This document shows, one piece after another, positions 1 to 3,174 of a stretch of 3,174 bases of DNA. Location of the stretch: assembly GCF_024298765.1 (NCBI RefSeq), contig NZ_CP101217.1. One strand, written 5' to 3'. Source of the stretch: Escherichia coli. GTDB taxonomy: Bacteria; Pseudomonadota; Gammaproteobacteria; Enterobacterales; Enterobacteriaceae. The notes below the pieces were generated by a model that saw only the letters and a list, made by a program, of their open reading frames with translations, made no database searches and was not told where the DNA came from. Positions within the stretch are counted from its first letter, which is position 1. Every line of letters begins with the position of its first letter. A program made the translations under genes and the position numbers.

Positions 1-164
1 CGACGCGCCCCGTGATCGATGGCCTTGGCTCCGTCCGGCATATCGAGAGCGGCAAACTACCCGTCCCTTCACTGGGAGGGGTGAGTTGTTGCCGTTCCCT
101 CCGACCTTCCACCATCCAGCATATCGCACGATCCCATGAGCACCGCAACAACTGATAACTCCAG

Positions 165-266
165 AGCAAAAAAAAAAAAAGGATCTGCATCATGTGAGAG
201 TGATCCCACCGCTCGCCGCAGCCCCAGCGACCGAACGTAGTGAGCGAGTGGGCGAGGAAGCGGAAG
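165..266 (+). other. ColE1/pMB1-like origin-proximal segment (A13 tract plus conserved downstream block)
   Basis: A13 homopolymer at 168-180. Block 208-266 ACCGCTCGCCGCAGCC...GTGAGCGAG...GCGAGGAAGCGGAAG closely resembles the pBR322/pUC segment ACCGCTCGCCGCAGCCGAACGACCGAGCGCAGCGAGTCAGTGAGCGAGGAAGCGGAAG (recalled), which lies just downstream of the ColE1-type replication origin on the RNAII-sense strand, in the region of the primosome assembly sites. Confidence 0.35.
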
Positions 267-379
267 TGAACCGGAAACCACATTGAGCACGTACGCACCT
301 ATGCCAGATCCGCGCGTAGCGCGTCGCGAAATCGAAAACATTGAACACCGGCAGGCAAACGCACCACCACGCAGCGGAA

Positions 380-775
380 TTAATGATGATCTGGGCTTGT
401 TTCAAGATCGAGCCTGATTGCCTTAAGTTTCTGTAATATATTGTCTTTTGGGTATCTCAGTTCGCCTGTTTTTGTGTCCACTAGTCCGGCCTCGATCAGT
501 AACCCCGCCGCAAGAAACAGGCGGTGATTGCGTTCCCGTCGTTGTGTTTTCCCCTCCATCCGTTTTTGGTTGGCCTGTTTGCGTGCGTTCTCCTGTGCCT
601 GTAGCTCGTTTTTTTCTGCGGTTGCCAGGACGTGGAGTAGTTTGCGCTCCTGTTCTGTTAGTCCGGCTTCGTTATCGAGCAGGTCAATGATCTGCCTCTG
701 TCGTGCGGTCTGTTCTCCGAGCTTCCTGATAAAGCCGATTCGTTTCTTCAACCAGTCGATGTTGCTGATGCGCAT
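380..775 (-). CDS. mobC: MobC-like relaxosome accessory protein (131 aa)
   Basis: Minus-strand ORF, ATG at 775-773, stop TAA (complement of 380-382). AGGGAG Shine-Dalgarno on the minus strand about 10 nt upstream of the ATG. Divergent from the relaxase gene across the oriT region, as in IncQ mobC-oriT-mobA. The motif KTQRRERNHRLFLAAGLLIEAGL resembles the RSF1010 MobC motif as recalled (ERKNETRRKVLVGAMILAKV). The six-frame track extends the ORF to a GTG at 895 (171 aa), which would run through the oriT palindrome; the ATG at 775 with its RBS is preferred. Confidence 0.7.
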   Translation of the reverse strand: MRISNIDWLKKRIGFIRKLGEQTARQRQIIDLLDNEAGLTEQERKLLHVLATAEKNELQAQENARKQANQKRMEGKTQRRERNHRLFLAAGLLIEAGLVDTKTGELRYPKDNILQKLKAIRLDLETSPDHH

Positions 776-799
776 GTTTGGGATGCTCCCTGGTGTTTT

Positions 800-850
800 T
801 TGCGGTGTGTTGGGGTTGTGCAGTATATCGCTTGCGGTGGGTGGGTGCAG
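800..850. repeat. GT-rich direct repeats TTGCGGTG-N-GTGCAG (two copies) in the mobC-mobA intergenic region
   Basis: TTGCGGTG at 800-807 and 832-839, each followed by GTGCAG (818-823 and 845-850), 32-bp period. The plus strand here is strongly G+T skewed. Lies between the mobC start (775) and oriT. Confidence 0.4.
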
Positions 851-882
851 GGGGGTATCTTCCGTGCTAATTCGTAAAATTA

Positions 883-940
883 GCAGGAAGCGCACTTATA
901 TGTTTCTTCGCCGTTGGCTCAGAAACATGTGCGCTCCTGC
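883..940. other. oriT: origin of transfer (oriT), MOBQ/RSF1010-like, with candidate nic sites
   Basis: Inner inverted repeat ATGTTTCT (900-907) / AGAAACAT (921-928), with GCC/GGC pairing inside the spacer; compare RSF1010 arms CCAGTTTCTC/GAGAAACCGG (recalled). Outer imperfect inverted repeat GCAGGAAGCGCAC (883-895) / GTGCGCTCCTGC (929-940). Minus strand reads AGAAACAT-ATAAGTGCG|CTTCC (plus coordinates 898-886), matching the RSF1010 nic core TAAGTGCG|CCCT 8 of 8. Plus strand reads AGAAACAT-GTGCG|CTCCTGC (929-940), a shorter match. An additional small hairpin TGCTAATT/AATTAGCA lies at 865-885. Confidence 0.7.
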
Positions 941-954
941 GGAGGGCTAACACC

Positions 955-1908
955 GTGGCAACCTATCACCTCAATGTAAAATTTGGCGGCAAGGGACAGG
1001 CCGGAAACCATGCCGATTACATCGAACGCAAAGGCGAGTACGAGAAACGAAAAGATCTGGAATACTCAGAGCACGGGAATATGCCAGGCTGGGCGCGAGA
1101 TAATCCCTCCCATTTCTGGCAAGCGGCTGATCAGTTTGAACGTGCGAATGGTTCGACTTATCGGGAGATCGAAATCGCCTTGCCGCGTGAACTGACACCG
1201 GATCAGCGCATTGAACTGGTGCAGGATTTTGTGCGTCAGGTAGCTGGAGAACGGCACGCCTATAGCTTTGCCATTCACAATCCAAAAGCGAGCATTGACG
1301 GAGGGGAACAGCCTCATGCGCATATCATGATGAGCCAGCGTATTAACGATGGTATGGAACGTTCGCCGGAACAGTATTTCCGGCGTTATAACGCCAAGAA
1401 TCCCGAACGGGGAGGCGCAAAAAAAGATTCAGGCAATCTGACACCGACTCAGCAAAAAGAGCAATTGCGGACGTTACGGGCGAGCTGGTCAGCGTTACAG
1501 AACGAGCATTTAGCGCGTCATGGTCACAGGGTGCGCGTTGACCATCGCTCACTGGAAGAACGCGGAATTAAACGCACGCCAGAACGGCATTTCGGATTTG
1601 CCGCCTCATCACGGCTTGATCATGCGCAGCGCCGCGAAATCCTGCAAAACCGAGCGCAGCCGCTCGAACATTTTCTAGAGAAAGCGCATTCGGTTCGCCA
1701 TCAATTTGATGCACAAGTTCAGCAAAAAGAGTTAGTTAAAACGCTTTTACAGGACGTCGCACGGGAGCGAGGGCACGCGCTTACGGCAAGAATAAATAAA
1801 ACAGGTGAAGTTGAATTTGAACGTGCGCCAACGCGGACGCGGAGTAACACGCGAGGGCACGGCATGGGCATTCGTGACAACTCACGCGGGTACGACTACG
1901 AACGTTAA
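955..1908 (+). CDS. mobA: MobA relaxase, MOBQ family (317 aa, relaxase domain only)
   Basis: GTG start at 955 preceded by GGAGGG (941-946, 8-nt spacer); stop TAA 1906-1908. N-terminus MATYHLNVKF...HADYIERKGEY parallels RSF1010 MobA MAIYHL...ADYIQREGKY (recalled). Conserved motifs: ADYI (candidate catalytic Tyr22), REIEIALP, the His cluster H108...PH121AH123IMMSQRIND (candidate metal-binding triad), RYNAKNPERGGAKK, and VDHRSLEERGIKR. Confidence 0.9.
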   Translation: MATYHLNVKFGGKGQAGNHADYIERKGEYEKRKDLEYSEHGNMPGWARDNPSHFWQAADQFERANGSTYREIEIALPRELTPDQRIELVQDFVRQVAGERHAYSFAIHNPKASIDGGEQPHAHIMMSQRINDGMERSPEQYFRRYNAKNPERGGAKKDSGNLTPTQQKEQLRTLRASWSALQNEHLARHGHRVRVDHRSLEERGIKRTPERHFGFAASSRLDHAQRREILQNRAQPLEHFLEKAHSVRHQFDAQVQQKELVKTLLQDVARERGHALTARINKTGEVEFERAPTRTRSNTRGHGMGIRDNSRGYDYER

Positions 1909-1919
1909 AAGGGGACTGT

Positions 1920-2450
1920 ATGGCGAGTACAGAAGAGGGGTTGCTCACGCTCTTGTTGTCCGTTGAGCATTTGAAAAACACTGCGATAGAACAACAGAAA
2001 GCGGTTGCAGACACGCTGGCGGTCGCAAGGGAAACACTGCGGGGGTATCGGGATATTTCTGACAGTGTTGTAAAACAGGTTAGCGATGAAGTCAGAAAAG
2101 GGGTACAGAAAACGGACATTGCGGGGCTGATGGGTGAGCGCATGACCCAGGATTTTCAGCGTCTTGAAGAGACTGTGGCAAAGATGAGAGCCAACGCGGA
2201 GGCGCTTAACAAGGACATTGCGACAATTCATCACAATGTTGTTAAAGAATACAACACGCTCAATAAATACAGTCTGAAATGGTTTATCGGTGTTACGGTC
2301 AGTTTTCTGGTCATGTTCTCGTTGCTTGGCTGGTTTACCAAAACGTTGATCGACAGGAACTACACCGCGACGGAGGTCGTGTATCAGAAAATTGTTGATA
2401 TTGAAAAGAAACTGGACAAACCAGCAACAGGGAAGAGCCGGAAAAACTGA
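1920..2450 (+). CDS. mobilization-associated membrane protein, possibly MobB-like (176 aa; coiled-coil N-terminus, single C-terminal TM helix)
   Basis: ATG at 1920 lies 11 nt after the mobA stop, with AGGGGA RBS-like sequence at 1908-1913 (GGGGA centred about 8 nt upstream), implying operon coupling. Residues ~1-118 are charged and heptad-like (E/K/Q/A-rich). Hydrophobic segment WFIGVTVSFLVMFSLLGWF (aa 121-139, nt 2280-2336) is followed by a short basic tail. The antisense 200-aa ORF (1905-2507) has junk-like composition. Functional assignment is by position and by analogy with the membrane-associated MobB of IncQ plasmids, not by recognised sequence identity. Confidence 0.7.
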   Translation: MASTEEGLLTLLLSVEHLKNTAIEQQKAVADTLAVARETLRGYRDISDSVVKQVSDEVRKGVQKTDIAGLMGERMTQDFQRLEETVAKMRANAEALNKDIATIHHNVVKEYNTLNKYSLKWFIGVTVSFLVMFSLLGWFTKTLIDRNYTATEVVYQKIVDIEKKLDKPATGKSRKN

Positions 2451-2475
2451 CGCGCTTCGCTTGTCCAACGCCTCA

Positions 2476-2502
2476 CGGGACGCGAAAAAATTCCGCGTCC
2501 CG
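2476..2502 (+). terminator. candidate hairpin terminator downstream of the mobA operon
   Basis: 9-bp GC-rich stem CGGGACGCG (2476-2484) / CGCGTCCCG (2494-2502) with a 9-nt A-rich loop, 26 nt after the ORF stop. The downstream T-tract is interrupted (TTCACCGTTTTCT), so intrinsic-terminator assignment is weak; it could instead be a structured single-strand site. Confidence 0.35.
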
Positions 2503-2703
2503 TTCACCGTTTTCTGATGAGAAAGTTTGCCGTTTTGACCCGTTCGGTGCTCAGATTTGGCGAAATTGATTCCGAATCACTTTTGTGAATAGTTATGCAA
2601 GCCCCTGGAAACGTTTCTGACGCGTTTTTTGAGGTAGGGGTGGGGGAAAGCATGGTTTTTTGATGTTTTGAGCGTAAAAGCGTGAAAAATCGCGTTATTG
2701 TGC

Positions 2704-2732
2704 TTGCGATCTTTCGTCAGGGAGCGTAGAAC
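2704..2732 (+). promoter_or_regulatory. candidate sigma70 promoter for a plus-strand primer-like transcript (RNAII analogue)
   Basis: TTGCGA (2704-2709), 17-nt spacer, TAGAAC (2727-2732). It sits immediately upstream of an A-run plus hairpin (2734-2757), similar to how the ColE1 RNAII 5' end overlaps the RNAI terminator. Hexamers are only 4 of 6 matches to consensus. Confidence 0.2.
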
Positions 2733-2733
2733 G

Positions 2734-2757
2734 AAAAAAGCCCGCCGTTAGGCGAGC
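2734..2757 (-). terminator. rho-independent terminator, minus strand
   Basis: Minus-strand RNA would read GCUCGCC-UAAC-GGCGGGC followed by UUUUUU. 7-bp stem with one G-U wobble, which is a C-A mismatch in the plus-strand transcript, so the structure is strand-specific. The U6 tract corresponds to plus A2734-2739. Confidence 0.5.
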
Positions 2758-2860
2758 TTCTTCGGGTTCATTGAGGTTTTCGACCTCCTCAATGTTCCTG
2801 TGGAGTCTGTTGCGGCGACAACGGAAACCAGTTCATTCAGTTTGCATGAACCTTCTGTAT
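2734..2860 (-). ncRNA. candidate antisense regulatory RNA (RNAI-like), boundaries approximate
   Basis: Upstream of the minus-strand terminator (on that strand) are two more hairpins: CATTGAGG/CCTCAATG (2769-2794, 8-bp stem) and GTTCAT/ATGAAC (2831-2851, 6-bp stem). Three stem-loops ending in a terminator within ~120 nt resembles ColE1-type RNAI architecture. No confident promoter found; the 5' end is not defined. Overlapping ORFs in this region look non-coding. Confidence 0.25.
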
Positions 2861-3174
2861 TCTTCAAGCATTACCGACCGCACAGCCTCCCCAGAATCCC
2901 GAAAAAATCCTGTTTTTGCAGATGATTGCGTGTTTGCAAAGACCGTTTGCGGTTGGGGGAGCTGTGACGACGGCAACCGCACGCGTGAGAGTTCCGCTAC
3001 CGGCGCAGAGAGTTTCATCGACAGCGGACACCTGATGAGTTGCCACAAAAACCGTATGTAGCGCGGCTAGATTGGTTGAGTTAGACCTTGGCGGCAGTTC
3101 CCGGTATGTGGTGGCGTGACGGGTGAGATGGTGCGGCGAAGACGCATACGTCACGCAGGCGCGGGTTCTTCCAC

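Follow-up and report, generated by a model that had tools for sequence, protein, structure and literature searches.

The window considered here, that is, the whole stretch of DNA that was analysed, is a 3174-bp sequence from Escherichia coli (GCF_024298765.1, contig NZ_CP101217.1), and all positions given below follow its numbering. Close to its start a run of 13 adenines is followed by a block of sequence that resembles the region downstream of the ColE1 origin, and the question that this locus raises is whether a replication origin lies there, as an earlier note on this DNA had proposed, and by which mechanism it would operate. Based on the evidence described below, the origin region can be assigned to this locus with high confidence, at the end of a replicon of ColE1-like appearance in which the A-tract is followed by a single-strand initiation site (ssiA) and from which a Rep protein is absent. 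The segment formed by 2465..3174 and 1..304 is probably a Rep-independent, RNA-primed theta replicon with a build similar to that of ColE1.

The 3174 bp represent a complete circular plasmid. Apart from its starting point, it corresponds to the circular sequence NZ_CP084293.1 (pLHC5-1-3k of Citrobacter werkmanii), with a single mismatch at position 2816 (C versus T), and near-identical plasmids of 3171-3175 bp were found in Salmonella, Shigella and E. coli. Neither the list of open reading frames nor Pfam revealed a plasmid-encoded Rep over the whole 3174-bp window, and MOB-suite assigned no replicon type to the plasmid. The earlier note had considered that the molecule could be circular through the ends of the window and had named a Rep protein encoded outside it as evidence against an origin at this place; the first assumption proved right, and, as to the second, the window is the entire plasmid and encodes no Rep. 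A search of the literature under the names of plasmids of this family found nothing relevant. The 3172-bp plasmid pCRP3 of Citrobacter rodentium was considered as a relative and rejected, as it is a classical ColE1-type plasmid (rep_cluster_2350) unrelated to this one. The features of the plasmid are collected in Table 1.

Table 1. Location of the genes and of the observed and predicted replication elements on the 3174-bp circular plasmid.
Feature	Position	Strand	Remarks
Conserved upstream segment	2465..2703	+	common to all family members; hairpin, T-rich tail, then conserved sequence
13-bp inverted repeat ACGGGACGCGAAA / TTCCGCGTCCCGT	2475-2503		followed by T-rich tail; just past the mob operon
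Predicted RNAII promoter	2704..2732	+	-35 TTGCGA 2704-2709, 17-nt spacer, -10 TAGAAC 2727-2732; start near G2740
Predicted antisense RNAI, ~97 nt	2735..2831	-	three stem-loops, the last a terminator with U-run; overlaps 5' end of preprimer
Predicted RNAI promoter	2839..2867	-	-35 TTGAAG 2867->2862, 17-nt spacer, -10 CAAACT 2844->2839
Predicted RNAII preprimer, first part	2740..3174	+	runs on through the circle junction
Predicted RNAII preprimer, second part	1..180	+	ends at the A-tract
A13 tract	168..180	+	predicted RNase H processing / RNA-to-DNA switch site of the preprimer; length polymorphic
Spacer between A-tract and ssiA	181..207	+	GATC (Dam) sites 182-185 and 202-205
Probable ssiA / n'-pas-like single-strand initiation (primosome assembly) site	208..266	+	on the strand displaced by leading-strand synthesis; ColE1 homology
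mobC-like ORF, divergent	380-775	-	
MobA/MobL relaxase ORF	955-1908		only protein of the plasmid recognised by Pfam
ORF downstream of relaxase	1920-2450		

The part of the plasmid that is shared with other members of the family is a segment of about 1 kb that extends from 2465 to 304 through the circle junction. When its body was used as a 748-nt query (2629..206) against the 72,556 plasmids of PLSDB, 178 records were matched, which sort into identity groups of approximately 99%, 92% and 75%, similarity being confined to these three. Their hosts are Escherichia, Salmonella, Klebsiella, Shigella, Citrobacter and Enterobacter, and the segment occurs in gut metagenomes as well. It was also detected on plasmids of 1552, 2117 and 3066 bp, on plasmids of 3373 bp that carry rop together with MOBP genes, and on the 1146-bp circular plasmid pF200-6 (NZ_OY754433.1), which consists almost entirely of this segment and has no annotated gene; if its assembly is correct, pF200-6 is a natural minimal RNA-primed replicon. 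None of the open reading frames in the segment is conserved across lineages, as every one is interrupted by frameshifts and stops in some other lineage. A hidden small Rep was therefore ruled out, and replication must be independent of any protein encoded there. Iteron arrays are also absent, the direct repeats found being short families of two or three copies. At the upstream edge of the segment, the hairpin at 2475-2503 is retained even in family members without mob genes and may act as a terminator that insulates the predicted RNAII promoter.

The limits of the replicon were defined by comparison with Col156 plasmids (3885-3898 bp), which share positions 209-2629 of the window at 98.3% identity, but where the window has 2630..208 they contain a rep gene together with an origin of the ColE2 type. 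The boundaries of this exchange are exact (window 209 and 2629), with the ssiA block as the left recombination junction. The cassette swap thus marks out the replicon and places its origin end directly against the block. In these MOBQ plasmids, of which pHNAH8160R-2 is an example, both the ssiA block and the backbone for mobilisation hardly differ from those of the window; they initiate by means of a Rep primase at the ColE2-type origin, whereas the present plasmid has the RNA-primed replicon instead, and the ColE2-type origin of the Col156 plasmid L002 is absent from the corresponding cassette of the window. MOBQ4 backbones have been described only in association with Rep_3 or ColE2 replicons (PMC6856555), and the RNA-primed replicon may represent a third kind on a MOBQ4-like backbone if this MobA is indeed a MOBQ4 protein; the supplementary text on MOBQ4 contained no match for this MobA accession or for these plasmid sizes.

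Within the replicon, a preprimer and its antisense RNA can be predicted. The promoter TTGCGA-17-TAGAAC lies, with its predicted start, 602-615 nt upstream of the A-tract, and this overall length is kept in all lineages, as are the -10 hexamer, which is invariant, and the -35 element, which reads TTGC-- throughout. The earlier note had guessed that a primer starting near 2735 would be of about 600 nt; the start predicted from a promoter of ColE1 style is at ~2740, and the length agrees. Both promoters of the replicon are predictions read from the sequence and fall below a strict consensus scan. The layout of the RNAII promoter parallels that of ColE1 (cTTGAGATCc...TAATCT...G), and a GATC at 2708-2711 overlaps its -35 element in the same way as in ColE1. 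When six family sequences of RNAII were folded to a consensus, 180 pairs were obtained, with compensatory changes in 18. The first part of the preprimer has a conserved G-run, GGTTGGGGG, at 2951-2959, and the second part of the preprimer includes a covarying hairpin across the junction and a C-rich/G-rich hairpin at ~58-84. Its 3' part also contains a 15-nt direct repeat, CCRTCCRGCATATCG, at 31-45 and 112-126; the two copies (CCGTCCGGCATATCG / CCATCCAGCATATCG) are 81 nt apart and their core is kept in all lineages. Shortly before the A-tract, at 141-150, lies the conserved sequence CACCGCAACA, which could pair with the stem-loop sequence TGTTGCGG(T/C)G at 2808-2817 and also with GTTGTTGC at 86-93. 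In ColE1, long-range pairings of RNAII couple the binding of RNAI to primer formation; the complementarities observed here might be pairings of that kind or a coincidence.

The predicted antisense RNAI has a minimum free energy of -42.6 kcal/mol (z = -4.1), a value reached by none of 200 shuffled sequences. Among 10 distinct variants, 97% of the cells are paired, the stems are nearly invariant and two pairs of the terminator show compensated changes. Variation is concentrated in the loops, and loop 2813-2818 exists in nine versions on otherwise near-identical backgrounds, suggesting diversifying selection on incompatibility; position 2816, the one that distinguishes the window from pLHC5-1-3k, is located in this loop. 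In ColE1-type RNAI the loops determine incompatibility, and the pattern of variation of the predicted RNAI matches that of a ColE1-type molecule. The -35 region of its putative promoter (CTTCAAG) is conserved in all lineages, and the -35 hexamer with its 17-nt spacer is identical to that of the ColE1 RNAI promoter.

Altogether, the replicon shares with ColE1 the lack of a Rep protein, a predicted antisense RNA of ~100 nt with three stem-loops and terminator, a predicted preprimer of ~600 nt, an A-run at the expected switch from RNA to DNA, an ssiA block downstream in the same orientation, and the presence of rop in sister plasmids. This likeness in build is not accompanied by likeness in sequence. 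The Rfam RNAI model (RF00106) detected the antisense RNA of ColE1, used as a positive control (645-749, minus strand, 73.8 bits; ColE1 RNAII is therefore on the plus strand), but neither the window nor sister plasmids, L003 included, gave a match to it at E <= 1. Outside the block, blastn of the window against ColE1 found no similarity, the body of RNAII included. The canonical oriV motif GGAAAAACGCC (CCTATGGAAAAACGCC at the RNA/DNA switch) is absent from the window even when up to 3 mismatches are allowed, and no DnaA box was found near the origin or between the A-run and ssiA. In the classical ColE1 family the oriV sequence is identical across members (PMC5935869), and six accessions of the present family that were checked are absent from a census of 1,035 ColE1 plasmids (PMC8683028). 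The replicon, on the build proposed here, is one that works like ColE1 but belongs to a lineage of its own, which escapes recognition by Rfam RNAI, by RNAII homology and by oriV.

The element that does connect both replicons is the block, which runs ACCGCTCGCCGCAG...GGAAGCGGAAG and is invariant within the plasmid family. Blastn aligned positions 193-304 of the window with 1295-1403 of ColE1 (NC_001371) on the same strand, with 70.5% identity over 112 nt (E = 1.7e-13). Over the 59 columns of its core, the block has 83% identity with both ColE1 and a pMB1-like variant, and 80-85% with the variants found in ColE1, Col156, Col(MG828), IncX1 and Rop plasmids; in PLSDB it is present on more than 5000 plasmids. 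Across eight block variants the arms CCGCTCGCCGCA and CGAGGAAGCGGAA are invariant and the changes in the intervening sequence are compensated, with 6 of the 8 tested pairs changing on both sides, although this count derives from eight sequences only. The covariation score was 0.433 compared to 0.232 in shuffled alignments, none of 500 shuffles reached this value, and slid registers gave at most 0.125. The folding energy of the block was no better than that of shuffles on either strand, in the window and in ColE1, and hence the structural argument rests on covariation. The compensated changes fit a hairpin recognised in single-stranded DNA. In addition, the block contains at 258-263 the sequence AAGCGG, which we take to be the motif of the characterised primosome assembly site of ColE1/pBR322. 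Besides its core identity and invariant arms, the block agrees with the ssiA of these plasmids in strand and in where it stands with respect to the origin; it differs in its central stem, a family-specific variant (GCCC/GGGC), and in being much nearer to the presumed switch, and its use by PriA is putative. Taking these data together, block 208-266 is very probably ssiA. This element, also known as n'-pas, is named downstream of the ColE1 switch (PMC3167613; PMC2831885; PMC5935869) and is listed among the typical ColE1 elements (PMC2831885; PMC5935869).

The distribution of the block extends well beyond ColE1. In L002 it is located ~95 nt downstream of the ColE2-type origin, and further carriers are Rep plasmids of the Col(MG828) type, an IncX1 plasmid and other plasmids with rop. 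Since it follows Rep-dependent origins of the ColE2 and Col(MG828) types too, the block marks a position just downstream of an origin and not ColE1 specifically. Unrelated replicon types have it in common as a portable module at which recombination has joined them to other sequences, and by itself it is unsuitable for calling a ColE1 origin.

Apart from the A13 tract, no homopolymer of the window exceeds 7 nt, and the chance expectation for A or T runs of at least 13 is ~6e-5 given the base composition of the window. All 35 family sequences, including lineages that are only ~75% identical, contain a tract of 10-14 A at this place, uninterrupted in 34 of them, in independent assemblies as well as metagenomes. 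GC is always found directly before the tract, and the distance from tract to block is 28-31 nt across lineages (28 nt in the window). The spacer differs in sequence among lineages, and in spite of this a GATC immediately after the tract and another immediately before the block are present in all of them, one lineage having three. Plasmids with identical flanks differ in tract length (11, 12, 13 or 14), confirming the A-tract as a hotspot for slippage or sequencing-length error; that so unstable a sequence is nevertheless conserved argues for a function. Metagenomes were scanned for a run of at least nine A followed, 22-38 nt later, by the first 13 bases of the block. Of 27 contigs matched, 20 have a genuine block, all with flanks of known lineages (one of them a minor variant, L040), and the other 7 are chance matches in unrelated sequences having just the 13-base anchor; thus, among these 27 matches, the combination of A-tract and genuine block did not occur outside this plasmid family.

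Based on these observations, several statements of the earlier note can be evaluated; on the whole, what it observed is confirmed and its interpretation is supported. It had pointed to a long A-run about 30 bp upstream of the block, prone to slippage or length error, and both remarks are borne out, the latter by tracts of 10-14 nt among otherwise identical plasmids. It had described a match of the block to the sequence immediately downstream of the ColE1-type origin in the orientation of RNAII, and had left the significance of this similarity to an alignment and a homology search. The similarity is significant and the orientation is right, but the word "immediately" does not hold. The 555-nt primer of ColE1 ends inside an A5 run, which was located at 1193-1197, and the ColE1 block begins at 1309, ~112 nt after that run. 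The two replicons therefore differ both in the distance from the A-run to ssiA (28 nt here) and in the length of the run itself (10-14 nt here, 5 in ColE1).

Given that an A-run contains the end of the ColE1 primer, the tract is best interpreted as the place where RNase H cuts the preprimer, in or at the edge of an rA:dT hybrid. The RNA-to-DNA switch may well lie within or next to A13, a placement suggested by analogy with ColE1 and by the conservation of the tract.

A switch located upstream of the A-tract, at ~85-165 and thus nearer to the conserved G-rich hairpin, is possible, if rather unlikely; the A-tract would then be an easily melted or rigid spacer that helps to expose ssiA, or an element for binding or bending. 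The spacing of the elements is what keeps a switch further upstream under consideration, because ~87 nt separate the conserved G-rich element from the A-tract that follows it, and the G-run of ColE1 precedes the switch by only ~20 nt. Likewise, applying the ColE1 distance between switch and ssiA would place the equivalent point near window position 95, and the conserved motifs CACCATCCAGCATATCGCAC and GCACCGCAA lie between the G-rich element and the tract. However, region 85-165 contains neither an A-run nor an oriV-like motif, no element there other than the A-tract keeps its character in spite of diverging flanks, and the switch of ColE1 is itself found at an A-run.

Another explanation concerns the block, which could chiefly belong to the mobilisation backbone and serve to prime the complementary strand in the recipient after conjugation, its adjacency to the origin being incidental. 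The block does travel with the MOBQ module, as seen in the Col156 plasmids with their different replicon, and, to judge by the title of a 1991 study by Nomura et al. (cited in PMC6856555), ssi signals are reportedly known on conjugative plasmids. Yet it is present and invariant in family members that have no mob genes, it occurs in non-mobilizable Col(MG828) plasmids, and in ColE1 as well as in plasmids of the ColE2 type it follows the origin closely, which makes this explanation improbable as an alternative; vegetative and transfer roles are, moreover, not mutually exclusive.

It is also very improbable that the tract, read as T13 on the minus strand, is an intrinsic terminator that stops transcripts coming leftward from mobC, or from rop in the sister plasmids, and so shields the origin from antisense read-through. 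Leftward genes do face the tract, both in this plasmid (the mobC-like ORF) and in the relatives carrying rop, and short inverted repeats containing GATC precede the T-run on the minus strand. On the other hand, T13 was not listed in the terminator scan, the minus-strand RNA from 215 to 160 has a folding energy within the range of shuffled sequences (z = -0.45) and shows no stable G+C-rich hairpin before the T-run, ~200 nt that include ssiA separate the stop of the ORF from the tract, and the tract is kept in plasmids of 1146-2117 bp in which the sequence directly to the right of the block lacks any annotated gene. Finally, it is hardly credible that the tract has no function and is just a homopolymer prone to slippage, or an artefact of assembly. 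Its different lengths on identical flanks would be expected from slippage or from sequencing error in homopolymers, but it never falls below 10 and persists uninterrupted, against the chance expectation given above, in independently assembled lineages that are ~25% diverged.

Returning to a switch at the A-tract, the following model can be proposed for initiation on this plasmid. Host RNA polymerase would start the preprimer RNAII near 2740 and transcribe across the circle junction. The antisense RNAI of ~97 nt (~2831 to 2735) would make loop-loop contacts with the stem-loops at the 5' end of RNAII and bind it there, thereby setting copy number and incompatibility, and RNAII molecules that escape RNAI would remain hybridised to the template near the origin. 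RNase H would then cut RNAII in or at the edge of the rA13:dT13 hybrid, and DNA polymerase I would extend the 3' end. Twenty-eight nucleotides further on, the displaced plus strand would expose the ssiA/n'-pas hairpin, on which PriA may assemble a primosome for lagging-strand synthesis. In ColE1, processing by RNase H, extension by Pol I and exposure of ssiA have been described (PMC3167613; PMC5935869), as has the assembly of the primosome by PriA on the exposed ssiA (PMC3167613).

A more far-reaching proposal is that the family constitutes an independent lineage of RNA-primed replicons, which would have only the portable ssiA module in common with ColE1 and in which the long rA:dT tract would replace the canonical oriV. 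This is doubtful, although worth stating for its consequences: if it were true, the 3' end of the primer may be set in another way than in ColE1, for instance by RNase H cutting where a homopolymeric hybrid ends or by slippage of the polymerase on T13, and initiation would be coupled to a PriA site at a distance of only 28 nt. As a homopolymer replaces the canonical oriV, the family offers a test of what defines the RNA-to-DNA switch at R-loop-primed origins.

The 178 PLSDB records indicate that these are common plasmids, yet they are without a replicon type, and those that were checked are missing from the published ColE1 census; the family is therefore overlooked by plasmid surveys and by predictions of incompatibility. 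It provides a compact natural minimal replicon of ~1 kb and, in the loop variants of RNAI, a natural series that may serve as material for studying the evolution of incompatibility.

Two minor observations concern regions adjacent to the replicon. An imperfect inverted repeat (aggaagcgcacttatatgtttc / gaaacatgtgcgctcct) at 884-938, between the divergent mobC-like ORF and mobA, is a plausible candidate for an oriT of the MOBQ type. In the 3638-bp plasmid p53_F (NZ_CP048365.1), the replicon, 99.5% identical, is adjoined by sugE, an efflux gene for quaternary ammonium compounds, and the backbone is therefore able to take cargo.

Follow-up and report, generated by a model that had tools for sequence, protein, structure and literature searches.

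The relaxase of the IncQ plasmid RSF1010 (R1162; MOBQ1) acts on the substrate CAGTTTCTCGAAGAGAAACCGGTAAGTGCG/CCCTCCC, which ends in ...GGTAAGTGCG/CCCTCCC with the slash marking the nick (PMC4814116, Table 1), and the MOBQ oriT consensus, as quoted from Francia et al. 2004, reads NWACCNNTAAGTGCGCCCTYNN (PMC3832669). In the Ti plasmids, oriT is located between the divergent traAFBH and traCDG genes, and its core is related to the core of RSF1010 (PMC4700958). According to the title of a study cited in the same paper, TraA, TraC, and TraD autorepress 2 divergent promoters near oriT (Cho and Winans 2007). A third set of described plasmids, classified as MOBQ4 and exemplified by ColE9-J and pIGWZ12, contains divergent mobC and mobA genes separated by about 178 bp of intergenic DNA in which oriT is located, and the catalytic residues of the MOBQ4 relaxases are Y25, E87/E89, and H125/H133/H135 (Garcillan-Barcia et al. 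2019, PMC6856555).

The DNA examined here, which we refer to as the window, is a stretch of 3,174 bp from Escherichia coli (contig NZ_CP101217.1 in assembly GCF_024298765.1) and represents a complete circular MOBQ plasmid. The sequence was already present in the databases, with 100% identity to Citrobacter werkmanii pLHC5-1-3k (NZ_CP084293.1) and Salmonella pTB508, both of which were typed by MOB-suite as MOBQ and mobilisable. The plasmid contains 3 genes, for a relaxase, a hypothetical protein and an accessory protein (Table 1), and the intergenic region between the accessory gene and mobA, which holds oriT, is 179 bp long. The MobA protein (WP_001360358.1) matched the Pfam family MobA_MobL with an E-value of 6.2e-37 and the NCBIfam families TraA_Ti (2.2e-30, the best match) and MobQ (6.4e-26), neither of which reached the full-length cut-off. 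A scan of the entire window against Rfam gave 0 matches. We argue below that the accessory gene very probably starts at ATG 775, that the 120 nt upstream of this codon are non-coding and consist of oriT together with a promoter region and 5' UTR, and that the GTG codon from which a longer gene could be read is part of the nick-site core.

Table 1. Features of the window, with arrows for the direction of reading on the minus strand, and GTG-to-ATG distances in the window and the related loci
Feature	Position	Strand	Remarks
Relaxosome accessory gene ("mobC" by position; TraD_Ti-like by homology)	380..775	-	131 aa plus stop; ATG 775->773
Stop-free 40-codon "extension"	776..895	-	Very probably non-coding: 5' UTR, promoter-like region, nick-site side of oriT
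Shine-Dalgarno sequence GGGAG	786..790 (790->786)	-	10 nt upstream of ATG 775; conserved in alignment A2
A6 homopolymer tract	796..801 (801->796)	-	A7 in many relatives; alignment A2 and tract survey
Sigma-70-like element	822..849	-	TGCACC (849->844), 16-nt spacer, TATACT (827->822); lax scan
C6 homopolymer tract	850..855 (855->850)	-	C5 in many relatives; alignment A2
Small perfect inverted repeat TGCTAATT/AATTAGCA	865..885		Largely conserved in relatives of 68% identity
oriT inverted-repeat structure	883..940		Inner arms 900-912/916-928; outer arms 883-895/929-940
RSF1010-type nick-site core TAAGTGCG/C	890..898	-	Includes GTG 895->893
mobA, MOBQ relaxase	955..1908	+	317 aa, begins with GTG; preceded by GGAGGG at 941-946; divergent from accessory gene
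Hypothetical gene	1920-2450	+	176 aa
GTG-to-ATG 120 nt, C6+A6			Window, L001, L002, L006, L026; long frame open
GTG-to-ATG 119 nt, C5+A6			L003, L004, L023, L024, L025, L018; GTG out of frame
GTG-to-ATG 120 nt, C5+A7			L005, L007-L011, L016, L019, L022; open, middle 17 codons in another frame
GTG-to-ATG 110 nt			L012, L013, L014, L021 (~68% identity); TAA 2 codons upstream of ATG
GTG-to-ATG 86 nt			L020; GTG not in frame with ATG; stop 11 codons before ATG

The preliminary description had noted that the frame of the accessory gene remains open upstream of ATG 775 as far as a GTG codon at 895, which would give a protein of 171 amino acids (380 to 895, minus strand). This frame is real and agrees with the list of open reading frames, and the 40 additional residues are those quoted at the time, MRFLLILRISTEDTPLHPPTASDILHNPNTPQKTPGSIPN, followed by MRISNIDWL... 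from the ATG codon. The open frame is, however, within chance expectation and statistically unremarkable, with no in-frame stop in 25% to 29% of the mono- and dinucleotide shuffles of the same 120 nt. The segment is free of stops because the strand in the mobC sense contains few T residues (17 of 120 nt), and all 3 frames upstream of ATG 775 were open for at least 30 codons. The long form had also been described as lacking a ribosome-binding site, which was borne out: no Shine-Dalgarno sequence was identified for GTG 895, where the best anti-SD duplex had an energy of only -2.1 kcal/mol, as compared to -7.4 kcal/mol for ATG 775.

An alignment of homologues had been set beforehand as the test of where the protein begins, and in this test conservation set in at residue M41 of the long form. 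The 171-amino acid query identified 200 relatives, 21 of which were included in an alignment (A1) where M41, R42, I43, and S44 were almost invariant, while residues 1 to 40 were missing in 13 of the 20 other members and not conserved where present. When 1.84 billion representative proteins were searched exhaustively, 128 matches were obtained. In nearly all of those with 30% to 54% identity (117 to 190 amino acids), their own residues 1 to 10 aligned with residues 41 to 49 of the query, as for P0125 (41-158 to 1-117), P0135 (41-154 to 1-115), and P0161 (44-160 to 4-119), and only 3 weak alignments began further upstream (P0175, P0176, and P0196). In a further alignment of 64 distant homologues (A3), of which the window protein is not a member, the motif M-x(3-7)-W-L-x2-R-x2-Y-x2-G-L was conserved, a few residues after the Met of each protein. 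The RefSeq product in the sister plasmids is the 131-amino acid protein WP_001222910.1, although the accessory gene is unannotated in the record that is identical to the window. A protein of 131 amino acids with 99% identity to the ATG 775 product (P0036) was found on 257 contigs, and a form of 171 or 172 amino acids is emitted by some gene callers (P0001, P0026, P0043, and P0048). The preference for the shorter form expressed in the preliminary description was thus supported by the N-termini of the homologues and by RefSeq, as well as by the broken frames in related plasmids. The gene starts at ATG 775, the start already given in the RefSeq annotation, and the finding is an ordinary one.

To follow the upstream segment across relatives, 19 plasmid records and 5 genome contigs were used as sources of the mobC-oriT-mobA region, and an alignment in the mobC sense (A2) was made from the intergenic DNA of 12 relatives. 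In all, 518 plasmid records match positions 380 to 960. A scan of the genome collection with the 20-nt oriT core identified only 5 loci, 3 of which were informative (L020, L021, and L022). The distance from GTG to ATG differs among the loci by the length of 2 homopolymer tracts and by larger length differences in the more distant lineages (Table 1). In the loci with 119 nt, an in-frame stop codon precedes the ATG by 30 codons, and no start codon occurs between them; 5 of these (L003, L004, L023, L024, and L025) are complete plasmids of about 3.14 kb found in Shigella, Salmonella, and E. coli that encode the identical 131-amino acid protein WP_001222910.1. Plasmid p1473-2 is a natural example with 119 nt. 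In the loci with 120 nt that combine C5 with A7, the frame is open as well, although a change of frame in the middle 17 codons gives CTRRPQAIYCTTTTHRK rather than LHPPTASDILHNPNTPQ. A coding segment would not tolerate frameshifts and stops of this kind, which therefore indicate that the extension is not protein-coding. Neither tract is located within the spacer between the -35 and -10 hexamers or between the Shine-Dalgarno sequence and the ATG codon, which fits with tract lengths that vary freely. Against a non-coding segment, it should be noted that the GTG codon and the 40-codon frame are intact in most relatives of 85% to 88% identity, and that the same distance of exactly 120 nt is restored by 2 different tract combinations (C6+A6 and C5+A7), a pattern that could reflect selection for an open frame.

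The substitution pattern of the extension differs from that of the gene. The numbers of variable sites at codon positions 1, 2, and 3 were 2, 2, and 3 in one haplotype group and 1, 5, and 5 in the other, as compared to 10, 12, and 39 and 13, 9, and 31 in the core gene, and the pN/pS ratios were 0.45 to 0.87 in the extension, where the counts are small, versus 0.04 to 0.24 in the core. The divergence at nominally synonymous sites between the window and L006 was about 4-fold lower in the extension (0.099) than in the core (0.400), and it was likewise about 3-fold below that of the core within the C5+A7 group. The extension is thus under no coding constraint, and low divergence without a bias in codon position indicates constraint at the nucleotide level, as for a cis-acting site rather than a protein.

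The position of the GTG codon suggests what this site may be. In the preliminary description the long frame was said to overlap the oriT palindrome, which holds in part: the main inverted repeat is located just outside of the frame, whereas the GTG codon itself lies in one of the outer arms. Beyond this overlap, the codon forms the centre of the nick-site core, since the sequence TAAGTGCGC at 898->890 on the strand to be nicked matches the RSF1010/MOBQ core at 9 of 9 positions. The core is situated one base 3' of the inner repeat, so that the order on the minus strand is ...GCAGGAGCGCAC-ATGTTTCTGAGCC-AAC-GGCGAAGAAACAT-A-TAAGTGCG/CTTCCTGC..., and it was invariant in all of the 12 aligned relatives, including those with 68% identity. 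By analogy to RSF1010, the nick is predicted to occur between 891 and 890 on the minus strand, 9 nt from the end of the right arm of the inverted repeat, in line with the distance of about 8 nt in MOBQ systems. Directly 3' of the predicted nick, the CCCT of the consensus (...GCGCCCTY) was not found, and the window instead has the variant G/CTTCC, which is common to the whole lineage. The GTG codon is invariant because it is located inside of the nick-site core, and no role in translation is needed to account for its conservation.

The single strand from 945 to 880 was predicted to fold as a long hairpin with an energy of -21.3 kcal/mol (z = -7.4), in which GCGCAC in the outer arm is paired with GTGCGC in the nick core; in window coordinates, gcgcac at 890-895 pairs with gtgcgc at 929-934 in an extended palindrome that covers the whole of the oriT structure. 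In a test for covariation among the 12 relatives, 90.5% of the cells were paired, but most of the pairs were invariant. The small inverted repeat at 865..885 is a candidate operator or binding site for the accessory protein.

No promoter was identified in a strict sigma-70 scan of positions 700 to 1000 on the mobC strand. A lax scan gave a single candidate in the mobC sense, with 3 of 6 matches in the -35 and 5 of 6 in the -10 hexamer; it terminates 46 nt before ATG 775, and its TATACT is invariant even in the relatives with 68% identity (A2). This tentatively suggests a transcription start for mobC in the vicinity of 815, some 80 nt downstream from GTG 895. If the element is used in this manner, GTG 895 would be absent from the mRNA, although read-through transcripts that carry the codon may occur, given that the promoter call is weak.

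The features of the segment that speak for an open frame could be accounted for in other ways. One is that the plasmids with 120 nt produce a minor isoform of 171 amino acids from GTG 895, for example from transcripts extending across the nick region, which would couple synthesis of the accessory protein to the state of oriT. Of the 25 loci examined in addition to the window, 15 retain both the frame and its GTG, among them loci of either 120-nt haplotype, and automated gene callers sometimes choose the long form. We nevertheless consider such an isoform very improbable: the GTG lacks a Shine-Dalgarno sequence and is accounted for by the nick core, the sole promoter-like element is located downstream of it, the extension has no coding signature, the middle 17 residues are wholly different in the 2 haplotypes due to the change of frame, and the frame is missing in 5 complete plasmids with an identical core protein and interrupted by upstream stops in more distant homologues. 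It is conceivable that the 2 independent tract configurations with 120 nt are more than a coincidence, and that in these lineages relaxosome assembly or the expression of mobC and mobA is modulated by a long isoform of low abundance or simply by translation across the nick region, but this related suggestion appears just as improbable. Slightly less credible still is phase variation, whereby the C5/C6 and A6/A7 tracts would act as slipped-strand switches for the long isoform. There are 3 natural combinations of the tracts, which give 120, 119, and 120 nt, but tracts of 5 to 7 nt are short for efficient slippage and the combinations are fixed within lineages rather than mixed, with C5+A6 in all 5 plasmids of about 3.14 kb and C6+A6 throughout the window lineage (L001, L002, and L026, each at least 98% identical to the window). 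Furthermore, the "ON" states would encode different peptides, and all of the arguments against the 171-amino acid isoform apply here as well.

A more plausible source of the indels that restore 120 nt, albeit one that we regard as rather doubtful, is selection on the spacing from the nick site and inverted repeat to the promoter and gene start, and not on the frame. This would complement rather than replace a start at ATG 775 with non-coding DNA upstream. The distance of 120 nt recurs in 2 haplotypes, and the distance of 110 nt in the distant lineage is shorter by 10 bp, or approximately one helical turn. The recurrence of 120 nt may, however, be a coincidence or reflect shared descent. Since the 119-nt plasmids are widespread, with 5 complete representatives in Salmonella, Shigella, and E. 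coli, and since the distance in L020 is 86 nt, any constraint on spacing must be loose.

With the gene starting at ATG 775 and the upstream segment serving as oriT, promoter region and 5' UTR, the locus very probably works as follows. Translation from ATG 775 yields a 131-amino acid protein with a predicted all-helical fold, and the 120 nt upstream hold the Shine-Dalgarno sequence and the 5' UTR, a weak promoter-like element, the small palindrome and, at the far end, the nick core. The GTG is conserved as three bases of TAAGTGCG/C, which MobA must recognise and cut if it acts like the relaxase of RSF1010. By analogy to the Ti plasmids, the accessory protein would bind within this segment, possibly at the palindrome at 865-885, and once bound would help MobA to open and nick oriT; it may also autoregulate the 2 divergent genes.

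The accessory protein was called MobC-like in the preliminary description, a name that is appropriate for its position and presumed role but not for its family. The gene adjoins oriT and is divergent from mobA, as expected of a mobC gene by position. No Pfam family was identified for the 171-amino acid form (E<=0.1) or for the 131-amino acid form (E<=10), nor any NCBIfam family for the open reading frame; matches to SCO2400 and PRONE were weak, far under the cut-offs, and were rejected. None of the 64 distant homologues in A3 matched Pfam MobC (PF05713), while 51 of them matched Pfam TraD (PF06412), the Dtr protein of the Ti plasmids, with a best E-value of 2.7e-18. With a gathering score of 22.3 bits for PF06412, the homologues P0161 and P0164 scored 39.4 bits and 43.9 bits (2.1e-11), respectively. 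The window protein itself gave no match to PF06412, but was linked by phmmer to proteins that pass this threshold with E-values from 3.5e-11 to 1e-4, and the part that resembles TraD is located around RRERNHRLFLAAGLLIEAGLVDTKTG. As far as sequence comparisons go, its membership in the TraD family is transitive and distant, not direct. The genomic context is that of a TraD-type gene, with an RSF1010-like oriT and the gene for a MOBQ relaxase of the TraA/MobA type as its neighbours.

The accessory proteins of the Pfam MobC family (PF05713) have a ribbon-helix-helix fold, with an N-terminal beta-strand followed by 2 helices. An AlphaFold2 model of the 131-amino acid form, built on A3, had a mean pLDDT of 96.3, was confident from residue 1 and was predicted to be all-helical, with helices at residues 5-18, 24-34, 41-95, and 110-126. 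The model has no N-terminal beta-strand, its first helix beginning at residue 5. Searches of the PDB with sequence profiles and with Foldseek gave no significant match, with no match in fold at E<=0.001.

The import of these results is mainly one of annotation hygiene, in that they fix the start of a widespread, unnamed accessory gene in small enterobacterial MOBQ plasmids and caution that the spurious form of 171 or 172 amino acids given by gene callers runs into oriT. For annotators of plasmids they are of modest use, in that a "hypothetical protein" may be described as a distant relative of the Ti-type TraD protein and the nick site may be placed through its identity with RSF1010.

Among the known systems, the MOBQ4 plasmids have the same layout of divergent genes as the window, with an intergenic region of similar size (179 bp in the window), and are likewise found in enterobacterial hosts. 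Relatives of the mob module in the window are present on the same Col156 / rep_cluster_2131 replicons, and in ColE9-J the mobC-sense strand likewise carries ATAAGTGCGC, with GCGCAC...GTGCGC as the flanking sequence. However, a blastn comparison of the window mob region with ColE9-J gave no similarity, and the MobC protein of ColE9-J has 91 amino acids and is unrelated to the 131-amino acid protein of the window, so that a classification of the window as a MOBQ4 plasmid was ruled out. It was also noted that the corresponding residues of MobA in the window, as read from the translation, are Y22, E71/E73, and H108/H121/H123, a numbering that does not fit with that of the MOBQ4 relaxases.

The window differs from the Dtr region of the Ti plasmids in that it is a mobilisable enterobacterial plasmid of 3.2 kb that lacks traC, traG, and the quorum-sensing tra-box partners, and its accessory protein differs from the Ti TraD protein by an extra conserved helical region of about 70 amino acids at the N-terminus, before the TraD-like segment. 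The 2 systems are alike in their proteins, with PF06412 in the large majority of the accessory homologues (51/64) and TraA_Ti as the best NCBIfam match of the relaxase.

Compared to RSF1010, the sequence 3' of the nick is CTTCC rather than CCCTCC, the repeat and the nick are separated by 9 nt instead of 8 nt, and the window has outer arms that are capable of pairing with the nick core. The accessory protein of the window also has no match to Pfam MobC, and its relaxase consists of only 317 amino acids with no primase fusion. Nevertheless, both plasmids have oriT between the relaxase gene and a divergent accessory gene, both have a relaxase of the MobA_MobL family, and both have an inverted repeat directly 5' of the core on the nicked strand, which reads CAGTTTCTCGAAGAGAAACCGGTAAGTGCG/CCCTCCC in RSF1010 and ATGTTTCTGAGCCAACGGCGAAGAAACATATAAGTGCG/CTTCCTG in the window, with the nick core TAAGTGCG/C being identical in the two.

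The mobC-oriT-mobA cassette of the window plasmid (positions 380-2450) was 85% to 100% identical to its counterparts in related plasmids (loci L005-L011, L016, and L026). It was found on at least 3 backbones, namely Rep-less plasmids of 3.1 to 3.2 kb, Col156 (ColE2-like) replicons, and rep_cluster_2131 replicons, which argues that the mobilisation module moves from replicon to replicon. The oriT core also occurred in assemblies labelled as a Candidatus Paceibacterota MAG, Pseudomonas dryadis, and Xanthobacter autotrophicus (L020 on JAHEOE010000120.1, and L018/L019), and the contigs with the 2 latter labels were very short, with a coverage below 1. These occurrences look like contamination with enterobacterial plasmids rather than true hosts.

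The MobA protein (WP_001360358.1), encoded by positions 955-1908, was 317 amino acids long, and a length of 308 amino acids (a CDS of 927 nucleotides) was seen in most of the compared relatives with the same accessory gene (L003-L011). Two versions of the top of the oriT hairpin were identified, GAGCC-AAC-GGCGA versus CTCGACGAAGGAG, and their distribution did not match that of the mobC haplotypes, which hints at recombination inside the cassette.

The ORF located immediately downstream of mobA had no family assignment, and was retained beside mobA in the relatives. Judging by its sequence, the protein would have an N-terminal part resembling a coiled coil and, after it, a hydrophobic segment (FIGVTVSFLVMFSLLGWF). 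It may act as a MobB-like partner anchored in the membrane.

Features outside mobC, oriT, and mobA
Feature	Position	Strand	Context
13 consecutive A	168-180		non-coding, upstream of the mobC stop side
ORF WP_000168766.1, 176 aa	1920-2450	+	directly 3' of mobA

No Rep gene and no Rfam match, RNAI included, were found in the plasmid, for which no replicon type is given in PLSDB. The non-coding block at positions 2460-3174 was 88% to 90% identical to its counterpart in plasmids of 3,372 bp and in one plasmid of 1,395 bp (CP066327.1), which consists almost entirely of this block. Taken together, this suggests an uncharacterised, protein-free minimal replicon in positions 2460-3174 and 1-380. Near-identical records differed from the window by 1 to 3 nucleotides in total length (3,171 to 3,175), and homopolymer tracts such as the run of A residues may be the source of these differences.

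The outer arms of the oriT inverted repeat (positions 883-940) are formed by 883-895 and 929-940. The nick core GTGCGC would pair through these arms with the upstream GCGCAC, leaving ATAA as a bulge. For RSF1010, the canonical picture places a single-stranded nick site 3' to the hairpin. ColE9-J, an unrelated plasmid of the MOBQ4 group, likewise carries the GCGCAC...ATAAGTGCGC arrangement.

Follow-up and report, generated by a model that had tools for sequence, protein, structure and literature searches.

The 179-bp region between the divergent starts of two mobilization genes in the Escherichia coli plasmid pLHC5-1-3k raises the question of which of its closely packed elements serve DNA transfer, which serve transcription, and whether a pair of GT-rich direct repeats found there is read by an accessory protein. 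The window analysed here, 3174 bp in length, is this entire mobilizable plasmid, at least part of which is common to 1652 plasmid records; plasmids of this sort (3-6 kb) abound in Escherichia, Salmonella, Klebsiella and Shigella. The intergenic region (776-954) extends from the ATG of an accessory gene on the minus strand (775-773) to the GTG of the relaxase gene mobA (955), and it is rich in G+T (65% overall and 82% in 790-860). A sequence-only reading had described, between the starts of a mobC-like gene and mobA, an IncQ-like oriT flanked by divergent mob genes; a script located all of its elements at the coordinates claimed, and the layout matches that of IncQ plasmids and pSC101. The order of elements is accessory gene, overlapping divergent promoters, nick-adjacent dyad, nick core, inverted repeat and mobA. 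With moderate confidence in the full model, including its nick, dyad and repeat, we interpret 776-954 as an oriT fused to the divergent promoters of a mobilization cassette of the pSC101/RSF1010 type (MOBQ1, subgroup MOBQ12).

The genes of the cassette establish this kinship. The accessory gene (380..775, minus strand), listed as an open reading frame of 131 aa, has a probable Shine-Dalgarno sequence, AGGGAG on the minus strand (786..791), 10 nt before its ATG. Its earlier designation as mobC holds by position only: BLASTP finds no alignment between its product and RSF1010 MobC, and a profile-profile comparison with hhalign (14 versus 15 sequences) gave E = 0.14 and a probability of 0.4%. The protein groups instead with the TraD family, being 39-40% identical to the proteins annotated as TraD in pSC101 and pMUMC-1_5 (E 3e-13). 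By itself it has no Pfam match, and none to PF06412 even at E up to 10; that profile is matched by 12 of the 14 aligned members of its family (best 6e-14), among the TraD proteins by that of pMUMC-1_5 (9e-8). As a homologue of PF06412-matching proteins encoded in the same gene position, it is assigned by sequence to the TraD family. Its AlphaFold model (pLDDT 85) is all-helical, with four helices of which one spans 55 residues, and a Foldseek search with this model found no PDB neighbour (best E = 2.2) and no recognisable DNA-binding fold. On the other side of the intergenic region, mobA (955..1908, plus strand) encodes a 317-aa relaxase of the MobA/MobL family; an apparent Shine-Dalgarno sequence, GGAGGG (941..946), stands 8 nt before the GTG at 955, a position at which the aligned relatives have ATG. 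MobA matches PF03389 at 6e-37 and the MobQ profile NF041496 at 6e-26, the latter below the curated cut-off of that profile, and is 52% identical to pSC101 MobA (E 1e-95). The subgroup is settled as MOBQ12 by the presence in the protein of LEYSEHGNMP, the peptide at which the Q12-f typing primer is directed (PMC3394729). Downstream, ORF3 (1920..2450, plus strand, 176 aa), with a hydrophobic C-terminal segment, gave no match in family searches; it is 27% identical to pSC101 MobX (E 2e-4), occupies the same gene position and is likely its counterpart. Taken by homology, the mob cassette of pLHC5-1-3k is of the pSC101 type, with a relaxase of subgroup MOBQ12. No rep gene is recognisable in the plasmid from the open reading frames or the searches, and Rfam gave zero matches anywhere in it at E up to 1. 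The segment 209-2629, repeats included, moves as a mob module between plasmids of differing replicon type (Col156 with a rep gene, rep_cluster_2131 and untyped).

The oriT itself is recognisable by its palindrome. The inverted repeat ATGTTTCTTCGCC / GGCTCAGAAACAT (900..928) has its arms at 900-912 and 916-928 and is enclosed by the outer arms GCGCAC (890-895) and GTGCGC (929..934, plus strand), which pair with each other. The core GCGCACTTA[TG]A[CT]GTTTCT is common to all enterobacterial relatives examined, and GTTTCT...AGAAAC is conserved in all of these and in RSF1010. In the relatives examined, which came from plasmids, genomes and metagenomes, the composite GCGCACTTA[TG]A[CT]GTTTCT...AGAAAC precedes mobA; that same core pattern had served to retrieve most of the metagenome loci. 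Homology to RSF1010, for which the bond cleaved in the substrate ...GGTAAGTGCG/CCCTCCC is given (PMC4814116 Table 1), predicts a nick (nic) on the minus strand between 891 and 890, within 5'-TAAGTGCG/CTTCC-3'. The nick-region core on that strand is ATAAGTGCG (891..899), and the distance from AGAAAC to the nick, 11 nt, is the same in RSF1010. MobA would recognise the inverted repeat, which on the transferred strand lies 5' of the nick and is expected to form the hairpin read by the relaxase, and would cut the minus strand at this point. Two hairpins form when the transferred strand is folded (z = -7.1). The outer arm GTGCGC repeats the nick core in inverted form, is kept after the inverted repeat in most clades, and by its presence on the plus strand leaves some room for the opposite polarity.

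Abutting the predicted nick is a larger dyad (859..890), in which CTTCC(G)TGCTAATT (859-872) and AATTAGCAGGAAG (878-890) enclose the loop CGTAA. The small hairpin at 865-885 described earlier is its core, with 8 perfect base pairs (865-872/878-885), and it extends to 859-872/878-890 with one bulged G. In most clades the G of GCGCAC is the last base of a dyad, or the dyad stops 5-7 nt earlier if the count is confined to its inner perfect core, and no fewer than 10 distinct arm sequences occur. In some variants, changes in both arms produce perfect 13-bp pairing. Across the relatives compared, the position and the symmetry of the dyad are conserved and its sequence is not. This pattern suggests that the dyad is a recognition element whose sequence varies from clade to clade, and by analogy it would most likely bind relaxosome proteins, namely the TraD-like accessory protein, possibly together with MobA. 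Two other candidates in the intergenic region were set aside: a G-quadruplex reading of the G-runs, the G-tracts being not conserved, and an IHF site, for which no consensus match was seen by eye.

The promoters are less sharply defined. A promoter and terminator scan of the region reported no site, and all candidates are weak, with at best 7 of 12 consensus matches; none exceeds shuffled sequence, the best local score of 6.8 bits being reached in 37% of shuffled 179-nt regions. The plus-strand promoter proposed at that time (800..829; -35 TTGCGG 800-805, 18-nt spacer, -10 TATATC 824-829) does have its elements and spacer in place, but it scores 2.8 bits, ranks third on its strand and has a -35 that is not conserved in the next clade; about four matches of six had been counted for each hexamer, and this is right for TATATC (4/6, lacking the final T) but not for TTGCGG (3/6). 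The best candidate on the plus strand, at 6.8 bits, is a putative mobA promoter (832..861; -35 TTGCGG 832-837, 18-nt spacer, -10 TATCTT 856-861), and the best on the minus strand, at 6.2 bits, is a putative accessory-gene promoter (822..850; -10 TATACT 827-822, weak -35 CTGCAC 850-845), whose -35 has only 2-3 of 6 consensus matches in the window clade. The segment 832-861 aligns with TTGCGG-17-TATCTT, ATGGCA/TTGGCA-18-TACAAT and TTGTCT-17-TAAAAT of other clades, whose -10 starts 26-35 nt before GCGCAC; in seven clade representatives the -10 of the top plus-strand promoter starts 28-35 nt before GCGCAC and the minus-strand -10 lies 54-70 nt before it. On the minus strand, AGTATAT is retained in the pC11 clade; its counterpart in the alignment of the pSC101 type is CATAAT, accompanied there by a -35 of TTGACC. 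It is this positional conservation across clades that argues for the sigma-70 candidates at 832-861 and 850-822; by analogy with p1 and p3 of RSF1010, 800-829 could be a weak, clade-specific second upstream promoter. The expected mobA transcription start would fall in the left arm of the dyad, so that relaxosome assembly on the dyad would repress both mobA and the back-to-back accessory-gene promoter with its -10 at 827-822.

Within this promoter block lie the two direct repeats. Both TTGCGGTG-N-GTGCAG units are present in 800-850 as first described, on the plus strand: in copy 1 (800..823), TTGCGGTG (800-807) is separated by 10 nt from GTGCAG (818-823), and in copy 2 (832..850), TTGCGGTG (832-839) is separated by 5 nt from GTGCAG (845-850). 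This internal indel caused the automated repeat search to miss the repeat, which was therefore checked by script and by dinucleotide-preserving shuffles. An exact 8-mer repeat within 60 nt arises in 14-17% of such shuffles and the bipartite 8+6 arrangement in only 0.6-0.9% (p about 0.006-0.009); the GT-rich repeat is non-random. Aligned with each other, the longer 32-nt units (800-831 and 832-863) outscore 99.9% of composition-matched shuffles, and the spacing from TTGCGG to TAT(A/C)T(C/T) is 18 nt in both. The two copies differ in their conservation. Among 26 close relatives, 8 of the 24 positions of copy 1 are variable; its substitutions in natural plasmids fall in both half-sites, and it is absent from the pC11/pCGB40 and pSC101-type clades. 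The TTGCGGT of copy 2 is invariant in the same 26 relatives, as is 822-831 (AGTATATCGC), and is retained in the pC11/pCGB40 clade, which has this single TTGCGGT and no GTGCAG pair; the pSC101-type clades have neither. Footprinting of the window clade against the pC11 clade left only four conserved blocks upstream of the dyad, namely AGTATAT, CTTGCGGT, GCA and TATCTT. Mob-less 1.3-kb plasmids that carry oriT only keep the dyad, the nick and the inverted repeat and are missing the repeat/promoter block. As a unit, the GT repeat is restricted, among the clades compared, to the closest one.

The repeat is best regarded as a duplication of about 32 bp of the promoter block, probably specific to this clade. 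Copy 2 would contain the -35 of the mobA promoter, its GTGCAG sitting where relatives have the -35 of the accessory gene, and copy 1, being less constrained, would at best provide a weak second upstream mobA promoter and so recreate the p1-p2-p3 layout of RSF1010. The best-surviving rival, which we nonetheless consider unlikely, takes copy 1 to be a neutral leftover, without a function of its own, from slippage or a local duplication in GT-rich DNA, and only copy 2 and the AGTATAT block to matter. The variability of copy 1 beside the invariant TTGCGGT of copy 2 and 822-831, its lack of a counterpart in other clades, and the 2.8-bit score of its promoter, with a -10 that lacks the conserved final T, all suit such a remnant. 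Yet the 18-nt spacing from TTGCGG to the TAT box is kept in both units despite their unequal indels, which in the absence of selection would be fortuitous; in RSF1010 the mobC promoter is flanked by two promoters for mobA (PMC6817606); and copy 1, lying in the predicted mRNA leader of the accessory gene, could matter in other ways.

Somewhat less probable still is the idea advanced from the sequence alone, that the two TTGCGGTG-N-GTGCAG units are tandem sites for the TraD-like accessory protein or the relaxosome, serving complex assembly or acting as an operator. The improbability of the bipartite repeat by chance speaks for it, as does its overlap with both candidate promoters, since occupancy of the repeat by a protein would repress both; a general statement in PMC6856555 has it that repeats close to oriT are bound by many relaxase accessory proteins. 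The same study of MOBQ4 plasmids reports that splitting their 178-bp oriT into nucleotides 1-70 and 71-178 abolishes function, neither intergenic half supporting transfer alone, so that, as this related but distinct case indicates, sequence beyond the nick and inverted repeat can matter for transfer. However, the pair occurs only in the closest clade and is wanting in the pC11/pCGB40 and pSC101-type clades, both half-sites of copy 1 are substituted in natural plasmids, the inner spacings of the copies differ by 5 nt, or half a helical turn, and the oriT-only plasmids do without the repeats; it is the dyad, not the repeat, that changes by clade while keeping its symmetry. The reading had itself named a lack of conservation in related plasmids as what would count against such binding sites, and this is what was found. 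Judged by its distribution, the GT repeat does not form a conserved set of sites for binding the accessory protein, and the clade-specific duplication of the promoter block is the interpretation retained here.

A further alternative concerns polarity. The MOBQ nick-region consensus NWACCNNTAAGTGCGCCCTYNN / NWACCNNTAAGTGCGCCCTY, as quoted in PMC3832669, is matched by the minus strand (AAACATATAAGTGCGCTTCCTG) at 14 of 18 specified positions, including TAAGTGCGC at 9/9, the three bases after the core being different. Cleavage at 891/890 would send the minus strand out 5'-first toward the accessory gene, and mobA would therefore enter the recipient last. A nick in the plus strand at the second core copy (AGAAACAT-GTGCGC/TCC, 929-936) would make that strand the transferred one, with mobA arriving first, a very improbable course even though GTGCGC followed by YCCTGC stands just after the inverted repeat on the plus strand and is conserved in most clades. 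That copy lacks TAA, its spacing from AGAAAC to GTGCG is 2 nt instead of 5, it matches only about 10 of the 18 specified positions of NWACCNNTAAGTGCGCCCTY against 14 on the minus strand, and in the IncQ1 plasmid RSF1010 it is the sense strand of mobC that is nicked. That the repeats are iterons or another replication-control element can be given hardly any credence: they are short, direct and non-coding in a plasmid with no recognisable rep gene, but there are just two of them, sited between the mob gene starts, and they travel with the mob module 209-2629 across differing replicon types.

With the minus-strand nick and the duplicated promoter block retained, a more tentative extension concerns the dyad. 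It is possible, though doubtful, that the dyad rather than the GT repeats is a fast-diversifying 'address label' read by the TraD-like protein. Accessory-protein identity does track dyad identity, a correlation that physical linkage explains equally well. If the idea were true, the dyad would make co-resident MOBQ12 cassettes orthogonal to each other, would decide which cassette mobilizes which mob-less, oriT-only mini-plasmid (for example, the 1.3-kb pKPHS6 type), and in the same complex would be the operator that shuts off both mob promoters. Independently of this, the placement of the nick, the polarity and the control elements should aid the annotation of oriT in such plasmids, the prediction of mobilizable mob-less mini-plasmids and the design of minimal oriT cassettes.

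Comparison with known systems places the region among familiar architectures. In the MOBQ4 plasmids pIGWZ12 and ColE9-J, the 178-bp mobC-mobA intergenic region was demonstrated to act as oriT, and transfer, though better with mobC, does not require it (Garcillan-Barcia et al. 2019, PMC6856555). These are likewise small enterobacterial mobilizable plasmids, and the ColE9-J core, GCGCACTTATAC...GTGCGCCCTGCGGGGCTGA, is much like that of the window, but their relaxase is of another family, with a MobA that begins MAIYHLSMKII and a MobC of 91 aa, whereas the window relaxase has the MOBQ12 primer motif, and their mob genes have no DNA similarity to the window. Membership of MOBQ4, suggested by the 178-bp intergenic length and by ColE-type relatives, was rejected in view of the unrelated mob module of ColE9-J: blastn of the window against that plasmid returned just two short non-mob segments, and the N-terminus of ColE9-J MobA is different. 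The Dtr region of the Ti plasmid (traAFBH, oriT, traCDG; MOBQ2) resembles the window in that an RSF1010-like oriT lies between divergent relaxase and TraD-family genes (PMC4700958), and TraA, TraC and TraD autorepress both divergent promoters, to go by the title of Cho & Winans 2007, cited in the same paper. The Ti plasmid differs in being large and conjugative, in its long TraA relaxase with a helicase domain, in its extra TraC and in the activation of its promoters by quorum sensing.

RSF1010/R1162 (IncQ1, MOBQ11) shares the succession of mobC, promoters, short dyad, TAAGTGCG/C, GTTTCT/AGAAAC inverted repeat and mobA, its dyad, CCCTAC AAA GTAGGG, standing just 3' of the nick. There p1 and p3 drive mobA and p2, sandwiched between them, drives mobC (PMC6817606), and MobC co-represses (PMC4176158), a literature with which the earlier statement that divergent IncQ mob promoters overlap oriT and are repressed by Mob proteins is in line. 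Its differences are a MobC with no detectable homology to the accessory protein of the window, a mobA fused to a primase with mobB nested within it, an oriT-mobA distance of about 80 nt as opposed to 26 nt, and CCCTCC instead of CTTCC after the nick. The closest counterpart is pSC101, where the three genes recur with order and orientation unchanged (identities of 39% for the TraD-like protein, 52% for MobA and 27% for MobX), along with divergent promoters, a dyad (CCCTGATAA...TTATCAGGG) ending at GCGCAC, GCGCACTTAGAC, a TTTCT...AGAAAC inverted repeat and GTGCGC. Its dyad arms differ in sequence, it has no TTGCGGTG/GTGCAG direct repeat, its MobA is 371 aa long as against 317 aa, and the promoter hexamers of its clade are far nearer consensus (ATGGCA/TTGGCA-18-TACAAT and TTGACC-18-CATAAT in the pSC101-type loci L007, L012 and L013). 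Relaxosomes that sit over the divergent promoters of their own genes are already established in RSF1010 and the Ti plasmid, so the region confirms a known design and reveals nothing new in this respect; built like its pSC101 and RSF1010 counterparts, 776-954 is an ordinary example of that design.

A divergent, IncQ-like control region packed against oriT, as the sequence-only reading had proposed for 776-954, is borne out by homology and by an architecture shared with pSC101 and RSF1010. The three mob proteins encoded beside it are all homologous to those of pSC101 and their genes are in the same order. The MobA/MobL relaxase (955-1908, plus strand; PF03389 at 6e-37) is 52% identical to pSC101 MobA (E 1e-95) and contains the target peptide of the MOBQ12 typing primer (PMC3394729), while the 131-aa accessory protein (775-380, minus strand) is 39% identical to the pSC101 protein named TraD by RefSeq (E 3e-13). 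ORF3 (1920-2450, plus strand; 176 aa), with a hydrophobic stretch around residues 120-145, is weakly homologous to pSC101 MobX, which occupies the corresponding place in the gene order (27% identity, E 2e-4); its annotation is hypothetical and nothing more. Assignment to MOBQ4 was ruled out, the mob module of its prototype ColE9-J being unrelated to that of the window. The label mobC fits the accessory gene by position only, as judged from sequence: BLASTP detected no similarity between its product and RSF1010 MobC, and aligning the two as profiles gave an insignificant result. Pfam TraD is matched by 12 of the 14 aligned members of the accessory-protein family, and AlphaFold predicts an all-helical structure for the accessory protein, for which a structure search found no neighbour.

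These three genes are the only ones of a complete circular plasmid of 3174 bases, 100% identical in a rotated register to pLHC5-1-3k of Citrobacter werkmanii, with near-identical copies in Salmonella, Shigella and E. coli. The segment 209-2629, comprising the three genes and 776-954, is found again at 96-98% identity on plasmids with a ColE2-type rep and, more diverged, on ColE7-K317, pCE10B and many 5-kb plasmids, and is therefore a portable mob module outside the replicon. The gene list and replicon typing of 1-3174 gave neither a rep gene nor a replicon type, and Rfam detected no RNAI or other RNA in the plasmid. The non-coding 545 nt at 2630-3174 are shared by approximately 178 small plasmids, one of only 1177 bp, and probably contain an undescribed replication origin independent of a plasmid-encoded Rep protein. 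The edges of the mob module (210-265 and 2519-2629) resemble the DNA flanking the rep gene of ColE9-J (84% and 74% identity), and in 3.9 kb sister plasmids a ColE2-type rep sits between their counterparts; in the window plasmid, other DNA seems to have taken the place of rep. A non-coding run of 13 A (168-180) lies beside the segment common to ColE2-type plasmids.

The minus strand of the window reads GTTTCT...AGAAAC-ATA-TAAGTGCG-CTTCC, to be compared with GTTTCT...AGAAAC-CGG-TAAGTGCG/CCCTCC in RSF1010, where the slash marks the cleaved bond (PMC4814116 Table 1). In an IncQ1 plasmid, the strand with this core is the mobC sense strand, and mobA lies on the other side. By homology with this bond and this strand, the predicted nick falls between 891 and 890 of the minus strand; transfer would then end with the inverted repeat, and mobA would be the last gene to enter the recipient. 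A second GTGCGC directly follows the inverted repeat on the plus strand, with the wrong spacing and no TAA. This inverted copy of the nick core (GCGCAC 890-895/GTGCGC 929-934) forms outer arms to the palindrome 900-928 and most clades keep it; when the transferred strand is folded, it pairs with the nick site.

Relatives were drawn from a plasmid collection, 26 genome loci identified with a MobA profile and 120 metagenome stretches containing GCGCACTTAKAYGTTTCT, which yielded 91 distinct sequences falling into about 20 clades. All enterobacterial clades follow a common plan: from the accessory-gene start, 50-90 nt lead to a dyad, which is followed by the nick core, by the GTTTCT/AGAAAC inverted repeat with GTGCGC after it, and finally by the start of mobA. 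The hairpin reported at 865-885 proves to be the perfect core of this longer dyad (859-872/878-890, one bulged G), which in most clades ends at the G of GCGCAC. Its position and symmetry are kept across at least 10 different arm sequences, and in the window's own clade some variants have arrived at a perfect 13-bp dyad, changes in one arm being matched by changes in the other. Folding of the transferred strand (945-850) as single-stranded DNA gives two hairpins side by side (z = -7.1). Two plasmids typed as non-mobilizable and devoid of mob genes, pKPHS6 (locus L160, 1308 bp) and pRHB06-C03_8 (L161, 1306 bp), carry a near-identical oriT at approximately 190-290, with the nick core of the window, its inverted repeat including the loop, and GTGCG..CCTGCGG; their dyad arms are altered on both sides (CATCTCTCAAATT/AATTAGAGAGATG), and nothing like the repeats or promoters lies upstream of the dyad. 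Both are candidate oriT-only hitch-hikers. A metagenome contig (ULRS01055953.1, locus L068, approximately 1090-1260 minus) has a pKPHS6-type left arm and upstream DNA fused to a window-type right arm and oriT, with the junction inside the dyad and its symmetry broken; it arose either by recombination or as a chimera of assembly. At equal MobA identity, the accessory proteins of cassette pairs that share a dyad are closer to each other (96.5% versus 84.2% identity, and 96.7% versus 89.7%), a relationship that linkage alone could explain.

By sequence alone, a promoter scan with shuffles found no candidate in 776-954 above chance, and the earlier estimate of about 4 of 6 matches per hexamer was too generous (TTGCGG 3/6; TATATC 4/6, lacking the final T). 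The case for the promoters is positional conservation and not hexamer quality. When the window's clade is aligned with the next one, typified by pC11/pCGB40, only four short blocks survive upstream of the dyad: AGTATAT, CTTGCGGT, GCA and TATCTT. Among these, CTTGCGGT and TATCTT form a plus-strand TTGCGG-17/18-TATCTT (832-861), and AGTATAT, read on the minus strand (827-822), gives TATACT; a position-weight scan ranks the same two as the top candidate of each strand in the window (6.8 bits plus, 6.2 bits minus). Much better promoters occupy the same positions in other clades, namely TTGGCA-18-TACAAT, TTGTCT-17-TAAAAT and TGGTATCCT on the plus strand, and TTGACC-18-CATAAT, TTGCCA-17-TACGAT and TAAAAT on the minus strand. 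The plus-strand -10 starts 26-35 nt before GCGCAC in all compared clades, just before the dyad, and that of the minus strand is found 54-70 nt ahead of GCGCAC. The putative plus-strand transcript would begin within the dyad's left arm and continue across oriT into mobA. The G-run at 850-855 is 5 or 6 long in close relatives, giving the candidate mobA promoter a spacer of 17 or 18 nt, and the T-run at 796-801 is 6 or 7 long; both may reflect true length differences or errors in sequencing homopolymers.

What the analysis establishes is sequence homology, architecture, conservation pattern and folding potential; from these we infer the nick position and the promoters, and a dyad bound by relaxosome proteins that may also serve as operator. 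The repression model draws on co-repression by RSF1010 MobC (PMC4176158), on repression in the Ti plasmid as indicated by the title of Cho & Winans 2007 (cited in PMC4700958), and on the dyad lying where transcription is predicted to start. In the distinct MOBQ4 family, splitting a 178-bp intergenic oriT into nucleotides 1-70 and 71-178 abolished its function (PMC6856555), which counsels caution.

Every element listed in the sequence-only reading is present where it was placed, including the bipartite repeat TTGCGGTG-N10-GTGCAG (copy 1, 800-823) and TTGCGGTG-N5-GTGCAG (copy 2, 832-850). The 8-mer repeat alone arises in 14-17% of dinucleotide shuffles and the 8+6 arrangement in 0.6-0.9%, and alignment of the two 32-nt units, 800-831 with 832-863, gives p ~0.001. 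The most economical reading of the direct repeat is a duplication of a promoter block of ~32 bp specific to this clade. The TTGCGG of copy 2 is the conserved -35 of the candidate plus-strand promoter, and its GTGCAG aligns where relatives carry the minus-strand -35 (GGTCAA = TTGACC); TTGCGG lies 18 nt from the TAT-box in both units, though the indels differ in size. Within the closest clade, neither 822-831 nor the TTGCGGT of copy 2 varies. Copy 1 is variable there at 8 of 24 positions affecting both half-sites (TTACGGCG in the pRHBSTW-00562_3 type, GAGCAG in locus L009) and has no counterpart outside that clade among the relatives compared. The promoter previously placed at 800-829 is not supported, scoring 2.8 bits against 6.8 for the best plus-strand candidate; copy 1 would be a weak additional promoter or else a remnant in decay. 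The suggestion that the repeats bind the accessory protein is disfavoured, finding no comparative support and failing on conservation in related plasmids, the yardstick that the sequence-only reading had itself set. With the minus-strand candidate located between the two units, the arrangement is like that of RSF1010, in which mobA is driven by p1 and p3 and mobC by the intervening p2 (PMC6817606). As an oriT-promoter module, 776-954 belongs to the pSC101/RSF1010 kind, of which it is an ordinary example that had not been dissected before.

Follow-up and report, generated by a model that had tools for sequence, protein, structure and literature searches.

The window, that is, the whole stretch of 3,174 nucleotides that was analysed, corresponds to the complete Escherichia coli plasmid pLHC5-1-3k (3174 bp), whose annotation contains two CDS only and assigns no replicon type. 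No rep ORF, including Rep_3 or ColE2-type, was found among the ORFs of the whole plasmid, and an Rfam scan of the plasmid returned no RNAI, leader RNA or other match. The same mob module is carried by 3.9-kb plasmids with a rep gene. The module reads as pSC101/MOBQ4-like and would comprise a mobC-like gene, an oriT, mobA and a mobX-like gene (Table 1). The mobA product matched Pfam MobA_MobL (PF03389, E 1.1e-36) and the minimal MobA of R1162/RSF1010 (2NS6, E 4e-41), and its residues Y22, H108, H121 and H123, invariant in the relaxase alignment, correspond to the catalytic tyrosine and the histidine triad. Relatives start mobA with ATG at the position equivalent to the GTG used here. The mobC-like protein had no match in NCBIfam and shares 39% identity (E 3e-13) with the TraD-annotated product beside the pSC101 oriT; its gene occupies the position of mobC in RSF1010 and in MOBQ4 plasmids (PMC6856555). 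The mobX-like ORF resembles pSC101 MobX weakly (27% identity, E 2e-4, in one pairwise comparison), and both lie directly after mobA.

Table 1. Mobilization genes and oriT features of pLHC5-1-3k, with positions in the window
Feature	Position	Strand	Description
mobC-like accessory gene	380..775	minus	ORF, 131 aa from ATG at 775; diverges from mobA
Putative mobA promoter	832..861	plus	TTGCGG (832-837), 18-nt spacer, TATCTT (856-861); proposed from a reading of the sequence
Hairpin 0	865..885		TGCTAATT / AATTAGCA; stem 8 bp, loop 5 nt
Left outer arm	883..895		GCAGGAAGCGCAC
RSF1010-type nick region	890..907	minus (transferred strand)	AGAAAC-ATA-TAAGTGCG|C; predicted nick 891/890
Hairpin 1, relaxase-recognition inverted repeat (by homology)	900..928		ATGTTTCT (900-907) / AGAAACAT (921-928)
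Right outer arm	929..940		GTGCGCTCCTGC; 929-933 (GTGCG) is the mirrored nick-core pentamer
Small hairpin 3	934..946	plus	CTCC 934-937 / GGAG 941-944; overlaps the mobA Shine-Dalgarno GGAGGG (941-946)
mobA, MOBQ relaxase	955..1908	plus	317 aa, GTG start
mobX-like ORF	1920..2450	plus	176 aa; hydrophobic segment close to the C-terminus

The gene order of mobA, mobX and a divergent traD/mobC-like gene is also that of pSC101, whose replicon differs from that of this plasmid and whose type of relaxase domain is about 65% identical to the one found here, as estimated from L016 and L025-L035, which are close relatives of the pSC101 type. The MOBQ4 plasmids pIGWZ12, ColE9-J and pE2022_4 are likewise small and enterobacterial with divergent mobC and mobA, and the mobC-mobA interval measures 179 bp here against the 178 bp of their oriT (PMC6856555). 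They differ in carrying Rep_3 (MOBQ41) or ColE2-like (MOBQ42) replicons, neither of which is present in this plasmid, and a MobC of <100 aa, whereas the MobC-like ORF here has 131 aa (PMC6856555). The oriT of Col156-type (ColE2-like) and rep_cluster_2131 plasmids is 88-91% identical to that of this plasmid, and their relaxase domain about 79%.

The hexamers of the putative mobA promoter recur in relatives L006 and L015 with a different spacer sequence. A promoter and terminator scan upstream of mobA reported nothing, as the proposed promoter matches at 8/12 positions only. If the promoter is real, the entire palindrome would lie within the mobA leader; the adjacent ribosome-binding site could allow for autoregulation.

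Predicted nick on the minus strand

The oriT is located between the divergent mobC-like gene and mobA, which is an RSF1010-like layout. The minus-strand motif AGAAAC-N3-TAAGTGCG|C has the sequence and spacing found in RSF1010 and lies on the equivalent strand, antisense to mobA, and on the equivalent, mobC-proximal side; TAAGTGCG matches the RSF1010 sequence at 8/8 positions (oligonucleotide table of PMC4814116). With mobA placed on the plus strand, RSF1010 reads GGGGAGGGCGCACTTACCGGTTTCTCTTCGAGAAAC around its mapped nick sequence (PMC4814116), so its nicked strand is antisense to mobA and its nick lies on the mobC side. From this agreement the nick is predicted on the minus strand at 891/890, and the preference for the minus strand in the sequence-only reading is borne out by the RSF1010 strand and side. 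The sequence AGAAAC-N3-TAAGTGCGC occurs as a single copy in the plasmid, on the minus strand at 890-907 (0.01 expected). The MOBQ consensus nick sequence is NWACCNNTAAGTGCGCCCTYNN (PMC3832669), and the three bases after +1 are TTC here against CCT in this consensus. On the transferred strand of 49 distinct related oriTs, TAA stands upstream of the core in 48/49 and C at +1 in 49/49. Like that of RSF1010, the oriT is most likely cut on a single strand.

The likeness to RSF1010/R1162 (IncQ1, MOBQ1) includes the inverted repeat, where GTTTCT...AGAAAC is followed by N3-TAAGTGCG|C and by a hairpin just 3' of the nick; the RSF1010-like oriT proposed at the outset thus corresponds in motif, spacing and downstream hairpin. 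Hairpin 1, whose arms reach 13 nt with 85% complementarity when the loop-proximal GCC/GGC is included, has its homologue in the inverted repeat of RSF1010, GTTTCTC-GAA-GAGAAAC, and GTTTCT...AGAAAC precedes mobA in 95 related loci. On the transferred strand, hairpin 0 follows closely 3' of the predicted nick; it is present in the minimum-energy folds, and a hairpin occupies the equivalent place in RSF1010 (CCCTAC-AAA-GTAGGG) and in relatives L008 and L012. The distance from hairpin to nick had been given as 9 nt against 8 in RSF1010, which holds when counted from the stem; counted from GAGAAAC, the distance is identical (N3 + TAAGTGCG). The two systems differ 3' of the nick (CTTCC here, CCCTCC in RSF1010), in the hairpin loop (13 nt against 3) and in the relaxase, which here has 317 aa and, unlike that of RSF1010, no primase fusion. 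A nick at 891/890 of the minus strand would transfer the mobC side first and mobA with the hairpin last, as in RSF1010.

In MOBQ4 plasmids, the 178-bp mobC-mobA interval is a functional oriT that supports mobilization, and MobC is non-essential there (PMC6856555). The sub-fragments 1-70 and 71-178 of that oriT are numbered in an unstated direction, so they are not placeable on the palindrome (PMC6856555). The MOBQ4 paper left the nick unmapped and the palindrome undescribed, and no nick annotation is given in it or its supplements (PMC6856555). The 891/890 prediction would provide a strand-specific nick for very common small mobilizable plasmids of enterobacteria, whose oriT was earlier delimited to about 178 bp only.

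The outer helix and its mirrored pentamer among MOBQ oriTs

The inner hairpin 900-928 with its near-complementary outer arms was confirmed, and folding gave z between -5.6 and -7.2 over both strands. As single-stranded DNA, 883-940 folds at -20.7 kcal/mol on the minus strand (z -6.1) and at -20.3 on the plus strand (z -7.2); shuffles of this segment have a mean of about -7, and 0/200 of them fold as well as the real sequence. The outer arms are complementary save one extra A on the left, with a perfect 7-bp block at 889-895 / 929-935, and the resulting outer helix of 12 bp with one bulged A is longer than in most relatives. The strand readings stood as first given, AGAAACAT-ATAAGTGCG|CTTCC on the minus and AGAAACAT-GTGCG|CTCCTGC on the plus strand. 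In the left arm, 891-895 (CGCAC) complements the nick-core pentamer, and G890 complements the +1 C. The plus-strand copy had been described as overlapping the mobA ribosome-binding site; the right arm in fact abuts GGAGGG, and it is hairpin 3 that takes in part of it. A hairpin of variable sequence follows the right-hand copy directly in relatives, and the arrangement GCGCTC-N3-GAGGGC is present in RSF1010 too.

With the register of the right-hand copy set by best match, a perfect 5/5 mirrored pentamer at an offset of 0-2 nt was found in 36 of 49 distinct MOBQ oriTs, against a mean of 1.3 (maximum 6 in 2000) for base-shuffled flanks and a mean of 5.7 (maximum 14) for flanks taken from loci with another core, the same rule being applied in both null models. 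Best match was used instead of a MAFFT alignment of the trimmed oriTs, which left the right-hand copies out of register on account of spacer lengths of 0 to 2 nt. Five core types, GTGCG, GCGCG, GCGTG, CCGTG and GTGGG, change jointly on both sides. In the co-variation count, where the best-match rule was not applied, change on both sides was seen in 20 cells, a value reached by 0/500 shuffles, whose mean was 6.1, though the compared oriTs are phylogenetically related and the independent events few, amounting to some five or six core types. In 20/45 oriTs with a perfect pentamer, the end of the outer helix coincides with the nick; in all of them the helix runs <=2 bp past the nick, and a bulge of 4-6 nt separates it from hairpin 1. 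The feature is missing or degraded in relatives L021, L078 and L109 and in the Acinetobacter L036/L037 type, the mirrored copy of the Acinetobacter group being mismatched (GCACG against GCGCG). By itself, GTGCGC has an ordinary frequency in the window (4 copies against 3.3 expected), so the plus-strand copy matters only by its position and its conservation in relatives.

The sequence-only reading had called a mirrored nick region unusual and classical IncQ oriTs asymmetric, which is contradicted by these counts, by pSC101 and by RSF1010, where the copy is displaced. The outer palindrome was found to be conserved in many relatives. The pSC101 oriT has the same mirrored layout (GCGCAC-TTAGAC-TTTCT...AGAAAC-GTGCGC), with an outer arm of 6 bp against the 12 bp with bulge seen here. 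RSF1010 carries its mirrored GTGCGC on the mobA-sense strand, separated from the inverted repeat by about 28 nt with a second hairpin in between, whereas here it abuts the repeat; in the minimum-energy fold of RSF1010 a three-way junction forms, around which the displaced GTGCGC is paired to the nick core. Rather than being special to one plasmid, the mirrored core extends over RSF1010-like, pSC101-like, MOBQ4, Neisseria, Psychrobacter, Pseudomonas, pSK41-type and Ti-type oriTs. Among the oriTs with this feature, those of pSC101, pSK41, a Ti plasmid and RSF1010 have been studied by experiment. No description of the outer helix was found in the literature searched, which left out key pSC101, IncQ-review and R1162 papers. 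Judged by its sequence, this oriT is of an ordinary, known kind that carries a family-wide, co-varying outer helix, and this helix could improve oriT prediction.

Proposed role of the outer helix

We consider it likely that 865-946 is the oriT of a pSC101/MOBQ4-like module with a single minus-strand nick, in which the plus-strand GTGCG forms the far arm of an inverted repeat that is extended and interrupted. MobA would recognise hairpin 1 together with single-stranded ATAAGTGCG on the minus strand and would cut that strand once, between G891 and C890. The plus-strand GTGCG complements the five nucleotides that immediately precede the predicted nick and has co-varied with them across the family. 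Either strand folds into hairpin 1, a one-sided bulge of 4-6 nt (...TAA on the transferred strand) and an outer helix of 5-7 bp, with the predicted nick either at the end of this helix or 1-2 bp within it. Most likely the outer helix has its effect in DNA. In a supercoiled molecule it could stabilise the extruded palindrome, whereby the complement of the nick core would be locked in the hairpin of the retained strand and the nick region left free for MobA; alternatively, it may keep the transferred strand's 3' end in place until this is re-joined. RSF1010 MobA cleaves the single-stranded WQ(30+7) oligonucleotide without the 5' flank complement (PMC4814116), so the outer arm is dispensable in vitro and its role would be at most auxiliary. 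As an HUH relaxase needs the nick core single-stranded, a paired outer helix would bury the core and could inhibit. If functional, the outer helix would extend the standard MOBQ model (hairpin, 8 nt, nick) by a structural element of the DNA.

The possibility that MobA nicks either strand, so that transfer could start in both directions, was raised by the sequence-only reading. Hairpin 1 is followed by GTGCG|C on both strands, the plus-strand copy of relatives L006 and L015 is GTGCGCCCT, the same as RSF1010 across the nick, and one relaxase recognising both copies would also make the mirrored pentamer track the nick core. The mirrored copies nevertheless differ from real sites, as TAA precedes 0/36 of the perfect copies (48/49 in real sites), their +1 base is C in 18, G in 10, T in 6 and A in 2 instead of always C, and they stand 0-2 nt from AGAAAC where the real nick core is 6 nt away. 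In this plasmid the plus-strand copy consists of GTGCG(C) only, with no TAA and a spacer of 2 nt against 6, and a second complete recognition sequence is absent. Such spacing is at odds with the contacts of RSF1010 MobA, made to the hairpin base and the 8-nt single-stranded spacer (PMC4814116); the displacement of about 28 nt in RSF1010 and the mismatch in Acinetobacter also speak against nicking of the copy. With TAA missing, the +1 base variable and the spacing wrong, the plus-strand GTGCG is probably no second nick site and probably serves as the pairing arm of the extended hairpin. Nicking in both directions appears extremely improbable, and the fallback of the sequence-only reading, a cruciform-prone palindrome, fits the evidence better. 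R6K sets a precedent for oppositely oriented nick regions on one plasmid, since Avila and colleagues, going by a title of 1996, reportedly described two functional oriTs in it; the second copy here is a 5-nt complement without the rest of the recognition sequence. Highly improbable, too, is a symmetric double-stranded operator with GCGCAC/GTGCGC half-sites, at which a dimeric protein (e.g. MobC-like) would bend or repress the oriT-promoter region. Inverted half-sites do flank the relaxase hairpin between divergent genes, and the RSF1010 mob promoters overlap oriT and are autoregulated. However, the specificity of the accessory protein would have to shift with the relaxase nick core in at least five lineages, and the complement is kept in staphylococcal and Ti-type oriTs despite unrelated accessory proteins. 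An operator of fixed spacing was rejected, as the half-sites lie at widely differing distances from each other (loops of 3-30 nt, and a shift of about 28 nt in RSF1010).

The outer helix might instead be kept at the RNA level, as a stem-loop in the mobA leader that controls mRNA stability or translation. The putative promoter TTGCGG-18-TATCTT lies upstream of the nick with equivalent hexamers in divergent relatives, the outer helix ends 1 nt before the Shine-Dalgarno and hairpin 3 includes its GGAG, and the preference of MOBQ4 relaxases for cis (PMC6856555) would fit a tight coupling of mobA expression and oriT. Yet this promoter is putative and absent from the scan output, and the complement is kept both where the mobA start is 50-260 nt further downstream and in staphylococcal L105 and L106, which have no annotated gene within 90 nt. 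Wobble orientation in the outer stem gave 3 cases per strand and did not indicate the folding strand: on the mobA-sense strand, three mismatches, of which L078 has two and L085 one, read as G-T wobbles, but three others wobble on the transferred strand only (L018, L036, L096). The same test on hairpin 1 (5 minus against 1 plus) is only suggestive. An RNA role would also leave unexplained that the end of the helix is set by the nick, at it or within 2 bp, and we regard it as quite unlikely. Imperfect palindromes are known to undergo templated correction, a mutational process that would mimic compensatory change, so that template switching in a quasi-palindrome, copying changes from one arm to the other, could produce complementarity without selection, and the finding would be ordinary. 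In line with such a by-product, pairing past the pentamer varies from 0-2 bp and is longer in this plasmid. Against it, the TAA bulge has been left unpaired and uncorrected in most lineages, and the arm persists in Gamma-, Beta- and Alphaproteobacteria and Bacillota while flanks and loop diverge completely, as well as in RSF1010 despite a hairpin inserted between arm and repeat. A non-functional origin therefore seems very unlikely.

Within the preferred reading of a helix acting on DNA, the 5' pentamer could be a cis-acting DNA clamp or guide of MOBQ oriTs that pairs with the five pre-nick nucleotides and aids termination and re-joining or gates access to the nick, which we put forward as a tentative and rather unlikely refinement. 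Barabas and colleagues (2008) are said to have found that in IS608 a TnpA guide at the hairpin foot contacts cleavage-site bases of its own strand, with which it co-varies, the interaction being reportedly non-canonical and required for cleavage. TnpA of IS200/IS605 elements (IS608) and MobA are both single-tyrosine HUH enzymes; the likeness is in layout only, as the flank is dispensable for RSF1010 MobA in vitro. If the clamp or guide were real, it would amount to a DNA-assisted step reminiscent of the IS608 guide sequences, with the nick at the end of a short helix, and would bear on how Y1 relaxases end transfer (monomeric versus dimeric model, PMC4176350).

The flank complement extends to oriTs whose hairpin sequences and accessory proteins are unlike those of this plasmid. 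The Nes oriT of pSK41/pLW1043 (MOBQ; structure 4HT4) and the TraA oriT of a Ti plasmid (MOBQ2) consist of a hairpin, an A-rich spacer and (T/G)TGCG|CCC, and a flank of 4-5 nt located 5' of the hairpin complements the pre-nick bases, GCAC/GTGC in the pSK41 type and CGCAA/TTGCG in this Ti plasmid. The staphylococcal plasmids L105 and L106 keep the GCAC...GTGC flank while their hairpin varies. In the two other Ti-type relatives compared the complement is weaker, amounting to 4 bp for L108 and to about 3 bp for L109.

Palindrome and predicted nick

An imperfect palindrome with a nic-like core on each strand had been described by the sequence-only reading, and every feature of that description was found in the sequence. 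The outer arms contain a 7-bp perfect block (889-895/929-935) and, at 12 bp, are an unusually long version. In single-stranded DNA folding, 883-940 forms a long interrupted hairpin on both strands with energies of -20.7 and -20.3 kcal/mol, where shuffles average about -7 (z = -6.1 and -7.2; equally good shuffles 0/200). GTGCGC is not rare by itself in the window (4 copies, 3.3 expected), and for the composite RSF1010 motif AGAAAC-N3-TAAGTGCGC, with 0.01 copies expected, the single occurrence is at 890-907 on the minus strand.

Features of the oriT region and its neighbouring genes
Feature	Position	Strand	Basis or remark
ORF, 131 aa	380-775	minus	39% identity to gene annotated TraD beside pSC101 oriT
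Further hairpin	865-885		sequence reading
Outer arms	883-895 / 929-940		complementary except one extra A
Hairpin 1	ATGTTTCT 900-907 / AGAAACAT 921-928	both	sequence reading
mobA, 317 aa, GTG start	955-1908	plus	MOBQ relaxase matches
ORF, 176 aa, 3' of mobA	1920-2450	plus	weak resemblance to pSC101 MobX

An IncQ1 plasmid (L014) with a MobA identical to that of RSF1010 was taken as the RSF1010 reference. When its mobA is placed on the plus strand, this RSF1010-type oriT reads ...GTAGGGGAGGGCGCACTTACCGGTTTCTCTTCGAGAAACTGGCC... and the nick has been mapped to CAGTTTCTCGAAGAGAAACCGGTAAGTGCG/CCCTCCC (PMC4814116); the nicked strand is therefore antisense to mobA, with the nick toward mobC and the inverted repeat toward mobA. 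The minus-strand candidate of the window lies on the same strand and side, at equal spacing from GAGAAAC (N3 + TAAGTGCG), and in both a hairpin directly follows the nick on its 3' side. Homology predicts the nick on the minus strand between G891 and C890, and the earlier preference for this strand was right by strand, side and spacing. The right arm stops 1 nt short of the mobA Shine-Dalgarno sequence and 14 nt short of the start codon (929-957), and this packing may be linked to the strong cis preference of MOBQ4 relaxases (PMC6856555).

A co-varying partner of the nick core across MOBQ oriTs

The window oriT is of the RSF1010/pSC101/MOBQ4 type, a known kind; the point worth following up is an outer helix, formed by the two arms, which co-varies across the family and ends at the nick. 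A literature search that lacked the key R1162 and pSC101 papers found no description of such a family-wide helix, and novelty is not claimed. The sample comprised PLSDB relatives and 80 MobA-relative loci in species-representative genomes, and GTTTCT...AGAAAC was present upstream of mobA in 95 loci, which gave 49 different combinations of flanks. Read on the mobA-sense strand, the common layout is G plus five bases, TTA(G/T)NN, GTTTCT...AGAAAC, 0-2 nt and five bases, the second set of five being the reverse complement of the first set. The mirrored core is widespread in MOBQ oriTs, and the earlier view of it as unusual does not hold; it is perfect in 36 of the 49, against a mean of 1.3 on base-shuffling the right flank (maximum 6, 2000 trials) and 5.7 with right flanks swapped in from different-core loci (maximum 14).

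The core pentamer varies jointly on both sides across five core types, namely GTGCG in enterics, GCGCG in Pseudomonas, Azotobacter, Comamonas, Xenorhabdus and others, GCGTG in Psychrobacter and Shewanella, CCGTG in one Psychrobacter and GTGGG in a Neisseria gonorrhoeae plasmid. In the registered alignment, two-sided changes affect 3 of 6 pairs of the outer helix and number 20 cells; shuffling gave a mean of 6.1, and 0/500 shuffles got to 20. This count is biased towards structure because the register was the best match, a rule applied equally to the flank null models; sliding the partner destroyed the pairing. The helix end coincides with the nick in 20 of 45 perfect-pentamer oriTs and always lies ≤2 bp beyond it, and the one-sided bulge measures 4-6 nt. 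The comparison shows the plus-strand pentamer (929-933) to be a conserved, co-varying, predicted pairing partner of the nick core.

The classical, experimentally used pSC101 oriT has GCGCAC-TTAGAC-TTTCT...AGAAAC-GTGCGC. In RSF1010 and an Aeromonas IncQ1 relative a second hairpin comes before GTGCGC, which is displaced by about 28 nt. The minimum-energy fold of the RSF1010 type contains a three-way junction in which GTGCGC and the nick core are still paired. On the mobA-sense strand of these IncQ1 oriTs (L014 640-661, L022), GTGCGCTCTCCGAGGGC follows the inverted repeat at a distance of about 28 nt and resembles window 929-947 (GTGCGCTCCTGCGGAGGGC). A large Acinetobacter group mirrors the entire CTAAGCGCG as CTAAGCACG; with this right-side mirroring (L018, L047-L060 and similar) the spacer is paired too, the single mismatch being a G-T wobble on the transferred strand only. 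Another Acinetobacter locus, on a conjugative plasmid (L021), has no mirrored copy. pSK41 and two staphylococcal oriTs read GCAC-hairpin-ATAA-GTGC-G/CC, with a different hairpin sequence and the flank kept, and a Ti-plasmid oriT reads CGCAA-GG-hairpin-TATAA-TTGCG/CCC. In these MOBQ oriTs of Gram-positive (pSK41-type, L104-L106) and Ti-type (L107-L109) plasmids, 4-5 nt 5' of the hairpin complement the pre-nick bases (GCAC/GTGC, CGCAA/TTGCG), more weakly in L108 and L109.

The complement is degraded in L109 and in L078, a Xenorhabdus yunnanensis contig. In L078 the left core is now GTGCGT and the right copy still GCGCG; five of five pairs are kept as Watson-Crick or G-T on the mobA-sense strand only, but the change would turn the nick core into ACGCA. 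Either this oriT is decaying, or the case hints that folding takes place on the sense strand.

Possible roles of the outer helix

Bidirectional nicking, with MobA cutting either strand, had been suggested from the mirrored cores and is unsupported and less likely. The mirrored copy is probably not a second nick site because the two copies are under different constraint: TAA precedes the pentamer at 48/49 true sites (transferred strand) and 0/36 mirrored copies, the +1 base is C at 49/49 true sites and C 18, G 10, T 6 and A 2 at the 36 perfect copies, and the distance from AGAAAC is 6 nt against 0-2 nt. RSF1010 MobA touches the hairpin base and requires an 8-nt single-stranded spacer (PMC4814116). 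Judged from this comparison, the right copy does no more than complement the final five pre-nick bases.

The strongest rival is that the outer helix acts at the RNA level in the mobA leader, as TTGCGG-18-TATCTT (832-861), a conserved promoter-like element, precedes the predicted nick on the upstream side and a hairpin at 934-944 includes part of the Shine-Dalgarno sequence. However, the flank complement persists in oriTs without an annotated downstream gene, such as the two staphylococcal ones (none within 90 nt), and on plasmids with mobA far downstream, and the helix is tied to the nick position. In the Acinetobacter group the mobA start lies some 260 nt farther downstream, and a small annotated ORF intervenes. 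A symmetric protein operator and functionless, templated quasi-palindrome correction are both less likely.

We favour a role as DNA structure. MobA, bound to hairpin 1 and to the ATAAGTGCG spacer, would make a single minus-strand nick, as homology supports, and the mobC side would be transferred first. The longer interrupted palindrome would be expected to extrude from supercoiled DNA more easily than the 8-bp hairpin alone; the outer helix could take up the nick-core complement on the retained strand and hold the 3' end on the transferred strand, or may instead restrain nicking. A wobble test for strand preference gave a tie. RSF1010 MobA cleaves an oligonucleotide without the flank (PMC4814116), and so the outer element is auxiliary at most. 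MobC is dispensable in MOBQ4 plasmids, whose arm lies directly against the hairpin (PMC6856555), whereas R1162/RSF1010, with its displaced arm, shows drastic transfer loss on mobC deletion (earlier work cited in PMC6856555); that MobC dependence tracks arm position is suggestive only.

The plasmid and its mobilization module

The window (3174 bases) is the whole of pLHC5-1-3k, a circular Citrobacter werkmanii plasmid that PLSDB types as MOBQ and mobilizable but gives no replicon type. MobA matched Pfam MobA_MobL (E 1.1e-36) and 2NS6, the crystallised R1162/RSF1010 MobA relaxase domain (E 4e-41), and across an alignment with eight relatives its catalytic tyrosine and three histidines do not vary. 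Since a TraD-like ORF lies on the minus strand and a weakly MobX-like ORF follows mobA, the module is, by gene content, pSC101-like. Its mobC-mobA interval of 179 bp matches the 178-bp interval demonstrated as oriT in MOBQ4 plasmids (PMC6856555).

No rep gene was recognisable in the plasmid, 2451-3174 and 1-379 included, and an Rfam scan gave neither RNAI nor any other match. The module (209-2629) is also present at 98% identity on 3.9-kb plasmids with an annotated replication initiation protein, and therefore moves between replicons. Besides, 6.5-kb records apparently carry it more than once. The plasmid belongs to a common ~3.1-kb family in Escherichia, Salmonella, Shigella and Klebsiella, and near-identical members vary in length (3171-3175 bp), which may reflect slippage at a 13-A run (168-180).

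Follow-up and report, generated by a model that had tools for sequence, protein, structure and literature searches.

Several described systems bear directly on the locus analysed here. pCE10B is the reference plasmid of MOBQ12, abundant cryptic E. coli plasmids (~5.2 kb; PMC4270462), and for pSC101-like plasmids the genes traD, mobA and mobX have been described (PMC10376468), the pSC101 MobA being grouped with RSF1010 in an IncQ-type relaxase family (PMC4981023). The catalytic residues of the R1162 relaxase (Y25, E74/E76 and H112/H120/H122) were listed by Garcillán-Barcia et al. in 2019, and in the MOBQ4 relaxases the motif positions are Y25, E87/E89 and H125/H133/H135, with a C-terminal domain that has SogL primase-like similarity (both PMC6856555). 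As for transport, a review places conjugative translocation signals of R1162 MobA at residues 204-323 and 322-387, and assigns a VirB/D4 signal to the C-terminal 48 residues of RSF1010 MobA (PMC10025392).

A relaxase nicks its plasmid, which a helper plasmid can then transport to another cell. Descriptions of pSC101/MOBQ12-type relaxases that lack a primase date from 2000-2014 onwards, and a further one is of little importance beyond its correct annotation. The MobA of pSC101 was reportedly characterised by Meyer in 2000 (cited in PMC6856555), and Parker and Meyer are said, going by the title of their 2007 paper, to have linked a requirement for MobB to the translocation signals of R1162 MobA.

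Here we analysed a mobA gene on a stretch of DNA of 3174 bp (hereafter the window), which is a complete circular plasmid. A preliminary description had presented this gene as encoding a minimal MOBQ relaxase made up of the relaxase domain only. Our analysis leads us to conclude, with a probability of about 0.9, that mobA encodes the functional relaxase of a mobilisation module of three genes and of the pSC101/MOBQ12 type, carried by a 3.17-kb cryptic ColE1-like plasmid.

A mobilisable plasmid shared by four genera

The window plasmid was found to be 100% identical to both Citrobacter werkmanii pLHC5-1-3k (NZ_CP084293.1) and Salmonella pTB508, and at least 99% identical to ~15 others, 3.12-3.18 kb in size, that come from Salmonella, Shigella and E. 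coli, so that at this level of identity it spans four genera (Citrobacter, Salmonella, Shigella and E. coli). The full-length mobA allele is rare: of 5426 complete E. coli genomes, 11 carry it at 99% identity or more. Partial matches to the mobA family at 80-90% identity were present in 418 complete E. coli genomes (~8%), always on plasmids. PLSDB and MOB-suite call the plasmid mobilizable, with a MOBQ relaxase and no replicon type given, and a literature search found no experiment on this plasmid or its mobA allele. The protein, the plasmid and its MOBQ typing are thus already in RefSeq and PLSDB, and the relaxase is of a catalogued, ordinary kind. The features to which we refer below are as follows (coordinates in the window, strand, description and basis).

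380..775, minus: mobC/traD-like relaxosome accessory gene, 131 aa, divergent from mobA (similarity to TraD; RefSeq hypothetical protein WP_001222910.1)
880..942, minus: oriT, R1162-type (inverted repeats, alignment of loci, single-stranded DNA fold)
941..946, plus: Shine-Dalgarno sequence GGAGGG of mobA, 8 nt upstream of the start (direct reading)
955..1908, plus: mobA, 317-aa MOBQ relaxase with GTG start (ORF, Pfam, structure matches; RefSeq "MobA/MobL family protein" of 317 aa, WP_001360358.1, identical to the ORF)
955..1596, plus: relaxase (HUH-type transesterase) core, residues 1-214 (46% identity to IncQ1 MobA residues 1-209; 2NS6)
1018-1020, plus: codon of catalytic Tyr22
1165-1173, plus: codons of Glu71/Glu73, acidic motif
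1276-1278, plus: codon of His108
1315-1317, plus: codon of His121
1321-1323, plus: codon of His123
1597..1908, plus: C-terminal region of MobA, residues 215-317 (alignment, AlphaFold2 model, end motif)
1920..2450, plus: 176-aa coiled-coil protein with one transmembrane helix at residues ~122-140 (RefSeq hypothetical protein; follows mobA throughout the family)
2836->2731, minus: RNA I candidate of a ColE1-like replicon (sub-threshold Rfam match, fold)

MobA has an intact MOBQ relaxase core

The coordinates, the length of 317 residues and the GTG start given for mobA in the preliminary description were all correct, and RefSeq uses the same start. The reading frame is closed upstream by a stop codon at 868, which makes the GTG at 955 the earliest possible start beyond it, while the next candidate, an ATG at codon 43, would remove the catalytic Tyr22. 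Moreover, M1, A2, Y4 and H5 were invariant in an alignment of 22 sequences and the homologues start in the same register, with either GTG or ATG, which upholds GTG 955.

The Pfam MobA_MobL profile (PF03389) matched residues 21-218 with 128 bits (E 6e-37), well above its gathering cut-off of 26.7; with the narrower NCBIfam models MobA scored below the trusted cut-offs (MobQ, 91 versus 200 bits; TraA_Ti, 106 versus 590). The best solved relative by sequence was the minimal MobA of R1162 (2NS6, E 4e-41, residues 2-191), followed by the staphylococcal NES (4HT4). An AlphaFold2 model derived from the same alignment of 22 sequences was confident at residues ~5-200 (block pLDDT mostly 80-95), and when compared with the PDB in Foldseek it again superposed best on 2NS6 (target-normalised TM 0.89, rmsd 2.4 Å, 44% identity), with NES 4HT4 and then the TrwC/TraI relaxases ranking next.

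The catalytic Tyr22 in ADYI and the cluster of H108, H121 and H123 had been proposed from the letters alone, and both proved to lie in the right positions: Y22 aligns with ADY(25)I of 2NS6 (motif I), and E71/E73 together with H108/H121/H123 align with E74/E76 and H112/H120/H122 of R1162 (motifs II and III). All six residues were invariant in the 22 homologues. The three checks suggested in the preliminary description (profile search, structural superposition on R1162 MobA, alignment of the start with homologues) thus all turned out positive. These data establish that the product of 955..1908 is a MOBQ relaxase.

Absence of a primase is a trait of the clade

No primase family was matched in MobA by Pfam, and BLASTP similarity to the 709-aa IncQ1 MobA (46% identity over residues 1-214) stops at residue 214, so the primase domain is indeed absent, as had been claimed. 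In a database of 5.8 billion proteins, most of the 120 best homologues were 300-375 aa long and none approached IncQ1 MobA in length (709 aa); PF03389 was the sole recurring domain among their precomputed Pfam assignments. The homologues form two length groups, one of 303-317 aa, which includes the pCE10B MobA, and one of 355-375 aa, which is the pSC101 type; the protein cluster of MobA itself holds 284 sequences. Since nearly all close relatives are without a primase, the finding is an ordinary one: the primase-less state is normal among them, and the fused primase of the IncQ plasmids is the exception in the clade.

The same protein, WP_001360358.1, also occurs on Col156-typed plasmids of 3.9 kb with a replication initiation protein of their own, where the mobilisation cassette is 98% identical over window positions 209..2629, and primase-less MobA proteins with 63-67% identity occur on other plasmids encoding a replication initiation protein. 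Identical and related MobA proteins on Rep-encoding plasmids mean that the absence of the primase is a clade trait, and not an adaptation of the window plasmid; the cassette is portable and independent of its carrier's replication mode. Of the suggestion that a primase-less MobA fits a plasmid relying on RNA or host priming, therefore, the description of the replicon stands, as it is probably ColE1-like and RNA-primed, but the causal link does not, given the identical MobA on the Col156-typed Rep plasmids.

The C-terminal region of MobA ends in a conserved motif

With the R1162 minimal relaxase domain taken as ~186 aa, the designation of MobA as minimal, or as a relaxase domain only, cannot be maintained, as ~100 residues follow the core and carry both conserved features and a C-terminal end motif. 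Within residues 215-317 the family conserves R220, Q225, R233, D267 and an ELV..L..D[IV] helix, and AlphaFold2 predicts helices within 223-271, then a small hairpin (276-290) and, at 292-317, a disordered tail rich in Arg, all with low confidence. The basic tail RTRSNTRGHGMGIRDNSRGYDYER is present as originally described, residues 290-317 containing seven K+R and three D+E.

The linkers ahead of the end barely align between sub-groups, and yet the last residues keep a motif across them: DKGWSFSR, SRGFSMGF, SRGFSISR, DKGFDMER and TRGYDRGR, with SRGYDYER in the window. It can be written [RK]-G-aromatic-[SD]-x-x-[RFW]-COOH and stands at the extreme C-terminus of primase-less relaxases of the MOBQ1 clade. 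In the window allele it is part of two tandem 11-aa units, RSNTRGHGMGI and RDNSRGYDYER. A sequence resembling the end motif also lies near the C-terminus of RSF1010 MobA (…RGMDRGGPDFSM).

Residues 215-317 are positionally equivalent to the R1162 MobA signal at 204-323 and are Arg-rich at their end, and on these grounds we propose that they may serve as a translocation signal or a docking site for the coupling protein, recruiting the relaxase-DNA complex to the helper. One may go further and suppose that the end motif acts as a C-terminal signal, so far undescribed, by which the coupling protein or T4SS of the helper recognises MobA, a conjecture that we advance tentatively and give about one chance in five of being right; if true, mosaic replacement of the 3' half of mobA and tandem duplication of the motif would re-tune which helpers mobilise the allele.

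An R1162-type oriT and two accessory genes flank mobA

The oriT lies between the divergent mobA and mobC/traD-like genes. Read on the minus strand, it consists of the inverted repeat GTTTCT-loop-AGAAAC, then ATA, then TAAGTGCG|C, and the core GTTTCT…AGAAAC-NNN-TAAGTGCGC is invariant, spacing included, among the window, IncQ1, pSC101-like and pCE10B-type (MOBQ12) plasmids and a fifth relative. The IncQ1 plasmid used here was found with a 38-nt R1162 oriT, which 121 records match at 99% or more; on it the conserved oriT strand runs toward mobC and away from mobA, the same orientation as in the window. By analogy with R1162, and with the GpC at which IncQ-type relaxases cleave (PMC4981023), the nick is predicted between window positions 891 and 890 of the minus strand.

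An outer arm pair, GCGCAC/GTGCGC, extends the oriT hairpin of the window and is missing from the R1162 oriT. As single-stranded DNA, the 63-nt oriT region folds into one long hairpin (z = -7). The outer arm would, however, pair with the nick core in single-stranded DNA, a point against our reading of mobA as the relaxase gene of a functional module. The plus strand carries GTGCGC after the repeat as well, at a spacing that is shorter and varies among relatives.

The 131-aa protein encoded on the far side of oriT shares 39% identity (E 4e-13) with the PGAP-annotated 'TraD' of a pSC101-like module, which bears the Pfam TraD domain (PF06412), and BLASTP found no alignment between it and RSF1010 MobC. 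Neither this protein nor the 176-aa protein gave a meaningful direct match in Pfam or NCBIfam, and a homologue search with the latter recovered "hypothetical proteins" of one narrow family and nothing else. To MobX the 176-aa protein is only marginally similar (BLASTP E 0.014; around the transmembrane segment, an hhalign probability of 41%). Homology of the 176-aa protein to MobB was considered and rejected, as BLASTP gave no alignment and an hhalign comparison of its family with IncQ MobB (PF17511) a probability of 1%. What it has in common with MobB and MobX is a helical N-terminal part, a W-K, one transmembrane helix and the position of the gene, and from this position and architecture it is possibly a MobX/MobB analogue. 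We also rejected a gene overlapping mobA, as mobB does in RSF1010, since the other frames contain open stretches of 45-118 codons and none has a position conserved among the homologues examined. A scan for consensus promoters and terminators gave counts equal to those of shuffled sequence.

A probable ColE1-like replicon and a mosaic module

The plasmid encodes no primase or Rep gene. On the rotated record the Rfam RNAI model aligned over its full length with 20 bits, below its gathering threshold of 47, and on the window as given Rfam yielded no match at E <= 1. When folded, the candidate RNA I (2836->2731) forms three stem-loops with a terminator at the end (z = -3.5), and RNA II would run on the plus strand across the window ends to an A13 run plus GGATC at ~165-190 (168-185), which resembles the ColE1 origin. 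The ~0.75-kb non-coding replicon recurs at ~92% identity in plasmids of 3.37 kb in which nothing else looks like a replicon; these bear Rop and ColE1-type mbeB/mbeD/mobC genes (MOBP5 mbe) and no annotated MobA/MobL. At ~75% identity it accounts for the greater part of certain plasmids of 1.1-1.5 kb. The replicon is probably ColE1-like and primed by RNA. Current typing (MOB-suite; the Rfam threshold) leaves it unrecognised.

A 3138-bp Shigella sonnei plasmid is 100% identical to the window from 2741 through the origin to ~841, with an identical mobC-like protein; beyond this stretch the two plasmids diverge, mobA being 72-90% identical over its 5' half and 47-67% over its 3' half, and the 176-aa gene 58-97%. 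There is a breakpoint near oriT. A breakpoint exactly at the nick was considered and is unsupported, as differences from the S. sonnei plasmid are sporadic at 842-884 and heavy after 907.

Alternative explanations

One could argue that the primase was specifically lost, or dispensed with, since the plasmid uses RNA or host priming, and that a 'minimal' relaxase was thereby adapted to its replicon. The ColE1-like replicon, the lack of any primase or Rep gene on the plasmid and the RepB primase domain fused to IncQ1 MobA are all in keeping with this. Nevertheless, we consider such an adaptation improbable: the identical WP_001360358.1 resides on 3.9-kb Col156-typed plasmids with a replication initiation protein and its 63-67% identical counterparts on other Rep-encoding plasmids, the 120 best homologues are mostly 300-375 aa long, with none near 709 and with PF03389 as their sole recurring precomputed domain, and a protein with ~100 residues beyond its core is not minimal.

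That the ORF is instead a truncated or decaying, non-functional remnant, the plasmid spreading only vertically or through an oriT acted on in trans, we hold to be highly unlikely. It is true that MobA is shorter than its IncQ counterpart, that its last third shows little conservation and is modelled at low confidence, and that the full-length allele (at least 99% identity) is rare, with 11 occurrences in 5426 complete E. coli genomes; yet all catalytic residues are intact and invariant, which counts against decay, the length class is common to hundreds of relatives, the end motif of the clade is kept at the extreme C-terminus, the plasmid is at least 99% identical across four genera, and the module is intact on two different replicons. 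Hardly credible at all is the idea that this HUH enzyme doubles as, or simply is, the rolling-circle replication initiator of a Rep-less plasmid. Relaxases and rolling-circle Rep proteins do share the HUH fold, no Rep is encoded and MOB-suite gives no replicon type, but the plasmid has its ~0.75-kb non-coding ColE1-like replicon, whose ~75% identical relatives occur in plasmids of 1.1-1.5 kb, too small for a 317-aa MobA, and whose ~92% identical relatives accompany Rop and MOBP5 mbe genes with no annotated MobA/MobL, and the best structural and sequence matches of the protein are conjugative relaxases.

Proposed mechanism and significance

Taking mobA as the functional relaxase gene of its module, we propose that MobA and the divergently encoded TraD/MobC-like protein would bind the R1162-type oriT in the intergenic region, where Tyr22, aided by a metal ion held by His108, His121 and His123, would attack the minus strand at 5'-TAAGTGCG|C-3' (891|890), leaving MobA covalently joined to the 5' end. 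The C-terminal ~100 residues, with their Arg-rich tail and end motif, may then bring the nucleoprotein into contact with the coupling protein and T4SS of a co-resident conjugative helper, probably assisted by the downstream 176-aa membrane protein. The strand would be transferred 5'->3', the mobC side and the replicon entering first and mobA last, and MobA would re-ligate it at the regenerated oriT. The plasmid supplies no primase of its own; priming by the host, together with the RNA II primer, would have to serve for complementary-strand synthesis and establishment in the recipient, a mode of priming that we infer, as we do the dependence on a helper.

The window presents a tidy and complete three-gene mobilisation cassette that has moved between ColE1-like replicons and Col156-typed replicons with their own initiator. 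Only three leads are new, and modestly so: an end motif that is conserved and here duplicated, an oriT lengthened by a palindrome, and a replicon of ColE1-like type that escapes the typing tools. The end motif and the 176-aa membrane protein offer cheap targets for studying how hitch-hiking plasmids choose their helpers.

Comparison with known systems

The MOBQ4 plasmids (pIGWZ12, ColE9-J; PMC6856555) are likewise small mobilisable plasmids of enterobacteria; their oriT lies between mobA and a divergent mobC, and their relaxase has a 2NS6-like domain. Assignment of the window MobA to MOBQ4 was nonetheless rejected, as the motif positions differ, the MOBQ4 C-terminus is primase-like and identity is low; plasmids that are likely of the MOBQ4 type (~4.1 kb, annotated 'MobQ family relaxase') encode proteins only ~25-30% identical to it. 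MOBQ4 is a different subfamily.

The window resembles RSF1010/R1162 (IncQ1, MOBQ11) in the fold of MobA, in its catalytic residues (the Tyr, two Glu and three His), in the core and spacing of oriT, and in having a divergent mobC. In contrast, IncQ MobA is a 709-aa protein to which a RepB primase is fused and whose gene overlaps mobB, the window MobA having no such fusion, and IncQ MobC and MobB have no detectable sequence similarity to the accessory proteins of the window.

The pSC101-type MobA is closer, at 63% identity over residues 1-235, and neither protein has a primase. Both loci have a divergent traD-like gene, an R1162-like oriT and a downstream protein with a coiled coil and a transmembrane segment, one pSC101-like plasmid being annotated traD - mobA - mobX. 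They differ in that the pSC101-type MobA is 355-375 aa long, with a different linker and the ending DKGWSFSR, whereas that of the window has 317 aa and ends in SRGYDYER.

Closest of all is pCE10B, whose MobA (WP_001331297.1, 308 aa) is 66.7% identical over 97% of the window MobA and shares with it the GTG start and the lack of a primase. The gene order is the same in the two (a mobC-like gene of 131/132 aa, oriT, mobA and a membrane protein of 176/177 aa), as is the oriT core. The mobA genes diverge sharply after about residue 170 (47-67% DNA identity), the window MobA is longer at its C-terminus by 11 residues, which duplicate the end motif, and the replicon of the window is ColE1-like whereas that of pCE10B depends on a replication initiation protein. 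With its identity of 66.7% and its identical synteny with pCE10B, the window relaxase, whose C-terminal half is mosaic, is a candidate member of MOBQ12.

Mosaic structure of the plasmid

On sequence comparison, the plasmid is a mosaic. We compared it with the 3138-bp Shigella sonnei plasmid NZ_CP151308.1.

~841..2440 and 2501..2700, stretches concerned in the comparison

The replicon and the mobC-like gene were 100% identical between the two plasmids, while divergence set in abruptly near oriT and was strongest in the 3' half of mobA, where DNA identity was 47-67%. A cassette comprising positions 209..2629 was also found, at 98% identity, on 3.9-kb Col156-typed plasmids, which encode a replication initiation protein.

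The replicon

2630..3174 + 1..210, replicon, apparently ColE1-like, spanning the window ends
2731..2836, minus strand, RNA I candidate, an antisense RNA with three stem-loops
168..180, homopolymer of 13 A at the presumed origin

Judged from its sequence, namely the three-stem-loop antisense RNA and a 92%-identical region in Rop-carrying plasmids, the replicon looks ColE1-like. The RNA I candidate scored only 20 bits against the Rfam RNAI model (cut-off 47), and MOB-suite assigned the plasmid no replicon type. Smaller plasmids (1146-1541 bp) consist mostly of this replicon region, at ~75% identity. Homopolymer runs such as the A13 tract may be a source of the length spread (3171-3175 bp) seen among near-identical plasmids.

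The MobA tail and the downstream gene

1840..1905, two tandem 11-residue units, RSNTRGHGMGI and RDNSRGYDYER (MobA residues 296-317)
1920..2450, plus strand, gene for a 176-aa protein; its N-terminal part is helical, and it has a single transmembrane helix and a Y-S-W/L-K-W motif that is conserved
~2476..2506, perfect GC-rich hairpin (cacgggacgcg / cgcgtcccgt around aaaaaatt), directly 3' of the 176-aa gene

Each of the two units in the C-terminal tail of MobA resembles an end motif, [RK]-G-aromatic-x-x-x-[RFW], that ends the protein chain in other relaxases of its clade that lack a primase; to each other, the units are ~52% identical in DNA (hand count). Within its family, the gene for the 176-aa protein always comes next after mobA. 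Its product is annotated only as hypothetical and matched no Pfam family, and its architecture recalls those of the pSC101-type MobX and the IncQ protein MobB. The hairpin that follows, which did not appear in the output of a consensus terminator scan, probably serves as a bidirectional terminator between the mob operon and the replicon.

The oriT palindrome

886..935, both strands, extended oriT palindrome, an R1162-like inner repeat with an outer GCGCAC/GTGCGC arm

The outer arm places a nick-core-like GTGCGC on each of the two strands. As single-stranded DNA, oriT is predicted to fold into a 63-nt hairpin (z = -7), whose outer arm would be base-paired to the site where nicking is predicted. 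This arm is likewise present in MOBQ12 and pSC101-like relatives, whereas the oriT of IncQ1 plasmids lacks it.

Follow-up and report, generated by a model that had tools for sequence, protein, structure and literature searches.

A 176-aa protein encoded next to the relaxase gene of a common small enterobacterial plasmid is most likely a MobX-type membrane-anchored mobilization accessory protein

What does the third gene of a 3174-bp plasmid do? The DNA analyzed here (the window, taken as the whole 3174-nucleotide stretch of Escherichia coli contig NZ_CP101217.1) is a complete circular mobilizable plasmid, and RefSeq recognizes three genes on it: a divergent gene for a 131-aa "hypothetical protein", a gene for a "MobA/MobL family protein", and a gene for a 176-aa "hypothetical protein", here called the ORF, which is the subject of this report. 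The window matches the 3174-bp Citrobacter werkmanii plasmid NZ_CP084293.1 and Salmonella plasmid pTB508 at 100% identity from end to end, and many Salmonella plasmids of 3172 bp match it at about 99%. E. coli Nissle plasmid pMUT1 was also considered, being of similar size, and was rejected, since the gene set differs. Every database record of the ORF protein family is annotated "hypothetical protein", the name MobX (below) has been given to it by no annotation pipeline, and a search of the available literature library found no paper that discusses it. The features of the window are collected in Table 1; no Rfam family matched anywhere in the window.

Table 1. Positions of the genes, protein segments and candidate DNA sites of the window (plus strand, +; minus strand, -)
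Feature	Position	Strand	Remarks
TraD-like (MobC-type) relaxosome accessory gene, 131 aa	380..775	-	RefSeq "hypothetical protein" WP_001222910.1
Candidate oriT core	900..935	+	Inverted repeat 900-912 / 916-928, followed directly by GTGCGCT 929-935
mobA	955..1908	+	317-aa MOBQ relaxase, GTG start; RefSeq MobA/MobL family protein
mobA-ORF spacer	1909..1919	+	11 nt, AAGGGGACTGT, read directly from the sequence
176-aa ORF	1920..2450	+	RefSeq "hypothetical protein" WP_000168766.1
N-terminal domain, codons 1-120	1920..2279	+	Helical, heptad-periodic; predicted to be cytoplasmic; most conserved part of the protein
Single TM helix, codons 121-140	2280..2339	+	WFIGVTVSFLVMFSLLGWFT; juxtamembrane motif Y-S-L/W-K just before it
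Basic tail, codons 141-176 and stop	2340..2450	+	36 aa; predicted to be periplasmic; variable and mosaic among relatives
Hairpin	2475..2503	+	25 nt after the ORF stop; 13-nt arms with 92% complementarity, 3-nt loop

Is the ORF a gene at all? Mechanical ORFs of 100 to 200 aa are common in the window, and one of them, a 200-aa antisense ORF (1905-2507), spans the whole region occupied by the ORF, so that ORF length alone proves nothing and the ORF might have arisen by chance or the antisense frame might be the real gene. Three observations dispose of this reading, to which we give next to no credence. The ORF has dN/dS values of 0.07-0.19 when compared with relatives of 60-99% identity, which is the same range as mobA; its substitutions lie mainly at third codon positions of the plus-strand frame; and that frame is open in all 13 homologues (down to ~24% identity), whereas the antisense frame is open in 2 of the 13. 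Preservation across related plasmids was the property by which the original prediction for this locus proposed to judge the frame. For these reasons the plus-strand ORF is, by comparative sequence analysis, a real gene under purifying selection.

The original prediction described the ORF as beginning 11 nt past the TAA stop codon of mobA (1906-1908) with an RBS-like sequence of its own, and direct reading of the spacer bears this out: it contains a Shine-Dalgarno-like AAGGGG whose 3' end lies 5 nt from the ATG of the ORF. In relatives the corresponding junction varies between an overlap of 23 nt and a gap of 6 nt (-23 to +11 nt over all 11 homologue contexts), so that the tight coupling of the two genes is conserved. 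The hairpin downstream of the ORF is a possible end of the mobA-ORF transcript; for want of an adjacent T-run it failed a strict terminator scan.

The company that the ORF keeps identifies the type of cassette to which it belongs. MobA of the window matches the NCBIfam models MobQ (E = 6.4e-26) and TraA_Ti (E = 2.2e-30), and by BLASTP it is 63% identical over 235 aa (E = 3e-108) to MobA of a pSC101-type Serratia plasmid. That Serratia plasmid was also the pSC101-type reference for the divergent gene, whose product is 40% identical over 101 aa (BLASTP, E = 3e-13) to its "conjugal transfer protein TraD". The two TraD-like proteins have in common the motif R-x-H-x-L-x(3)-AGLLI-x-AGLVD-x-KTG; the TraD-like protein of the window has no Pfam or NCBIfam match, and BLASTP gave no alignment between it and IncQ MobC. 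The inverted-repeat arms of the candidate oriT (13 nt each, 85% complementarity) lie between the divergent accessory gene and mobA, and their arrangement, an inverted repeat and then a ...GTGCGCC/CT nick region, is one that we take to resemble the R1162-type layout. Assignment of the cassette to the MOBQ4 module (Garcillan-Barcia et al. 2019) was considered and rejected, since MOBQ4 is characterized by MobC proteins of fewer than 100 aa and by long relaxases with a SogL-like C-terminus.

Which gene stands at the position of the ORF in the related cassettes? Meyer reportedly named mobA and mobX, in 2000, as the mob genes of pSC101. In pSC101 and pSC101-type plasmids a divergent TraD gene and mobA are followed 12 nt later (11 nt in the window) by mobX, which like the ORF lies directly after, and in the same orientation as, a homologous MOBQ mobA gene, and the mobX cassette likewise carries a homologous TraD-like gene that diverges from it across oriT. 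Since MobA and the TraD-like protein of the window are both homologous to their pSC101-type counterparts, the ORF occupies the mobX slot, and it is the positional equivalent of pSC101 mobX. The pSC101 protein is named "mobilization protein MobX" in RefSeq and also "22 kDa relaxation protein" (WP_010891053.1, 194 aa), and Meyer (2000) identified the mob genes of that plasmid.

The above comparisons establish that the two genes occupy the same place, but are their products related? In a single-sequence phmmer search the window protein had no hit to MobX, and phmmer comparison of another family member (P0095) with MobX gave a weak match, with E at least 0.015 at Z = 1e6. Profile-profile comparison by hhalign of the ORF family (14 sequences) with MobX (10 sequences) gave a probability of 78.5% and a score of 39.2, in a register that aligns the second helix, the juxtamembrane Y-S/T-W-K motif and the TM helix. 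Because profile scores are inflated by coiled coils and TM helices, controls were run as follows: 100 alignments in which the MobX columns were shuffled within the N-domain, TM and tail blocks (thus keeping the architecture) scored 15.6 +/- 2.8 with a maximum of 24.6, reversed alignments scored about 22, and decoys of the same architecture, R1162 MobB and ElaB, gave probabilities below 6%. Much of the similarity between the ORF family and MobX lies in the juxtamembrane and TM region.

Two further families connect to MobX. A 166-aa protein of Acinetobacter small plasmids and a 238-aa protein of E. coli plasmid JE86-ST05_p5 have the same cassette position and architecture as the ORF protein; both have Cys-rich tails, and both are annotated as hypothetical. 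By hhalign the Acinetobacter family matches the ORF family with 82-91% probability and MobX with 93%, and the 238-aa protein matches MobX with 97.6%; the latter has no direct similarity to the ORF family (hhalign 1.9%). A Y/F-S/T-W-K motif precedes the TM helix in the ORF family, in pSC101 MobX (RYTWK) and in the Acinetobacter family (QFSWK). From these profile comparisons the ORF protein is probably a remote homologue of MobX. The original prediction recognized no specific family for the protein; a specific relative is pSC101 MobX, of which it is the positional equivalent and, by hhalign probability and bridging through the Acinetobacter family, the probable remote homologue. The divergence between them is nonetheless considerable: MobX has a longer tail (~55 aa) with a Cys pair, C168 and C173, that is invariant in the MobX alignment and absent from the window protein, which has no cysteines at all, and the ORF family, unlike MobX, has its own invariant N-terminus, MASTEE-LLTLLL-EHL, and a NYNAT-VYQK motif after the TM helix.

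The two proteins are also built alike. MobX consists of a helical N-terminal domain of ~115 aa, the Y-S/T-W-K motif, a single TM helix and a C-terminal tail, and the ORF protein has the same order of parts. Hydropathy of its first 119 residues has a sharp period of 3.5 (power 64.6, compared with 0.7 at 3.0 and 1.0 at 5.0), and its a/d heptad occupancy lies 3.5 standard units above that of sequence shuffles (z = 3.5), a value reached by none of 500 shuffles; the cleanest heptads are at ~aa 75-112. The predicted TM segment has a Kyte-Doolittle 19-residue mean of 1.94, and the next best segment elsewhere in the protein reaches 0.51. The tail contains nine K+R and five D+E residues for a net charge of +4. 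In its anatomy the protein therefore agrees closely with the original prediction, which had described a charged, heptad-like stretch of ~118 aa, one hydrophobic helix at aa 121-139 (121-140 by our hydropathy analysis) and a basic C-terminal tail of ~37 aa (36 by our count). The accompanying term "tail-anchored-like" was right about the C-terminal anchor; with 36 residues after the TM helix the label is borderline, and "bitopic, C-terminally anchored" describes the protein better. AlphaFold2 modeled the ORF protein alone as two long helices, 2-61 and 67-165, at a low confidence (pLDDT 62.6), and a Foldseek search of the PDB with this model gave no match, nor did a sequence profile search of the PDB give anything below E = 0.17.

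On which side of the membrane does each end lie? Each of the 12 family members analyzed has a TM segment at the corresponding position (Kyte-Doolittle values of 1.6-3.2), and in 10 of these 12 the 15 residues before it contain more K+R than the 15 residues after it (means of 2.8 and 1.3, respectively). The N-domain (120 aa) has about 35 charged residues and no signal sequence, and in the sister families the tails carry paired cysteines, which suits a periplasmic location for that end. The positive-inside bias, the lack of a signal sequence and the sister-family Cys pairs together make an N-in/C-out orientation with a cytoplasmic N-domain likely, and the topology check proposed at the outset, when applied to the 12 members, likewise gave one TM helix and charge counts that favor this orientation.

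The predicted cytoplasmic and periplasmic halves of the protein have evolved differently. Residues 1-95 are 74-80% identical to those of relatives, have a dN/dS of ~0.10 and include most of the invariant residues of the family, while the tail is 40-69% identical to those of relatives with a dN/dS of 0.35-0.39. The ORF contains recombination breakpoints at about aa 96 and aa 128. The mosaic structure marked by these breakpoints hints that the recombining half, TM helix plus tail, may tune helper specificity or exclusion.

Could the protein act in exclusion and not in transfer, blocking the entry of related plasmids by means of a tail exposed to the periplasm? It is predicted to sit in the inner membrane and to expose a short tail, and its TM-plus-tail half is the most variable part and has been exchanged by recombination in discrete types, as is also seen in exclusion-specificity determinants, which have variable, recombining segments; moreover, one protein of ColE1-type mob regions, MbeD, has had an exclusion function ascribed to it. 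However, the N-terminus resembles neither a signal peptide nor a lipobox (hydropathy outside the TM segment has its maximum at 0.51), the protein matches no exclusion family in Pfam or NCBIfam (known exclusion proteins include MbeD of ColE1 and TrbK), nor MbeD itself, and a role in exclusion would leave the large conserved cytoplasmic domain, with its low dN/dS, unexplained. The strict translational coupling to the relaxase gene and the mobX position both indicate a role on the donor side, and a mobilizable plasmid that is moved by several helper secretion systems offers an exclusion protein no fixed target. We therefore regard exclusion as quite unlikely. It had been put forward as equally possible with a relaxosome function, and such parity fits poorly with the type of N-terminus that the protein has and with a gene that is nearly always accompanied by a relaxase gene.

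A database match of a different kind has to be considered here. Scans of the ORF protein and its distant relatives with Pfam, NCBIfam and PADLOC gave only coiled-coil or TM noise, and PHROG 1193 ("hemolysin", XhlA-like) matches aa 73-134 of the protein with E = 6.6e-5 and two of its close relatives with E = 3.1e-5 and 7.7e-3. The Pfam XhlA model, which describes a protein with the same coiled coil-then-TM layout, gives E = 0.11. Might the ORF then encode an XhlA- or holin-like membrane-active protein with a part in lysis, toxicity or post-segregational killing? The PHROG match is confined to the heptad helix plus one half of the TM helix and is absent from the six more distant family members examined, the Pfam match is below significance, and PADLOC yields coiled-coil noise only. 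In addition, the gene has no conserved lysis or toxin-antitoxin partner: its sole conserved neighbors are mobA and the TraD-like gene, and all of its contexts are plasmid mob cassettes, not phage lysis cassettes with holin and endolysin. We consider a membrane-active function of this kind very improbable.

The small MOBQ accessory protein that serves as a functional model is MobB of R1162/RSF1010 ("IncQ-type mobilization protein MobB", 137 aa). R1162 MobB is reported (PMC4655240) to have a membrane domain and a MobA-binding domain and to raise the frequency of transfer, and according to Parker & Meyer (2007) the type IV transport signals of MobA require MobB. The architecture of R1162 MobB is like that of the ORF protein, with a helical N-domain of ~94 aa followed by a single TM helix and a short tail, and K+R counts on the two flanks of the TM helix are 3 versus 1 for MobB (TM 95-118) and 3 versus 2 for the window protein (TM 121-140). 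The likeness does not extend to sequence or gene arrangement. The ORF family has no sequence similarity to R1162 MobB by hhalign (0.75% probability with 8 aligned columns, and 0.5% when a wider profile was used), and mobB is embedded in another frame within a long relaxase-primase mobA gene (IncQ1 plasmid pQ1), whereas the ORF follows a short mobA. The early guess that the protein is "MobB-like" therefore has to be divided: its context beside a relaxase gene, its mobX slot and its architecture back a link between relaxosome and membrane, and kinship in sequence with R1162 MobB is not borne out (hhalign 0.75%).

Taken with the MobX comparison, these features lead us to the view that the ORF is most likely a divergent, unannotated MobX-type member of the MOBQ membrane-anchored accessory proteins that is functionally MobB-like. 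As to what such a protein would do, we think it rather probable, from the combined analysis, that the ORF stands third in a pSC101-type MOBQ mobilization cassette and that its product is a membrane-anchored relaxosome accessory protein that aids transfer. It would work as follows: in a cassette with the order TraD-like accessory gene, oriT, mobA and the ORF in the mobX position, tight translational coupling would ensure that the protein is synthesized alongside the relaxase; its cytoplasmic N-domain would bind MobA or the relaxosome; its TM helix would hold the complex at the inner membrane beside the coupling protein and type IV secretion system of the helper plasmid; and this anchoring would raise the frequency of mobilization, on the model of the architecturally identical and sequence-unrelated R1162 MobB.

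Two computations bear on contact between the ORF protein and MobA. An AlphaFold2 model of the fusion MobA-(GGGGS)6-ORF, made with a naturally paired alignment of 12 rows, gave the ORF part no gain in pLDDT, and the C-terminal region of MobA stayed at 35-55; the lack of a gain in this model, whose alignment is shallow, means that it lends no computational support to direct contact with MobA, though it does not count as evidence against such contact either. Mirror-tree analysis gave Spearman correlations of 0.79 between the ORF N-domain and the N-part of MobA and of 0.87 between the ORF N-domain and the C-part of MobA. Since the N- and C-parts of MobA are themselves correlated at 0.875, this analysis does not discriminate between them, and the C-terminus of MobA is not singled out.

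If contact with a secretion system is not assumed, the protein might instead be a membrane tether that serves maintenance and not transfer, for example by positioning the plasmid or MobA, by contributing to stability or copy control, or by modulating the action of MobA at oriT. The gene is kept on very small plasmids on which each gene is costly, the AlphaFold2 fusion (with its shallow alignment) gave no sign of MobA contact, and the role of MobX is poorly documented in the accessible literature, all of which would suit such a tether. The distribution of the ORF bears on this point. A tblastn search finds the ORF protein in 514 plasmid records at ~50-100% identity; the match is full length in 481 of these, and 493 of the 514 are typed as mobilizable. 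A full-length relative of the window MobA is present in 532 records, so that co-occurrence of the two genes is close to one-to-one, and in all 11 of the diverse contexts inspected, down to ~24% identity, the ORF homologue lies directly downstream of a gene for a MobA_MobL relaxase (MOBQ) of 302-353 aa, usually with a divergent gene for a ~128-142-aa protein upstream. The ORF travels with mobA and with no particular replicon, which speaks against a function in maintenance, as does the fact that the named architectural equivalents, MobX and MobB, are both mobilization proteins. We judge the maintenance tether to be unlikely.

A role as relaxosome accessory protein, the preferred reading, also accords with an otherwise ordinary concept; the known picture of conjugative mobilization stands, and the value of the assignment lies in annotation, as the cassette is common in clinical Enterobacterales. 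Hosts of the ORF are mostly Escherichia, Klebsiella, Salmonella and Shigella. Sequenced plasmids with the cassette number more than 500 and come from E. coli, Salmonella, Klebsiella, Shigella and Proteeae; the third gene is everywhere "hypothetical". The MobX-position, MobB-like reading gives this gene a testable role and would allow better annotation of mobilizable plasmids, and it suggests that short MOBQ relaxases generally have small membrane-anchored partners. The ORF family itself is narrow, as only 69 relatives emerged when 1.84 billion representative proteins were searched with a profile.

How far might the idea be extended? The ORF family, MobX and the downstream proteins of the Acinetobacter and E. 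coli plasmids could conceivably form one widespread, hitherto unrecognized superfamily of bitopic "relaxosome anchors", in which the N-domain would dock a short MOBQ relaxase and the TM-plus-periplasmic half would set the range of helpers or add exclusion. We offer this as a tentative proposal, one that we hold to be more doubtful than not. If it were true, the mobilization range of very common clinical small plasmids, qnrD carriers among them, would be determined in modular fashion by the ORF family. The cassette occurs on ColE2-type/Col156, Col3M and Rep_3 replicons as well as on the rep-less replicon of the window, and in being found on several replicon types it acts like a portable module. 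The plasmids that carry it include the 4,270-bp qnrD1 quinolone-resistance type, and it is found on related qnrD-like contigs from metagenomes as well.

The window is a complete circular plasmid whose two ends join in the actual molecule, and it is 100% identical to NZ_CP084293.1 from Citrobacter werkmanii. Near-identical plasmids of 3172-3175 bp were found in Salmonella, Shigella and E. coli. The presumed replication region spans the junction of the two ends (see the table below) and also occurs, at 90-100% identity, in some 177 small plasmids 3.1-3.4 kb in size; an Rfam scan of this region gave no match, RNAI included. It contains a run of 13 A's followed by GGATCT (168-186), an arrangement that we take to be reminiscent of ColE1-type origins. 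In sister plasmids of 3885 bp, positions 209-2629 are retained at 98%, and a Rep-encoding replicon takes the place of the remainder.

Comparison with two plasmids that carry related cassettes, L003 (NZ_AP027841.1) and L002 (pJJ1886_2), shows that the mobilization cassette (380-2450) is a mosaic, as follows: The L003 TraD-like gene is 100% identical to that of the window, while its mobA is only 69% and its counterpart of the ORF directly 3' of mobA is 81% identical; and mobA is 99.4% identical between L002 and L003, the other two cassette genes being different between them. Recombination breakpoints fall within the ORF itself. P0003, a protein of the ORF family, matches the window protein exactly from aa 97 through the C-terminal end, and the L003 ORF product does so over aa 97-128 only.

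The divergent gene at 380-775 (minus strand) encodes a product named 'hypothetical protein' that has 40% identity to TraD of a pSC101-type plasmid, and by this similarity we assign it as a TraD-like relaxosome accessory protein; Pfam and NCBIfam scans of this product gave no match. Its mechanical ORF reaches position 895, but annotation and conservation both place the start at the ATG of 775-773. The interval 865-935 is likely the oriT, and its arrangement of repeats is presumably similar to that of the R1162/pSC101-type oriTs.

Repeats, reading frames and other features located in the window
Feature	Position	Strand	Remarks
Perfect 8-bp inverted repeat	865-872 / 878-885		Within candidate oriT
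Heptamer AGCGCAC	889-895		Candidate oriT; reverse complement of GTGCGCT at 929-935
13-nt inverted repeat	900-912 / 916-928		Candidate oriT; GTGCGCT next, at 929-935
200-aa antisense ORF	1905-2507	-	Covers the whole of the ORF (1920-2450)
Hairpin, 13-bp stem	2475-2503		25 nt 3' of the ORF stop codon
Presumed replication region	2630-3174 + 1-208		Without a rep gene

The C-terminal end of MobA carries an S/T-R-G-aromatic motif (window 1885-1905) that is conserved in all clades, and the 100 residues that precede it are poorly conserved. The motif reads RGYDYER in the window; relatives have, for example, RGFSMGF, RGFSISR and RGISMGW, a pSC101-type plasmid has KGWSFSR, and Acinetobacter has FRGMSR. 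It may act as a signal for docking or secretion. Some relaxases (H120 and H121) align with the first ~225 residues of the window MobA only, at about 61% identity; an example is encoded by NZ_CP023651.1, a 5114 bp Shigella sonnei sequence. These may be MOBQ4 relaxases with a primase-like C-terminal extension, which suggests that cassettes with a short MobA plus a MobX-like protein and cassettes with a long MobA are sister designs.

The antisense ORF that overlies the window protein's frame was considered as a gene and rejected as a chance ORF, since just 2 of the 13 homologues keep it open. The hairpin downstream of the ORF may be the terminator of the mobA-ORF transcript; it has no adjacent T-run and failed a strict terminator scan.

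The mobilization cassette, ORF family included, is also present on a 4,270-bp qnrD1 quinolone-resistance plasmid type (L018, NZ_CP147115.1) and on two metagenomic contigs (L013 and L014) that encode pentapeptide-repeat (Qnr-like) proteins. The qnrD literature speaks of no more than 'a mob gene' (PMC3913671).

The automatic source names of the ORF family and of the clusters of MobX, the pSC101 protein encoded after mobA, are misleading, and probably stem from a coiled-coil-plus-TM composition. JGI names ORF-family members (P0005 and P0019) 'Mg2+ and Co2+ transporter CorA' and MobX (clusters P0144, P0174 and P0183) 'ElaB/YqjD/DUF883 membrane-anchored ribosome-binding protein', and some MobX relatives bear the NCBI name 'tRNA modification GTPase'.

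Follow-up and report, generated by a model that had tools for sequence, protein, structure and literature searches.

A complete 3174-bp mobilisable plasmid with a Rep-less, probably ColE1-like RNA-primed replicon that receives no replicon type

The window, i.e. the whole stretch of 3174 bp analysed here, is a complete circular plasmid, and it probably replicates in the manner of ColE1, by a theta, Rep-independent and RNA-primed mechanism with no plasmid initiator; we put the probability of this reading at about 0.8. The element is best described as an untyped variant of the ColE1 kind, in which the architecture matches and membership of the sequence family fails. An RNA-primed replicon independent of Rep had been proposed in an initial annotation of this DNA, and the proposal is now supported computationally by an RNA I architecture, a conserved structure of the sense strand, a block homologous to ColE1, the Rop protein of sibling plasmids and the existence of gene-free circles. 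In canonical ColE1 there is no plasmid initiator, RNA II starts ~550 bp upstream, and replication involves a persistent hybrid, RNase H and Pol I; RNA I is the complement of the RNA II 5′ end (PMC5043065).

Elements of the replicon module

The limits of the replicon were given by comparison with Col156-typed plasmids of 3885 bp. These have only positions 209-2629 in common with the window (98% identical) and a rep gene in place of the remainder, so that 2630-3174 plus 1-208 (753 bp) is a replicon-specific cassette, with its boundary to the Col156 plasmids at 208/209. As read from these sequences, the replicon module runs from about 2582/2630 to 208 and the ColE1-like block 208-317 comes next; 2451-2581 is part of the mobilisation backbone. 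The span 2451-3174 plus 1-379, which had been taken as the replicon, does hold it, but the functional unit is narrower by at least this backbone portion. The elements of the sense strand are as follows.

2704-2732, plus strand: putative RNA II-like promoter (-35 TTGCGA at 2704-2709, 17-nt spacer, -10 TAGAAC at 2727-2732)
2738-3174, plus strand: putative preprimer RNA, part 1, with conserved structure
1-180, plus strand: putative preprimer RNA, part 2, across the junction and up to the A13 run, with conserved structure (total ~610 nt)
2951-2959, plus strand: G-run 1, GGTTGGGGG, invariant in all lineages, ~215 nt into the preprimer
74-81, plus strand: G-run 2, GGGAGGGG, G-richness kept in all lineages, ~510 nt into the preprimer
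168-180 and 181-206, plus strand: A13 run and GGATC...GATCC hairpin, right edge of the module
208-317, plus strand: ColE1-homologous block with invariant core 208-266

The hexamers of the RNA II-like promoter and their 17-nt spacing are conserved across lineages, while the spacer sequence itself is divergent, and the preprimer would start at about 2738-2740. This promoter adjoins the terminator of the antisense RNA described below, which mirrors ColE1, where the RNA II start lies beside the RNA I 3′ end. The hexamers are weak as promoter elements, and the RNA II -10 lacks the final T. A generic scan for promoters and terminators found nothing above chance in 2451-3174 plus 1-379, and the promoter assignments are therefore made from conservation and position only. 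The scan missed the terminator of the RNA I-like transcript, probably through pairing of its U-run with an upstream A-run. Among the promoter-like, terminator and hairpin elements listed initially for this region, it is the hairpins that are found conserved, and the promoters and terminators did not rise above chance in that scan.

The sense span has a strongly conserved predicted RNA structure. For eight lineage representatives the plus-strand Alifold energy was -174.9 kcal/mol against -124.9 +/- 6.8 for a conservation-matched column-shuffle null (z = -7.35), with 21 compensatory pairs, more than the null gave on average (9.4) or at most (17); the minus-strand fold of the same span was weaker (z = -4.59). 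Sequence similarity between the preprimer body and ColE1 was not detectable by BLAST or nhmmer.

G-rich elements near the origin are found by presence alone, as the two G-runs. The G-rich tracts pointed out earlier near 2951-2959 and 74-81 proved invariant across lineages, and the one at 2633-2646 is not conserved and lies at a recombination boundary. The lineages carrying the G-runs and the A-run are otherwise 70-78% identical, and the counterpart of G-run 2 in the distant clade is GGGGTGGGGGGGG. The G6 runs of ColE1 stand ~289 nt and ~535 nt into RNA II, the second of them 12 nt before the A5 origin. By analogy G-run 2 is a candidate region for the persistent RNA-DNA hybrid, and G-run 1 presumably has the role in hybrid formation that we take such a run to have in ColE1.

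Every lineage has an A11-A14 run, and the hairpin after it is kept, in another register, by the distant clade. The A13 run with its hairpin (168-206) is a candidate for the switch point from RNA to DNA; read on the minus strand, it could be a terminator shielding the origin from mobC or rop transcription. The distance from G-run 2 to the A-run is 86 nt against 12 nt in ColE1, which makes the origin point uncertain, and there are two candidates for the switch: a site directly behind G-run 2, at about 85-110, from which the distance to the block at 208 would resemble that in ColE1, or the A13 run.

The block 208-317 gave the one significant match of an nhmmer search with the family profile against ColE1 (~208-317 to ColE1 1307-1403, E = 7e-15). 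On the RNA II-sense strand of ColE1 the matched part comes ~110-200 nt after the origin, and we take it to be what older work on pBR322 describes as the factor Y / PriA primosome assembly site (pas). Lineages with 70-78% identity elsewhere agree to 100% over the core 208-266, and the block is retained by the Rep-encoding Col156 plasmids too. By this homology, with the same orientation and order as in ColE1, a candidate downstream primosome region is present, and the block is probably where a primosome would assemble to make the lagging strand. The single-stranded DNA folding of the pas-like block was no different from shuffles, either for the window or for authentic ColE1. ColE1-like plasmids use the restart primosome (review).

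Over the 5′ end of the preprimer, an RNA I-like transcript is predicted on the opposite strand, with the following parts.

2733-2836, minus strand: RNA I-like antisense RNA of ~105 nt, a predicted transcript with a 5′ tail and three hairpins
2801-2830, minus strand: predicted stem-loop SL1
2769-2794, minus strand: predicted stem-loop SL2
2740-2757, minus strand: predicted stem-loop SL3, the terminator, with a U-run from A2734-2739
2839-2867, minus strand: putative RNA I promoter (-35 TTGAAG, 2867 to 2862; 17-nt spacer; -10 CAAACT, 2844 to 2839)

The minimum free energy fold has three hairpins (z = -3.25), and in dot-bracket form it nearly coincides with authentic ColE1 RNA I. The predicted fold thus presents an RNA in the range of ~100-110 nt with a single-stranded 5′ tail, three stem-loops and complementarity to the preprimer 5′ end. 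When pairing was scored on this explicit structure, and not on an RNAalifold consensus, 98.7% of cells were paired in 13 distinct variants, compared with 29-53% when the partners were slid. Covariation is modest, with double compensatory changes in two pairs of the terminator stem, and a score as high as the observed one came up in 9 of 500 shuffles. Loops I, II and III have entropies of 0.95, 0.34 and 0.71, and the stems 0.00-0.17; constant stems with hypervariable loops are the pattern expected of determinants of loop-loop recognition. The metagenome members had been collected with the 5′ arm of SL2 as search motif.

A scan of the whole window against Rfam gave nothing at E <= 1. In a restricted search, the RNAI family (RF00106) was the top family, with a full-length match on the correct strand; its E = 0.54 over 4227 Rfam families corresponds to ~1e-4 for a single family. 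The scores, 19.7 bits for the window and 24.2 for relatives, are below the gathering score of 47, so the RNA falls outside RF00106. In the reverse direction, a covariance model of the window family finds ColE1 RNA I (643-751, minus strand) at its exact place with 10.6 bits (E ~0.1), behind two terminator-like matches. The motif CTTGAAG upstream of the antisense RNA is invariant in all lineages, and ColE1 has in the equivalent place CTTGAAG, 17 nt and CTACAC.

Proposed mechanism and comparison with ColE1

For this plasmid we infer promoters, transcripts, hybrid formation, dependence on RNase H and Pol I, a DNA start point and pas function, and the order of events would be the following. Host RNA polymerase would begin the preprimer on the plus strand, at about 2738-2740, and transcribe ~600 nt across the window junction. 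The transcript may stay hybridised to its template at the G-rich 74-81, or further towards the A13 run 168-180, and the hybrid would then be processed, presumably by RNase H, and extended rightwards by DNA polymerase I. The displaced strand would expose the block 208-317, where the host primosome may load to make the lagging strand. Control of copy number and incompatibility would fall to the antisense RNA of ~105 nt (about 2836 to 2733, minus strand): pairing of its three loops with the preprimer 5′ end would prevent a primer from forming. In sibling plasmids Rop would stabilise the pairing of antisense RNA and preprimer; the window plasmid is without Rop.

Like ColE1, pMB1 and p15A, the window has no plasmid initiator and a predicted antisense RNA of ~105 nt with a 5′ tail and three hairpins, which overlaps a putative sense transcript of ~600 nt at its 5′ end. 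The -35 TTGAAG and the 17-nt spacing of the antisense promoter are identical, two G-runs stand in the putative preprimer, the elements follow in the same order and orientation, the post-origin block is homologous (E = 7e-15), and sibling plasmids have Rop and an Mbe-type mobilisation backbone in ColE1 order. Unlike these plasmids, the window has an RNA I and an RNA II that lie outside every family model tried. Compared with ColE1 itself, loop II of the window family has 10 nt, G-run 2 stands 86 nt before an A13 run and not 12 nt before an A5 run, the DnaA box is absent, Rop is absent and the relaxase is of the MOBQ type.

These differences bear on an alternative in which the origin is RNA-primed and Rep-less but works unlike ColE1, or has an independent origin, with only the pas block and the backbone borrowed from ColE1-type plasmids; the primer 3′ end might for example be fixed by the A13 run, with no part for RNase H, or some other hybrid-forming logic might be used. 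The absence of ColE1 sequence similarity at family thresholds in the RNA II body and RNA I would fit such an origin, as would the spacing of 86 against 12 nt between G-run 2 and the A-run, the invariant A11-14 run followed by a hairpin that has no counterpart in ColE1, and the mosaic and modular nature of the module family. What makes us regard it as unlikely is the point-by-point match to ColE1, which extends to the length, tail and three hairpins of the antisense RNA, its -35 with 17 nt, the antisense 3′ end abutting the sense start, the two G-runs and the order of elements, together with Rop kept beside the module in ColE1 gene order. Deep divergence from ColE1 is a simpler account of all this than an independent origin.

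Backbones, gene-free circles and the remaining alternatives

Outside the module, the window plasmid carries a mobilisation backbone.

380-775, minus strand: mobC-like gene (0 Pfam matches for the protein)
955-1908, plus strand: mobA, MobA/MobL relaxase (Pfam MobA_MobL, 128 bits)
1920-2450, plus strand: orf176, a hypothetical protein of 176 aa
2477-2501, plus strand: 8-bp hairpin directly after the orf176 stop codon, as read from the sequence

This is a MOBQ4 backbone, in which oriT lies between the MobA/MobL relaxase gene and a divergent mobC, as judged from Pfam and from the 98% identity to Col156 MOBQ plasmids over 209-2629; MOB-suite called window-type records mobilizable, with a MOBQ relaxase and no replicon type. 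The hairpin 2477-2501 is probably the terminator of the mob operon and would belong to the backbone and not to the replicon: 2451-2629 is common to Col156 plasmids and missing from MOBP-type plasmids with the same module, and changes in the 5′ arm of the hairpin are uncompensated in the distant clade. A near-palindrome at ~2585-2600 was considered as a Xer/cer site and rejected, its arms having no central spacer.

Mobilizable MOBQ4 plasmids comprise the pIGWZ12 group and the ColE9-J / Col156 group, and Rep_3 and ColE2 are the only replicons recognised on this backbone (PMC6856555). The window has the MobA/MobL relaxase, divergent mobC-like gene, intervening oriT and conserved hypothetical gene of these plasmids; unlike them it pairs the backbone with a Rep-less RNA-type module, a third combination, and a replicon of Rep_3 or ColE2 type is absent from it. 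The plasmid pIGWZ12 was rejected as a model of a Rep-less replicon, as it has a Rep_3 initiator with iterons. The ColE2-type Col156 plasmids resemble the window in being small enterobacterial plasmids that keep the block 208-317 downstream of the origin; their Rep primase gene and short, Rep-bound cognate origin are both absent from the window.

With the cassette alone as query, 178 PLSDB plasmids were found, all small and from six genera. It occurs in 142 of 5,426 complete E. coli genomes (2.6%), where 177 of its 178 places are on plasmids, mostly without an annotated feature beneath the match. Three different backbones carry it. The second of them is a family of 3373 bp (e.g. pSL476_3) that is ColE1-like and MOBP, 84% identical to ColE1 over the rop and mbe genes; its primer region is the window-type module and is not alignable to ColE1. 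These siblings encode a bona fide Rop (Pfam Rop, 127 bits) beside the module in ColE1 gene order, and Rop, an optional accessory in the ColE1 family, is absent from the window plasmid. The module family is mosaic and modular, and one module-bearing variant carries the SMR efflux gene sugE. A 1552-bp relative was compared with the Col(MG828) plasmid of 1552 bp and the identification was rejected, the match in size being coincidental. A scan of genome contigs gave one match, in a 519-bp contig (coverage 1.07) of an actinomycete assembly, which is probably contamination.

The module is also found on circles without genes. In the circular plasmid pF200-6 (1146 bp), ~1005 bp align to the non-coding region of the window and the rest is a ColE1 pas-to-bom segment, 87% identical to ColE1 1308-1521. 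Window ~2446-3174 plus 2-305 makes up most of circular contigs from metagenomes (1165, 1174 and 1176 bp) and of an E. coli record of 1166 bp, the sole other matching piece being a segment of ~80 bp homologous to window 869-948, in the oriT region. No conserved ORF exists on these gene-free circles, so host functions must replicate them. In being a gene-free origin with an oriT, pF200-6 resembles the ori-plus-bom vectors of pBR322 / pUC type; unlike the vectors, the gene-free circles are natural and recurrent, have a second version with a MOBQ4 oriT piece and use a divergent replicon. The mini-circles plainly need helpers for their transfer.

Such dependence lends some colour to the idea of a satellite replicon, whose initiator would be supplied in trans by a co-resident plasmid: the mini-circles rely on helpers for transfer, the hosts carry many plasmids, and the same mob backbone is known with a ColE2-type Rep. 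We consider this distinctly improbable. The rep gene and origin segment of Col156 are exactly what the window lacks, iterons and DnaA boxes are absent, and the module is spread over six genera, 142 complete E. coli genomes and three different backbones; a satellite would also leave the RNA I-like regulator, Rop and the conserved long structured transcript unexplained.

An initiator encoded inside the non-coding region itself is less probable still. The span 2451-3174 plus 1-379 was aligned to eight relatives of 75-98% identity, and all 8 of its 8 ORFs of at least 30 aa have frameshifting indels and/or in-frame stops in relatives; of 29 ORFs of at least 12 aa, none is intact across all relatives, and the indels of the span are mostly not multiples of three. 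The earlier statement that no Rep gene is present agrees with this, every ORF of the span being broken in relatives, and a conserved small protein gene was found neither in 2771-3154, for which the possibility had been raised, nor elsewhere in the span. An unrecognised small protein or peptide initiator in this 'non-coding' region could be suggested by the two 96-aa ORFs of the window, 2771-3061 (plus strand) and 2864-3154 (minus strand), and by the hypothetical ORFs that annotators occasionally call here; we judge it very improbable, since ORFs of at least 30 aa are all frameshifted or stopped in relatives, indels are rarely multiples of three, and no ORF of at least 12 aa is kept intact by all relatives. 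Neither an iteron array nor a DnaA box, one mismatch being allowed, was found in the span; ColE1 has a perfect DnaA box. With no conserved ORF, iterons or DnaA box, the window has none of the marks of an iteron or Rep-type theta replicon such as Rep_3 of pIGWZ12.

That the window might be a complete small plasmid had been put forward from the letters alone, and the records bear it out. The window has a full-length match to the circular 3174-bp record NZ_CP084293.1 (pLHC5-1-3k, Citrobacter werkmanii), which is rotated so that record base 2560 is window base 1 and differs by a single SNP at position 2816. Its difference from pTB508 is one A in the A-run 168-180, the extra A being in pTB508. About 25-26 near-full-length circular records of 3.1-3.2 kb come from independent projects on Citrobacter, Salmonella, Shigella, E. 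coli and Klebsiella; their start positions differ, and two of them contain the window junction 3174-to-1 internally. The contig is a closed circle and therefore has no continuation into flanking DNA that carries a rep gene. That the window is an assembly artefact or a piece of a larger replicon, as fusion or multimer records (one of 6548 bp; one record with 22 places) might suggest, is hardly credible given 26 near-full-length circles with differing start points from independent projects and genera, independent circular metagenome contigs, and 177 of 178 E. coli places on plasmids.

Replicon typing and meaning for enterobacterial plasmids

MOB-suite gave no replicon type to any of 13 family records (13/13), and ColE1 and Col156 records were typed. 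PlasmidFinder type ColpVC was considered for the module and rejected, as ColpVC is a 2-kb Rep-encoding plasmid. The census of ColE1 plasmids by Ares-Arroyo et al. used HMMs of the origin and RNAI plus PlasmidFinder on RefSeq to September 2019 and collected 1,035 plasmids. Nine pre-2019 family members, including pSL476_3, were checked against these 1,035 and none was there (0/9), and a ColE1 control was found. In the same census MOBQ makes up 1 of 352 relaxases on ColE1 plasmids, and its authors noted that distant variants could escape the profiles (Ares-Arroyo et al.). Within a limited range of literature, searched by plasmid name as well, no description of this replicon was found.

We would give somewhat less than even chances to a wider reading, in which the family is a distinct and uncatalogued clade of Rep-less RNA-primed replicons that shares only the architecture and the primosome block with ColE1. 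Its cassette of ~750 bp would move between unrelated MOBQ4 and MOBP/Mbe backbones, its antisense loops would have diversified so that lineages co-reside, and its genes would have been shed repeatedly to leave origin-plus-oriT circles of 1.15 kb with two types of oriT. If this is true, few of the mobilisable plasmids that replicate autonomously in enterobacteria would be smaller than the gene-free circles. Conceptually there is little surprise, because the replication mechanism is probably the well-known one of ColE1.

Replicon typing underlies plasmid epidemiology, and the module receives no replicon type, Rfam annotation or PGAP feature, so such plasmids are reported as untypable. A covariance model or a typing probe derived from the family would close this gap in typing. 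The natural variants of the antisense loops, some of them co-resident, are material for studying the escape from ColE1-type incompatibility, and the gene-free circles of origin and oriT are minimal natural models of plasmid hitch-hiking.

Gene-free mini-circles carrying the replicon

The untyped replicon was found in a set of very small circular plasmids without any genes, whose sole content is this replicon together with an oriT. These mini-plasmids are as follows.

pF200-6 (locus L004), 1146 bp, gene-free mini-plasmid
L026, 1176 bp, gene-free circle
L035, 1174 bp, gene-free circle
L036, 1165 bp, gene-free circle
NZ_CP132735.1, 1166 bp, gene-free mini-plasmid

The oriT part occurs in two versions, the first being the ColE1 pas-to-bom segment and the second a stretch of approximately 80 bp from the MOBQ4 oriT (window 869-948). 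The mini-circles present in PLSDB were scored as mobilizable by MOB-suite despite the absence of a relaxase.

Recombination and co-residence of the lineages

In the alignment of the modules, L035 was found to be a mosaic, its 5′ end resembling the lineage of L010 (another locus carrying the module) and its 3′ end that of L036, and this pattern of matches indicates recombination within the replicon family. The record NZ_CP032882.1 (6548 bp) has exactly the length of 3174 + 3374 bp and combines one plasmid of the window type with one of the 3373 type, the junction lying within the primer region that they share, with both variants of the putative antisense RNA present and their loops differing. 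Whether this record represents a cointegrate or a chimera of assembly, one strain harbours both lineages. The window departs from its two nearest records (pLHC5-1-3k and pTB508) only by a C/T SNP at window 2816, which falls in loop I of the antisense RNA, and by an A-run at 168-180 whose length is 13 versus 14.

A metagenome contig of 11,237 bp (L018) has the module at about 5950-6700 along with many ORFs, and may represent either a cointegrate or some larger plasmid. The search of E. coli genomes gave one chromosomal location, and also one genome with 22 module matches, which is probably a multimeric long-read assembly. The single match in the species-representative genome collection was NZ_POUA01000830.1, a tiny contig of 519 bp with a coverage of 1.07 in the assembly of the actinomycete Spongiactinospora, and it is probably contamination by an enterobacterial plasmid.

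Conserved repeats and palindrome

Two sequence elements were also observed in and around the module.

31-45 and 112-126, direct repeat CCRTCCRGCATATCG, copies 81 nt apart, within the 3′ portion of the putative preprimer
~2585-2600, near-palindrome GTGMATAGYYATKCA, with the putative RNA II promoter approximately 100 nt downstream

Each copy of the repeat is kept across lineages. The near-palindrome is likewise conserved, with a perfect version (TGCATAGCTATGCA) in the 3373-bp family, and is located at the left boundary of the region common to all backbones; its lack of a central spacer makes it unlike a Xer site.

Backbone proteins and cargo

The 131-aa mobC-like protein (window 380-775) gave zero Pfam matches. 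The 176-aa protein (1920-2450) is conserved in the MOBQ4 backbone, and its search gave no significant Pfam family, with sub-threshold matches to XhlA and TerS_C only. In NZ_CP048365.1 (3638 bp), where the replicon and mobA backbone are near-identical, the gene of this 176-aa protein (orf176) is replaced by sugE. sugE encodes an SMR transporter for the efflux of quaternary ammonium compounds, and thus the untyped replicon can carry a biocide-tolerance gene.

Follow-up and report, generated by a model that had tools for sequence, protein, structure and literature searches.

Two kinds of cis-acting plasmid element, the cer-type Xer recombination sites and the single-strand initiation signals, are the closest described counterparts of the non-coding DNA treated here. 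The ssiA and ssiB signals of RSF1010 consist of a hairpin and a conserved single-stranded flank recognised by a plasmid primase, and in ColE1 cer the −10 box of the promoter Pcer lies in the XerC-arm position. The activity of Pcer is limited by a suboptimal 15-bp spacer (PMC5935869) and the promoter is repressed by XerCD and FIS in plasmid monomers, and the A-T tracts between the ArgR and XerCD sites of cer are phased at about 10.5 bp (both PMC2831885). A cer-like site has also been reported for MOBQ42/Col156 plasmids (PMC6856555). Among the initiation signals, the ssiB of ColE1-type plasmids lies further downstream than ssiA (PMC3167613), and the H strand of pBR322 is reported to carry a primosome assembly site of its own, PAS-BH, the second in that plasmid (PMC8392549).

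Here, we describe region 2448–2735 of a 3,174-bp stretch of DNA, hereafter the window, which is a whole circular plasmid and equals NZ_CP084293. The region has three parts: a hairpin cassette, a cer-type accessory arm that lacks the Xer core, and a putative RNAII promoter. The comparison shows a mosaic of two cis-acting plasmid elements, the cassette and the core-less arm, joined to the promoter. We lean towards a reading in which neither is neutral spacer: the hairpin would prime synthesis on the transferred strand, and the arm, bound by ArgR and PepA, would serve the RNAII promoter. Both elements are of known kinds, while the core-less arrangement and the breadth of the cassette appear to be undescribed in the literature searched.

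The plasmid and its replicon

The window is 100% identical to pLHC5-1-3k of Citrobacter werkmanii and also to plasmids of Salmonella, Shigella and E. coli. Its mobilization module has a MOBQ4-type layout with a 178-bp intergenic oriT, and no Rep protein is encoded. The features outside the region under study are, in window positions:

208–285, plus strand: homolog of the canonical ColE1-type ssiA / n'-pas, including GGAAGCGGAAG at 256–266 (PMC3167613)
to about 775: end of a divergent mobC-like ORF
955–1908: mobA, encoding a MobA of 317 aa
1920–2450: 176-aa ORF of the mob operon, with its stop codon at 2448–2450

The replicon is read as ColE1-like, of the RNAII/RNAI type, because a conserved −35/−10 pair (2704–2732) immediately precedes the stretch encoding an antisense RNA that has three stem-loops and ends in a terminator, because relatives sharing the control region encode Rop, because one relative is typed Col(MG828), and because positions 208–265 resemble the ssiA/n'-pas stretch of ColE1, AAGCGG included. 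This last resemblance amounts to 84% identity with ColE1 1308–1364, which we take to be the ColE1 ssiA/n'-pas. An Rfam scan of the whole window, with E-values up to 1 and the RNAI model included, gave no match. The ssiA homolog at 208–285 is the ordinary lagging-strand priming site of the plasmid and lies outside region 2448–2735.

The plasmid is modular in its make-up. The mob module (209–2629) is shared at 98% identity with Col156 (ColE2-like) plasmids, the sequence from 2582 onward is common to a different set of plasmids, and in one relative, L005, the first 63 bases past the ORF sit 1.6 kb from the remainder. A 6548-bp record that resembles a dimer was found to be a cointegrate in which two unlike plasmids are fused within a 199-bp replicon stretch common to both; it holds no evidence on dimer resolution.

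An earlier note, made from the sequence alone, had placed a spacer of undecided function between the mob operon and a putative replicon. The stretch is indeed non-coding and runs from the operon (stop codon at 2448–2450) to the ColE1-like replicon, and all the motifs that the note listed are present where it put them. The motif list is real, but it mixes meaningful with meaningless motifs: the hairpin and the T-runs are kept in related plasmids, the G-tract and the palindromic symmetry are not.

The hairpin cassette

The left end of the region comprises:

2448–2464, plus strand: left flank CTGACGCGCTTCGCTTGT, which contains the ORF stop and is homologous to the ColE1 bom-distal flank CTGACGCGCCCTGACGGGCTTGTC
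2465–2511, minus strand: hairpin cassette, made up of the flank CCAACGCCTCACG (2465–2477), a stem-loop (2475–2503) and the flank CCGTTCACCGTT (2500–2511)

The GC-rich 9-bp hairpin of the earlier note, with arms CGGGACGCG and CGCGTCCCG at 2476–2484 and 2494–2502, is real, and it can be extended to 10 bp at 2475–2503 or to 13-nt arms with one bulge. It stands above chance, a GC-rich hairpin of at least 9 bp being found in just 4.3% of dinucleotide shuffles of the plasmid. Folding of the single-stranded DNA, which the note had proposed as a check, singles out the hairpin (plus strand, z −3.5; minus strand, z −4.5) but not the stretch 2519–2660, whose two strands (z −0.4 and −0.07) fold no better than shuffles. 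A single-strand initiation signal, one of the functions that the note had offered for the spacer, is a reasonable proposal for the hairpin only.

The stem enclosed by the flanks CCAACGCCTCACG and CCGTTCACCG(TT) takes at least five unrelated sequences, all of which pair. These are the CGCGAAA/TTTCGCG, CGGAT/ATCCG, GCACAG/CTGTGC, ATGGCAA/TTGCCAT and GCGCAAT types, and in all of them the loop is A-rich on the plus strand. When pairs were counted outside-in over 20 distinct variants, the variable stem of the minus strand had 129 Watson-Crick pairs, 28 G·T pairs and no A·C pair. At several levels of the stem the Watson-Crick pair is of two or three kinds among the variants, pairing is far worse in shifted registers, and the minus-strand fold is the more stable one in all variants but one (19/20). 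The 28 G·T pairs against none of A·C, together with the preference for the minus strand, mean that the structure is selected as single-stranded minus strand, which argues against a purely double-stranded protein site. The cassette is a hairpin between two strongly conserved flanks, maintained as a minus-strand single-strand structure, and the invariance of the flanks is partly one of ascertainment, as the searches required conserved words. A peptide encoded across the hairpin on the minus strand was considered and rejected, since cassette lengths of 21 and 22 nt shift the reading frame.

The distribution of the cassette is broad. By BLAST it matches 2085 plasmid records, nearly all of 1.7–9 kb, from E. 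coli, Klebsiella, Salmonella, Enterobacter, Serratia and other hosts, and a pattern scan of one genome per species found it in 22 contigs attributed to other genera, among them Dickeya, Pantoea, Erwinia, Mixta and Kosakonia. The more than 2000 small plasmids that bear it span unrelated replicons and mob systems, and plasmids encoding no protein at all are among its carriers. A search of the literature by flank sequence returned coincidental matches only, and no paper printing the cassette was found.

In very small plasmids the cassette follows directly after a ColE1-type bom repeat, GGTCAGGGCTGCGCCCCGACACCC, and in L013, L041 and similar plasmids a ColE1-type nic motif lies 60–90 nt from it on the same strand. 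BLAST of the cassette against ColE1 gave no significant match; alignment of its surroundings to ColE1 shows a shared left flank (CTGACGCGCC..GGCTTGTC) and a shared right edge (TTCACCGT, the last Rop codons read backwards), between which ColE1 has a large double hairpin in place of the cassette. With the bom-distal flank on one side and the last rop codons on the other, the slot is homologous to ColE1 1545–1615, and we assume that the double hairpin occupying it in ColE1/pBR322 is PAS-BH (ssiB).

The nic motif is found on the folding strand at all eight MOBQ4-type loci, where it is the exact RSF1010-like nic core TAAGTGCGC on the minus strand, and at all six loci with a ColE1-type nic. If the nic-bearing strand of a MOBQ4 oriT is the transferred one, as we presume from RSF1010, then the folding strand would by analogy be the transferred strand in the MOBQ4 context also. 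The agreement in orientation is weak evidence, because it reflects only about two independent module fusions.

The cassette is best read, by analogy with known signals, as a priming signal of the transferred strand. It would serve for priming or primosome loading on the strand that is transferred during mobilization, and would start complementary-strand synthesis in the recipient. Like PAS-BH (ssiB) of pBR322/ColE1 it is a hairpin in the slot between bom and the rop end, on the same nicked and presumably transferred strand, and cassettes of the L013 type share GAGCGGAT with ColE1. Unlike PAS-BH it is a single and much smaller hairpin of about 29 nt with conserved flanks of its own, and the copy in the window is without AAGCGG. 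The nearest approach to that motif is GGACGCGGAA, read from the minus strand and differing from the core of ssiA at one position, and the other stem types lack even this near match. With ssiA and ssiB of RSF1010 the cassette has in common a short hairpin, flanks that matter more than the sequence of the stem, and an association with MOBQ mobilization, but it has no sequence similarity to them, and the MobA of the window is, by its length of 317 aa alone, too short for the C-terminal primase-like region reported for MOBQ4 relaxases. Identity of the cassette with the "ssi + CR" of pHW126, pIGRK and pIGMS31 was judged unlikely, those plasmids having 31–37% GC.

The earlier note had also offered a terminator. 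The stem is followed by TTCACCGTTTTC on the plus strand and by CGTGAGGCGTTGG on the minus strand, and a terminator scan did not call the hairpin; because no U-tract follows the stem on either strand, the cassette is no classical terminator. The main alternative is a function in RNA, whereby the hairpin would form the 3' end or terminator of leftward minus-strand transcripts, originally the rop mRNA, and would be retained in rop-less plasmids as an insulator between convergent transcription units. In a Dickeya contig (L020) the stop codon of a Rop homolog with 58% identity to ColE1 Rop falls inside the hairpin loop, the C-terminus of Rop being encoded by the right flank, and L005 and L030 each have a minus-strand ORF that stops at the cassette and a mob ORF that stops on its opposite side. 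The pairing statistics are compatible with this alternative too, G·U in RNA being as acceptable as G·T in single-stranded DNA. We nevertheless hold a role in RNA to be possible but on the unlikely side. Besides the tail without a U-tract, neither a minus-strand gene nor an evident promoter reads into the hairpin in the window, L002, L009, L012 or L041, and a terminator has no need of highly conserved single-stranded flanks.

The cer-type accessory arm

To the right of the cassette the following features, all on the plus strand, were recognised:

2513–2702: accessory sequences of cer type (ArgR/PepA arm), oriented like RNAII
2519–2546: conserved left block of the arm, GAGAAAGTTTGCCGTTTTGACCCGTTCG
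2584–2601: ARG-box-like site, TGTGAATAGTTATGCAAG
2608–2630: conserved block AAACG-TTCTGACGCGTTTTT(T), which holds the palindrome, ACGCGT and the first T6 run
2633–2646: G-tract, lineage-specific and not conserved
2656–2689: A/T tracts between ARG box and promoter (T6 2656–2661, T4 2666–2669, A4 2676–2679, A5 2685–2689)

Positions 2513–2702 align with ColE1 cer and with five other complete sites, and this alignment shows them to be homologous to the accessory sequences, about 180–200 bp on the XerC side, that characterise Xer sites of cer type. The 111 bases at 2519–2629 match about 1700 plasmid records at 73–87% identity, including Col156 plasmids and ColE1-like remnants beside colicin/exclusion genes on IncF plasmids. 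In every complete-site locus inspected, a core of XerC arm, 6 bp and XerD arm with 0–1 mismatches lies about 70–80 bp beyond the match; the core of ColE1's own cer is at 3909–3938. The arm is mosaic in its left part, which is 87% identical to Col156-type cer. The homology to cer, like the absence of the Xer core and the RNAII promoter at the right end, had been missing from the first reading of the sequence.

The ARG-box-like TGTGAATAGTTATGCAAG is the sole ARG-box match in the plasmid, with 3 mismatches, and the match alone is not significant since one arises in 21% of shuffles. It aligns with a segment of ColE1 cer that we read as the ColE1 ARG box. The A/T tracts at 2625–2630, 2656–2661, 2666–2669, 2676–2679 and 2685–2689 are conserved in position, and the strongest AA/TT periodicity of about 10 bp in the plasmid falls at 2611–2713, where the shuffle control is weak. 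The arm resembles ColE1 cer and the cer-like sites of ColE2/Col156-type plasmids (PMC2831885) in several respects: some 190 bp of its accessory sequence can be aligned with theirs, its ARG box stands in the corresponding place, the AAAACG..TGACGCGTTTTT block and the T-tracts are conserved, it is oriented to RNAII as they are, and a promoter-like −35/−10 pair lies at the position of the XerC arm.

This homology bears on the suggestion of the earlier note that the spacer could contain a protein-binding site. The suggestion holds in so far as the arm is, by homology, one of ArgR/PepA type, and does not hold for the palindrome or the G-tract. The palindrome GAAACGTTTC is present at 2608–2617, but 3.5 palindromes of 10 bp are expected per plasmid by chance in the shuffle control, and in relatives it reads AAAACGATTC or AAAACGCATT, neither of which is palindromic. 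The G-tract GGTAGGGGTGGGGG is likewise present at 2633–2646 and is absent from every relative. ACGCGT is found at 2620–2625, and the T6 runs at 2625–2630 and 2656–2661 are conserved in position across relatives, even if the number of such runs is not unusual (P=0.13). The palindrome with ACGCGT might be imagined as an operator for a dimeric regulator, or the G-tract as a G-quadruplex controlling the replicon, both motifs being there as first described. With a palindrome that occurs at chance frequency and loses its symmetry in relatives, no candidate regulator encoded on the plasmid, and a G-tract confined to one lineage, we regard either proposal as highly improbable.

The Xer core and the putative RNAII promoter

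The right end of the region and the DNA beyond it contain:

2704–2732, plus strand: putative RNAII promoter, with −35 TTGCGA at 2704–2709, a 17-bp spacer and −10 TAGAAC at 2727–2732
2733–2838, minus strand: RNAI-like antisense RNA with three stem-loops, its terminator at 2737–2760 and the T-run encoded by A6 at 2734–2739

The window and seven relatives that share its replicon were searched, each on both strands, for a XerC+XerD core with a spacer of 6–8 bp. Six positive controls gave 0–1 mismatches, and the best match in the window and its relatives had at least 8 mismatches out of 22, which is background. The central region and XerD arm (TTATGGTAAAT) are absent from the whole plasmid. As the XerD arm and the central region are missing, the site is not expected to resolve dimers by Xer recombination.

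The XerC arm of cer-type sites is GGTGCGTACAA-like, and at its position the window has GGAGCGTAGAA (2721–2731), which resembles GGGGCGTACAA of Col156-type sites. In L012 this place reads GAGTAGAAC, without the GCGTA part, and the remainder shared with the window coincides with the −10 box; the resemblance to a XerC arm may simply reflect that box. One could still propose a working Xer site with an unconventional core, XerC binding GGAGCGTAGAA and XerD a diverged arm, and the helical phase of the 11-mer does fit the ARG box, from which it is some 20 bp more distant than in complete sites. To its right, however, the sequence CGAAAAAAGCCCGCCGTTA matches the XerD arm at only about 1 of 11 positions and is conserved in its capacity as RNAI terminator and start of RNAII, and the best XerD arm anywhere in the plasmid has 2–3 mismatches and no partner arm. 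Such a site can hardly be what the region is. Compared with cer, the window lacks the central region, the XerD arm and the Rcd coding sequence; its promoter would transcribe RNAII, and about 20 extra bp separate the arm from the −10 box. The region cannot be filed as a Xer recombination site.

The putative promoter, TTGCGA-17-TAGAAC, is kept in all six aligned sequences of the family, which represent about five lineages and include L012. Its −10 box overlaps GGAGCGTAGAA, and since the promoter is kept in L012 despite the loss of GCGTA, the conserved element is the −10 box. The promoter points into the RNAII/RNAI control region, where the RNAI-like fold of three stem-loops and a terminator has variable loops. 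A generic promoter scan did not list it. It sits at the place that the XerC arm has in complete cer sites and, like ColE1 Pcer, is directed away from the accessory arm, its −10 box falling where the XerC arm would be; Col156-type sites have TTGAGG-17-TACAAC where the window has TTGCGA-17-TAGAAC. Unlike Pcer, it has a spacer of the optimal 17 bp and no XerD site, and its product would be a replication primer. The alignments disagree on the details, one placing the −35 of the window inside an insertion of about 20 bp, the other bringing the Col156-type TTGAGG-17-TACAAC into register with the window promoter and the insertion further upstream. We infer that the primer promoter probably either derives from the core-proximal (Pcer/XerC-arm) end of cer or took its place.

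Function or relic

The same core-less arm joined to RNAII is present in about 175 records. These span about five lineages that are some 20–28% divergent across the arm, and they include plasmids of 1541 bp and 1146 bp, the latter consisting otherwise only of the ori A-run, ssiA, bom/nic, the hairpin cassette and RNAII/RNAI. Per-column conservation in six core-less arms correlates with that in six complete sites (rho 0.46), a value reached by none of 5000 circular shifts. The ARG box is retained amid flanks that are saturated with changes, and that of L012 is closer to the consensus.

From this homology, ArgR and PepA would still bind the core-less arm, and the curved nucleoprotein segment so formed would serve as the upstream region of the RNAII promoter. 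The complex would shield that promoter from read-through out of the mob operon, or modulate its activity, or both.

The arm could alternatively be a fossil, in which the core was lost by deletion or illegitimate recombination and the rest is kept by linkage as mere upstream DNA, maybe refreshed by gene conversion from co-resident complete cer sites. The absence of the core itself is in keeping with such a history, as is the free drift of the G-tract and other segments, and about 30% of plasmids below 25 kb are without any Xer site (PMC11724359), so that going without one is common. The arm is also mosaic, with its left part nearest to Col156-type cer, so that gene conversion from complete cer sites could mimic purifying selection. 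We think it doubtful, all the same, that a relic accounts for the arm: an arrangement common to about five lineages differing by 20–28% has been retained in plasmids of 1146 and 1541 bp that are otherwise made of recognisable cis elements, its conservation profile tracks that of functional sites, and its ARG box has been kept, even improved in L012. These observations accord better with an arm that would serve the RNAII promoter.

A more specific role, for which we see a slim chance by analogy with the paired arms of resolution sites, would be that of a multimer sensor without recombinase that is wired directly to replication. PepA and ArgR would then interwrap two directly repeated arms in a plasmid dimer, as happens in the synapsis of cer, and thereby alter the activity of the adjoining RNAII promoter, which stands where Pcer does.

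Implications

Small Col-type plasmids are abundant in Enterobacteriaceae from clinical sources and the food chain, and their non-coding DNA is almost never annotated. Both elements described here can now be assigned coordinates and consensus patterns for that purpose. If the hairpin is a transferred-strand priming signal, the cassette of about 50 bp would be a general establishment module for mobilizable plasmids and for those with an oriT only. The roughly 175 core-less plasmids, down to 1.1 kb (1146 bp), imply either that dimers are tolerated or that the arm has a second function at the promoter. Should the arm prove to act as a sensor of multimers, the multimer state of the plasmid would feed into primer synthesis, and through it into the advantage that dimers have in replication or into plasmid copy number in dimer-laden cells, with neither Xer recombination nor Rcd.

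Results and discussion

The window carried the following elements at its replicon and transfer regions:

208-285, plus strand: ssiA / n'-pas homolog, assigned by similarity to ColE1
890-934: MOBQ4 oriT core, a two-sided palindrome
2733-2838, minus strand: antisense RNA resembling RNAI; three stem-loops, terminator

The replicon is itself a mosaic: in a comparison with the Rop plasmids of 3374 bp (L006), identity was 100% over positions 2976-3174 but only 82-88% over positions 2582-2975. Loop variation between lineages is expected of incompatibility determinants, and the loops of the RNAI-like RNA, which differed from lineage to lineage, fit this expectation. The Rfam model RF00106 did not detect this RNA in the window, even at an E-value of 1. 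In the 6548-bp record NZ_CP032882.1 (L040) the window plasmid is combined with a Rop/MOBP5 plasmid of 3374 bp that belongs to its replicon family, and the junction falls inside the 199-bp stretch (window 2976-3174) that is identical in both components. Either homologous recombination produced a cointegrate here, or two plasmids were merged during assembly.

The ssiA-like region, which contains GGAAGCGGAAG at 256-266, was 84% identical to ColE1 1308-1364, the stretch that we took as the ssiA/n'-pas of ColE1, and is of the canonical ColE1 type. Just upstream lies an A13 run (168-180) that likely marks the replication origin of the plasmid. The module common to the window and Col156 plasmids has its left edge (209) at this ssiA homolog.

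Within the oriT core, GTTTCT (902-907) and AGAAAC (921-926) form an inverted repeat, with nic cores of the GCGCAC type flanking it on both strands. The sequence TAAGTGCGC, the exact RSF1010-like form, was found on the minus strand only, and this was the case in all eight MOBQ4-type loci examined.

The 1146-bp plasmid pF200-6 (NZ_OY754433.1, L041) has no annotated genes and appears to be made up of cis elements only:

ori A-run
30-95: ssiA
190-242: ColE1-type nic/bom
253-300: hairpin cassette, as at window 2465-2511
303-490: cer arm, core-less
RNAII/RNAI

In two other records (L005 1200-1409 and L030 404-625) the minus strand carries a small ORF, about 70 aa long, whose end coincides exactly with the hairpin cassette and which is convergent with the mob operon ORF. 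In three tiny plasmids (L007, L012 and L015) a ColE1-type bom repeat adjoins the cassette on its upstream side and the RSF1010-like TAAGTGCGC core lies about 185 nt away, also upstream of the cassette; this combination of bom repeat and core suggests hybrid or double oriT regions.

Follow-up and report, generated by a model that had tools for sequence, protein, structure and literature searches.

A putative RNAI-like antisense RNA in a small mobilisable enterobacterial plasmid points to a divergent ColE1-type replicon

The stretch of DNA analysed here (the window, 3174 bp) is a complete circular enterobacterial plasmid. Two plasmids, pLHC5-1-3k from Citrobacter werkmanii and pTB508 from Salmonella, match it over its full length with at least 99.9% identity, and 3172-bp Salmonella plasmids share 99% identity with it. 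Its coding content consists of a mobA gene, one hypothetical ORF and a mobC-like ORF, and no Rep gene is present among the ORFs or annotations of the window. The typing by MOB-suite/PLSDB assigns the relaxase to MOBQ and gives no replicon type. The genes are arranged as follows:

380 to ~777, minus strand: mobC-like ORF, divergent from mobA
955-1908, plus strand: MobA/MobL relaxase
1920-2450, plus strand: ORF encoding a hypothetical protein

The non-coding part (2451..3174 and 1..379) amounts to ~1.1 kb and must contain the replicon. The neighbouring backbone is known with a different one. Positions 209-2629 are 98.3% identical to 3885-bp plasmids that are typed as Col156 and carry a Rep gene, and the MobA and the hypothetical protein of the 3885-bp plasmid have accessions identical to those of the window; the window thus has the same mob backbone with the replicon exchanged. 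Divergent mobC and mobA genes with a hypothetical gene downstream are also found in the MOBQ4 mobilisable plasmids (PMC6856555), and by the likeness of this layout the mob module of the window resembles the MOBQ4 kind. The only replicons described for MOBQ4 plasmids are Rep_3 and ColE2 (PMC6856555), whereas that of the window is predicted to be RNA-primed and ColE1-like. A literature search retrieved no paper joining MOBQ4 to a ColE1-like replicon.

Within the non-coding part, positions 2740-2757 read GCCCGCC-GTTA-GGCGAGC, a GC-rich hairpin of seven pairs in which the third pair reads C-A, a mismatch, on the plus strand but U-G, a wobble, on the minus strand. Six U residues (2739..2734) follow the hairpin on the minus strand only, whereas the plus-strand copy runs into CTTCTTCGGG. 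The wobble and the U-tract can be read directly from the sequence, which bears out the minus-strand-specific terminator of the first-pass annotation. A generic terminator scan does not list this hairpin, presumably because an extension of the stem pairs 2758-2763 with 2734-2739 so that no run of T stays unpaired. The second hairpin lies where it had been placed: 2769-2776 pairs without mismatch with 2787-2794 over 8 bp (CATTGAGG/CCTCAATG) around a loop of 10 nt, and this is now the core of stem-loop II. A stem-loop at 2802-2829 (minus strand), which had been overlooked, appears in the minimum free energy (MFE) fold. The third hairpin of the first-pass annotation, in which 2831-2836 pairs with 2846-2851 (6 bp, GTTCAT/ATGAAC), does exist, but it cannot be retained as part of the antisense RNA since nearly all of it lies upstream of the position where RNAI is predicted to start. 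It contains the RNAI -10 box, lies in the -10/start region, and was rejected as an RNAI stem-loop. In the pSL476_3-type relatives, a single substitution in this stem produces a C-A mismatch on the minus strand and a G-U wobble on the plus strand, and the stem is lost in relative L010. Because the substitution is tolerated in the plus sense, any role of this hairpin would be in RNAII, the RNA of the opposite strand.

The predicted antisense RNA, its promoter and its stem-loops are located as follows:

2867..2839, minus strand: predicted RNAI promoter, with -35 TTGAAG (2867..2862), a 17-nt spacer and -10 CAAACT (2844..2839)
2832..2734, minus strand: predicted RNAI antisense RNA, ~99 nt, outlined by the Rfam RF00106 alignment, the fold and the clade model R1
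2829..2802, minus strand: stem-loop I, with a GG/CC base, an internal loop, a 6-pair upper stem with one C-A mismatch and the loop UCGCCG (2818..2813)
2798..2765, minus strand: stem-loop II, with an 8-bp core (2794..2787 with 2776..2769), a 10-nt loop (2786..2777) and outer GG/CC pairs
2763..2734, minus strand: stem-loop III, the intrinsic terminator, with a GC-rich hairpin (2757..2740), an A-tract/U-tract extension and U6

From the promoter geometry, as in ColE1, RNAI would start at 2830-2834 (~2832), and its 3′ end is predicted within the U-tract 2739..2734. The first-pass annotation reported no confident promoter for the antisense RNA; however, a conserved TTGAAG-17-CAAACT lies just upstream of the RNA and had been missed. 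The -35 hexamer is invariant in all eight aligned relatives and identical to that of the ColE1 RNAI promoter (TTGAAG-18-TACACT-6-A(+1)), while the -10 hexamer reads CAAACT or CACACT. A ColE1-type RNAI has its own promoter, which sets the start some 100–110 nt beyond that of RNAII and on the other strand, and the promoter predicted here has the ColE1 geometry. This promoter is predicted from sequence and is weak, with CAAACT matching the consensus at three of six positions. A generic promoter scan reported neither the RNAI nor the RNAII promoter.

The folding of the minus-strand region, which the first-pass annotation had proposed as a check, gave structures more stable than those of shuffled sequences. 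For a 141-nt minus-strand stretch the z-score is -2.66, and for the refined 101-nt RNA (2834..2734) it is -4.09 at -39 kcal/mol, with none of 200 shuffles equally stable; the refined RNA folds into the three stem-loops listed above. The predicted RNA thus has the architecture by which an RNAI is recognised, three stem-loops in ~100-110 nt with a single-stranded 5′ tail in front and the terminator at the end. Compared with ColE1 RNAI, its predicted 5′ tail is shorter (3–5 nt versus 9 nt), and loop II has 10 nt rather than the ~7 nt of ColE1-type RNAI.

The complement of RNAI on the plus strand, which would be the 5′ end of RNAII, folds as well into mirror-image three stem-loops (z = -4.0). This symmetry, together with the failure of the generic scan to find either promoter, would suit an explanation in which the hairpins are only the 5′ structure of RNAII, the minus-strand terminator shields the replicon from read-in transcription, and no antisense RNA is made. 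Against it, only the minus strand has the U-tract and the wobble, and relatives keep TTGAAG-17-CA(A/C)ACT at the distance from stem-loop I that is seen in ColE1. Further evidence on this explanation comes from the family models, the loops and the rop genes described below.

The covariance search proposed for this region places the Rfam RNAI model (RF00106) on the minus strand at 2836..2731. The match covers the whole model (positions 1-102) and has the right strand and place, but its score of 19.7 bits (E = 1.6 over 4227 families, or ~4e-4 for a single family named beforehand) is well under the gathering threshold of 47 bits, a curated operational cut-off and no biological feature. Two relatives, L005 (24.2 bits) and L007 (24.0 bits), also score below 47, whereas the controls ColE1, ColA, CloDF13 and pECO29 reach 69.5–82.8 bits. 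In the reverse direction, a covariance model (R1) was built from 15 distinct RNAI sequences of the clade only and searched against the four references with filters off. In all four its top match is the RNAI locus defined by Rfam, on the correct strand and in full length. The E-values, which are rough since the calibration was shortened, are 8e-4 for CloDF13, 4e-3 for ColA, 8e-3 for ColE1 (where an unrelated match almost ties with RNAI, 17.3 versus 17.2 bits) and 0.12 for pECO29.

The first-pass annotation had stated that the primary sequence does not resemble ColE1 RNAI, yet a faint likeness exists. The base of stem-loop I has UGGUnUCnG...CAG...CC in common between the window and ColE1 (UGGUuUCcG...CAGacuCC versus UGGUaUCuG...CAGuuaCC), and the 3′ end is also shared (UUUUUCGU). 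From these sequence comparisons, we consider the similarity to RNAI to be real but distant. The reciprocal model matches weigh against the absence of an antisense RNA. They also weigh against the reading that the hairpins are functionless, having arisen by chance in non-coding sequence or as a relic of the adjacent cer-like site, for which it can be said that short hairpins are common and that a cer-like region abuts the promoter. Since none of the 200 shuffles matches the stability of the RNA (z = -4.1) and few stretches of the replicon are conserved as well as 2745-2835, we regard a chance origin as very improbable.

The variation of RNAI was analysed in an alignment of 15 distinct sequences from PLSDB plasmids and metagenome contigs. 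Varying columns make up 17 of 22 in the hairpin loops and 13 of 87 elsewhere (Fisher p = 4.6e-8). Loop I occurs in 11 versions, loop II in six and loop III in five, while the stems are almost unchanging overall and stem II is invariant in 15/15. The versions of loop I include UCGCCG in the window, UCACCG in pLHC5-1-3k, CCGCAAA in L007 and UGGAUCU in pSL476_3. Of the 31 base pairs, 25 never vary, and 97% of the cells are paired. The covariation is thin in this uniform clade: two-sided changes that keep the pairing occur in two of the 31 pairs, both in the terminator stem (A-U to C-G and A-U to G-C), and stems I and II have no covarying pair. Two pairs of stem I are broken by a C-A mismatch, in 4/15 and 7/15 sequences, respectively, and RNAalifold on the clade alignment does not recover stem I.

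A determinant of antisense specificity or incompatibility is expected to vary in this way, with the changes focused in the loops. In ColE1 plasmids, loop-loop contacts start the pairing of RNAI with RNAII, and diversification of the loops leads to new compatible origins (PMC9458437). Such loop-centred diversification is predicted for an antisense specificity determinant, in opposition to hairpins that are only RNAII structure. All three loops of the window differ from those of ColE1, ColA, CloDF13 and pECO29, which makes an incompatibility specificity separate from these classical groups plausible and, judging by the loop sequences, likely.

The elements predicted for the primer on the opposite strand are located as follows:

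2704-2732, plus strand: predicted RNAII (primer) promoter, TTGCGA (2704-2709), 17-nt spacer, TAGAAC (2727-2732), with the start predicted at ~2740
2740..3174, continuing over the circle junction to ~100, plus strand: predicted RNAII preprimer, first part, with three 5′ stem-loops
1..100, plus strand: RNAII 3′ part and predicted origin, with the G-rich run GGGAGGGG at 74-81
191..304, plus strand: block homologous to the region downstream of the ColE1 origin, identified by nhmmer and BLAST

The plus-strand promoter candidate reads as the first-pass annotation gave it and is conserved in relatives: GTAGAACG is invariant, and the -35 hexamer is kept as TTGCGA or TTGCTT. Its geometry matches that of ColE1 (TTGAGA-17-TAATCT-7-G), and it is weak relative to the consensus, with TAGAAC lacking the final T. 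The RNAII start predicted at ~2740 is directly opposite the RNAI terminator, in agreement with the earlier proposal that the terminator adjoins the 5′ end of the primer. Further along RNAII, a block at 2948-3007 is conserved and contains an invariant run of five G (2955-2959); ColE1 also has a G run in the middle of RNAII. A cer-like accessory region abuts the RNAII promoter, which occupies the place expected for the XerCD core of the cer-like site. A functional cer site beside the promoter is not supported, the XerD half-site being absent.

We take the block at 191-304, which has homologues in all four references, to be the primosome assembly site (pas) that follows directly on the origin in ColE1. 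The nhmmer E-values are 7e-23 for pECO29, 7e-21 for ColE1, 1.5e-13 for ColA and 4.5e-9 for CloDF13, and in BLAST the block is 84% identical to ColE1 1308-1364. In each of the four references the homologue is found downstream of RNAII with its orientation unchanged. The RNAII start and the pas anchor ACCGCTCGCCGCAG are 642 nt apart in the window, comparable to the spacing in the references (667, ~589, ~651 and ~680 nt). The RNAII body and the origin have no similarity to ColE1 detectable by BLAST or nhmmer, in which only the pas block matches; besides it, these searches show a match of the cer-like block in pECO29. Both published 'universal' primer sites for ColE1 origins are absent from the window. 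On the sequence comparisons made here, the missing RNAII and origin homology marks a divergent lineage, with which the ColE1 mechanism stays compatible.

The origin was placed by analogy. In ColE1, the origin (the A-run 1193-1197) is 111 nt before the pas anchor and 13–17 nt after a run of six G, and the ColE1 origin-to-anchor distance applied to the window would put the origin at ~97. The G-rich run at 74-81 is conserved, and it is longer in L005 and L010. The switch from RNA to DNA would thus occur at ~95-100. The position is ambiguous between ~95-100 and a conserved run of 13 A at 168-180, which, in contrast to the ColE1-type references, lies between the predicted origin and pas. The ColE1 origin motif GGAAAAACG is absent here. 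The lack of a ColE1-like origin motif, the A13 tract beside the pas block and the place of the RNAII promoter at the would-be XerCD core are the points raised for a possibly different maturation of the primer.

The replicon module (~2582 over the junction to ~314) is 89–91% identical in the 3.37-kb plasmids of the pSL476_3 type and in one 5.06-kb plasmid, and 77–78% identical in plasmids of 1.15–1.55 kb. The NC_ RefSeq record of pSL476_3 dates from about 2008. The 3.37-kb plasmids (MbeABCD, some with rop) and the gene-less 1.15–1.55-kb plasmids (from E. coli and Salmonella) have the same RNAI stems and promoters as the window. They differ from it in loop I, and pSL476_3 also in loops II and III. 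In comparison with the pSL476_3 type, the window carries MOBQ mobA/mobC instead of MOBP Mbe genes and has no rop. Circular gene-less plasmids of 1146 bp and 1177 bp consist almost wholly of the ~0.9–1.0-kb module, and the 1177-bp form is present in three independent complete genomes. Because these mini-plasmids are nearly all module, the module apparently replicates without a plasmid protein, and from such natural mini-plasmids we infer that the non-coding module is sufficient for replication.

In two relatives, L007 and L013, whose modules are 89–91% identical to that of the window, a Rop gene lies on the strand opposite RNAII, ~1 kb downstream of where RNAII starts, the same layout as rop in ColE1. 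Rop is absent from the window plasmid. As Rop acts on RNAI-RNAII complexes, its presence in relatives is a further argument for an antisense RNA, and taken with the evidence above it leaves the explanation by RNAII structure and a shielding terminator improbable.

Two other readings bear on what the replicon encodes. In one, the antisense RNA would belong with those of ColE2, R1 or pT181 and act on a rep mRNA, by blocking its translation or elongation, instead of on primer maturation. The same mob module is found on plasmids with a ColE2-type Rep, and ColE2 plasmids also possess an RNA named RNAI (PMC6856555). However, the plasmid has no Rep gene and its replicon no conserved frame, the gene-less 1.15-kb plasmids are almost wholly module, and the structure and sequence match ColE1-type RNAI, which renders a rep-mRNA target highly unlikely. 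The region could also be protein-coding: the Prokaryotic Genome Annotation Pipeline (PGAP) annotates a 108-aa 'hypothetical protein' on the minus strand in relatives, as a CDS in L007 (1272-1598) and L052 (581-907). The equivalent frame of the window is broken into pieces of 39 aa and 71 aa in different frames, the similarity hops between frames in L005 and L010, and the variation sits in the RNA loops with no codon pattern. In the relatives with 77% identity, none of the reading frames persists through the replicon module. With frames that are not conserved, the protein-coding reading was rejected, and we give it very little weight.

In PLSDB, 178 plasmids carry the RNAI region with 84–100% identity. 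Among 5426 complete E. coli genomes, 142 have it (~2.6%; 144 records in those 142). Hosts of the clade beyond E. coli are Salmonella, Klebsiella, Shigella and Citrobacter. A metagenome scan gave 27 loci, four of them chance matches, and none is more divergent than the PLSDB members. A pattern scan of genome contigs gave seven loci, one on a contaminant contig identical to the pSL476_3 type; the other six, in unrelated phyla, are taken for chance matches. The type Col(MG828), given to relative L011, was rejected for this clade: pMG828-1 shares only a 115-nt pas-like block in the opposite orientation, and the RNAI region is not shared between it and the window.

The anatomy, the fold, the pattern of conservation, the RNAI homology and the absence of Rep are established here. 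The reading of the first-pass annotation, an RNAI-like antisense RNA of a ColE1-type replicon, is upheld by the RNAI models that match in both directions, the lack of Rep, the rop genes of relatives, the distance to pas and the variation of the loops. It is therefore highly probable, in our view, that this region controls the copy number of a ColE1-type replicon, one that is RNA-primed and Rep-independent. As in the RNAI/RNAII systems of ColE1, pMB1, ColA, CloDF13 and pECO29, the antisense RNA predicted here has ~100 nt and three stem-loops, of which the third serves as terminator. ColE1-type systems also have the RNAI 3′ end opposite the RNAII start, no Rep protein, an RNAII promoter ~500–600 nt before the origin, a G-rich run shortly ahead of the origin and a pas block beyond it, all of which the window has or is predicted to have.

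In the mechanism that we propose, host RNA polymerase would make the preprimer RNAII from the promoter at 2704-2732, starting at ~2740. RNAII would run for ~530 nt over the circle junction to the origin near ~95-100 and form a persistent RNA-DNA hybrid there, which RNase H would cut and DNA polymerase I extend, with the processed RNAII serving as the leading-strand primer. RNAI (2832..2734) would be made constitutively on the minus strand from the promoter at 2867..2839, fold into its three stem-loops, and stop at stem-loop III and U6, opposite the RNAII start. The loops of RNAI would kiss the complementary loops of nascent RNAII, and the resulting duplex would refold RNAII so that no primer is formed. 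Since RNAI would block primer formation, its concentration would track and set the copy number. The sequences of the loops, above all of loop I, would decide which plasmids cross-inhibit each other and so determine incompatibility.

The mechanism is that of textbooks, and the replicon is a divergent lineage of the ColE1 type. A literature search found neither a description of this replicon nor a text match to its sequence. The largest census of ColE1 plasmids, with 1,035 members, lists the ColRNAI, Col440 and Col(pHAD28) types (PMC8683028), and ten accessions of the clade, including pSL476_3, are absent from its table (PMC8683028). A stronger view, to which we attach only a tentative, rather low probability, is that of a distinct uncatalogued RNA-primed lineage, in which primer maturation may differ from that of ColE1 and loop I, with 11 alleles, serves as a naturally diversifying 'compatibility barcode' on an RNA that is otherwise frozen.

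The biology of this replicon is itself unsurprising, and the practical value of the finding is in annotation and typing. This replicon receives no type from MOB-suite/PLSDB and stays below the Rfam threshold for RNAI, and PGAP overlays a spurious 'hypothetical protein' on the region in some relatives. With the window, mobA/mobC genes like those of MOBQ4 plasmids are seen on a third type of replicon. The natural series of loop I, 11 versions on a near-constant RNA, offers a ready set for testing the minimal changes for compatibility. By adding the clade to the RNAI/ColE1 models, small enterobacterial plasmids that are now untyped would become typeable.

The 211-bp region of the window encoding RNAI, the predicted antisense RNA, differs from that of pLHC5-1-3k (NZ_CP084293.1) by a single base at position 2816, which lies in loop I of RNAI and changes UCGCCG in the window to UCACCG in pLHC5-1-3k; pTB508 carries the same base as the window. 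In two relatives (L007, 1272-1598; L052, 581-907), the PGAP annotation includes a minus-strand hypothetical protein of 108 aa that spans the RNAI gene and the 5´ region of RNAII, the predicted primer RNA. This protein is probably a mis-annotation, because the frame is not conserved.

One E. coli record (NZ_CP019265.1; 54,741 bp) contains 22 copies of the RNAI region, for which a concatemer or an artefact of assembly is the most likely explanation. Two to three copies are present in several records of ~6-9 kb (e.g. NZ_CP032882.1 and AP027796.1, ~6.5 kb), which could represent dimers of clade members or co-integrates between them. A 519-bp contig of low coverage from the assembly of an actinomycete, Spongiactinospora (L045; NZ_POUA01000830.1), carries an RNAI region identical to that of the 3.37-kb pSL476_3 type and almost certainly stems from contamination with an enterobacterial plasmid.

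The following features of the window lie outside the RNAI region:
168-180, plus strand: run of 13 A residues (A13)
778-954: intergenic spacer that separates the mobC-like gene from the divergently oriented mobA gene
2475-2484 with 2494-2503: perfect 10-bp inverted repeat followed by a T-rich stretch, directly past the 1920-2450 ORF
2586-2600: ARG-box-like sequence TGAATAGTTATGCAA, of which 13 of the 15 positions agree with the cer region of ColE1

The A13 run follows the predicted origin (~95-100) and precedes the pas-like block, and at least 12 A residues are kept there in all clade members, including the gene-less 1.15-kb plasmids. The run could be the RNA-DNA switch site, as an alternative to ~95-100. 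The 115-nt pas-like block (191-304) matches more than 5000 PLSDB plasmids and is found in reverse orientation in pMG828-1. The 'Col(MG828)' type of one relative (L011) is most likely owed to this block rather than to the RNAI region, because the block is the sole stretch in common with the reference pMG828-1.

In the mob backbone, the inverted repeat is probably the terminator of the 1920-2450 ORF. The 82-bp stretch that contains it (2465-2546) is present at 97.6% identity in 1.5-kb gene-less plasmids, which MOB-suite classifies as 'mobilizable'. The oriT of MOBQ4 plasmids has been assigned to the mobC/mobA intergenic position (PMC6856555), which is equivalent to 778-954 of the window.

Window 2584-2697 is homologous to the accessory-sequence part of a cer-like site in pECO29 (nhmmer, E = 8.6e-13). 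The RNAII promoter occupies the place expected for the XerCD core in the region 2584-2735. There, TGTGCTTGCGA agrees with 7 of the 11 positions of the XerC arm, and an XerD arm cannot be discerned.

The whole mob backbone (209-2629) shares 98.3% identity with 3885-bp Col156-typed plasmids, which possess a Rep gene. The protein accessions of MobA and the hypothetical protein are identical in both. The difference between the two plasmids is confined to 2630..208 and is a replicon swap, of which one junction coincides with the beginning of the pas-like block and the other lies within the cer-like region.
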